Below the pieces are notes generated by a model that worked only from the letters and a program-made list of their open reading frames with translations, ran no database searches and was not told the origin of the DNA. This document shows, in pieces, positions 1-64,000 of a stretch of 64,000 nucleotides of DNA; position 1 is the stretch's first letter, and the number at the start of each line of letters is the position of its first letter. Source of the DNA: Sminthopsis crassicaudata (Eukaryota); contig NC_133622.1 of assembly GCF_048593235.1 (NCBI RefSeq), forward strand, positions 252,344,055-252,408,054. The letters run 5' to 3'. A program made the translations under genes and the position numbers.

Positions 1-1110
1 AACTTCCTCCCTGATCTCTGGGTTCTGAGGTTCCCCTTACTCTGACACTAAGTTCTGAAGTTCCTCCCTGATCTCTGGGCTCTGTTCTGAAACTGTCAGT
101 TCTAAGTTCTGAAGTTTCTCTTTGATCTCTGTTCTGACACTCCTGGGTTCTGAGGTTCCCCTTACTCTGACACTAAGTTCTGAAGTTCCTCCCTGATCTC
201 TGGGTTCTGAGGTTCCCCTTACTCTGACACTCCGTTCTGAAGTTCCTCCCTGATCTCTGGGCTCTGTTCTGAAACTGTCAGTTCTAAGTTCCCAAGTTTC
301 TCTTTGATCTCTGATCTGACACTCCTGGGTTCTGAGGTTCCCCTTACTCTGACACTAAGTTCTGAACTTCCTCCCTGATCTCTGGGTTCTGAGGTTCCCC
401 TTACTCTGACACTAAGTTCTGAAGTTCCTCCCTGATCTCTGGGCTCTGTTCTGAAACTGTCAGTTCTAAGTTCTGAAGTTTCTCTTTGATCTCTGTTCTG
501 ACACTCCTGGGTTCTGAGGTTCCCCTTACTCTGACACTAAGTTCTGAAGTTCCTCCCTGATCTCTGGGTTCTGAGGTTCCCCTTACTCTGACACTCCGTT
601 CTGAAGTTCCTCCCTGATCTCTGGGCTCTGTTCTGAAACTGTCAGTTCTAAGTTCCCAAGTTTCTCTTTGATCTCTGATCTGTCACTCCTGGGTTCTGAG
701 GTTCCCCTTACTCTGACACTAAGTTCTGAAGTTCCTCCCTGATCTCTGGGCTCTGTTCTGAAACTTAGTTCTAAGTTCCCAAGTTTCTCTTTGATCTCTG
801 TTCTGACACTCCTGGGTTCTGAGGTTCCCCTTACTCTGACACTAAGTTCTGAAATTCCTCCCTGATCTCTGGGTTCTGAGGTTCCCCTTACTCTGACACT
901 AAGTTCTGAACTTCCTCCCTGATCTCTGGGCTCTGTTCTGAAACTGTCAGTTCTAAGTTCTGAAGTTTCTCTTTGATCTCTGTTCTGACACTCCTGGGTT
1001 CTGAGGCCCGTCTTACTCTGATACTATGTTCTAAGCTCTAAGTTCCTCCTTCCTTTGCTACTCCGGTTCTGAGGTCTTCCTCTGCCTCCATACTCCGCGT
1101 TCTACATTCT
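1..1110. repeat. Complex tandem repeat/satellite in RPS6KB2 intron 1, built from GTTCTGA-initiated monomers with 57-, 182- and 364-bp periods
   Basis: TTCCTCCCTGATCTCTGGGCTCTG recurs at 61, 243, 425 and 607 (182 bp apart), then at 732 and 912. Diagnostic variants recur 364 bp apart: CCCAAG at 291/655 and TCCGTT at 231/595. The array decays over about 1005-1110 and is truncated by the window start. Confidence 0.92.
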
Positions 1111-1629
1111 AGTCGTCTCCTCTTTCCATGCTCTGCGCTCTCATCCTGGGCTTGGCCCTCATCATTCTTGGGGGAGATCCCTTTGCCCTGACAGGGACTG
1201 GGCTAAATTCCGAGCCCCCCCCCTGCCCCTCAGCATGCTGAGGGGGCTGCTCAGAGTTCCCTCCCCGGCTGTCTGACATCCTGCTTTATCTGATCTGCAT
1301 TCTCCTTCAGTCCCAGTGTTCCAGGGTTCCGGGCCTCCAGCCCCTCTGCTGAGGCTTCTCTCCTGCATCTTTGGGCTGCGAGTCAGGCCCCCCCTTCCTC
1401 CAGTTTCCCCCGGGGCTCTCTTCTAGCAGCTTTGCTAGCCCCCTGCGTGTCTGTATGGCCTCCTTCACCCCCCAGCTCAGGACTCCAGGGTTCCTATTCC
1501 CCAGACGCTCCCCCATCCCCTCCTCCGACCTTATCTGGGCTTCCCTCTCACCTCCCTTGCCTCGTGCCGTGGCTGGTCTCCCTTATTCCAGTCCCTGGTT
1601 GGGCTTGGGTCCCTCTGAACACTCTGAGC

Positions 1630-1795
1630 AGATTATGGGAGCTGAAAGGAAGAAGTCCTTAAGTTCAGTCATCCCATTTTTCTACTGAGGAAACTGAGGC
1701 AGAAAGACTTGCCCAGAGTCATATGGCTAGTTAAGTGTCAGGAGCTGGAGTTGAGTGTCCGGAGTTTGGTGGGCTACCCACGATGCCATGCTGCT
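1630..1795 (-). mobile_element. CORE-SINE (MIR-type) fragment
   Basis: Core motif CCCATTTT...GAGGAAACTGAGGC...GACTTGCCCAGAGTCA; boundaries approximate. Confidence 0.7.
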
Positions 1796-1909
1796 TCTCA
1801 GTCACCGCCTTCCTATCGCCTTGCTCTCAGGCCTGGGGCCCTGGTGTGGGGGTCTGGGGTCCGGGGTGACCGTCAGGGCCAGGACACTGACCTCCACTTT
1901 CTCTCCCAG

Positions 1910-6652
<4,743 letters not shown>

Positions 6653-6881
6653 AGGGGCCGCCATGAACCCCAGCCACCCTCGGACTCTGATCCCCCTTGA
6701 CCTCTCGGAAGGATTTCCTGGCATTGGCCTGGAAGTGCTGTAGGCCCCTTGGGCCAGGCTGAGTGAAGTGCCCTTGGGGGCGGGGAGGGCACCTTTTGCA
6801 CAGAATCATGGGAACGGACTGCTGCGGCCTCCAGGCAGCGAGTGCCCTCCTCGCCCGGCTGCTGGGCTGCGGCTTTTAGGA

Positions 6882-6887
6882 AATAAA
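6882..6887 (+). terminator. RPS6KB2 poly(A) signal
   Basis: AATAAA about 230 nt after the stop codon, in an otherwise GC-rich UTR. Confidence 0.8.
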
Positions 6888-7079
6888 TATTGGAATCATG
6901 ACCCTGTGGAGACCTCATCCTTTCCTGTGAAGGGGGTGGGAGCTCAGGGCCCCCCAGTTATCCTGGGATTGTGGGGAGCCCCCCTTATGGAGTGTTTGAG
7001 GGTCTGCTGGTGCCCGCCCTCAGTTTGGGAGGGGTGGGGGTGGGCGCCTAGAAAAGCACAGGAATCCAGTGGAGGAGCC

Positions 7080-7085
7080 TTTATT
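7080..7085 (-). terminator. PTPRCAP poly(A) signal
   Basis: TTTATT on + (AATAAA on -), about 320 nt downstream of the PTPRCAP stop. Confidence 0.75.
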
Positions 7086-7403
7086 TCAGAGGGCCCCCCC
7101 CCATGCTGGAGCTGGATCGGGCGCCCCATCCTTCTGCCCTGCACCCACAAGGGCAGGGAGAGCTCAGTGGTCTCAGTCTGGGGGGGCGCTGCTTCGTGCC
7201 CCACAGTCTGGAGGCTGAGGCTGGGCACCGATCACGGGGTCAGGTGTGGCGCTCCCACCCCTTCAGGACACTGGAACCGCTGTGGAGTCTGGGGGCGGGG
7301 TGGGCTGAGCGGGCCCCTGGGAGGCTGGGCAGGACCTGTGGGTCCCCCCGTGACTATTGGGCCAGAGATGGGCATCAGGGAGGCAAAGCCAGGCCGCCCG
7401 TGC

Positions 7404-9052
7404 CTAGAGCGCTGTGACGCTGAGGCCGTGACCCCCCTCTGTGCCTGCCCCGTCCTCCCAGGCTGCACTGCCCGAAAAGGCGTGGAGGTCGCTGAGCAGG
7501 GCCCCAGCGCTGCCCCCGGCCTCGGAGGGGTGGGCTTGGGGGCCTTCCTTGGCCTCCCCCTGGGCCGCCTCCAGGCCCTGGGAGCCGCAGAGCCCACAAT
7601 CCTTGGGCTTCTGCTCCAGCTGATGCCCGTGCTCCCCGTCTGGCTCCAGATCCTCCTCCTCCTCCTCTTCCTCCTCGTCCTCCTCCTGCTTCTCAGTGCT
7701 GTCCTGGAGCTCTTCGATGGCCGAGGCTCGGAACCAGCGGCTCAGGCCTGAGGCGCGCAGCAGCTGGTGGGCCCGCCTGCCCAGGGAGGTGCCCAGGCGG
7801 TTGGGGTGGTAGTAGCCCCCCGATTCCCGGTTGAGGTGGCACCAGGCCAGGGCCAAGGCCGCCAGGAGCAGCAGCAGCAGCAGCAGCAGCAGCCACACGG
7901 TGACCGAGTTGGGGGAGCCGCTCTCCTCGGAGCCCAGCACCCCCGGCAGGGCCGCCAGCGTCGCCAGGCCACCCAGCCTGCAGCGAGCCTGCGGGGAGGG
8001 AGGAGGGAAAGGTGGACGGGGGCTGGAGCCGGGGGGGGTCAGGCCCTTCTGGCTCCCGCTGCAGGTCCGGGGCTCTGGCCCCGTGCCGGCCGCCCGCTCG
8101 GTTCCCTCAGCCGTAGAACGGGGATGACGTTGGCTAGCCAGGGGCTTATGGGACGGAGACGAGGGGGAAAGGGCCAGGTTCCCACGGATGGCTGAATGCT
8201 CCCTCTGCTCAGGGGGGCCCCCAAAAGTACAGGCCAGCCTGGCGGCCTCTGCCCACACCCTTCTCAGCAGGGCCCTGGACTGCAAGGCTGGGACTCTGGG
8301 CCCCAGCTCTGTAACTGGGCAACCCTCTCTGACCCTCAGTTTCTTCCTCTGTAAAAGGGTAAGCGTCCTCTGGGGGGGGAACCCAGGCCAAGGGATACAA
8401 GCTGGCAGCAGCTGCCGGGCCCCTCTCCTCGAGGGCTCCCCAGAGATGGGGGCCTGGGGCCGCTGCCCTGGAGCAGGGCAGGGGTGGGGGGCTGGCTGGC
8501 ACTGGGCACTTCCTGCCTCGCCCTCCTCCTTCCTCCTCCCAGGGCCCCTGCTCCCCACATAGGGCCTGGGAGCCTCGGAGCTCTCTGCTTAGCATGTCCT
8601 CCCCACCCCCCCAGCCAGCGGAGTTGGGGGGGGCAGGCATGTGACCGAGCCTGAGCCGCCTCCTTGAGAGGAAGCTTGCGGTCGGAACAAAGCAGGTGGG
8701 GCCTGCCCTGCTTGTGCGCTCCCAGGGGTGAGCAGAGCCGGGGCCCCCATTTCTGGCCCCACGGGCTGTGGGGGAGGGGCTGGAGCCCCTTGGGCCCTGG
8801 GCTGCGGGCACCCAGTGTGTGGAGGCCTGAGAAGCTGAGGCTCAGGGCTCCTTCCTCGGTGACCCTTCACCTCTGACCGCCCTGGACAGCCTGCCAGTCC
8901 CGTTAGGTGCCAGGCACTCCTGGCGGCACGCTCCCCAAGATCGGTCCCAAGCAGGCCCTCAGAGATGGGGGCCTAGAGGCGGAGGCCGCTGGCCTGCTCC
9001 AGCCCCGGCGCCCCCTGCCCGCTTCCTCGTCCGGGGCCCCCTCACTCACCAT
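7404..9052 (-). CDS. PTPRCAP: CD45-associated protein (LPAP), 195 aa, two coding exons
   Basis: Exon 1 contributes only the ATG (9050-9052, followed by a GTGAGT donor). Exon 2 is 7404-7988 after a CCGCAG acceptor. It encodes a signal peptide, a poly-Leu TM segment from (CTG)8, GGYYHP, an acidic tract and the C-terminal LLSDLHAFSGSAAW...SVTAL. Confidence 0.95.
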
Positions 9053-9119
9053 GTGGGCCTCCAGTCTCGGAGCGGGCCCGGCTACTCTGGGGCGAATAAC
9101 ACCGGCTGTGGCGGGGCCT

Positions 9120-9260
9120 GAGAGCAGACTGGGCGAGGGAGGCAGGGACCGAGACCAGAGTTAGAGTGGGGCTTCCGGCTTCCTGTGTCTTGCCCACCCC
9201 TCCCCAAGCTGGCAGGGGCCCGGTGATGGGGAGGCGGGGCTGCCGGGTGAGCCCACGCGT
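9120..9260 (-). promoter_or_regulatory. PTPRCAP proximal promoter with tandem ETS motifs
   Basis: GCTTCCGGCTTCCTG at about 9171-9185 (two GGAA cores on -) and a GC box at about 9232, just upstream of the ATG exon. Confidence 0.5.
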
Positions 9261-9874
9261 TCCCTCAGATCGGGGCTTTCTGTCCAACCCCAGGCCTGGG
9301 ACCCAAAGGCTTCTGGGGAGCGGGTGCCGCCAATCACGAACTTAGCAGAAACACTGCCCCCTCCCCCCAGAGCTCACGTGCTGTCGAGCGAGACAAGGAT
9401 GTTGGGGGAGAACTGGGGGGGGCAGGGGGGCAGGCCCAGAGCCCAGGGGGCAGCTGGTACCGAGGCAGGACATGGGGATGGAGCGGGATGGGGCCGGAGC
9501 GCTGGGAGAGGCAGGAGGGCCTCCTGGCCTGATGAGGGGATAACAGAGCCCGGGAAACTCATTGGGCAGAGGTGGCCCGGTCGGGCCCGGGCTAGGGTGG
9601 AGGATGGGCAGCATGTGCCTCAGTCCAGGTGTGAGTGAGTCACAGGGGCCACACCTGGCCTGGGCACCTGAGGGCTGGGCCGGGGCCCGCTGTGGGGGGG
9701 GTAGGAGGGGAGAGCGGCTCGGGCGTTTGCCCTGAAATGCCACCAACAGTGGCCAAGATGCAGCTTGTGAGGGGGGCCCCTGAGCCAGATGGGCTGGAGT
9801 GGGTGTGGGAGGGCCCCAGCACTGTGGCATGAGGACCCCCAAAGGCTGAGGGAGCTGGAGGCCTGGAGGGCAGT

Positions 9875-10070
9875 GTCCCCCAAACCTAAAGGAGACTCCC
9901 AGGGAAGGTAGTGTTCCCCAGACCTAGAGAGGAGACCCAGGAGGGTGGCGCCCCCCAAAACTAGGGGAGCTTGGGAGAAGGCAGTGCCCCCCAAAACTAG
10001 AGGAATTCCCTAGGGAAGGTAGTGTTCCCCAAACTAGAGGGACCCCAGGAGATTGGAGTGCCCCTCAAGT
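9875..10070. repeat. Degenerate repeat of about 37 bp between PTPRCAP and CORO1B
   Basis: CCCCAAA(A/C)CTAG...GGAAGG(T/C)AGTG recurs 5-6 times. Confidence 0.65.
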
Positions 10071-10456
10071 GCCCAGGAGAGGGCAAGGAGGGAGAGTTTA
10101 GGTACTGGGGAGGAAAGGAAGCGATTCGGCGAGGGGAGAACACTGGGAGAAAAGGGAAGGCCAGTGGGAGACTTTTAAAGGTGCCAGAAGCGTGGGTGTG
10201 TTTGTGGGCAGAGGGAGGGCCGTGGGGGGCAGGGATCGGGCCTCAGAATGGTGGTGGGGAGCCCAGATTTAGGCAACTCCAGAGCAGCATGCTGGGAACT
10301 GGCAACAGGGGGAGGGGGGTGCAGCAGATCCGTCCAGGGCTGGAGGGCCACATGTCATTTCCCCCCCAGGTCACCGCACACGCCGCCCCCCACCTCCTTC
10401 CTCCCCGCCCCGCGCCCCATAGCAAAGGGGGAGCCAGCCACGTTCTTAGAAAGGTT

Positions 10457-10462
10457 TTTATT
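10457..10462 (-). terminator. CORO1B poly(A) signal
   Basis: TTTATT on +, about 235 nt past the CORO1B stop. Confidence 0.75.
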
Positions 10463-10697
10463 TGGAATGAAAATAGAGTTGGCCCCACAACTTCCGCCAG
10501 GGGAGCTCAGGGCAGGAGAGCGGTGTCTGGGTAAGTCGGGGGCTAGCTGGGGGAGGGCGGGGCCCCTCGGAGGTTTGGGGGACTTCTGGCCTGCGATATA
10601 TAAAAAATTCTGGGTACAAGTATAAAAGTGGTCCAGCCGGAGCGGGGCGCCCTGGCGGGGGGGCCGGGCGCCCAGAGAGCCGTGTGCGGGGCCCGCG

Positions 10698-16060
<5,363 letters not shown>

Positions 16061-16884
16061 TCACCCCCCGTAAAGGAGGTGCCCCCTCCCTCCCTGCCTG
16101 GTCCCGGCGGGGCATCTGGGGCAGTTCAGGGGCGGGGCAAACTCTGGGCCTCCTCGTCAAGGGCCACCCCTTCGTTTTACAGATGGGGAAACTGAGGCCA
16201 GAAAGGAAAAAGGGGCCTCCCCAAATTCACCCAGCTGGCAAATGGAAGAGTCAGGCCCTGGACGAGTCCCCCAGATTCCCCGCCTTGTGCAGGAGTTTCC
16301 ACTCCCCGCTTTGACTTCTGTTTGATTGTCTCTCAGTCGGAGTCTCAGTGTTCCTATCTAGAAAATGGGACGTTGCCCCCTCCTGCCCACAGAACTGCAG
16401 AAGGCTCTCCTGGCTTCCTCGGGGATTTGGGGAAACCTTTCTTTAGCGTCTGCAGGGAAGGGAGTGGGGGTGGTGTTCCAGAAATCTCCTCCCAAGGCCT
16501 TGGAAAATAGGCTGTCCTTAAACCACCCTCCGCGGCTCCCACCCGGGCTCCCCCCGCGGCTCCCGCCGGCCCCTCGCAGTCCGGAGGCTCGGCCCGCCCT
16601 CTCCCGGGCCGCTCCCGTCAGACCCTGCTCTGCCTGGCTGGGGGGCCCCCCCTCCCCTCCAGCAGAGGAACTAGGCCAGGGCCCAGGCTACCGCCGAGGG
16701 GAGGGGGTGAGGGGCGCGGATCTGCAGGGAGGCAGAGGGTCCCGCGGCCCCCACCCCCCACCCCCGCCCAGAACCCCCTGCACCCCGCGCCCCCGCCGGC
16801 TCCGGGAAGGGCCCGGGTCCAGAGCCCGGGGGGAGGGGCTGCCTCGGGAGGCCGCGCCCCCTCCCCAGCCCCGCCCCCGCTCAC

Positions 16885-17060
16885 CGGTGGGCGGGTGGGC
16901 ACCGCGCGCGCGGGGCAGCGGGACCGAGTCCGAGTCCGGGTCCGGGTCCGGCGGCTGCTCTGGATCCCCAACTCTGGGAAGCAGGAAGCGGGAATCAGGA
17001 AGTGACCGAGGATGCCCAGGAGGAGGGGCCGGGGCGGGGCGGGGGCGGGGCCTGGCTGGA
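16885..17060 (-). promoter_or_regulatory. CORO1B non-coding exon 1 and CpG-island promoter
   Basis: Donor GTGAG at 16884 (CTCAC on +), a GGAA cluster at about 16977-17003 and GC boxes at about 17027-17050. The exon 2 acceptor lies 2 nt before the ATG. The TSS position is inferred. Confidence 0.65.
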
Positions 17061-17154
17061 GGGGGAGGAGGAGGGCTCTGGGGACAGGGCTGGGGGAGAG
17101 GACCTGGGCTGGGACTGTGGGGCGGAGGAGGGGCTGGGATCGGGGCAGGGGCAG

Positions 17155-17530
17155 GGGGGAGGGGCGGAGGCGGGGCTAGGGGCGGCCGCTGGGGAGAGGG
17201 CCTGGAGAGGGAGGGGGCGGGCGGGGGGGGGGGGCGGAGGCGGGGCTAGGGGGCGGCCGCTGGGGAGAGGGCCTGGAGAGGGAGGGGGCGGGCGGGGGGG
17301 GGGGCGGAGGCGGGGCTAGGGGCGGCCGCTGGGGAGAGGGCCTGGAGAGGGAGGGGGCGGAGGGGAGCTGCGATCCCAGCAGGGGCCGGGGGGAGGGGCG
17401 GAGGCGGGGCTAGGGGCGGCCGCTGGGGAGAGGGCCTGGAGAGGGAGGGGGCGGGCGGAAGGGGGGGGGCGGAGGCGGGGCTAGGGGCGGCCGCTGGGGA
17501 GAGGGCCTGGAGAGGGAGGGGGCGGAGGGG
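17155..17530. repeat. About 70-bp GC-box-rich VNTR, 5 copies, upstream of CORO1B
   Basis: GCGGCCGCTGGGGAGAGGGCCTGGAGAGGG at 17182, 17253, 17322, 17416 and 17487. Confidence 0.9.
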
Positions 17531-19063
17531 GGCTTCGATCCCGGCAGGGGCTGCGGAAGCTGCAGCCGGGAGCAGGGTGGGGGACCCTGGGGAAGAAGGC
17601 GCCGGGCGGAGTTCCAAGATGCGGAGAAACGGAGGGGAGGAGCAGCCTTGAGAGGGCCCTGCGGGGGCTGCGTCTCCCCTGGAAGGGTCCGTGGCCGGAA
17701 TCCGAAGGAGCTAGAGAGAAGGCTGGGGGGGCGGGGAAGGAGGGAGAAGGAAGCGAGGCGGGGGGCGGGCAGAGCCCCCCGGATTGGGCCGTGTGCCGGG
17801 GCTTCTCCCCGCGCTCTCGGACAGACCTAAGGCTGCCCCGGCTGCCCTGGGGCCCAGGTGCGGGCACTTGGGAGTCTGAAGACTTGGGTTCAAATCCCGT
17901 TTCTACGGTGGGGCCGTGCGCTTTCCCCAGCCCAGAGACCCCACGGTTCCTTCCGCTCTGACTCCGGAGAGGGACCCGGGCGGGAGTCTCCCGCCGCCAA
18001 GTTCACCTGCGGGGGAAACCGAGGCTCAAGGAAAAAAGGGACTTGGCTAAGCTCAGCCAGCGAGGGTGAACGGCGGGATCCGAGCCCGCTCCCGCTGCGG
18101 GGGTGGGGGGGGTGCAGAGATGTTGGCAATGGAACCTAGGCCCCGCCCCCAGGTCCCGGGCTGCCCCACAAGCAGAGAGTGACTGGGGGGGGTTTAGAGT
18201 CCCTAGGAGGGGGCCTCGTGGTTGCTGGCACATCCTTAGCCCCCCCCCACTCCCTTCCCCCTCCCCGAGAACTCCGTAACTGGGGCCAAACTGCCCCTCC
18301 CCCCAGGAGCAGGGACGGGATTGAGTCGGAGCCGTCCCTGACTCAGTGTCCCTCTGGGCTCAGCCGCCCCAGTTCTCTCTGGCCTGCTTGTCAGCCAACA
18401 CCCGGGGCCTCTCGGGGCCTCCGCTGCCCCCGGAAGGCTCTGGAGGGGAAACTGAGGCAGTGACCTGGCCAGCCCCCCCACCCCAGGCCAATCCGCTGCT
18501 TGTCCTGGCATCACAGGACGAACAGGACAACTGAGGCGCTGTGCGAGGCCCAGCCTGCAGAGCAAGGCCGCAGTCCCGCCCTCCAGGAGCTCGCCCGTCA
18601 GGGAGAAGCTAAAAGGAACCGGAGGGAGAGCCCAAAGTAAGAGCGGCTGCAGAAGTGAGGTTCCCGCGGGCGGGGAGGAAGGCAGCGAGGAAGGAAGAGG
18701 CCCTGGGGGCCAGCCCGAGAGATGCCCGGGTCCTGGAGCCGGAGCACAGAGGCAGGGGCTGGGAAGGGAGCTCCGGCCCAAGAGCTTGCCTCGCCACCCC
18801 AGCTGTTCTATTTGATCCGAAGGCGGTGGGGGGCTACCGGAGCTGGGGGGAGGAGGGATGCCAGCAAACTTGCACTTGAGGAAGATCACTTTGGGACCCC
18901 AGGGAGGACGGACTGAAGTGGGAGAGGCTGGGGGGGGAAGCAGCAGCCTGAGCAGCCTTGGGACATGAAGAGGTGAGGACTGGAGTGAGAGCAGGGTCAG
19001 AAGAGAGAGGGCGTGCTGGAAAGGTCAAATCAGCAGGTGACCCACTGGACGTGGGGGACGGGA

Positions 19064-19660
19064 GAATGAGGGGCTGGGGATGAGGTAAATGAGAGGCTGG
19101 GGAGGAGGGTGAATGAGGGGCTGGGGATGAGGTGAATGAGGGGCTGGGGAGGAGGGTGAATGAGAGGCTGGGGATGAGGTGAATGAGAGGCTGGGGAGGA
19201 GGGTGAATGAGGGGCTGGGGATGAGGTGAATGAGGGGCTGGGGATGAGGTGAATGAGGGGCTGGGGATGAGGTAAATGAGAGGCTGGGGAGGAGGGTGAA
19301 TGAGAGGTTGGGGATGAGGGTGAATGAGGGGCTGGGGATGAGGTGAATGAGGGGCTGGGGAGGAGGGTGAATGAGGGGCTGGGGATGAGGTGAATGAGAG
19401 GCTGGGGAGGAGGGTGAATGAGGGGCTGGGGATGAGGTGAATGAGAGGCTGGGGAGGAGGGTGAATGAGGGGCTGGGGATGAGGGTGAATGAGGGGCTGG
19501 GGAGGAGGGTGAATGAGGGGCTGGGGATGAGGTGAATGAGAGGCTGGGGAGGAGGGTGAATGAGAGGTTGGGGATGAGGGTGAATGAGGGGCTGGGGATG
19601 AGGTGAATGAGAGGCTAGGGATGAGGGTGAATGAGGGGCTGGGGATGAGGTGAATGAGAC
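19064..19660. repeat. 23/24-bp purine-rich VNTR, about 25 copies
   Basis: Interleaved units GAATGAGGGGCTGGGGATGAGGT and GAATGAGAGGCTGGGGAGGAGGGT. Confidence 0.95.
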
Positions 19661-19669
19661 ATTAGGGAT

Positions 19670-20300
19670 GACTCCTAGGTTTGGAGCTGCAGCGATGAGG
19701 AGAATGAAAGCACCACCACTAGTCCTGGGGAAGTCCTAGAGGAGTCCCCAGTTTGAGAGGAAAGAGGATGCGCCCATTTTGACCATGTTGATGGACAAGC
19801 CGTGTCCGGGACTGAATGTCTAACTGGCGATCTGGACAGAGCCACGCCAGAGAAGTGGTGGGAGTCAGCGTGTGAAATCCACAGGAGCTGGTGTGTTCAC
19901 TGTGGGAAGAAGAGAAGAGGTTCCGGGGCGGAGCTCTGTGGGACACTGGGGGTAGAAGGCGGGACTTGGAGGAGGATCCAGGCAAGGAGACAGACAGGGA
20001 GCAGGCAGGTCTGTAGTGGGAGAGCCAGGAGAGGGAGCTTTCCCAGAAAGCCTTGAGAGTAAACCCCAGGGCCCAAGGCCACGGGGGAGTGAAGGAGAAT
20101 GAGAGCAGAGAAAGGGCCATTCGATTGGGGAATTAGGAGGTCTCTGATATCTTTGGAGACTGTCCATCAAGGTCTCCTTCCTCCCAAAGCTGGCCCTGTT
20201 AGGGAGATGGCCCAGAGCTGTGGGAGGCGTTCACCCGCACAGGCCCAACTTCAGGAGCTCGGGGTCCTGGGAAGGCTCCCAGCCGGTCAGTGATGCTTAA
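19670..20300 (-). mobile_element. Old L2 LINE fragment
   Basis: Degenerate GA-rich sequence resembling L2 antisense (GATGACTCC..GGTTT, TTTTGACCATGTTGA, GAAGAGAAGAGG). Family call from recalled consensus. Confidence 0.5.
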
Positions 20301-20904
20301 CGTGCCAGCCGAAGTCCCCCAGGCTCATCCCCATGGCCATTCAAAGAGCCAGCCTTCAGGTCGCCAGGGGTGGCAATCTGCTCCGGCGCAACAAAGATAT
20401 CAGAGAAATCAGATGAGGAAACTGAGGCAAACAGGGTGAATGACTTGCCCAGGGCTATACAGCTAGGAAGTGAGTCTTCCTGCCTTCAGGTTTCCCCAAG
20501 CTTTTGTAGGCTGTTCCTAACAGAGCTTTGCTTTAAACCCAGAAGCTAGAAGTGCTACCAAAAGGGGCAGATTTGGACCTGAAGTCAGGAAGCCTACAGG
20601 AGGAGAGCTCCCCCAGGGAGACCGGGCACTGAGAGAGGCCATGGGCGCCCCACTCCCAGAGATCTGTGGGGAGGCCGATGCTCGGGGAGCCGGGTACAAA
20701 TGGGGATCGCGCTCCGAACCCACAGATCTTTTGCAGCTCAGAATCTCAGGCATCTCTGAACTGGCCCCCCTTGGGCCATTCCTGCTCCCAGCCCATTTAA
20801 GTCCTGGACGAAAGGCCTGGTCTGGAGCATTCTGGTCCATATTGTCTAGAAACGTAGTCGGAACCAAGGTCCATCCTTCTGTGTGAATGGCCTAAAACCA
20901 AGTT

Positions 20905-21140
20905 GTTCAGTTTGAAGCCAGGTGGGGCAGGGCATAGAGCTCTGGACCTGAACTCTGATTTAGCCTCAGACAGTGGCTGTGTGACCTGGGGCAAGTCACT
21001 TCCTCATTCTGCCTCAGTTTCTTCATCTGTCAAAGGGAGCTAATAAGAGCTCCTACTGCTCAGGGTTGTTGTGAGAATCCAATGAGGGCATATTTGTAAA
21101 GTGTTTTAGCTTAGGGTGCTACGTAAGTGCTGGCTACTTG
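20905..21140 (+). mobile_element. CORE-SINE (MIR/MIR3/Mar1-type)
   Basis: GCTGTGTGACCTGGGGCAAGTCACTT...GCCTCAGTTTCTTCATCTGT...AGGGTTGTTGTGAGAATC. Confidence 0.75.
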
Positions 21141-21667
21141 GCCGAGTCATTCCAGCATTTATTTCCAGATTGCCAAATTGTGACACCCCGAAAATGCTGC
21201 TGGAGAAATTAAGGGTCTCGCCACCTCAGAGTGGGAGGGAAGCTCTGGGAGCAACTACTCTATTCGAACCTGAACAAAAGGCAGGGTTGCCCAGTGGAGA
21301 GAACTCTGGACTGGGAATGAATCAGAACGACTCGCCTTCCAATGTGGCCTCAGCCCTTTCCAGCTGTGTCTTTTCAACTCTTTGTCCTCAGTTTTCTCAT
21401 CTGTAAATGACCCGGCGAATCAGCCCCCCTCGGCAGCCTATGACCCTCCGGCCTCACGTCCTTCCTTGGGACCTGTGTTGTTGAGGAACAAACAGCTCTC
21501 ACTGGACCAATCAGACACAGCCCTTCTTTCCTGGATGGGATGGGCCAGGCTGACCCCGAGTCTTCTCCAGGAAAAAAGGTTCTACTCCTTCAGCCGATGA
21601 TTGTGTGCTAGGAGCCTCCACATACCCGATGTTCTCACAGAGCTGGAGCATCCCATGTGCTGTGTTC

Positions 21668-22135
21668 TAAAGGTCTTCCTAGTTCAGACATTCCAGGTTC
21701 CCAGGGCCCTCCCGGCTCCCACGTCCCAGGTTCCCAGGGCCCTCCCGGCTCCCACGTCCCAGGTTCCCAGGGCCCTCCCGGCTCCCACGTCCCAGGTTCC
21801 CAGGGCCCTCCCGGCTCCCACGTCCCAGGTTCCCAGGGCCCTCCCGGCTCCCACGTCCCAGGTTCCCAGGGCCCTCCCGGCTCCCACGTCCCAGGTTCCC
21901 AGGGCCCTCCTGGCTCCCACGTCCCAGGTTCCCAGGGCCCTCCCGGCTCCCACGTCCCAGGTTCCCAGGGTCCTCCCGGCTCCCACGTCCCAGGTTCCCA
22001 GGGCCCTCCTGGATCCCACATCCCAGGTTCCCAAAGCTTTCCCGGCTCCTACATCCCACTTCCAAGGGCCTCCTGGTTCTCACATCCCTACGTTCCAAGG
22101 GCCATCCCGGCTCCTACCCTCCACATTCTATGGCA
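21668..22135. repeat. 33-bp VNTR, about 12 copies with degenerate edges
   Basis: Core unit CCCAGGTTCCCAGGGCCCTCCCGGCTCCCACGT; the 11-aa periodicity in the overlapping ORFs confirms the period. Confidence 0.95.
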
Positions 22136-23859
22136 TCCTGCAGTAAAAGTTTTGAGCCATGTGTGATGAGTAGACATCAAAGGGGTCAGCTCTGTGACAC
22201 CCTCAAGGCCGAGAAAAGATTGGGGGGAGGGCTCTGTGGACCCTGTGTCTTAGAGGGGTTCCTCTGGGATGGAAGCCAATAGCTCCCTCAGTCCCCAAGG
22301 ACTCTCTGCCCAGGATCACGATTCCTTTTTATCCCAGAACAAGCGAAAGAAAGCTTCCTGGCAGTCCCAGCCTGGCCAGCATGTGTAAGCATTTATTGAG
22401 CACCAGTGATGTGTCTGGGCAGCCCTGGGTGCATGGAGGAACACAGCGGCTGTCCCCTCAGGAGGAGGCGCTCCCAGACGGTTGAGAAGCTGTGGGAAGG
22501 GCCGGCTTCATCACGGCACAAGGTTGGGTCCCAGCCTCTTAGGATACAATGTGGCCTCCCAGTCTTATCTGGGCCACACGGCCTAGTCCTAGGCCTAGAA
22601 CTGAGACAGTTACACTCAGTCCTGGGCTCTGACGTCCACCAGCCGTGCGGCCTTGGGGGCCCCTGGAAATTGGGTACAAAGACTACTGCATAATAATCTC
22701 CAGGCTGACGCTTCTTGCAGGAGCTTCCCCCCCCCCCCCCGCCCAATTTGTGGAAGAGGGACAGAAATGGCTAAAGTTCGGCCAGATGTCTGGGAGGCCT
22801 TTGTTCCAGTGGGCTCCACTTGGCCTTGGGGGCTGGGGCCCCCGCCTGAAGAGCCCCTGCCTGAAGAGCCCCCGCCTGAAGGGCCCGAGTCCTTTTCAAG
22901 CGACCATCCCCGAGTCCTTGCTGCGGCCTCCTGGAATGTCTGCTTTTAGAACACAAGGGCCTCAGTGGGACAGTTCCTTCAGTTGGCATTAATCATGGCC
23001 CACTCAGTCTAACTCAGTCCCCCAGTACCACTCCCCACTGGGGACATCTGCCAGTCAGCTCTCAGACATTTATCCCTCGTCTCTGGGGGGGGGGGGGGCA
23101 GGGCGATACTGGGCCCTGGTGAGGGGAGACAGGAATAGGATTCAACCCCTGCCCTCAGGGAGCTCCCGGGATAAGCGGAGGGAGCAACACCTGGCCCAGA
23201 GGAACTGGGGTCTCTGGGATTTACAAAGAAAAATGTCCGAGGGGCATTGGAAGGGGGGGAATCCAGGGAGGCTTCCCGGCACAGGTAGCATTCACGCTGA
23301 GCCTCACTTCCTGGGTAGGAGAGTGTACATGCTGGAGGGAACAGAGTGAACAACATGGAATTAGCAAGGTCCGGCCCTGGAAGCGACCTCTGAAGGCCTA
23401 GAGTTCCGCTGATACATTCCCTTAGCGACGTCCCCAGCGCGTGACCCCCAGCGGCCTCTGTGCCCCGTCCCGCTCTGGGTCACAGGGACAAGGTTTGCTG
23501 CTAAGCTCACTACTGGGTTTGGAAGAACCGGCAGTGGAGCAATGATGGTTCTTACTGATCCGTCATTAAGTTGGAGCTCCCAATAGGCCCAGACTGTCGG
23601 CCCAGAATAATGCTCCCCTTTTATCCCAGAACCAATGAAAGCACCCCAATACACAGGGCTCTGTCTCACTTCTTCCTCTGAGTCCCGTTTTTGTTTACGT
23701 TCTAAGAAATGTAGAAATGTATGCATACATATGTCTTCCCACACATTACACGAATGTGTAGCCCACATACATATGACTCCCATCTCTATATACATTTTAA
23801 ACACATATGTAACCATGGACCGATTCAGCGCGACTCCCAGAAGTTAATGTCCATGTAGA

Positions 23860-23986
23860 GTTTTGTTTTCTTTTCGCTGGGTTAAGTGACTTGCCCAGGG
23901 TCACACAGCTAGGAAATGTTAAGTGTCTGAGAGCAGATTTGAACTCGGGTCCTCCTGACTTCAGGGCTGCGCCACCACGCTGCCAC
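23860..23986 (-). mobile_element. Marsupial tRNA-derived CORE-SINE (WSINE1-like)
   Basis: GGGTTAAGTGACTTGCCCAGGGTCACACAGCTAGGAAATGTTAAGTGTCTGAG...GATTTGAACTC..GTCCTCCTGACTTCAGG; short SINE of the type common in dasyurid genomes (recalled). Confidence 0.7.
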
Positions 23987-24829
23987 GGATCTGTGGAGTT
24001 TGGTACTGAGGTAGATCGGGAAAGGTGGAACATTTTACAAATGTCCCATTCTAAGCCGCGAGCAAACCCTTGAATATGTCAGTTCTGAAAAGGCCGCAGA
24101 AGTTGGCAGAATCCCTTTGGTAGCAGGTCGTGCGCTTGGGGACTCAGCCGTTCTAGGTCATCCAGTGAGAGGCTGTGTGTGCTGAGGGCAGTGGGATAGA
24201 AGGCTGGGGTGGGGGGGGGCCTTGAATGCCAACCGAAGGAGACAGAACTTTATCTGGGAGTCACCAAAGGCCTTGGGGGGAGCACGATCGGAGAAGTGGA
24301 TGGCCCAGGCGCCCACCGTGGCACGGGAAACCGTGTCAGACAAGAGCTGACTTCTGTCCCTGCAGATCTGGTTGGGTTTATGGCTCCTCGTCAATAAAAA
24401 AGATCTCCAGAGCATCTCCCAAGGGTCTGCATCTGACAGGACGGCTTATTCCTTTTATCAGTTATTGAGAGGGAGGAGATTATAATCTACTAATCTATAT
24501 ATAGTGGATTTTTTTGGGAGGGTCCAGAGTTGTGGATAAAGGAACTCCTGGTGGGGAAAGTCCCTTCCTCAGTACCCACAAGCAGATGGGCAACCCAGAA
24601 GCATGGAGAGAGTCAGGGCCCGCTAAGCCGGCGGGGACAGTTGGTTGAGAACACCGAGAGGTTCCTCAGCTGCCCAGAGTCACACAGCCGGTTTGGAGCC
24701 GAGGCAAGCCTCCACCCCAGCTTTACTCGGACTGGGAAGCCAGTGGTCTCTCCACTGCACCCTGCTGCCTGTCAGGGATGGCACGCTTCTCTAATTTGCA
24801 AATGCTACATAGCTTGGAAGGACAGCGGA

Positions 24830-25230
24830 CATGCTAGATCCAAAAAGATCCAAAGATCCCGAGTGATTTCACCTGGTTAGAATATTTGGCTGATTTTTAA
24901 AAGATGAAATTCGACAAGGGTAAATGTAAAGTCTTACCCTTAGGTCACACATGCTTTCCAAGAGCAAGATGGAAGAAGTGTGTTTAGAAAACGTGTCGAA
25001 AAAAAAAAAAAAAAAACTGAGGGGGGTTTGAATCTGAAAAAAAAAGATCTGAAGGTCTGAGTAGTCCACAAGATCAAGGTGAGTCACATGTATGACATGG
25101 AAGCCAGGAGAGTTAATGCCATTTTAATCCGCCCACATTTGCAGAGCCGTGCTCCACTTTGGGAACCACGTTTTTAGCAAAGCCGTTGGCTGGACGAGCA
25201 TCGGGACCGCTTAAAATGCTTACATACAGC
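24830..25230 (+). mobile_element. L3/CR1 LINE fragment
   Basis: ATGAAATTCGACAAGGGTAAATGTAAAGTC and TCTGAAAAAAAAAGATCTG...GAGTCA resemble the CR1 ORF2 region. Confidence 0.6.
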
Positions 25231-26182
25231 AAGCACTCGATGGATGTTTGTCCGATTGTCTCGATGGACCATTACATGAGACGTGCTTGGCGGTGGGGAA
25301 GCTTAGACTTGGGCCTATGTTCCTGTTGTCATGGAGAGGGAAGCTGAGGCTTCTTCGGCCCTTGAGTGTAAGGCCCGGAGCAGTGGGTGGGCAGAAGACA
25401 GAAAAGCGGAGGAGACAGAGTTGTAGAGAGGAAAAGTGCCTGGCAGAGAGGGTGTTGGAGGGAGGCACTTCCGCTCCCGAGCAGGGATGCTCTGGACGTC
25501 CTCCCATGAGTCTCTGGGGAGGGGCCTTCCAACCCCGAGATTCTGTAAAAATAGAGGAAAGGCTGGAGGCAAAGTGGGGCAGACGGGTCCCCAGTGGGGG
25601 CTTCCTGAAAAGCTGAGCATGGAACAGGCAAATTGTAGCCCACTGACCAGCATGGGCACTCGGGGAAAGGGCCTTCTGGGTAACTCCCGCTGACCCCTCG
25701 CCACCTGCTCCATCTTGGGTGCTGCCATTTGCTAGGGCTCCCTTCGGAGGGAGCCATGAGAGTGTCCCAGAGGCCACTTGGTGCAGGGCTCCCCCCCCAG
25801 AATTTCCAGTCTCCTCTTGGCATTTGGTGGGAAGGCAGAGGCGGCAGGGGACGGGGGGTTTGAGAAGCTGCTCCTTCGGGGAGGCTGGGGCCGCTCCTAG
25901 GCTCCGGGGAGGGGGGAGGGGACCAATAGCACCCTCCTTTTTGCTGCTCTGAGTCCTCAAGTCAGCGGGCCAGGGGAGCCACTGGTTCCTTTGATGCAAC
26001 TTATGGCTTTCGCTCCCCATGGAGCTGGGGTCGCCTCCTCCAGCTCAGGTGATCAAGGGGGATTTTCCTTTGACTCCCTTCTCCGTCCACTCTCAGCCAT
26101 CGGCGAGGGATGGATGCTTCTCTAGCTCCCTGGGGTAAGGCTGCCTTGTCTGCTTCCCTCCCCCCAGCCCATCTCTACCTTC

Positions 26183-27526
26183 TCAGGAGGGGGCTTGGGT
26201 AGGGGATGCCTCTGGAGGAGCATCTCCAGAGCCGTCCCCCTGGGGGGCCAGGGGCACGGCTGTCTCTTCTGGGGGTGCTGCTGTTGGCTGTTCTGTGGCT
26301 AGACCCGCTGCGGGTCCTTCAGGGGGGTCGGAGACTGAGACAGGGGGGGGGTCGGAGACTGAGACAGGGGGAGGCTCAGAGGGCTGAGCCGGAGGGTTGA
26401 GCAGCGGCTGCTCGGCCAGGTTTGGCTGGGACTGGGCCGTGGGGTTCACCTGGGCCTGGGCCACGGGGTTCACCTGGGGCCCGTCCTGGGGGGGCGGAAC
26501 CGGCTGCAGCTGGACCACGGGCTCTGGCTGAGCTGGCGGCGAGGCTGCGGGCATGGTGCCCCCGAACCGCTCCTCAGCCAGGGCAGCAGCAAAGGAGGAG
26601 AGCGTAGCATGGAGGAGGGCCCGGATGTTGGTGCTGGCCAGGACGCAGAGGAAGGGGCTCAGGCAGCTGTTGAGCACCAGCAGGTAGTCAGAGTAGACTA
26701 GCGCCTCCCAGAGGAAGTAGCCGGGGTAGAAGTCCCACAGGTAGGCCAGATAGAGCAGCTGGGCCAGCTGGTAGGGCAGCCGGAGCACCACGTAGGCCGA
26801 GAGCACGGTGGAGGCCACGTGGGAGAAGCCGGGCGTCCGGGCCCCATGCTCCCTGGGCTGGCGGCGGCGCACCCGGCACGCTTGGATCTGGGTCAGCACA
26901 TGAGAGCCCAGGAGTAGGAGGAAGGGCAGCAGCCCCCCGAAGATCTCCAGCACCCTCAGGGGCAGCTCCTCCGTGTCCCAGAAGTCCAGGCAGATGACCA
27001 GGTCGTACCACCACACGTTGGCCTCTGGGAAGATGAGCCAGGGGACGCTGAAGAGCGTGGCCAGCACCCAGGCTCCCGAGCACAGCCAGAGCGGCAGGCG
27101 GGCCGGCCGGCGGCAGGGATACCGGCGGGGCAGCAGCGCCATCAGGCAGCGGTCCAGGCTGAGTGCCGCCAGCAGGAAGAGTCCCGACGAGTAAGAGACG
27201 CCCCACAGGAAGTAGTAGAGGCGGCAGGCGGCCGTTCCTAGCGGCCAGTGGCCCTGAAGCCGGATCTCCATGACCTGGAAGGCGGTGGCCACTAGGAAGA
27301 GGAAGTCGGAGACGGCCAGGCTGAGCAGGAGGAGGGCCAGGCGCCTGCCCACCCTGAGCCGCGCCTGGGAGCCCGCTAGCCACCCCATGAGCCCATTGGC
27401 CGGCAGCCCCAGCAGCAGCAGGACCACCAGGAAGGCCGTGTCCCAGCCGCCCTGGGGATAATAGTCATCGTCCAGCTCGGATCTCGGCCTCCAGGCTGGA
27501 GCCCGCCGGGCACTGCCCGCCTCCAT
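26183..27526 (-). CDS. GPR152: G protein-coupled receptor 152, 447 aa, single coding exon
   Basis: ATG in context CACGCCATGG at 27526. Seven hydrophobic segments with GLPANG, LSLDRC, WYDLVICLDFWD and NSCLSPFL, then a Pro/Gln-rich repetitive tail. The first M of the ORF track (27553) is a GTG inside a splice acceptor. Confidence 0.95.
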   Translation of the reverse strand: MEAGSARRAPAWRPRSELDDDYYPQGGWDTAFLVVLLLLGLPANGLMGWLAGSQARLRVGRRLALLLLSLAVSDFLFLVATAFQVMEIRLQGHWPLGTAACRLYYFLWGVSYSSGLFLLAALSLDRCLMALLPRRYPCRRPARLPLWLCSGAWVLATLFSVPWLIFPEANVWWYDLVICLDFWDTEELPLRVLEIFGGLLPFLLLLGSHVLTQIQACRVRRRQPREHGARTPGFSHVASTVLSAYVVLRLPYQLAQLLYLAYLWDFYPGYFLWEALVYSDYLLVLNSCLSPFLCVLASTNIRALLHATLSSFAAALAEERFGGTMPAASPPAQPEPVVQLQPVPPPQDGPQVNPVAQAQVNPTAQSQPNLAEQPLLNPPAQPSEPPPVSVSDPPPVSVSDPPEGPAAGLATEQPTAAPPEETAVPLAPQGDGSGDAPPEASPTQAPS

Positions 27527-27719
27527 GGCGTGGTTGGGCTGATGGGCCTGCACAGGGAGAAGAGAGAAGGAGGAAGGGGGGATGGGGTGGGGGTGAGGGA
27601 GGTGAGATCTTCACGGCATTGGCTCTGTGCTGGGGGGTGGGGGGGCTGAACCTCACTGCCAGTGCCCATTTCCCAGAACCTCAGGGAAGGACACTGCAGA
27701 GCCAGGGGGCTTCTCCCAA

Positions 27720-28051
27720 AAAGACTGTCCTCCCTCCTCCTTTCTTCCTTTTTTTCCTTCCTTCCATTCTTTCCTCCCTCCTTCCTTCCCTCCCTTCCTC
27801 CCTTCTTTCCTTCTTTCTTTCTTTCTTTTCTTCCTTCTTTCTTTCCTTCCTTCCTCCTCACCCTCCCTTCTTTCCTTCCACCCTCCTTCCCTCTCTTCCT
27901 TTCTCCCTCCCTCCCTTCCTTCCTTCCTTCTTTCTTTCTTTCTTTTCTTCCTTCTTTCTTTCCTTCCTTCCTCCTCACCCTCCCTTCTTCTTTCTTTCCT
28001 CTTCCTTCCCTCCTTCCCTCTCTTCCTTCCTTCATTCCTTCCTTTTTTCCC
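27720..28051. repeat. Polypyrimidine (CTT/CCTT)n tract with an internal duplication, running into a gap
   Basis: Almost pure C/T; the block ending CTCCTCACCCTCCCTTCTT occurs twice. Confidence 0.9.
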
Positions 28052-28323
28052 NNNNNNNNNNNNNNNNNNNNNNNNNNNNNNNNNNNNNNNNNNNNNNNNN
28101 NNNNNNNNNNNNNNNNNNNNNNNNNNNNNNNNNNNNNNNNNNNNNNNNNNNNNNNNNNNNNNNNNNNNNNNNNNNNNNNNNNNNNNNNNNNNNNNNNNNN
28201 NNNNNNNNNNNNNNNNNNNNNNNNNNNNNNNNNNNNNNNNNNNNNNNNNNNNNNNNNNNNNNNNNNNNNNNNNNNNNNNNNNNNNNNNNNNNNNNNNNNN
28301 NNNNNNNNNNNNNNNNNNNNNNN
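28052..28323. other. Assembly gap (N run)
   Basis: 272 N. Confidence 1.
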
Positions 28324-29358
28324 CCTCTGCAAAATGGGCTGCATGACTCTGAAGACTCTTGCAGACACTGGAATTCTCTTTCCCAGGAGGGGTTCTCAGA
28401 TTGATCCTTCTTGAAACAATGAGTTTCCTGGGTCCCAGAGGAATAACAGGGACTGAGTTCTTTCTTCTGACTCAGCTGTGAGGTTTGGGGCAAGTCCCTC
28501 CCTTCCTCTGGGCCTCGGTTTCCCCCTCTGTAAAAGGAGAGGGTCCCTTCCAGTATTAAATCCCATCAGCTTTTGCTTCTGCCTTCAGTTTCCTGCCTAG
28601 GAGCCAACTCCTCTTGGTGGGGGGGAGACACTCGCCTGTCGGAAGCTCTCTGTTTAAAAGTCACCCTACCAGAGCCCTACCCTAGGAAGCTCCTCCCCAG
28701 AGCTCCCGGGCCTGGACAAAGCCCTGACCAGGCTCCTGAAGGTAGATGGGCTTACCAGCACGTGGGGAGTGGCCACCAGGGACCCAGACGAGTGGGGCAG
28801 AGAGCTGGGTGCACACACACAAGCCGGCTCCCCTGCACTGGCTCCCAGTTCCTCTGCGCTGGCTCCAGCTCCCCTCGCCGGACAGCGAAGGCCCAGGGCT
28901 GTGCCACCGTCTGCCAGTCTGTCTGTCTGGGGCCGGGCTCTGGTTGTAGTGGACGGTCGCCCTGTGCACTTCTGCGGTGGGAGAGGTAACCCAAGCCCAG
29001 TGGGCCATTAAACATTCATAGAGCTCCTCTCCTGGAGAAACTCTAACCCCAGTCCCTGCCGGGCAGTGCTCTGGAGTCCCGCGGCTGCCCCCCTTCCCCC
29101 AGCCGGGCCGCCGGTCCTGCCGCAACTCTGCTTCCAGCCCACCCCCCTGGGAGCTGGCCGGTCCCTGCCAAGTAGCACCCCCTTCTCTCCAGGACGGGGA
29201 GATCAGTCGTCAGGGGGACGAATCCGGAGGCAGAAGGGGGAGCCAGAGAGAAGCAAGGACCGCCCTCACTCATCACGTGCAGCCAGAGGCCTGAGGGACC
29301 CTCGGAAGGCTTGGGCTCCTTGTGGGTTGCTCTCACAGAGGTTCCCCAGGCACCTGAG

Positions 29359-29619
29359 NNNNNNNNNNNNNNNNNNNNNNNNNNNNNNNNNNNNNNNNNN
29401 NNNNNNNNNNNNNNNNNNNNNNNNNNNNNNNNNNNNNNNNNNNNNNNNNNNNNNNNNNNNNNNNNNNNNNNNNNNNNNNNNNNNNNNNNNNNNNNNNNNN
29501 NNNNNNNNNNNNNNNNNNNNNNNNNNNNNNNNNNNNNNNNNNNNNNNNNNNNNNNNNNNNNNNNNNNNNNNNNNNNNNNNNNNNNNNNNNNNNNNNNNNN
29601 NNNNNNNNNNNNNNNNNNN
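29359..29619. other. Assembly gap (N run)
   Basis: 261 N. Confidence 1.
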
Positions 29620-29809
29620 ATGATCTCATCTCCAGCACGTTCTTGCCCCATGAGAGTGAGAGAAGGCACTGGGCTTCGCTTCCCTTCACTTCCCTCTCTT
29701 TCCATTTTTTCTCCTTTGGACACTCAGTTCTTTGTAGAGTACCTGGTGCATAGTAGGTGCTTAATAACTTCTGGGCCATCATACTCCTTGCTCATGTGCC
29801 TCGGTGGCC

Positions 29810-30000
29810 CCCACGGACTCGCTTTTCAGAGGACCAGTGATGTCAGGAGATGACGTCTTGACTTGCAGGTGAATTGGATTTCCGGCAGCAGAGCCCAAAG
29901 GCTCCGGCTTCCCTCTCTCATCAAAGCCATTGAAGTCCAGCTACGAGACAAGGTGTGACAGTGACGGTCCAGGACACAGCACATGACCTTGGTGTCTTCC
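29810..30000. mobile_element. Probable marsupial SINE fragment (Mar1/WALLSI-like)
   Basis: AGAGGACCAGTGATGTCAGGAGATGACGTCTTGACTTGCAGGTGAATTGGATTT resembles a recalled marsupial SINE consensus. Confidence 0.4.
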
Positions 30001-30289
30001 CTGGCCGACCAAGCTCTAAGCTTCCCCCCATTCCATCGTGCTTGAGGGAGACGCCCCCCTGACTCACTGATGGAGCCCTGAGCAAGCTCAGTGTGCGTGG
30101 GTCCTCAGCTATATCACAGCCCAGCCATTGGGACTGCACGTGATGTCCCTGGGCGCCCGCTGGTCCCAGCATCTTGAGGAGTCCCCCTCCCAATCATGCA
30201 GCTCTGCAGATTTGCAGGATTTGTTCCCCACGTCTGGAGGGCATCCTCTCCTTCGTCTTCCAGCTGGAGCGGAGCCACCTTCTTTTGGT

Positions 30290-30530
30290 GAATAATAATA
30301 ATAATAACAGCAGCGCGCATTGTAGAGAGCTTCAAGGTTTGCCACACATCCAACAGATCTTATCTCACTTGTTCTTTGTTGCCACTGCCAGGGATTTTTA
30401 CATTATCCCCATTTTGCGGGTGAGAAAATTGAGGCAGACAGAGGTTAAGTCACATGCCCAGGGACAAATAACTAGTTAAGTGTCTGAGGCTGGATTTGAA
30501 CTCAGATCCTCCTTATTTCAGGCCCTGCCT
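30290..30530 (-). mobile_element. CORE-SINE with (TAA)n tail
   Basis: TAATAATAATAATAAC...CCCCATTTT...GAGGCAGACAGAGGTTAAGT...GGATTTGAACTCAG. Confidence 0.75.
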
Positions 30531-30987
30531 CTAGTCTGTAAAAGTACATGGTATTTCCTTCAATGAAATGTAAAGTTTTTTGTATCTTCAGCACCTAGGA
30601 CAGCACTTGTCCCTTAGTCACTTGAGAAAGGCTAGTTGATGGATTAATCAATTGATATCAACAGCCTAAAATCCCTCAGTTGCATGAAGTGCTGTCTCCA
30701 GAAGGCCCCAGTGGAAATGGGAATAGTTGGGGGGATGGGGAGGGTGTATGGGGGCTCACCTAACAGTCACATCATACATTAATGTTGTAACGACCCCTCC
30801 CATTTCTACATGACTGATTGGCTCGTTCTCACTCTCCTACACACAGGAATGTGATCCTCAGAGAGAAGAAATGGCTACATCTGGCATCAGAGAACCTGGA
30901 TTCAAGTCTCGACGGCCTGTGTGGCCCCGAGCCCCCTTCTCGGGCCTCTGTGAAATGTGAAGGTTGTGCCCTTCACACTTAGCTCCA

Positions 30988-31150
30988 AGGGGTGACTAGA
31001 TGGCTCAGTGGATAGAGCACCCACTCTGCTGTCGGGAGAATTTGAGTTGAGACCTAGCTATGTGATCCTGGGCAAGTCACTTTCATCTCAATTGCCTCTC
31101 AAAAACATACAACCAAAGAAGCAAATAAATAAAAAAGCAAACAAACAAAA
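30988..31150 (+). mobile_element. Marsupial tRNA-derived SINE with A-rich tail
   Basis: GGGGTGACTAGATGGCTCAGTGGATAGAGC...GTGATCCTGGGCAAGTCACTT...CAATTGCCTC followed by an A-rich tail. Confidence 0.7.
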
Positions 31151-31267
31151 AGCCCCAACCTTCTCTAAATCATGAAAAGTTTGAGATTTCCAACGAATGT
31201 GACTCCAGGAGGCCCTCCCTTTTCCAAGAGAAACTGGGCACTGGCGGGGGATCTTGAGCTGCCCACT

Positions 31268-31533
31268 CATTTTTTTTTTTCTTCTTGTTCTCAATGGTAT
31301 TTTATTTTTCCAAATGTGTGTAAAGATGTTTCCTACATTTACTTTTGCAAAACTTTGGTTCTCAATTTCTCTCCCTTTTCCTTCCCTCTCCCCTCCCTAA
31401 GAAAACAAGTCATCTCATTTAAGTTAAACATGTGCAATTCTTTCCAACATATTTCCATATTTGTCATGTTGTGCAAGAAAAATCAGCACAAAAGGTGAGA
31501 AAAAGACAAAAAGTGAAATCTGCCTTCATCCAC
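31268..31533 (-). mobile_element. Old L1 3' end, truncated by the gap
   Basis: Poly-T start followed by marsupial L1 3'UTR-like sequence (AACATATTTCCATATTTGTCATGTTGTGCAAGAAAAATCAG). Confidence 0.6.
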
Positions 31534-31833
31534 NNNNNNNNNNNNNNNNNNNNNNNNNNNNNNNNNNNNNNNNNNNNNNNNNNNNNNNNNNNNNNNNNNN
31601 NNNNNNNNNNNNNNNNNNNNNNNNNNNNNNNNNNNNNNNNNNNNNNNNNNNNNNNNNNNNNNNNNNNNNNNNNNNNNNNNNNNNNNNNNNNNNNNNNNNN
31701 NNNNNNNNNNNNNNNNNNNNNNNNNNNNNNNNNNNNNNNNNNNNNNNNNNNNNNNNNNNNNNNNNNNNNNNNNNNNNNNNNNNNNNNNNNNNNNNNNNNN
31801 NNNNNNNNNNNNNNNNNNNNNNNNNNNNNNNNN
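31534..31833. other. Assembly gap (N run)
   Basis: 300 N. Confidence 1.
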
Positions 31834-32030
31834 CTGTATCTGTGTCTCTCTCTGACTCTCTCTCCCTCCATGGTTGACATTTTCCATCCCAAGTCTATTG
31901 ACATTTTGGCCACTGTTTCTACTGTCTCGATCTGCTTGGAGCCCAGGGGGCCCAGGGGGCCCAGGGACCCTGAGCTGGGCATCTCGGTGGTTCCTGGGCG
32001 GGGGTCGGGAGAGGGTTGAGCCCCATTGGG

Positions 32031-32134
32031 TAATCAGCCTGGGCAATGTCCTTCTTACTTACCTTAATCCCCAGTCAGCGACCTGACCCCAGCCTTGCTG
32101 TCCCCAGGGTGGGGGTGGAGGGTGGAATTAAGCT
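32031..32134 (+). promoter_or_regulatory. CABP4 proximal promoter with clustered K50-homeodomain (CRX/OTX-type) motifs
   Basis: TAATCA 32031-32036, TAATCC 32065-32070 and TAAGCT 32129-32134, within 170 bp of the ATG of a photoreceptor gene. Confidence 0.6.
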
Positions 32135-32200
32135 GCTTTCCTGGATCCTTGAGGACTGTACGTGAACTCAGTCACACCATCCCCTTGGGTCCGGCCCCGC

Positions 32201-32821
32201 ATGGCTGCTAAGCATGGGAGCAAATCGAGGAAGGAAGGGGAGAGCCAAGGTGGGGGCCCCGAGAAGCCTCCCTCGGAGGACACTGTCAAGGCCAGGTCTG
32301 AAGGGGGGCTCCTGAGAGACTGGAGCACGAGGAAGAGCAAGAGGGAGCGGGAGCGAGGGGAAGCCCCGAAAGCCAAAGGTGGAGGGGACAAGGCTGAGGA
32401 GCGGGACAGGCCCTCCCTCAGGGGCCGCGAGGTGGACAAGAGTGTGGGGGGCCCTGCCGAGGGAGAGGCCGGGCCTGGGGAAGGCTCCCAGGCGGCCCTG
32501 GCTCCTGCCCCCCGAAGGCTGTCTCATCGGCACCGGGGCGACTCTCACCATGATCCTGCCCACAAGGCTTACTGGCCCCTGCTGAACACTGTCTTTGGCA
32601 AGGTGAGGGCCTGGCTGCTGGGATTATAGGGCTGGGAACCCACCCCTGGGGGGTGCAGGGATGAACTCTCTGGCCTCGTCTTCTTTCTTGGGAGCCCCCA
32701 GCTTGGTAAGGGGGGATGGGGGGCAGGGACCCCAAACTATCCTACTCAACCACCCTCCCACTCCCACACACACATTCCCAAACACTGTCTCTGTCTTTCT
32801 CTCTCTCTGTCTCTGTCTCTG

Positions 32822-32868
<47 letters not shown>

Positions 32869-35705
32869 TAATCTCCCCACAGCAGGTCCCTGAGAGAGGA
32901 TGGGGGTCCAGGCTGGGCTGGGAGCAGTGGCCGGGCCATTGATCTCGGGGACATTTATCACTCAGCTGTTCTGCTCAGGCTTGGTGCTGGCCTGGAGAAA
33001 CAGGGCATCTAGATAAGGCAGTTTCTACACCCCCACAGGCAGTTCTTACCCAGGCCAGGTGTTGGCGCTAGAGAGGACGCTTGTTCTGGGCACAGCAATT
33101 GCTGAGTGACTTTGGACCAGTCACAGCATCTCTGAGCCTCAGGGGCTGCATTTGTAAACTGGGGGGGGGTCAGTTTCTTCCCTGCCAACCCGCACTCGTG
33201 GGGCTGCCAAAAGCCTCCCAGGAGCCAAGGGATGAGAAACCTCTCTGTGGAACGCCGGCAGACGTGGGCTAGAAGAGCTGGCAAGGCCTTTAGTTCAGTC
33301 CAGTTCAACCTCGTTTCACAGATGAGGAAACTGAGATGACTAAGGCCCCCAGGTGGGGGAGGGAGTGACAGCCTAGGAGCCCATACCCCACTCTCAGCTC
33401 TTCCCATCCCACGGAGCAGGCGGCCCCTTCCCTGACTACAGTGACGGGCATGAAGGGCACCTGGGGGCGGGAGCTAGCGAGTGGGCATGAGTGGAGGAGC
33501 CAGAGGCTTTGGGAACTTTCTCTGACCTCTCTCTTTGCAGGATCGGGAACTGGGCCCCGAGGAGCTGGATGGTGAGCTGCTGTGGAAACTGAGGCAGGGA
33601 GGGGGGAGGGACCTTGTGGAGCTGGGAACAGAGAAATGAGCAGGGGCTGGCCGGTCCTGGTGTTGGTGTAGATGGATGGTGGGGGCCAGTAGGGCCACAG
33701 GGGATCTGCATCTGTGATGGGGGGAGAGGGTGCTGAGTTCTGACCTTCCTTTCTCCCCCATCATGCCCTTGGGCCCGGATAGAGCTGTTCCAGGCCTTCA
33801 ACGAATTCGACACGGACCAGGATGGCTACATCAGCTACCGGGAGCTGGGGGCCTGCATGCGGACGCTGGGCTACATGCCCACCGAGATGGAGCTCATCGA
33901 GATCTCCCAGCATGTCAAGATGAAAAGTCAGTGTCCGAGACCCTGGGCGTGGGGCGGGGGTCACGTGCCCAGTATGATTGTTAGTGTGTGTGTGTGAGTG
34001 TGATTGTGTATGTGAGTGTGTATGAGTGTGAGTAGGTGTTAGGATTACTAAGTGAGAACTCGGGTTGTCTTAGAGGAAGAAAAGAATGGGCGTGGGATAA
34101 TGCAAGGGCTTCTGGGAAGAACCACCTCAGCCAATGAGCCTGCTCCTTCCATCAAGTCAACCTGAGTTCTCACCTTGTAATTGTCCAACCTGAATTCTCA
34201 CCTTGTCACTATCCAGACAACCCGAGTTCTCACTTAGTAATCCTAACAAGTAGGAGTTGGGGGGGGGGGGCAGAAGTCTCCTGGTGGCCATATTGGAGCA
34301 GAATCTTGAAGGATGCTTGGAAAACCAAGCAGGTGAGGAGGGGGTGCAGCATGGCATCGATGGGCAAAGGCTCTGAGGTGGGAGGTGGGGAAGAGCAAGG
34401 AAGCCTGTCATTGGGTGTTTGGAGGGTTTAAAAACCAAGCGAAGGGTTCTGGATCCGCTCTCGGTGGGACTTTTTGATAGGTAGTTGGCCCAACCCTGGG
34501 CCAACCCGGGGTTCTGTCCTAGACTCCGTGGAGGCCGAGGAGGCCGGCCAGTGAGATAAGGGGGAGGAAGGCCCCTGGCGGGTCTTTGGGAGTCTCCAGG
34601 GAGGTCAGCTTTCCCCAAAGACCTGGCCAAGAGGCACCGAGGAATGGCCAGAGAGGGAGGAGGACGGGGGTCCCAGAGAAGCCCCCCCAGTATGAAGGGC
34701 TGCAGAGGGACCCACAGAGAGAGACGGGGACAGAGCCACCGAGTCCGGCCATTGCAGGGACTGGAGGGAGGGCGGCTGGCACCCCGGAGTGAGACTGTGG
34801 GGTCTACGCGGGCTGTAGCAGGAGCAGTCAGGGCAAAGCCCCTCCCAGGTTTGCAAATGCAAGGGAGGCTCTAAGGGAGCGGGCAGGGGAGCCGAGGCCC
34901 GGCCAGGGTGAGGGCTCCGGGCAGACGCGCTCTGGGCACAGAGCTCCCAGGCCGCCCGCTAACGCTCCCCGGGCTCCGCAGTGGGCGGCTGCGTGGACTT
35001 CGAAGAATTTGTGGAGATGATGGCGCCCAAGCTCCGGGAGGAGACGGCCCACATGCTGGGCATCCGGGAGCTCCGCATCGCTTTCCGAGAGGTAGGGAGA
35101 GCGGTGTGAGTGTGAGAGCGGGAGTGTGTGTGTGAGTGTGTGTGAGTGTGAGAGAGGGAGTGGCCAGCCCTTTCCCTGGGGGCGGGGCAGGGGCTGAGCC
35201 CTTTCCCTGGGGGCGGGGCAGGGGCTGAGCCCTTTCCCTGGGGGCGGGGCAGGGGGCTGAGCCCTTTCCCTGGGGGCGGGGCAGGGGGGCTGAGCCCTTA
35301 ACCTGGGGGCGGGGCAGGGGGCTGAGTGAGCCCTTTTCTCAGGGGGCCTGAGGGGCAGGCGTCTGAGCCCCTCTCCCCGGCTCTCCCGCAGTTCGATGCC
35401 GACAGGGACGGCCGGATCACGGTGGCCGAGCTGCGCACTGCCGCCCCGGCCCTGCTCGGGGAGCCCCTGGTGGGACCTGAGCTGGAGGAGATCCTTCGCG
35501 AGGTCGATCTCAACGGAGACGGCCACGTGGACTTTGACGGTGAGACTGAAGTGCGCACGTGGCCCGGGCCCCGTCCCACTCGCCCCCCCCCACGGGGGCA
35601 CTCCCAGGACTCCCCGCTGCTCCCCCCTTTCCCCCCTCCCCCCCGCCCAGACATTCATCGGCTTCCCCCTCCCCAGAGTTCGTGATGATGCTGTCAGCAC
35701 CTTAA
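32201..35705 (+). CDS. CABP4: Calcium-binding protein 4, 287 aa
   Basis: Exons 32201-32602, 33541-33571, 33783-33926, 34982-35091, 35392-35539, 35677-35705 sum to 864 nt, in frame. Long basic N-terminal exon ending PLLNTVFGK, then [13 protein letters not shown]-hands [24 protein letters not shown] and [12 protein letters not shown], with a degenerate EF2. Confidence 0.95.
32790..32865. repeat. (CT)n-like plus (CA)n microsatellite in CABP4 intron 1
   Basis: About 20 uninterrupted CA units after a CT-rich stretch. Confidence 0.95.
34037..34248. mobile_element. 212-bp inserted element with TG...CA ends, perfect 34-bp terminal inverted repeats and a 6-bp TSD (LTR-like/foldback)
   Basis: 34037-34070 is the exact reverse complement of 34215-34248. 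AGTAGG flanks both sides (34031-34036 and 34249-34254). It contains internal direct repeats, a CCAAT box and a GC box. Confidence 0.85.
35165..35330 (+). repeat. About 31-bp G-rich VNTR, 5 copies, in CABP4 intron 4
   Basis: GCCCTTTCCCTGGGGGCGGGGCAGGGG(G)CTGA repeated. Confidence 0.9.
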
Positions 35706-38300
35706 GCTGCAGCTCCGGCCCGAGGCCAGACCGGGCCCAGCGCGCCTCCTGCTGTGACGTCACCGCGCTGGCTGGCCCCGACCCCGCGGAGTCCGAGGCC
35801 TTCTCCAGCGTTCCCGGCACGCCCCTCGCCCCGTGGCTCCCCCCCCACTCAGCCGGTGGAGAGGCCATCTAGTCCCAGCCTGTGCGGCAGGGAACCGGAA
35901 GGCCGGGCCGGGAGGGGCCGCCCCGCCTCCGAGCCCCTCCTGCCCGCCTCCCACTGCCTTGGGCTCCAGTTGTGAGAGGGGGGATCGGGCTCAGCTCCGA
36001 GGTCCTCTCCGCTGCCCCGGGAGCAGCTCGTCACACACTTGATGGCAGAGTCGGGACTTGAACCCAGTCCTGTCTCCAGGTTCACACCTCCCCAGGAAGC
36101 CCTCCTTGGCCCGCCCACTGTCCCGGCGCCTCCAGCTGCGCCAGGAGCCAGCGGGATTCGCCCTTTTCCGGCTCTCCCAGAGCTCAGCCCACCAGGGCTC
36201 CGGCGGTCCCCGCCGGGCCAGCAGAGGTCCCCCAGAGGCGAGGTTTCCCATCTCCAGCTGCCCCGGGGCCTCGGGACTTGCTCCGCATGGGTTCTCTGGG
36301 CGCCTCCTGCGCTGGCTGCTCCCGGCTCCCCCCGGCAGAGCTGAGCTCAGAGGGCCCCGCCAGCCCCTTCCCAAGAAGCGACAGGAAAGGGCTCGGGCTC
36401 AGCCGGAGCTAGGGCCTGCCAGCTCCTTGGCGTGGCCCACATTCTGGGCTGGCTCAGACCGACCCGGGCCAAGAACTGGGACGCCGGCCCCCAGTTCCCC
36501 CGTCCGCGTCAGTCTCTGGATGCCCTTGGCCCCCGCCTCGGCCAGCTGCCACCCTGGGGCCCGGAGGAAGCCGCCCGCTCGCCGGCCCCAGAGCATCTGC
36601 CCGGCCCCCAGACTCCTTGGGAGGAAAGCCTGGCACTCAGAAAGCTGGGCTGCTAACGCGCTCGGGGAGGGGAGGGGGCTAAGGTCCTAAGGGATGCAGC
36701 TTCCGATACCAGAAGCAGGAAGGAGGGCTACAGGTGCGGAACAGCCCCCAGGCCCGGGCCGGACCACGTGTCCGGCAAAGAGTTCTGGAGGGGGAGCACA
36801 GATGGAGCACCTTCCCTTTGTCCCTGTATTCCATGTCCAGCTCCCTCTGTGCCTGCAAGTCCTGGGACCCAAAGTAAAGCGTATCTCCCGTGGCACCCAA
36901 GCACAAGAGCCCCTCCCCCCCAAATCCCAGCCCCTCCTCTCTGGCTTCCTAATCACTCACTGCAGGGTTTGCAGAGCGCTGCCCTTTTAGGGATGGAGAC
37001 AAGTGCTCCTCTCCCCCCATTAGACGGACATTCGTCCATCTTTTATCTGCATAGTCAGGGCCTGAGGCAGGATCTGGCCTCCCTTTCTGGACCATTCAGC
37101 CAGCCTGCAGATCCTGCCTCTGACTGGTGAGCCGCGTGCCAGAGGCTGAAGATCCCCATCTAGGAGATGGGGATACACTGGCAGGGCTGCTATGAGAATC
37201 AGATGGAATCCCTCTCCATGTCAAGCCCTTGGAAAATGGCGAAGTGGGCTGTTCTTAGAAGGGGTGACCGCAGGAGGGGAGGGTGCCAAGCCTTCTCCCC
37301 AGGCCTAGGGCCCGAGGAATCCATTCTGGACCCGCATCCAGAGCTCGTCGTCCCAGGGGGCCAACTTAAAGCTCCTCCCCGGGTCCTGCAGCGGGAGGCT
37401 GGCCGCCTGACCAGACCCAGACCTTCACGCACTCACACACAATCACACTCAGACACACACTCACGGGGAAGGCTTCAGCCACTCTGAGGGAGCTTCCGGG
37501 GTGTTGAGCCCAGTTCTGGGCCTCACAGTTTAAAAAGGAAGGGCCCAGAGGAGAGTGAAGACGGTTACTGCCCTTGAAGGACCTGGGGGTGCCCTAAGCC
37601 GGCTTCAAGCATGGAAGGTTAATGGAGGAGAGACCAGCCTTGTGCTGCTGGCTGCCCCCCTCTCCCCAGAGGGCACAACTGGCAGCAGTGAATGAAGTGA
37701 ATTAGGGGGTACCAGGAAGAGCTTCCTAGAAACCAGAGGGGAGGCAGCCCAAAGAGAGCCTGGGGATCCCTTCCTCAGAGATCTGCGTGTGGAGGCCCAG
37801 GACTACTGCCAGCCTCTGGAGGGGGCCAGGATCCCTTGAGATATAGTCGGGATCCCAGGACTTGGCATGAGCAGGATGGAAAGAGGTGAAGGGTTCTTCC
37901 AGAGCGCCGGGAACCTTCCTCCCTCACTAGCCAGGTCCCCGATCCAGAGTCCAGGGAAGGGGAGGGAGAGGCCCAAGGGCGTGGAACCCAATGGGATGTT
38001 GTGTAGGGAGAAATAGGAACAATCCAAAGTTTTGTATGGAATGACCCAAAGCCAAGAAAATCGAACCATGAGACAATTTCCAGGAGGACCCCAGTTCTAT
38101 AAAGAACTAGAAGAGCAAGACTCAAGAACTGTGACCGAGGCAGTGACAGCTCAGTGGTGAAGCCAGCTGCAGACCTTTAGGCGGAGGTGGTGGGCTGCAA
38201 GTTTTGAATGAGTCATGCACTGGCCACCCAGTTGTTTTGCTGTGTTATGCTCTGTTACAAGGGAAAGATCTATTGGACGAGAGGGTGGGGTCTGTGCTAG

Positions 38301-38352
38301 AATAAATAAATAAAATAAACAAATAAAAATCCCAAACCTTCTCACCTTTATT
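38301..38352. terminator. Back-to-back poly(A) signals: AATAAA cluster (+, probably CABP4) and AATAAA (-, probably TMEM134)
   Basis: AATAAATAAATAAAATAAACAAATAAAA from 38301 on +; TTTATT at 38347-38352. I saw no earlier canonical hexamer after either stop codon. Confidence 0.55.
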
Positions 38353-39293
38353 TCCTGAGGGCAACCCTTTGCAGGAGGGGGGCAGGCAACAGGTGTGGAA
38401 TAGTACATATGTGACCAGCCTGCTCCTCCATTTCCTTTTAATCATGTGACAAGAGGAGACTCTCTAAGGAAAGGAGCTGGGATCTCTTTGGAAGTGAGGG
38501 CGATATAAAGCTGATAGAAAGCCGGAAAAAAGGCCGGCCTGGTGAGGGGCGAGGTCCCCCTCCAGCCACAGTGGCAGAGCCAAGGCTGCACCTCAGGGAC
38601 CCACGGCCAAGCCCTCGGTAAACCAAGCCCTTCTGGGTCAGCTGCCTCTGCGTGATGGGGATCCTCCCAGTCGGGTGCCTGAGTTAAGAGGTGGAGTCTT
38701 TAAACTTGGCCACTTGGGGGCGGCCGAGAGTGGGGACAGAAGCAGGGCGAGTAGGGAGGAAAGAGCCAGTTCTCCCAGACAGGATCAAAGCCATTTTGTT
38801 GAGACAGAAGGCCCAGAATGCAAGGATGCCTCGAGCCCCCTAATAAGTTAAAGGCACCGGGATTGAAGACTGGACGGGCTAAGGAAGGAGGAGGGACAGG
38901 GGCAGGAAACTTCCTGAGAAAAAGCAAAGCTCGGATCCCAGGGGTCCTGGGCCAAAGGCCTAGGTTAGGAGCCAGAGGCCTAGCAGGGTCGGAGCTGCCT
39001 TGGTGTTGAGGTCAGGAGGCAGAGGCCAGGGTGGGGATCCAGACTTGCTGCCCCCCAAGCTGGCCGCCTCTGGCCAAGGTACTGGTTATTGCTCCTCTCC
39101 GGGAAGAGCCAAGCCCAGAGGTCTCTTTCCACTCTGCATCCCAGGAGGGGGAAGGGATCCGTCCCCAGCCAGGCCCCTTCCCCAGCCTCTTCCTCCTGCC
39201 CAGGCTGGAGTTGTCCGGCCTCAGTGACTGGCCTCAGTATCCGGCCAGCTGCAGTCATTTCCGGGCTGCTGACGTAGCAGCCGGGCCCCGGGC

Positions 39294-42085
39294 TCATTTC
39301 TCAAAGTAAGGCAAGTAGAAAAACTGGAAACCTCGGTGGCCCTTGACAGCGAAGTAAATGAAGATGACGTGGTAGACTGGAAGGGAGAGGCTTGTCAGCA
39401 CCTTGGCCTCCATCACCCCCGCCCAGGCCCCAGGAAGTGGCCTCCCCTCCCCCTCCCAGAACCCAGGAAGTAGAGACCCTTCCCCCCCTCCCAGACCCTT
39501 GGAAGTGGAGACTCTCCCCTCTCCCCCAGACCCCAGGAAGATGAGACCCGACCCTCCCCCTCCCAGACCCCAGGAAGTGGAGACTCTCCCCTCCCCCTCC
39601 CAGACCCCAGGAAAAGGAGGGCTCCCCCTTCCCCCCAGGCTTGGGACACACCTCCAGGAATGAGCAGCAGGAAGCCAGGGACAAGGAAGATGGCACTGGA
39701 GACGCCTGCAGGGGGAGAGGTAGGCAGGCTGGACTCCAGCCCAGGCTCTGGGCCCAGACTAAAGAGAAATGGGCAGGAGGCAGCCGAGGGCCCAGCCATC
39801 CTATCCCCAGAGCCCAGGAAGGAGCCTCTTTTCTCTTTCCCAATCCTGTTCTTCCTTCTCCCAAGTACAAATAAACTGCAGGGAAGGAGATCAGGGTGCT
39901 CACCTGGAGAAGGGTTCACCTGCAGTCCTATCCCGGTGAGGATGAGTACTTCAGTTTGAAGGCCAGGAGAGAAATGGGGGGGAAAGAAGTGGGGTGGGGG
40001 GGAGAAAAGGGTGCTAGGTCAGAGACTCTGGTGATCCCTGGATTGTTCCCCTTAATACTTCCCGGGCCCCCTCCCCCTTGGAGGCCCTCAGGATCTTCCC
40101 CACCCCCCAGTCAGAGTCAGATTTAGAGGCCAGCCTGCCCAAGCCCCCATTTTCCAGTTGACAAGACAGAGGCCCAGAGGTCACTCAGACATTAAGTGGG
40201 GGCTTTTCTGCCTCCAGATCCACTACTGCCCTCTCGGCCCCACCTCTGCCAAACACACCCATTCCCCCATCTTGCTTTGGGGATGGGAATCTGGGGGAGG
40301 GGCTTTCCCTAGAAGGGCATCAGCTCCTTGGGGTCCCCGGGGCTTCCTCGATCGCTGCCTTGGGGCCTTGCCACCACTAGCTTAGAGCGGGGCACATGGT
40401 CCCCTCTGCGGAGACGATGGGGGTCTGGCCCAGCTCCTGCCACTGTTCCAGGACTGTAGGCAAGGAGACTCGTGGGGGTGGAAGTATCTGTGAAACTGGG
40501 GCCCCCAGCCCCTCCCTTATCTCCAGAGGCCCCGCTGCTCATTAGCCTAAACGGTCTCCATTGTCTCTGGGGCACGATTAGGAGGCGGGAAGGAAGCCCC
40601 GGGGCCATCTTACCTGAAGCAGGACCTCCCCCCTTCCTTCCTTCCCTCCCCCTCCCAGCCCCCCCCTCCACTTCCCCCAGTGCAAAATGGGAAGGCCGCT
40701 GGGAGCCTCGGGTGGGAGGGGGCAGGCCGCGGAGTCCCACACTCACTGAGGCCCAACAACAGCAGCAGAAAGGAGGCCAGAACCACCCGGCGATTCTTCT
40801 GGATCAGAGGGTGCTGGGTCCAGCTGCGGCCATACCAAAAGTCAGAAACAGGGCGGCAAACATCACATCGCGGTTGTAAAGGCAGCAGCCAATCGGCTCC
40901 CTCCCTCCCGTTTTACGCCGGGGGAAACTGAGTCCCGAAGAGGTTAAAGTCACAGACAAGTCAGGGGCGGATTGACTGGTCTCCGCATTGGAAGCCTAGT
41001 GCCCCCGTGGGCCGAGTTTAGAAAAGGAGGGGGCAGGGGCAGGAGCGGGCTCCGGGAGAGCAGGGACGGAGGAGGGGGAGGGGCGGGGCGGGAGCGGGGG
41101 AGGGGCGGGACAGGGCCGCGCTCACCTGCAGCAGGCCCGGTAGGAGCGCTGGGTGCCGTTGCTGATGGTGCTGAAGGACCACTGGGAGCTGCGGGTGGAG
41201 GAGGGGCCGGAGTCCCTGCTGGGAGAGGCCGCACTGAGCAGGGGGTCTCCCGCCAGGAGCTGGGGGAGGGGCGGGGGGCGGGGGCAGCCCTAACCTGATC
41301 TTCGGAGCTCCGTCGGGGTCCGAGGGGATCCGGGGCCCGTCCTCGTCGTTCTCCAAGTTCTGCTCCAAAACAACCGAGGGATGGCTGGGCGGCGGGGAGG
41401 GCGGGGGAGGGGCGATCCCGGGGCCCCCTCCCCCACCGGCCCGGCCTCCGCCAGCTGCCACCAGCCCGACGAGTTGGATGATTCACAGAAACCGAAACCG
41501 GTCGAGGCGGGAGGCTCGGAGGCTGAGCCCGACCTGAGGTGTCTGCCCAGGCAGGGCTGCCGCGGGCCGGGGCTCTTTCTCTGGGGGCGCAGGGGGACTG
41601 GCGGGGGGCGGCGTGTGCTTACGGAAGGGAAAGGGGCCTGGCTGGGAAGGTGCCGCTCGCCAGGAAGGGACTCCAGGGCCTCGGAAGCGCGTCTTCCCTA
41701 AGTGTAATGGGGGGGGGGGGCTTGATTTCCAGGGTCTCCTCCAGTTTGGAGGCTTATGACTTGGGCTTGGGGCCAGATTGGGGCCCAGTCAGATCCTGGG
41801 ATTCGAAGCTGGAAGGGGCCTTGGTGAGGATCCAGCGCGATGCTCCCATTTTATAGATGGGGAAACTGAGGCCGAGAAGCCGGGGAGCCGGCCAGGGACC
41901 TGGGGAGGCGGACGCTGTTCTCTCACCTGGTACTTGAGACGAGACTGCTTCTCGCCCTCCTCGCTTTTGCGCTCAAAGTGCAGCGCCCCGAAGCGCGCGG
42001 GGGCCCCCCCGGCTCCCGGGCCCCCCTCCTCCAGGGACAGCTCAAAGGCATCATCGATGCTGAACTCGGAGCGGCCGCCGCTCAT
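39294..42085 (-). CDS. TMEM134: Transmembrane protein 134, 190 aa
   Basis: Exons 41927-42085, 41295-41359, 41126-41215, 40747-40823, 39904-39948, 39652-39705, 39294-39376 sum to 573 nt, in frame. Motifs FSIDDAFELSLE, QHPLIQKNRRVVLASFLLL and C-terminal GFQFFYLPYFEK. Confidence 0.95.
39420..39640. repeat. Degenerate repeat of about 35 bp, about 6 copies, in the last TMEM134 intron
   Basis: CCCCTCCCCCTCCCAGACCCCAGGAAG(T/A)(G/A)GAGAC recurs. Confidence 0.8.
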
Positions 42086-43134
42086 GGCTCGGCGCCCGCA
42101 TGGAGCGGCCCGCAGCTGGCCGCCCGGGCCGGCCTCAGAGCCCCATGGGCCGCGCGCCGCTGGGCTGCGCCGACCACTCGGCACCCGGAGCCACCTCGAA
42201 CCTCGCCTCCGCCTCCCGGGACGCGGCCGCTCGCTCCAGCCCGGAGTGGCTGGGGGAGGGGAGAAGGGGGCTGCTGGGGGAGGGGGGGGAGGAGGAGCTA
42301 GGGTCCCCACCCCCCCACGGGAGACGAGGCAGGAGCAGTCAACCGCCTATGGCCGGATAGCTTCACCTAACCCCGGGTGGAAGAGGAGGGAGGGGCGCCA
42401 GTTAGGGGTGGGGGTGAGCTGGGAGGGAGGAGCGGAGAGGAGGAAGAAGGAAGGAGGAAACTCCCCTTCACTTATGAGTATTGATGTGGGAGGCCACATT
42501 AAACTGTTCCTCTGAAAAAGATCCCACGGTTCCAGTGGCCTGTGAATTCCATCTGAGTCAGTTGTGTGAACTCGCTGAACGACAATCGGCCATTAATTAT
42601 CTTCTAAGAACAGACAGCCGGATGGTGCAGTGGATAGTGCCGGGCCTGGAGTCCGGACTTCCGACTCAAACATTTACTCGTGACTGCCCCCGGCTCTGGG
42701 TTGTCAGAGAGCTCACCCGACACCCTGAATGGGGGGTTAGGGACGGGGTCCCAAGGGGACAATTTTCCATTTTTCTTGTTTTCTTGTATCCATCTACACC
42801 AGGAAAAGCCGATATTCTTCGCATCTAATGCCCTTCCTTTCTAGGCACTTGAGGTAACAAATATATATTGAGAGCAGGACAGCCTTTATTTCTGGCCACA
42901 GAAAATTCCCAAAGCACAAAGCACTGCGGAAGTCTATAAAGATCCCAGAGCTCTGGAAGAGTTCCTGAGCTGCCCCGGGAGGAACCTGAGGCTGGATTGC
43001 TCCGCAAGGACTCAGGGAGACCTCGACATTCTGCCCTGGGGCTCTTTCCCCCAGAATTATGCCCAATTTCCCTCCTCCCAATACAATCTAGAGACTCAGA
43101 TGGAAAGGGAACCTTGCGGGCTGCATATTGACTT

Positions 43135-43222
43135 CAAGAACCACAGGCTCTCCCCGATCCGAGAACCATAGGCCATCCCACTCCATACTGACTCCGAGAA
43201 CCACAGGCTCTCCCTCTCCGTG
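43135..43222. repeat. Short direct repeat, 3 copies
   Basis: GAACCA(C/T)AGGC(T)C at about 43138, 43162 and 43197. Confidence 0.6.
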
Positions 43223-45574
43223 TTGCACTTATTCAGCTAAACTCTTCCCAGTGCCATCCATCTGGTTCCTGACTCACTCTGGAGTTTGGAGAGCAGGGGG
43301 TTTGGACTCTAGATCAAGCCCCGCCCTTCCTGTGGCACTCCGGGGTAAACCCCTGGCTCTGCTGTGCCCTATAAATAGGACCTAGCAGCCAGGACTGGGG
43401 ATTATCCTTTTCTTTCTCCAAGGAGGAAATCCTATCTCCTGAAGGTCAATCAAGCCCAGAAGAAAGAGGAGTTGCAGAACCACCCCCCTTCTCTCAGCCC
43501 CCCACCCCCACTACATGATTTAGAACTAAGTTGAGCCTTGGGAAGTGCTATCATTTATCCTCATTTTACAGATGAGGAAACTGAGGCAAACGGTAAATAG
43601 CTACTCGGTATCTGAGGTCACACTGGAATTGAGGTCCTTCTGACTCTAGGTCGGGATCCATGGGGAGGTGTCCCCACATGCTTCCAAACCCCTGTTTGCC
43701 TTGTCATCTCATTAGACAGAGAAGATGCTGTTCTGATGACCCCCCCCCTTTCCCTCCCCATCCTTCCTCTTCACCTGATTTATCTGAATGGAGGAAAATG
43801 ACATTTACAAAGGCAATCAATTCAAAGGCTGAACTGGGGGGAGGGACCAAACCTGAGATTTCCTGGAGAACTCCCAGGGAGGAGTGCAGCTGAGCACCTT
43901 CTTCTTAATCTATGATCTCTGGGAGCCTTTAGCCACTGAATGGGTGTTGCCTCTGGGAAAGACCTCCACTTAGGAGGGAAGGGCCCGGTCTCCATCCCTA
44001 ATTGTCCTGAATGATGTCTTGCCACTGGACTCAGGGGGCTCTGGAGGACAGAGGAAGGCTGGTGCCTTGCACAGCTGTGCCTCACTCACAGCCCATTCAC
44101 GTGCAAGGCAAGACATCACCCTCCTGATGTCACGGGTCCTCTTGGAGAATGAAAGAGGAACCACGAGTCAGAGAGTTGCTTAGAGCATTGAGAAGTTAAA
44201 TGACTTGCCCAGAGTCACCCAGCCAAAGATGGTGCTTGAACCCAGGTCTTCCTGCTTCTGAGATGGTTCTTTGGGTACACTGCCATCGAATTTATTGAGG
44301 GGTGTGTGTGTGTGTGTGTGTGTGAGTGTGTTTGAGTGAGAGTGTGTGAGAAAGAGACAGGCAGGTGGGCAATCGAGGGTGATAGTCAAAGACAGAAAGG
44401 GAAGAGAGAGAAGGAGACAAATGGGGAGAGCAAAGCCATGGTCAGATGTGCATTTTGGGAAAATCAGCTTGGCAGGAAGAAAGATTGGAGTGGGGAGAAA
44501 CTGAGGTAGTGGCACCAGCGGAAGGCGACAGGAGGCCTCCCATCTCCAGCCTGTTAGGACTCACCAGAACCGACAAAGTTCCTCATGAACCTCGAGTCAC
44601 CTTTACAACAAAATGAGACTAGGAGAAGCTGCTAACAACCTGCAAGCCCCAGCCTCCTGGACTGTTTGGCATTACCCCCCCTTTCCTGCTGGGAGCTGGG
44701 GAGGCTGCACCACTGGGTTCTCTTCCTCCTCTTTCTCCTCCCCTCCATCTCTCCCAGTGTCTCTGTGTTTCCACTAAGTCACCCCATTGAGGCCACTTGA
44801 AAGTCTCCATCAGTTCCTCAGTTTCCCTCACCCCACCCCATCATCAGAGAATCAGTGGCCAGATCCAAGGGCAGCTGCCCCACTCTACCTCTGGCCTTGG
44901 CCTGGGGCTCTCTAGCAGGATGAGGATAGCCTCCCCAGGCGGCCAGATGGACCTTCCTAAAGCACGGATCTGACCACTGGACTCCTCTGCTCAAGAATGG
45001 CCAGCGACTCCTTATTGCCTTTGAGAGAAGCAGCCGTTGTCCCTAGGGCACATTGCTCCTTCAGCCCCCCCCCTTTCCCAGGCTGTCCCCTTTCTCCGGG
45101 TCCTCCGGCCCCTTTGCCCAGGATGCTGCCTCCTAAACTCGGCCTCTGGGGTCCCGGCCCTCCTCCCAAGCTCTACTCAAATTGCACTTCTTGCTGCAAA
45201 CCGTCGGATCCATTATTGGTTCGTGCCATGCCTGGGCTGGGACCAAATGGAATCCGGGGTGCCTTTCCTAGCCGGTGCGCTCACCTGAGGCCGCTAGAGG
45301 GCGACACAGTGCACAAATGACTAGGCCTGGCATTAGGAGTTCCAGTACACCTTCAGACACCTGTGAGACCCTGAACAAATCACTGAATGGAATCTGCCTC
45401 AGTTTCTTCACTTCTGAAATGGGGATAATAACAACACCTCACATTTATATCCCAAGATAATCGAATAAAAAAGGTTGTTTTGTTTTTTTTTTCCATTCCA
45501 AATTCTTTAGAAGATGTAACAACAGACAAAACTGCCCAATGATCAGATATCAGGTAGGGCATAAAAAAAAAGAT

Positions 45575-46240
45575 GCACGCCCTTTTCGTAGTGGCTAGAA
45601 ACTGGAAAATTAATGGATGCCCATCCATTGGAGAATGGTTGGGTAAATTGTGGTATATGAATGTTATGGAATATTATTGTTCTGTAAGAAATGAGCAGCA
45701 GGAGGAATACAGAGAGGCTTGGAGAGACTTACATCAACTGATGCTGAGTGAAATGAGCAGAATCAGGAGATCATTATATACTGCAACAAAATACTGTATG
45801 AGGATTAATTCTGGTGGAAGTGGAAATCTTCAACAAAGAGAAGATCTAATTCAGTTTCAATTGATCAATGATGGACAGAATCAGCTACACCCAGAGAAGG
45901 AACATTGGGAAATGAGTGTAAACTGTTTGCATTTTTGTTTTTCTTCCCAGGTTATTTTTACCTTCTGAATCCAATTCTTCCTATGCCACAAGAAATTCGG
46001 CTCTGCACACATATATTGTATTTAGGATATACTATAACACATTTAACATGTATGGGACTGCCTGTCATTTAGGGGAGAGGGTAGAGGGAAGGAGGGGAAT
46101 AGAAGGGAGTGCGAGGGTCAATATTGTAAAAAATTGTAAAATTTTTTTGTAAATTTTTTGTAAAAAAAAATAATTGTAAAAAATTGTAAAAAAAAAAATA
46201 TTGTCAAAAAATGTTATAATTATAAAATTAAAAAAAAAAT
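45575..46240 (+). mobile_element. 5'-truncated marsupial L1 (ORF2 C-terminus, 3'UTR and A-tail) with probable TSD
   Basis: Translates to ALFVVARNWK..GCPSIGEWLGKLWYMNVMEYY, typical of the L1 ORF2 end. Flanks share AAAAAAAA(G)ATGCA(C/T)GC at about 45563-45580 and 46231-46246. Confidence 0.9.
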
Positions 46241-46349
46241 GCATGCTCCACAAAAGTGCTCACCCAGCACAGTGAGGGTCAAGGTGTGATTCTCTGTGGC
46301 CAGTGAGGTCCCTAGGTGTTCTCATCCAAGGCTTACATTTCATTGGTTG

Positions 46350-46860
46350 CCTTGAGCTCAAAGGGATTGCAGAGCCTCTTGGGAGAAATCCACTATCTTG
46401 TCCAGTCATCAACACAAGAAAAACCAAGTGGATGAAAATGTCTAGTGTGCAGATTTCTACATGCCTCAGAGGGTCATTCTAGAATCTGACTTGTAGTATT
46501 TGTGTCTGGGATAGACAATATGGATGGACGTGGGACTGGGCCCAGAGATGAAAAAGAGAATGAAGGGCCGCAAAGGCTGCCTTTGGGAAACTGCAAAGAA
46601 CTTTCACTCATTCCAATCTGGCTGTAAAGCTAAAGCCTGGCTTTTCAATATGTACTTTAAAAAATTAATCCATGTTCTGTGTGGCAATGAGATGTTGGGC
46701 CCTAAAGATGATGGCCACACAGATGACAATGGAAAAAGACAAGGTGGACATAAACACAAAGGAACTCAGAAAAAAGAATAGGAGTAAAGGAGGTCATCAA
46801 GGTACTGAAAGACACTAAGAGAATGTGGGATGATCACATGGCAAGAGAGAGGCCAAGAGG
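46350..46860 (+). mobile_element. Decayed RTE-type LINE fragment
   Basis: ATGGA...CTGGGCCCAGAGATGAAAAAGAGA...GGCTGCCTTTGGGAAACTG resembles the RTE ORF segment (GPE..RR....AFGKL); recalled consensus. Confidence 0.45.
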
Positions 46861-46929
46861 AGATGATGGGAGAGAGAGGAAGGCTTTTACATCAAGTGAG
46901 GAGCTTTGGGGAGGATCTGGACATGAAGC

Positions 46930-47420
46930 ACCAATCGAGAAACATCTATAAAGTGCCTTCTGTGTGCCAGGAACTACACTAAATTCTAGGGATACAAAGA
47001 AAGGGAAAAGACAGTTTCAGGCCACAAGCAGCTCACCTAATGGGGAGACAAGAAGCAAACAAAGCAAGCTAGGATAAACAGGAAATACTTAGCAGAGGGA
47101 ATGCACTGGGAATTAAGAGGGTTTATAGAAGGCAGAATTTCAGCTAAGACAAGGGAAACTGGTGAGGTCTGTGGGAAGAGATGAGGAAGAAAAAATTCCA
47201 GGTATGAGGGACAGTCTGAGAAAAAGATCTAGAGCTGGAAAATGGAGGATTTTGTTCATGGAACAGTTGGGGGACTGTTGTCACTGGAACAAAGTGTGAG
47301 GGAATAAAGTATAAAATGACTGGAAAGGTAAAGGCAATTAGGGTTATAAAAGGCTTTGAGTGCCAAACAAAGCATTTTGCATTTGGTTTGGGAGATAATA
47401 GGGACCTATAAGTTTATTTT
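46930..47420 (-). mobile_element. L2 3' end
   Basis: AAACATCTATAAAGTGCCTTCTGTGTGCCAGG...GGGATACAAAGAAAGG...TAATGGGGAGACA. Confidence 0.6.
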
Positions 47421-47509
47421 TTGTTTTGTTTTTTGTTTGTTTTAGGCAATTGGGATGAAGCGAATTGCTTAGTATTAAGCTGGTAAGTATTAAGTAGCTG
47501 AGGTTGCAT

Positions 47510-47985
47510 TTTTTTTTATTAATTTTATAATTATAACATTTTTTTCGACAGTACATATGCATAGGTAAATTTTTTTTTTTTTTTTTTTTACATTATCCCT
47601 TGTACTCCCTTCTGTTCCGAATTTTTCCCCTCCTTCCCTCCACCCCCTCCCCTAGATGGCAGGCTTTCCTATACATATTAAATATCTTACAGTATATCCT
47701 AGGTACAATATATATGTGCAAACCGAATTTTGTCGTTGTTGCTGTTGCAAAGGAAGAATTGTATTCGGAAGGTAAAAATAATCTGGGAAGAAAAACAAAA
47801 ACAGTGCTCACAGTTTACACTCATTTCCCAGTGTTCCTTCTCTGGATGTAGCAGATTCTGTCCATCATTGATCAATTGGAATTGGATTAGCTCTTCTCTA
47901 TGTTAAAGAATTCCACTTCCATCAGAATCCATCCTCATACAGTATCACTGTTGAAGTGTATAATGATCCCCTAGTTCTGCTCCTA
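47510..47985 (-). mobile_element. Second 5'-truncated L1 3' end, inverted relative to the one at 45575-46240
   Basis: The reverse complement matches the first copy, e.g. 65/68 identity over AATTGATCAATGATGGACAG...GAGTGTAAACTGT. Confidence 0.9.
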
Positions 47986-48899
47986 TAGTAGGTCCTACAT
48001 AAATGCTCATTCCCTTCCCCCAGTAACTTCGAGTTTATAGGATAGAAGCATACTGGAAACAGCACATAAGTTTATTTCTTTTTTTCTTCTCTAGTTTATC
48101 TTTAAAAATATGTGATAGTAGCTTTTAATTTTCCAAACACACGCAAAGATAGCTTTCAAAAAGTTTATTTCATGAAAGTTTTTTGGGGCAGGTCATGTCA
48201 TAAATTCAGTTCATGAAATCATTGAACAACTTCTGAAAAGCTGTTGGAATAACGTGTACAAAGGGTGGCAGTGACCCAGGAAGTTAAGACAATCCTGGTC
48301 AGAGGTTAAAGCACAGGGACGGGAGATGCTTAGATGTTGCCTCACAAAACACCAAAGCCTGTGCCAGCATCCCACAGGTAGCAAGTGGAAGGCAGCATTT
48401 GAAAACATCTCTCCCGACGCTGAACACTGAGGGGTTCCAGTAACTGAGCCGTTGTCCTTTAAGTGGAAGATCAGCCTTGGAGTCCATCGAGTCCCTCCCT
48501 CCACCCTCATTTTTAGGTGAGGAAACTGAGGCACGAGGGGTCGCGTGACCTGCCCAAGTTCACATAGGCCAGCAGGGCCTCTCCTAGTGCTTCTCCCGGT
48601 GCCGGGACCAGAAAAAGTGAGGCGAGATATGAAGAGGAAGACTTCATGAAAAGAATCACTTCCGAACACCCTGCGCCATCCTCAGAGAGGTAGTGAGCTC
48701 TCCATGGCCAGAAGTCTTCGAGTACAGGGCTAAATTGCGCCCTCGGGCCGTCATCGCAGGGGGAGGGAACTTCTGGTTCCGCCGCGGAGCCGGGCTAGAT
48801 TTAAAAGTCTCTAGTTTGCCGATTTGGTGACTGCTCGGCCTTTCCGAGCTCAGAGTTACCAAGCCGCATCTCCAGGGAACTGGAAGGAGCAGGGGGCGG

Positions 48900-49079
48900 A
48901 GGAGGGCTGTATCTGCGCATGTGCCACCCTCTCTGGCTTCTACCCTCAGTAAAGATGGAGCCGCAGCCGTTTCCGGAAGTTTCCGAAACTGCGGTTCCGG
49001 AAGTTGCCAAAACGAAGCGTTTCCGGAAGTTGCCGAGATCGTCCGGAAGGTTCCGAGAGCAGAGCATCGGAGAAGCAGG
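48900..49079 (+). promoter_or_regulatory. AIP CpG-island promoter with an NRF1-like site and a tandem ETS/GABP array
   Basis: TGCGCATGTGC at 48914-48924; TTCCGGAAGT at 48971, 48995 and 49021; TCCGGAAGG at 49042. Confidence 0.75.
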
Positions 49080-52000
49080 ATGGCGGACTTGATTAAGAAG
49101 CTGCGGGCAGAGGGCATCGAGAAGCGGGTTGTACAGGAGGGCACCGGGGAGCTGCCCGATTTCCAGGACGGGACCAAGGTACTCTCCGCCGTTCTGCGGG
49201 CCCGCTATGTGTACGGGGCGGGGGGAGGCGCCGGAGCGGGCGGCCGCGCAACCTCAGGGACCCCGTTGGCCCGTGACCGCAGCACTCACGTGCTTGCTCG
49301 CCCCGATTGGCCAGAGCTTGCCGTGGGGGCGGATCCGGGCGCGTCTGCTCCGCCCCTAGTCGTTAAACACCGCCCCTGTCGTCCTGGGCGTTGCCTGTCA
49401 TTGGTCCTCCAGCGCCGCCTTGTGGTCGAGCAGGAGGCCCCGCCCCGTGCAGGGCCAGCTGGGGACTGGGGTTTGAAGCCCAGGTTTAGGTCCTGTCCCG
49501 ATGGTCTGTGCCAGGTTCGGGAGGAATGGGCCGGCGGGACAGCTGAGCCTCAGTTTCTCGCTCCGTGAAATGGGAAGGCCGGTAGCAGCTTGTTCTCCTG
49601 CAGTACCCACGCACGGAGCGCTTTGCGGGGCGGGAAGTGCTACCCTGCTGCTGTTCTTACCGGGGTCCCCCTCGGCATCGGCCCCCCCCCCCCGCCCTCG
49701 CCCAGAGGGGCCCCACAAGAGGGCCTCCCGGGGGGGCGCGGGGACCCCCGATCTCGGGCGGCTGACCGGCTGCCCCCCCCTCCCCAGGCCACCTTCCATT
49801 TCCGGACCCTGCGCAGCGACGAGGAGGGAGCGGTCATCGATGACAGCCGCCAGCGGGGGAAGCCCATGGAGCTCATCCTGGGCAAGCAGTTCAAGCTGCC
49901 CGTGTGGGAGACCATCGTGCGCAGCATGCGGCCCGGGGAGGTGGCCGAGTTCCTGTGCGACGTCAAGGTGGGGGTAGGGAAAGAGGGAGGGGGGGCGTCA
50001 CCCCGGCGGAGATGGGCGGGAGCGCTCTGAGGTCACCAGGACCTGGAGATGGCGGGCGGCGGTCAGCGGGGTGGGGGGCGCAGACCGGATGGCGGGGCAG
50101 CGGTCTTAGAGTCCCTGGGACATGGGGGGGGGCCGGAGCGGTCAGCAGAGTGGAGACGGGACTGGAGTGGTCACTTCCGCTTAGCCCCAAGGGCCGGAGG
50201 GCTCCCCCCACCAGCGCATCCGCTGCACCGGCCTAATGGACGTAACCTCAGCATCGGCTTCTTGTGCTGGGCGCCCGGGGCCCCCTTATCCAGCTGAATC
50301 CTGGGCCCCAGGGCAGGGCCAGCTTCGCCAGGACCTTATCACAGGATCTCATGGAGGCCCGCAGCGCCACCCAGCCCTGGCCTGAAGAAAGCCGCCCCCC
50401 AGTCCCTGCCCCGGGGTCTTCTGGCCTTTCCCCAGAGCTTCCAGGAAGTGGGGACAGCCCTGGTGCGGACCTCGGGCATCACTGGGAAGCTTCTTCCTGA
50501 TGTGGAACCCAAACTTGCCTTTTTGCAACCCCTCCCCCCGGGAGCCCCCTCCCTGTGATGAGCCTCAGATTCCAAATCTGGTGGGGGGGGCAGAGGGGGC
50601 GGCACCTCCTGGACATCAGGCCTCTGGGTGTGCTGGTCCATTAGCACCTTTGGTGGCCCCCCACTTCCTCCCCCTTTTCTGGGCCCCTGGGAGAAGGCGT
50701 CCAGGCTCCACTGGTCCCCGGGCCGAAAAGCAGCCGGGCAGTGGGCAGTGAGTCTAGACCCCTCTACTCTGACCGCCTGGGGTCCCACATTCTTGGTCCT
50801 ATGTCTAGCTCTCACAGTCACAGGTCCCTCCCCGCCTGCCATCCCCTATGCCCAGCCCCCTCCCAGCTCTAACGTCTTGTTCCTCATCCACAGCACGTGG
50901 TCCTGTACCCGCTGGTATCAAAGAGTCTCCGTAACATCGCGGCGGGCAAGGACCCCCTGGAGGGCCAGCGGCATTGCTGCGGCATCGCCCAGATGCAGGA
51001 GCACAGCTCCCTGGGCCACGCCGACCTGGACGAGCTGCAGCAGCGCCCCCAGCCCCTCATCTTCCACATAGAAATGATCAAGGTGAGGCTCAAGGGGACG
51101 CCCTGGGAGGCACCGGCTGGGGGATGCCCCCAGGGGCATTGGATGGCCCATGTTCCAAGACCCCCCAGCTGTGATGTTCCGTGTTCTCACGGCCCCTTGT
51201 AGCATGGATGGTCTATGTTTGTTCTCTCTCTCTAGTTATATACATGTGTAGATGCCCCCTCACAGCTGCCATGCTCTAAGGCCCCCAGGTTCTAACGGTC
51301 CATGTTCCAAGGCCCCCCAGCTCTGATGTTCCCTTTTCTCACGCCCCCTTGCGGCTCGGATGGCCCTCGTCCTGAGGCCCCTCCCAGCCTGGATGGTCTG
51401 CGTTCCAGGGCCCCGCTCTGACCCCGGAGAGGATGGCACGGGAGGGTCTCCTCCGTGGGAATGCCCTCGTCCTTGTTCCGGGCCTCGATGCCCTCTCGAG
51501 CTGTGACCCCGCCCCCTGTGCCCGCAGGTCGAGGCTCCGGGCACGTACCAGCAGGACCCGTGGGCCATGAGCGACGAGGAGAAGATGAAGGCTGTCCCCC
51601 TGATCCACGAGGAGGGCAACCGCCTATACCGGGAGGGGCGCATCAAGGAGGCCTCCGTCAAGTACTACGACGCCATCGCCTGCCTCAAGAACCTGCAGAT
51701 GAAGGTGGGGGCCCGGAGAGGGGCCCCGGGCGGCCCTGGCCCCCGGGCGCCTCGCTGACGCCCCCTCTCTGCCCGCCCCCAGGAGCAGCCCGGCTCTGCC
51801 GACTGGATCCAGCTGGACCTGCAGATCACGCCGCTGCTGCTCAACTACTGCCAGTGCAAGCTGGTGGCCCAGGAGTACTACGAGGTTCTGGATCACTGCT
51901 CCTCCATCCTCAATAAGTACGAGGGTGAGTGCGGGGCGGCCGGGGGAGGGGCACTGAGGAGGGGGTGGGGAGAAGAGGCCCCGCCCCTCCCCTCACCCCC

Positions 52001-52221
52001 TGCGCACTTCTCCCACAGACAACGTGAAGGCCTATTTCAAGCGGGGCAAGGCCCATGCGGCCGTGTGGAACGCGCAGGAGGCGCAGGCCGACTTCGCCAA
52101 AGTGCTGCAGCTGCAGCCGGCGCTGGGCCCGGTGGTGAGCCGCGAGCTGCGGGAGCTGCAGCAGCGGCTGCGCCAGAAGGACCTGGAGGACAAGGCCCGC
52201 TTCCAGGGCATCTTCTCGTGA
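49080..52221 (+). CDS. AIP: Aryl hydrocarbon receptor-interacting protein, 329 aa
   Basis: Exons 49080-49178, 49788-49967, 50894-51082, 51528-51704, 51783-51924, 52019-52221 sum to 990 nt, in frame. FKBP-like N-domain ([17 protein letters not shown]), three TPRs ([10 protein letters not shown]) and C-terminus ARFQGIFS. Confidence 0.97.
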
Positions 52222-52444
52222 CCCGCCCCGCCCCCCGCATAAATCTCGTATTTATCTGCCCTCCCGAGTCCGGCCTCTCTGTGCCCGCGGGGGGTGGGGG
52301 GAGGGCCTGGGTGCGAATTCCGGCTCAGCCGCTCACTCTGGCGCCCCCTCTCGTGGGGTCCTTCCTGGGGGCCTGGGAGGGAGGGGGCGGCGGGACCCTG
52401 CGGGCCGGCACCACAGAGCACGCTACGCCACGTCGGGGTGGGGG

Positions 52445-52450
52445 TTTAAT
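52445..52450 (-). terminator. PITPNM1 poly(A) signal (ATTAAA)
   Basis: TTTAAT on +, about 220 nt past the stop. Confidence 0.65.
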
Positions 52451-52669
52451 GTTCACAGTTTCACACGTAGTGGAAGCCTGGGGGCCGCCCCCTCCCCCGC
52501 GGTCCCCTCACATTCAAGGGATTTGTAACACATTGACTGGGAATGGGGGGTGGGAGACACAGAATCGAAGGGCACGCGCGGGGGCGGAGTCTGGGGAGGT
52601 GGGCACAGGGCCGGCCCCCCGGGGCGGGGCCGGGGATCGTCCATCCGCGAGCAGGTCCCTGGGGGCGGG

Positions 52670-55600
52670 TCACTCCTCGCTGTCCAGCTTGAGGCTGACG
52701 CTGCGCGCCTTGGCCCGGGCCAGGCCCGTGGGCGGGGTCCCGGGGCCCTCCCGGTCCGCCTGACTGGGCCCCCGCGAGCGCAGCAGTTGGCTCTGCTTGC
52801 GGAGAAAGTCCACGGGGGCCGCCACGTAGCTGCTCTTGGCCAGCCCTGTCCTTGGCGGGGCCTGCGGGGCGTGGGGGTGGGCGCCGGCTTCCAGCTGGGC
52901 CAGGTGGGCCACATAGCCCTCAGACAAGAACTGCGGGGAGAGAAGGTGCTGGGGGGCGAGCGGGGCAGGGACCCCCCAAGGCTGAGGGGGTAAGCCTCGG
53001 TTTCAGGGGGAACACCGAGACCCCCGCACTGTGCAGAGCGCTCACCGGATCCACTACAAACCTGGGAAGTGCTATCAGCCCCATTTTAGAACTGAGGAAA
53101 CTGGGCAGGCGGGCCCACAAGGGGTGCTGGAGGCTGGATTTGAACTTGGGCCCTCCCGTCCTGGCCCTGAGAGTCACAACCGCCCCCTCAATCCCAGCCG
53201 GCCGCTCACCTGGCATTGGGCCTGAAGCTTGCGGACCGCCCGGCCCACGATGTACGTCTGGCTGGGGGGGAGCCCCAGGGCCCCGTACACGGCCACGTCT
53301 TTGGGGGACCCGTAGCCGGCCACGATGTTCAGCTCCACCTGTGGTCGCAGGCAGGCCCGTCAGCCACAGAAGTTCCACCGGCCCTGCCCCCCCAGCGGCT
53401 CCGGGTGGGATTTCCCCAGGGCCCCAGGGAGCTGGGGGGGAACCTCACCTCCTGTACCAGGCTCTGCAGGAACACGGCCTTCTGCCGCAGGGGGTCGTGG
53501 GTGAGGCCGTCACAGAAGGAGACCACCCCGTGGGGGAAGTTGTGCTGGGACAGCCAGGCCACCACGCGGTGCTTCTGCATGTCCGGCCGGCCCGTCACGT
53601 ACACAATCAGGTAGCCCGAGTCTTGCCAGTGCCTGTGGGGGGCAGCGACGGTGACGGGCCGGCCCCCGCGGCGAGTGGGCGAGATCCCCCCCCTTTGGAT
53701 GGCGCAGCCCAGCCCGGGGCCCAGAGAGACCCAGCCCAGTGTCTGAGGTGGGCTGGGAAGGTCCCACTGAGAGCAAGGCCGGGAAGCGTGGGGGTGGGGC
53801 AGGCAGGGAGGCCACTCGAACCTGACCACATCCACGGCTCCGGCCCTCACTTTGGGGTCGCTGCCCATGATGGAGACGCTGGCCGTGAAGGACCCGTCGA
53901 TGCTGAAGACCACGGCCTCGGTGCCTCGGGCCACCACGGTCAGGCAGCACTCGGCGTGAGTGTGATCCCCCCTGCGCAGACGGGACAGGGTCCTGGGCGC
54001 GAGGCCCGCGGAGAGCCGACCGCCCGCCTCCCCCCGCCCGTTCTGGCCCCTACCTGACCACCATGCGGACGGGGTAGACGCCGATGCCCAGGGAGCGCTC
54101 GGGGGGCACCGGGAAGGTGAGCCGGCCCGAGCTGTTGGTCACTTCGGTGCCAAAGTGGATCCACTTGCCGGAGAGGGGCTGGGTCATGATGTAGACGTCC
54201 ACCTAACATGGAGGGGACGGGGGAAGGAGCAGCTGGTGTCCCTGGGCACAGGCAGCAGGGGCGGAGCTGGGGTTCCCAGGGGGTGTCCCCGCCACTGCCC
54301 CCCCCCATCAGCCCCCTTCCCACCGGGCGCTGACCTTCTCTCCAGTGAGCGTCACCACGTCCAAGGGCCCGTACATGAAGCGCCCGCTCAGTACCTGCGG
54401 CCGGCCCTCACACACGATGATGTCGCTGGCCCGGTGGTTGGAGGTCACGTTCTGCGGGAGAGGGGAGGGCCTGGGGTGAAGCCTGAACCAGGAGGAGGGG
54501 GCGGGGGGGGCAGAGAGTGCCATACCCGAATCTTGACTTGGGTCCGCTTCCTCTGCCACTTCTCCCGAGGGAAGGCCGGGCTGTACATGGACGGCTCCTC
54601 ACACTCGGCCAGCTGGGGCCTCTCCTTCTCGATGACCTGGGGCCGAGAGGGGGGCTGCGCTCCCATCCGCCTCCCCCATGGGGCTGGCCTCCTGCGGGCC
54701 CCCCATCTGCCAAGGGAGACTGACCCCTGGCTGTGCCCGCTGTTCGAGGGCGGGGGGCCCAGGCCTGATGCTCCGAGCCCTAGTTCTACGAATGTTCCCA
54801 GCCCTGATGTTCCTGGTCCTGGTTCTAAGGGCCCTCCCAGCCCTGAAGTTCCATGTTGTGGTTCTGTGGATTCCAGGCTCTTCTCTGGTTGGCTCCCCAT
54901 GTGTAAAAGGGGACCAGGGAGAGGAGAAGCTCAAGTGCCCCACAGAGCCCCTCCCCCCCCCTGCCCACCCACCTGACGCAAGATGAAGGCCACCACGTCT
55001 GCAGACTCCCAGTAGCTGGCGTGGAAGAGGTGGGGCAGGGTCACTGTGGGGAAGGCCGTGAGCGCCTCGGGGCAGTACAGGGAATAGTCAATCCGCTTGG
55101 TCCCCCACCAGCGCTCCAGGACTGTTGATGCAAGTCCAGTCAGAACCCCCTCCTGCCAGGCTGGGCCCCTCCCCCGAGCGGGTGCTGCCCCCTCCTGCCA
55201 GGCTGGGCCCCTCCGCCACAGGGTGCTGCCCCCTCCTGCCAGGCTGGGCCCCTCCCCTGAGCGGGTACTGCCCCCTCCTGCCAGGCTGGGCCCCTCCCCT
55301 GAGCGGGTGCTGCCCCCTCCTGCCAGGCTGGGCCCCTCCCCCGAGCAGGTGCTGCCCCCTCCTGCCAGGCTGGGCCCCTCCCCCGAGCGGGTGCTGCCCC
55401 CTCCTGCCAGGCTGGGCCCCTCCCCTGAGTGGGTGCTGCCCCCTCCTGCCAGGCTGGGCCCCTCCCCTGAGTGGGTGCTGCCCCCTCCTGCCAGGCTGGG
55501 CCTCTCCCCCGAGCGGGTGCTGCCCCCTCCTGCCCTGGCACTCACTCTTGACCACCTCGCTGGCCATGCTGGGGGTGCCTGTGGGGGCCGGGGGGTCGGA

Positions 55601-58600
55601 GCCCAGCTCGCCGCCCCGCCAGAAGCCGCCGCTGGCTGAGGTGGGGGTGGATGGCACCATCATCTCCAGCTCCTCCAAGAACAGGCCTGAGTGGGTCTGC
55701 AAAGTGTCGGCTGGCCAGGGCACAGAGGGGCGTGGGTGAGGGGCCGCTCCCAGGCTGCAGCTGCCTCCCCCAACAGCCCAGACAGGTAGCCAACAGGCAT
55801 CATCTTCCCTGAGCCCGGATTGGAACCCAGGACCCATCCCCACCCTTGTCTAGTCCTTAGGGGAGATAGGGGGGACAGTGCTATGGGAAGAGCGGGGGCT
55901 TTGGGAGCTCTCGTAATACTGGGGGGGTGTGGCTATTTGGACCCGGGCCCCTTGGGCTCCTGCTTCTCAGGCCTCATGCTGGCAGGAAGGCCGCCAGTGC
56001 CCATCTGCCTCCTACAAGTGGCCGGCCACTGGCACAGCGGGCCGCGGGCTCCTGGCTGTTTGTATTCCCCAACAGCATACAATAGGTGCTTCATAAATGC
56101 TCATACACAGTACACTGCCATGTGCACAGGTGCCCCCTCCACCCCGCTCCCCCGACTTTGGCGAGGGTCCCCTGGAGCTGCTGGCCCTCCGGTCCCCTGG
56201 CCGAACCTTACCCAGCAGCAGGGAGGTACCGTCTCCCAGGGGGAATTTCTGATAGCGGGGCACGGTGAGCGGGGCGATGGCCTGGAACTTGGGGGCCAGC
56301 AGAGGCTCCAGGCGGGAGGCACAGGGGTCAGCGGCGTGGAAGAGGTTGTAGATCTGCTCGCAGGCTGGGCGCATCTGGGTCACTGGGCAGGGAGAAGGGG
56401 CAGGGGTCTTCAGGGACCTGGCAGCGCCCGGCGGGGGGGGCCATGCCCAGGTCCCTTCTCCCAGCGGGGCGCCCCGGGCAGGCTGAAGGGGCTGATGCTT
56501 TGGGGGCGGCTCTGGGGCTGGCGCGGGTGCGTGGGGACCGGACTCGGGGGATTTCACAGGCTTTGGGAGGACAAGCACGTGACCCCTGGCTTGCCTTGGC
56601 CCCCCCAGTGCCCCAGCTTGGCCCCTCACCCTCCAGGGCGGGCATCACGGTCTTGCGGAGGGCTAGCACCAGGCCCAGGGGTGAGCCAAAGAGGAAGAAG
56701 CCAGACACCCTGAAGTCAAGGCGGGCGGGGCCGTCCGCGGCCTCCGGGGCTGGGCAGGAGACGGTGCTCCCCCGCCGCGGTTCTGCCGGGGCTGTGCCAG
56801 CCTGCAGGCTGGCCCGCGAGGAGGCAAGGGGGGAGAGAGGGGGAACAGCGTGGGTGGCCGAGGAGAGCGCCAGCGGGGCCCCAGTCTCCTCTCTAGGGCG
56901 CTGCCCAGACAGTCCTGGTGCCCGGCGTGCCCTCCCTCCTGGCTCGGCCCGGCCTCCCCGCCCCGCACTGCCTTGACCCGGCACTTCCCCGAGCCAGTCT
57001 AAGGAGCAGTTTGGCGCCTGGTCCGCCCACTTGGTCAGAGCTGGGAATTAATGAAATGGCCCAAGGCCCCCTAAGGCCGGCCCCTCCGATCCCCTCACTT
57101 TGCAGGGAAGAAACTGAGGGCAGAGACCTTACAGAACTTCCCAAGAGCCGGCTGGGAGGGGGGGCCATGATTGAGATCACTCACGCTACCAGGGGCCAGA
57201 GGAACGCTAACGGGCCCGGGGAGCTTGGAGGCACCAACCTGCAGGCTGAGTCGGGCTCCGGGGCCGGGCCGTCACTGGGCGGGCGCTGGGCACCGAGAGA
57301 CCCGGGCTCCGGGCTGGCCCGGCCCAGGGCCTCCACGCTGTCGGCCAGTGGGTCCCGTCCTGGGCCTTGTTCCGGGGAAAGCAGCTCGTTGTTCTGGAAG
57401 GAAGGAGGCGTCCTTTGGCTTGGGGAAGGTGGCAGGGTGCCCACAGCTCTCTGCCGGACCCCGCAGGCAGTAGAAAAGGGCCACAGGAAGGAGGGTGGAG
57501 GGGGAAAGAGGGAGGGAGGAGGGGGGAAGGGAGGGAGGAGGGGGGGAGAGGGAGGGAGGAGAGGGAAGGAGGGAGGGAAGAGGAGGAAAGAGAAGGGAGG
57601 GAGGAGGGCCCAGCCAGGCCTCTGGGGTAAGGGAAGCAGACAGGGGCAGGGAGGCGCCAGCACTGACCACGCTGCCTCGGCGGCTGCTGCCCAGGCTGCC
57701 AGAGCTGGCGTTGGCGCTGTAGCACAGCGCATCGAAGCCCAGGATGCCTCCGACGCCGTCCCCGATCAGTACCACCTGGCAGGGGCAGACACCCTGAGCG
57801 CTGCCCAGCCCAGAGCCCTACCCAGTGTAAGGAGCAGGGGACGAGGCGACTGGCGGAGGGACTGCTGAGGGGGATGAAGATGGGAGCCAGAAGGGAGGGG
57901 CTCACTGCCACTGCCCGGCTCTCGGGGGTCTCCAGTGGGGGCCTGCACGCTGGCCAGCTCCTTTCTGAGGTCCAGGGGCCCAGCTGGCTGGGGAGCCCCT
58001 GGGAGGCTTTGGGCGGGGACTCAGTGGGTGCCGAGTCCAGATACCTGGGGGGCTGGGTGCACCAGGAAGCTCTCTCTCCTCCCACCAAGGAAGGAGCCCA
58101 CACTCCTCCCCCTTCCCCCTCAGTGCAGATTTGGTCTCTGTGGGGTCCAGGACCTCTGACCCCCAGGCCATCCTTTCCCCTGCCCCCCACCTCATCCTTT
58201 CCCCTTCCCCCAGGCTGTCCTTTCAGGGTGTCCCGCTGTCCCTCCGGTGCCCCCTGACCTGCCCACAGAAGCCGGCGCCCTCGGGCGAGCGCAGGAAGGC
58301 GGCGTAGGCCTGGTTGGTGCGGGCGATGACCGTGGCCACGGCCCCTTGGTACCGGGAGGACGAGGTGGCCAGCAGCGGCAGGGCGGCCAGCGGGATGTGG
58401 TCCTGGGAGCGGGACAGGCTGTCGCCGTCGTGGCTGTAGGGGCTCAGGCTGTGGGGGGACAGCCAACGTTGGTGGCCAAGCTGGCACCGGGCGTCCCCTC
58501 CCCTGCCCGGCCTATTCTTCAGGAGGTGGTGCCCCCGGCCCAGAGCTGCCCCTTCCCGTCTCCTCCCTAGCTCACCTCCCATCACCCCCCCGCCTTCCCC

Positions 58601-61600
58601 AGAGCCCGCCCAGGCTGGTACTTGGAGACTAGGGCATAGGCCGCAGCACAGATTGGGGGGCAGGGCACCAGGCGCAGTGCCACGTGGCCCAGGGCCTCAG
58701 GAAAGTGGACGCGGGTGACGGCGTCGAAGGCCGCGCTCAGGGTCTGCACATCGGCCTGCTTGGAGTCCACGTCTCCGGGCCCCGAGTCCAGGATGTTCCC
58801 GCTATGCAGGATGAGGAACAGGGCGTGGACAGCACAGGCCTCGGGGCCCAGCTCCCCAGCCCCAAGACCCTGCGGGAGGGACAAAACGTCAGCCCCGGGG
58901 CCAGACTGGGCTGGGCATTCTGCTGCTGGTGCCCACCTCCTAATGCAGCAGGCAGGGCAGAGGGTACTTCCAGTCAGGAATCCCCTCCCGGGTGAGGGCA
59001 CCACAGGTTCGTCCCCACCCGGGACTTTTAGCAGGAGGTAATCTGCTGTTTCTCACCCCGGCACCCTCCAAATGCAGGGCCCTGTGGTAAGACCCTGGCT
59101 ACACCACCCTTGTTCTGGATCCCTGGCTCATGGATCACACCACGTTTATTACACATCTGGCGCCACAAATGGATCTAAAAGTCCCTGAGATTCCCAGGAC
59201 TCCTGGGGGGAGGGCTCACCTCGGAGTCCCTGGATGCGCCAGCCCCATCTCCTTCGCCCTTGGTGACCTCGGCCCCGGGGTCTGTGGGGTCTGCAGGAGG
59301 AGGAGGAGGAGGAGGCCAGTGGGTGTGCCAGAAGCAGAGCCCACCCCTCTGCCTTTTCCACAAGGGAGGGACCCTGGACAGCTCCCACTGTCCCTTGCTC
59401 CAGCCACTGTCCACTGCACTGGGAGGGCTGCAAGGGGCCTCTAATCAGGGGGCTCTCTGGGGTCAAAGGCTGGGATCAGGTTCCAAAGCCAGGGTGCAGG
59501 AGGAGCCCAGGGAAGTCTGGGGCTCACCGGAAGCCCCCGAAACCGCAGCTGGGGACGCAAAGGCGTCAATAAAGTCATTAGAGTTCCACTTGGTCATCTC
59601 CTTGGGGAAGACATCCTCGCTGTCTGAGAAGCCTTCTGCAGAGAAGGGGGGGCATGAGCAGAGTGAAGGGGCCAGGGGCAGAGTGAGGGGCTGGGGTAGA
59701 GTGAGGGAGAGCTAGCAAGCCTGCCCCCAATCTCCCAGCAGCCGCCCAAGGCCACCGCCACCATCTCCAGGGAGCCCTTCGGGGTTCCCCAGTGACCCTC
59801 TCCTCTCCTAGCCTGTTTTCGGCTCCTCCGGGCTGTCTGTGACAGAAATTTGTGCCTTAGAGTCTAATCTGTGGCCTCTTAACAGGACGCTGCAGGAAGG
59901 CCAGACCCAGGGGGGAACCCCTCCCCTCAGGATGTACGCCCCCCACTCCAGGCCCTGACCCCATGGCTCTGGGCAGGCCCTGGAGCCCGTGGGACCTGTT
60001 GGCCCTTGGCGGCACTGGGTGCTGTGGACATAGTCCGGGGACCTTCTGCTCACTCCCTGCAGAATGGTGGTGGCCACGGGTGGGTCTGTGGCCCCTAGCT
60101 TCAGGCGGGGGGTAGGGAGGGGGAGAGTGAGGGAAGGAAAAGGAAAANNNNNNNNNNNNNNNNNNNNNNNNNNNNNNNNNNNNNNNNNNNNNNNNNNNNN
60201 NNNNNNNNNNNNNNNNNNNNNNNNNNNNNNNNNNNNNNNNNNNNNNNNNNNNNNNNNNNNNNNNNNNNNNNNNNNNNNNNNNNNNNNNNNNNNNNNNNNN
60301 NNNNNNNNNNNNNNNNNNNNNNNNNNNNNNNNNNNNNNNNNNNNNNNNNNNNNNNNNNNNNNNNNNNNNNNNNNNNNNNNNNNNNNNNNNNNNNNNNNNN
60401 NNNNNNNNNNNNNNNNNNNNNNNNNNNNGAAACTAGGAAGAGAGGAAGGAGAAGGGGGAGAAGGGATAAGGAGAGAGGGAAATGGAGGAAGGGAAGGAGG
60501 AAGAGAAGGAAAGAGAAAGGGAAAAGCTAGGAAGGGAGGGAGGAAGGATGGAAAGAAAAGAAGGGAGGAAAAAAAGGAGAGAGAGGAAAGGAAGGAGGGA
60601 GGGAGGCACATACCATGTGCATCAAAGAACTCGTCCTCGGAGCTGTTCTCTGAGTCCCGCGCGATATTCTGCATCCGCCACTCGGACAAGCTCTGCGGGG
60701 ACACCCCCCCTGCACAGGCCCCTCCTGTCACGCCCCTGCCCCAGTCAGAGCCTCCCAAAGACCCCGTTTAAAGGGGGGCTCCCTAGAGCCGTCTGGGGGG
60801 AGTTTACAAAGGGGGAGGCGAGGCCCGAAGGCCGGCAGCTGTCCCGCGCCTCACCTCCGTGTTGGGAGGAGTAGGAGGAGCGCGGGGACGCAGACCACTG
60901 CTTGGAGAAGCTCTCGGAGTCCGGGGACGCGTCGGCCACGGCCGGGCCCTCCGGCCCCTCGGGCGTCCCCTCGGCGCTTGCGGCCGGCCCGCCCTCGGGC
61001 CCCGGCTTCCCGGCCGCCTCGGCCCCTTCCCCTTCGGGAGCGGCGCACTTGGCCATCTTTCTGGCCAGCATGCGGGCCGTCTCTTCCTCCAGGGCCCGGA
61101 TGTCCGCCATGCTCAGCTCCGTCCACTCGTCCTGCCAGCACCAGGCCTGCCGGTGGGCCCGGAGCATCACCCGCCGGAGACCTGCGGGGCGGAGCCGGGC
61201 TTGAGGCGGCCCGGGCCGCAGGGCCCTCCCCCCGCCCCTCCCCCGGCCCCCAGACCCCCGCCCCCTCCCCCCAGGCCCTCACCGACGTCGTGGATGAACT
61301 GCTCGATCTTGGCCTGCATGCCCCAGTAGCGGAACTCCACCTTGCAGAGTTTGTAGGCGCACATCAGGGGCCCCGCCTGCGCCGCCTGCCGCGCCCAGTC
61401 GTCCCCCAGCGGCCCGCGGCCCGTCTTGGCGGAGCGGTAGAGTCTGGGGTCCTCCTCGGCCTTGTACTCGCCGGGGGCCACCGCGTCCCGGACGATGTCG
61501 ATGGTGTCTGGGCCAAGGAGGCGGGCCCTCAGCCAGGTCCCGGAGGGCCGGGGGCCGTGCCATCCAACCCATGTTACAGGTGGGGAAACTGAGGCCGCGG

Positions 61601-62823
61601 AGCTCAGTGACTTTTAAACAGCGGGGCGGGAGACTGGGGTCCCCAAATTGTGCGGCCTCCCGGGTGCCGCCCCCAAGGTGACTGCCCTTTCCCAGTTCCT
61701 TCTCCCGGATCAGGAAGCTCCGCAGGCCGGGGATCCTCACACTCAGCGGGCTTTGCACTTGGGGGGGAGCTCCTGGTGTGGAATCTCCCTCCCAGGCCCA
61801 TGGGGGGCACTGAGGGGCCCAGAGGGCGGTGATTCCCGCCCGAGCCCCCCCCCCCCCCCCCCCCCCCCCCGCCCTTCCCCAGCCGTACCCAGGATGCGCT
61901 GCCTCCTCTCGGCCCCGCTCAGGTTGAAGACATTGGGCTGCTGGCCCCCGTCGGGCCGGTAGTAGGTTTCTATTTCAATGGAGAATTTCTCCACAAAGGG
62001 ACAGGTGTAGCTGTGGGAGGGCCGGGGGCACACTGGGAGTGAGGGCGGGCAGGGCTGCAGCCCAGTGCCCCAGGGCGGCCTCCCGGCCCCTCCCCACGCC
62101 CCCAGGGCAGCCCCTCCCCCGCGCCCCCAGGACAGCCCCTCCCCCACGCCCCCAGGACAGCCTCCTCCCTATGCCCCAGGACAGCCTCACGCCCCCGGGG
62201 CAGCCTCCCGCCCCTCCCCCCCAGCCTCACCGGGTCCTGGTGTAGGGGTAAGCGTTCCAGGACTCCTCCTCCACCTGCAGGGCGGCCCTTGGGCAGGCAG
62301 GGCCCGGAACCACCCGGGGATGTGGGAGCCCACGTGGTAGACCTTGTGGGTGTACTGCCCGCTGCCCCCGGGCCCATCCTCGTAGGGCCTGTTGGCCAAG
62401 ATCTCCACCCCGCTGCCCTCGCCGCTGGATTCCTCTCGGCTCTTCTTCTGCAGCGGCCGGGGGTCAGGTCAGGGGCCCGCGGGCCCGGCCCCGCCCTCCG
62501 GGGCTCCCCGGGCCCCCCTTCGGGGCCCCCCTCCCCCATCCTCGGTGGCACTGGCTCCCCCACTCAGCGCTTCCCTCCCCCACCTCGAGCTGCTCTGCAA
62601 TCTCCTGTCACCTTTCCCGGCTCTGCTCCCCTCCCCCTTTCTTCGGCGCCTCGCGGGGGTCTCCCCCTCGCCATCGGCCCCCCCTTCCCCAGCGCCCCCT
62701 CCCCTCCCCTCCAGCGCCCCTCCCCCAGCCCCCTGCGGGGCCCACCTGGATCATGTAGAGCTGGGCCACCTGGTACTCTTCCAGGCTCATGGGCAGCAGG
62801 ATGTGGTACTCCTTGATCAGCAT
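52670..62823 (-). CDS. PITPNM1: Membrane-associated phosphatidylinositol transfer protein 1 (Nir2), about 1235 aa once two 1-bp insertions in the second coding exon are removed
   Basis: 23 coding exons: 62746-62823, 62231-62447, 61889-62010, 61283-61507, 60855-61181, 60614-60709, 59528-59635, 59220-59290, 58622-58869, 58259-58448, 57668-57775, 57239-57393, 56630-56808, 56212-56382, 55546-55710, 54973-55121, 54526-54636, 54335-54451, 54054-54202, 53822-53971, 53449-53632, 53210-53338, 52670-52930. Domains: PITP ([13 protein letters not shown]), FFAT motif EFFDAH|E across a junction, DDHD region, LNS2 domain (VFSIDGSF). Phases are consistent everywhere except +2 nt in 62231-62447. Confidence 0.93.
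55145..55535. repeat. 42-bp VNTR, about 9 copies, filling a PITPNM1 intron
   Basis: Unit GAGCGGGTGCTGCCCCCTCCTGCCAGGCTGGGCCCCTCCCCT; 14-aa periodicity in the overlapping ORFs. Confidence 0.95.
60148..60428. other. Assembly gap (N run) within a polypurine tract, PITPNM1 intron
   Basis: 281 N, flanked by GA-rich sequence continuing to about 60605. Confidence 1.
62065..62215. repeat. Degenerate repeat of about 22-25 bp in a PITPNM1 intron
   Basis: GCCCCCAGG(A/G)CAGCC(C/T)C recurs about 5 times. Confidence 0.7.
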
Positions 62824-63460
62824 GGTGCCCGCCGCCCGCCGCAGGGCCGCTGCCCGCCCGCCTCGCCTGGCCTCCCCTCCTGGGTCGGGATCGGGGCGCG
62901 CCCGTCAGGGCTGGGGCGCGCTCCGGGTGTCCGGTCCCCCGGCTCGGGGAGGAGCCCGGCCCTGGCCCCGGCCGCCCTGCGCTTCCCCGCAGCCCCCCGC
63001 CCCCATCGCCCGGCCCGGCCCCGGCCCCGCGCCCGCCCCCCGCATGGAGGAGGAGAGGGGAGCCTAGGAGCCGCTAGCACAGGATAGGGGAGAGGAGGGA
63101 GGAGCGGCCAGGCGGGAGGAGGGAGGAGAAGGGAGGAGGGGAGAGGGAGGAGGAAGGAGGGCTGGGGCAGAGGAGGGGAGCAGCGGCGGCTGGCCTGCCG
63201 CAGGAGGGAGGCGGGAGGCGGGAGGCTGGAGGCGGGAGGCAGGAGGCAGGAGGCTGGAGGCAGGAGCCGCTGCTGCCTCCCGCCTCCCTCGCTCTCAAAC
63301 CGAGCTCCCTCTGACCTCCTTTCAAACGCCACCGCCGCGGCCCCCCTTCCCCGTTACCGCGGCAACGGGATGCTGACGCGGCCACCCCTGGGGGAGCCGA
63401 GCCAGCCCAGCCAGCCGCCCGTGCCAGCCCCCCTTTCTCCCCCCCTGTCTCCGGCTTCCC
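62824..63460 (-). promoter_or_regulatory. PITPNM1 5'UTR/CpG island
   Basis: Very CpG-dense. On the minus strand a polypyrimidine tract ends in a TAG acceptor at 63074-63076. Possible upstream donors at 63357 (GTAAC) and 63945 (GTGAG). Exon structure is unresolved. Confidence 0.5.
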
Positions 63461-64000
63461 GGCGCTCGGTCTCTCCCCCATCACCCCTCCCTCAGCGGGC
63501 CTCCTCCCCGGTCCCTCTCCTAGGTCCTGACACCCTGCCCTCCCCCACCACTTCCACAACCCCCTGCCCCGTCCTCCCCGCTGGCCTCCACTTCCTCCTC
63601 CCCTGCCCAACATCCTGCTCCCTCTTCCTTTCCCTCTCTTTCTATTCCTCTGCCTCGTTTCCCCTTTCTATCCCTTGTCTCCCTTTAATCCCTTCCCTTA
63701 TCCCCAGCATCCCTCTTCCAGTCTCTTTATCCTTCCCCTCCCCCAAATCTTCCTCTCCGAGCACAGCTCTCCTCCCTCCCCCCCATCCATCCTTTATCTT
63801 CCAACCTTCCCCCCCATTCCTCAATGGCTCTTCCAGGCAAGGGATGGGGAGAAAGGAACCCCCATCCCCCCACCGCCCTCCAGGCTCCCTTATTGCCCTC
63901 CCCCTCCCCTTTCTACTCTTCCCCCCCTTTCTGCCTGAACCTCACCCTGGGCCAGGACACCCCCTCCCCAGCAGAGCAGCCCAGGTTCAGGTCCCCTCTC

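Follow-up and report, generated by a model that had tools for sequence, protein, structure and literature searches.

A 212-bp insert within the CABP4 gene of the marsupial Sminthopsis crassicaudata, found in a 64,000-nucleotide stretch of genomic DNA (the window, to which all coordinates without a locus or contig label refer), is real, is not a MITE and is without demonstrated function at this locus. We read it, with a probability of roughly one half, as a single-copy ERV fragment in which two incomplete plus-strand cDNAs were joined 3'-to-3' by microhomology, the resulting duplex then being integrated. That two U3 ends were inserted by integrase to give a dead by-product is very probable; that the arms were already joined before integration is close to an even bet. 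The two-U3 build is a frequent copying accident and not a new mobile element.

The insert spans positions 34037–34248 and runs from U3(1–34) through a gag patch to inverted U3(166–1) (Table 1), so ordered that inverted arms of 34 nt each (34037–34070 and 34215–34248) stand at its ends with 100% complementarity. The original prediction of perfect 34-bp inverted ends between two copies of AGTAGG was borne out, as were three diverged direct repeats spaced 28 and 32 bp apart, a CCAAT box at 34131, a GC box at 34088 and the lack of TATA and AATAAA; the two boxes presumably have promoter-type roles in U3. AATAAA is found on neither strand of the insert, from which TATA, R, the U5 end, the PBS and the PPT are all absent, and the long arm breaks off 8 nt short of where an ordinary LTR has its AATAAA(A) box (nt 174). 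Because TATA, R, U5, PBS and PPT are missing, the insert is likely dead, that is, unable to be copied again. It holds only U3 1–166 and 1–34, and not the complete U3-R-U5 between target-site duplications (TSDs) of a solo LTR; nor does it have the two direct LTRs, PBS and PPT of a TRIM or other non-autonomous LTR element. This structure is not due to chance, given the perfect 34-bp inverted repeat, the 6-bp duplication (alone 1 in 4096) and arms that are exact pieces of the end of an LTR with 6,275 copies.

Table 1. Features of the insert and of its host intron, in window coordinates.
Feature	Positions	Strand	Remark
Host intron (GT...AG), CABP4	33927–34981	+	Gene name from match of next exon
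Left target-site duplication, AGTAGG	34031–34036	+	Read from sequence
Short arm, U3 nt 1–34 of ERV LTR, integrase-type TG end	34037–34070	+	
Gag (matrix region), 18-bp exact match, same sense as short arm	34068–34085	+	
Long arm, U3 nt 1–166	34083–34248	-	100% identity to 39 other copies
GC/GT box GGGCGTGGG within U3	34088–34096	+	
CCAAT box within U3	34131–34135	+	
Three diverged U3 repeats, 28–32 bp	34151–34241	-	Repeat number polymorphic across family
Right target-site duplication, AGTAGG	34249–34254	+	Read from sequence
CABP4 exon, 3' of insert	34982–35091	+	Best structure match CaBP4

The insert begins 110 bp past the intron donor, and there are no N bases within ~2 kb of it. CABP4 had been named as the host gene, and the exon that follows the interrupted intron agrees with this in matching CaBP4 best (2m28, E 1.7e-17), with CaBP1 weaker (5.8e-14); from human exon sizes we take the intron to be intron 3. 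The next CABP4 intron holds, at 35166–35300, a GC-rich tandem repeat with a unit of ~31–33 bp, which follows a GT/GA microsatellite.

When the genome was searched with the insert, 39 other places matched query positions 47–212 at 100%, and the insert itself was the sole match over the full 1–212, among 40 scored of 856 candidates. In 29 fetched copies the 166-nt piece proved to be the start of an LTR of ~400–470 bp, with a PPT before 3' LTRs, a PBS after 5' LTRs and TSDs around solo LTRs; the exact 23-nt U3 end of this family occurs 6,275 times genome-wide. The copy examined for domains, 6,273 bp (~6.3 kb) in length (many 3-kb deleted copies also exist), contains Gag_p10, Gag_p24, RVP, RVT_1, RVT_thumb, RNase_H and rve, with zf-CCHC_5 below the cut-off, and the best PDB matches of family proteins are 7sr6 and 7usf/3jca, which we take to be HERV-K RT and MMTV integrase, respectively. 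No env family was found in the two long frames scanned, and the gap between pol and the 3' LTR measures only ~300 bp. In 39 of 46 provirus pairs the two LTRs show no difference across 360 nt; overall, 19 of 16,560 sites carry a substitution, a divergence of 0.11%. Among 87 resolved insertions, 81 have a TSD of 6 bp and the other 6 one of 5 bp. By these sequence features, the parent is a very young, env-less, class II (beta-like) ERV.

The left arm had been described as a foldback of the element's own first 34 bp. An inverted 34-bp copy is indeed there, but the description is incomplete: a gag-derived patch separates the arms, and in the sister cases described below the arms derive from different LTR alleles. 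The 12 bases between the arms (34071–34082) are not LTR sequence and are unique to the patch. Together with the microhomologies TCT and AGA (3 nt per joint) they make up an exact 18-mer of the family gag, one that is also present in 46 other fetched loci; when 12-mers were shuffled as a control, with the microhomologies left out of account, 1046 of 200000 trials (0.5%) matched the 6.3-kb copy.

To estimate how often this build arises, we used two samples of insertions, both from contig C1. The first starts from the initial 100 exact U3 ends of C1, which form 66 clusters, or 64 once L046 and L052 are removed as duplicates of L044 and L051. The second takes in all 54 clusters of one allele at C1 72–378 Mb, an anchoring that over-counts discordant arms. 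U3 stands at both ends, between TSDs of 5–6 bp, in 9 of these 118 insertions (7.6%; Wilson interval 4.1–13.9%), each with its own joint: five of 64 in the first sample (L032, 336 bp; L053, 721 bp; L063, 77 bp; L079, 1723 bp, with a 5-bp TSD; L098, 46 bp) and four of 54 in the second (L150, 403 bp; L162, 452 bp; L163, 1021 bp; L171, 412 bp). The remainder comprise 50 ordinary proviruses, 28 solo-type copies and 31 insertions left unclassed by the script, several of which are ordinary copies with an extended LTR. If C1 is typical, the genome holds about 300 two-U3 loci (170–580). Thus it is not the case that all other copies are ordinary LTRs, an outcome that the original prediction had named as fatal to itself; what recurs is the build, arrived at independently each time.

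A further U3/U3 case, L014 (560 bp, 6-bp TSD), comes from the first set of 29. Left out of the nine are inverted U3 ends without an exact TSD, namely L033/L027 (GGTGT/GGTAT), L191 and three inverted-end cases of the second sample that have no TSD (L152, L165 and L166, the last together with L196). L120 was considered as an inverted-end case and rejected: here a solo LTR, bounded by a TGTCAC duplication of its own, has inserted into an older LTR. The genome-wide pattern search, limited to elements of up to 35 bp, returned six U3/U3 places of 26–35 bp (control, 0), five of them with a 5–6-bp TSD; two of the six look like duplicates and three come from a sister LTR variant. It also returned three U3/U5 minis of 34 bp, all with 6-bp TSDs, and no U5/U5 element of this size. 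In a sample anchored on U5, made up of 39 clusters taken in order from the 69 left once 10 already-seen positions were dropped, one cluster is a U5/U5 element (L137, 6-bp TSD); L142, fetched out of order, is not counted. The excess of U3/U3 over U5/U5 elements is not significant (p 0.45).

The arms of these elements carry information about their source. They lie at least two changes apart, repeat-number indels included, in 3 of 6 U3/U3 cases; among 28 ordinary LTR pairs, 2 are this far apart (p 0.029). Different alleles are seen in the arms of L014, L053, L079, L162 and L163. By sequence comparison, then, the two arms of a U3/U3 element often stem from separate molecules. Of 300 random pairs of elements 32 are identical, and the arms appear to share an allele more often than such pairs do, as co-packaged genomes would. 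For the 212-bp insert itself two templates are not demonstrated, since its arms are identical over their 34 nt. None of the nine U3/U3 elements has kept an arm of provirus length, while among the 78 ordinary insertions that could be resolved 50 remain proviruses (p 2.4e-4). Breaks concentrate at U3 nt 30–36 and 166–173, a pattern noticed post hoc.

What lies between the arms varies: a piece of gag in the 212-bp insert, of the 3' internal region in L033 and of pol in L171, and LTR patches in L032 and L063. L033 and L171 repeat the plan of the 212-bp insert, a U3 stub (30 and 32 nt, respectively) followed by an internal patch. L163 consists of two LTR+PBS arms whose joint falls at a self-complementary primer site. 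In L150, U3 arms of 173 and 173 nt flank a piece of 18S rRNA (L150:324–380; matched to Rfam RF01960 with E 3.6e-7, a score under the gathering threshold) within a TGTGTG duplication. L053 is built of a complete LTR, then ~250 bp from another chromosome (C5), then inverted U3; its filler has a single C5 source locus at 98% (next best 78%), with 16 nt of homology at the return joint. In the U5/U5 element L137 (L137:3801–5243), ~650 bp of satellite directly abuts an intact U3 end; no exact source of this satellite filler was found (best match 88%). Snap-back patches that resemble those of host end joining are present in L063 and L137.

In outline the insert resembles MITEs and foldback elements, which are short and non-coding and have terminal inverted repeats and a TSD. 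The original prediction contained two parts, of which one stood: an LTR-derived element with two U3-type ends was integrated as one piece by integrase of class II. The other part, a possible MITE-like parasite of the retroviral integrase, would, like a mini-element moved by a DNA transposase, suit the small size, the perfect terminal inverted repeats and the TSD, but is scarcely credible. What tells against it is the single-copy junction: its 21-mer is present one time only in the 3.24-Gb genome, so that the many dispersed copies of a MITE are missing, and the junctions of two further U3/U3 elements are likewise single-copy, making three unique junctions out of three tested. The other scored copies match the ordinary U3 part only, and with no second full-length match among the 40 scored of 856 a MITE family is ruled out. 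The ends, moreover, are not those of an autonomous DNA transposon with transposase terminal inverted repeats; they are retroviral U3 att sites, the U3 start of a gag/pol LTR family, and the insert, lacking TATA, R, PBS and PPT, has no means of remobilisation. Retroviral integrase is not known to excise. An assembly artefact, in the form of a collapsed or folded-back read, is also highly improbable: the TSD is perfect, the flanks are unique, and there are many independent cases each with its own TSD. Sampled words of 33600–34700 are present at 0.82–0.94 in public DNA data sets of two samples, shares that describe the region and not the junction, one sample being perhaps the assembly source and the gap between 0.82 and 0.94 carrying no weight. 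It is unlikely, too, that a provirus or solo LTR had its U5 end replaced later by an inverted U3 through template switching in replication. The original prediction had named such switching in a solo LTR as its alternative. The arms of the 212-bp insert, identical over 34 nt, would be expected on such a rearrangement, and the terminal TGT common to U3 and U5 ends could seed a switch; against this, replication would have to switch template three times and find gag sequence at the site to copy, arms of different alleles (as in the five loci listed above) cannot be produced in this way, and a rate of 7.6% at an LTR divergence of 0.11% implicates insertion itself.

The U3 termini of the 212-bp insert are flush and an exact 6-bp direct duplication lies on both sides, which, on established chemistry, would call for integrase to have worked on a pair of U3 ends. 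In the scheme that we prefer, PPT-primed plus strands would halt after a short stretch, in this insert at nt 34 and nt 166, near which other cases break too; one plus strand would jump to a gag template and copy 12–15 nt; AGA/TCT annealing to the other plus strand, with mutual extension to the 5' ends, would give two blunt U3 ends; and integrase would trim both and insert them with a 6-bp stagger. Joining before integration is favoured by the lack of provirus-length arms (0/9), the PBS joint of L163, the symmetry of L150 and the recurrent breaks, and also by the independent recurrence of the build, the discordant arms and the lower frequency of U5/U5 elements (1 of 39, and none among the ultra-short ones). 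Against it stand the 34-bp U3/U5 minis with 6-bp TSDs, host DNA flush at intact LTR ends in L053 and L137, the snap-back patches of L063 and L137, the non-significant U3/U3 excess and the existence of a U5/U5 case. Elements of 26–77 bp with perfect TSDs (L189, L190, L098 and L063) would, considering the stiffness of DNA, be too short for both ends to enter one intasome, and so were probably joined or shortened after integration. The alternative is that one intasome inserts the U3 ends of two cDNAs in trans with a 6-bp stagger and that host repair joins the inner ends, which would be resected and then closed by microhomology-mediated end joining that adds a templated gag patch, long palindromes collapsing later. 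We consider this possible, if on the doubtful side. It would account for the like-end minis of 26–46 bp and the 34-bp U3/U5 minis, all with perfect TSDs, for the U5/U5 element with its 6-bp TSD, for the captured C5 and satellite DNA, for discordant arms and for inverted-end cases without a TSD (L152, L165 and L166); in aberrant HIV integrations, host polymerases likewise add viral or host sequence via short homology (PMC5041404). Pairing in trans is harder to reconcile with the want of a provirus-length arm in any of the nine, when most resolved ordinary insertions are still proviruses, and the symmetric arms, the rRNA filler and the PBS-centred joint are better explained by reverse-transcription intermediates. 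Joining before integration, and trans pairing with host repair, may both operate in this family.

Events such as aberrant integration and RT strand-transfer errors are familiar, and it is the frequency of the two-U3 build that is of interest. Like-end integration can be carried out by purified integrase in vitro, and RT 'deletion with insertion' and strand-transfer errors yield by-products of cDNA synthesis with inverted or patched viral sequence. In the one-ended aberrant integrations of HIV-1 and ASLV, host enzymes insert one end and the flank is deleted or duplicated (PMC5041404). These share with the 212-bp insert truncated viral DNA and short-homology joints with appended viral (or, in the former, distant host) sequence, but the insert has two intact U3 termini and an exact 6-bp TSD, its aberrant joint lying inside, and neither end shows host joining with a flank deletion or duplication. 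Autointegration inversion circles are also by-products of cDNA and integration with inverted or patched viral sequence, but they are unintegrated with joints at CA ends, unlike the insert, which was integrated via two U3 ends and has microhomology at its inner joints (PMC7197481). Of families known from marsupials, MEBrv 3 is an env-less beta-like ERV amplified in Dasyuridae; gag-pro-pol was found without env, LTRs are identical and the copy number is very high, as here, but its length is ~7.3 kb as against the 6,273 bp of our copy, and the likeness is one of description (PMC11334065). The word 'inverted' is absent from the main text of that paper. KERV-1/MERVK1 solo LTRs, compared by description, are similarly marsupial and recently active, with LTRs of ~400 nt and TSDs of 5–6 nt, but belong to a macropod family and are described as ordinary solo LTRs (PMC5711953). 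Our literature search, in which coverage of older virology is incomplete and leaves novelty uncertain, turned up no title or abstract that deals with integrated two-U3 ERV elements, let alone frequent ones.

Proviruses are assumed to insert via the U3 and U5 ends of one cDNA. We tentatively propose, while judging it slightly more apt to be wrong than right, that in this actively amplifying, env-less mammalian ERV ~1/13 of insertions (some 300 loci) enter via the two U3 ends of two different cDNAs. If so, two-U3 integration would be a general side route of retroviral replication that has gone unnoticed. It would run counter to the U3+U5 rule in the germ line, pick up rRNA and host DNA from far away, and scatter through genomes MITE-looking inverted repeats that are annotated as solo LTRs. 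With hundreds of like-end integrants of natural origin in one genome, trans end pairing by intasomes could be tested directly in vivo, and so could the question of how often plus-strand intermediates recombine with one another or with cellular RNA. Such elements also leave hairpins in introns and enhancer stubs that lack a promoter, and an annotator would mistake them for MITEs or solo LTRs.

Several further features of the family were observed. It has two PBS motifs, possibly for tRNA-Lys; the two primer-binding sites lie ~70 nt apart in 57 occurrences (e.g. L006, L011, L021 and L026). Nine solo LTRs (L015, L021, L026, L047, L059, L060, L086, L127 and L157) and some proviruses stop immediately ahead of the second PBS and carry a 6-bp TSD, from which it follows that both primers are used, giving two LTR lengths. 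Most LTR pairs are identical, but three proviruses with perfect TSDs (L084, L092 and L183) have LTRs that differ by 5–9 changes, possibly through unlike-end joins of two molecules or through gene conversion, and in the provirus L142 an internal stretch of 700 bp, with a U5/PBS copy in it, is inverted. The pairs L044/L046, L051/L052 and L193/L194 each show one insertion with the same flanks twice, and are segmental duplications or assembly duplicates. The sister LTR variant represented by L191, L193 and L194, which has a different U3 start, also makes ultra-short U3/U3 elements. The donor site of the C5 filler (L053 and L101; C5:150516354–150516584) is without an LTR in this assembly, and arrays of the L137 satellite, possibly centromeric, lie at C1 454.8–456.4 Mb, C2 352 Mb, C4 299 Mb and C6 129.9 Mb. 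U3 stubs of 17–92 nt are joined to internal sequence, host DNA or a U5 tip in L037, L069, L087 and L186–L188.
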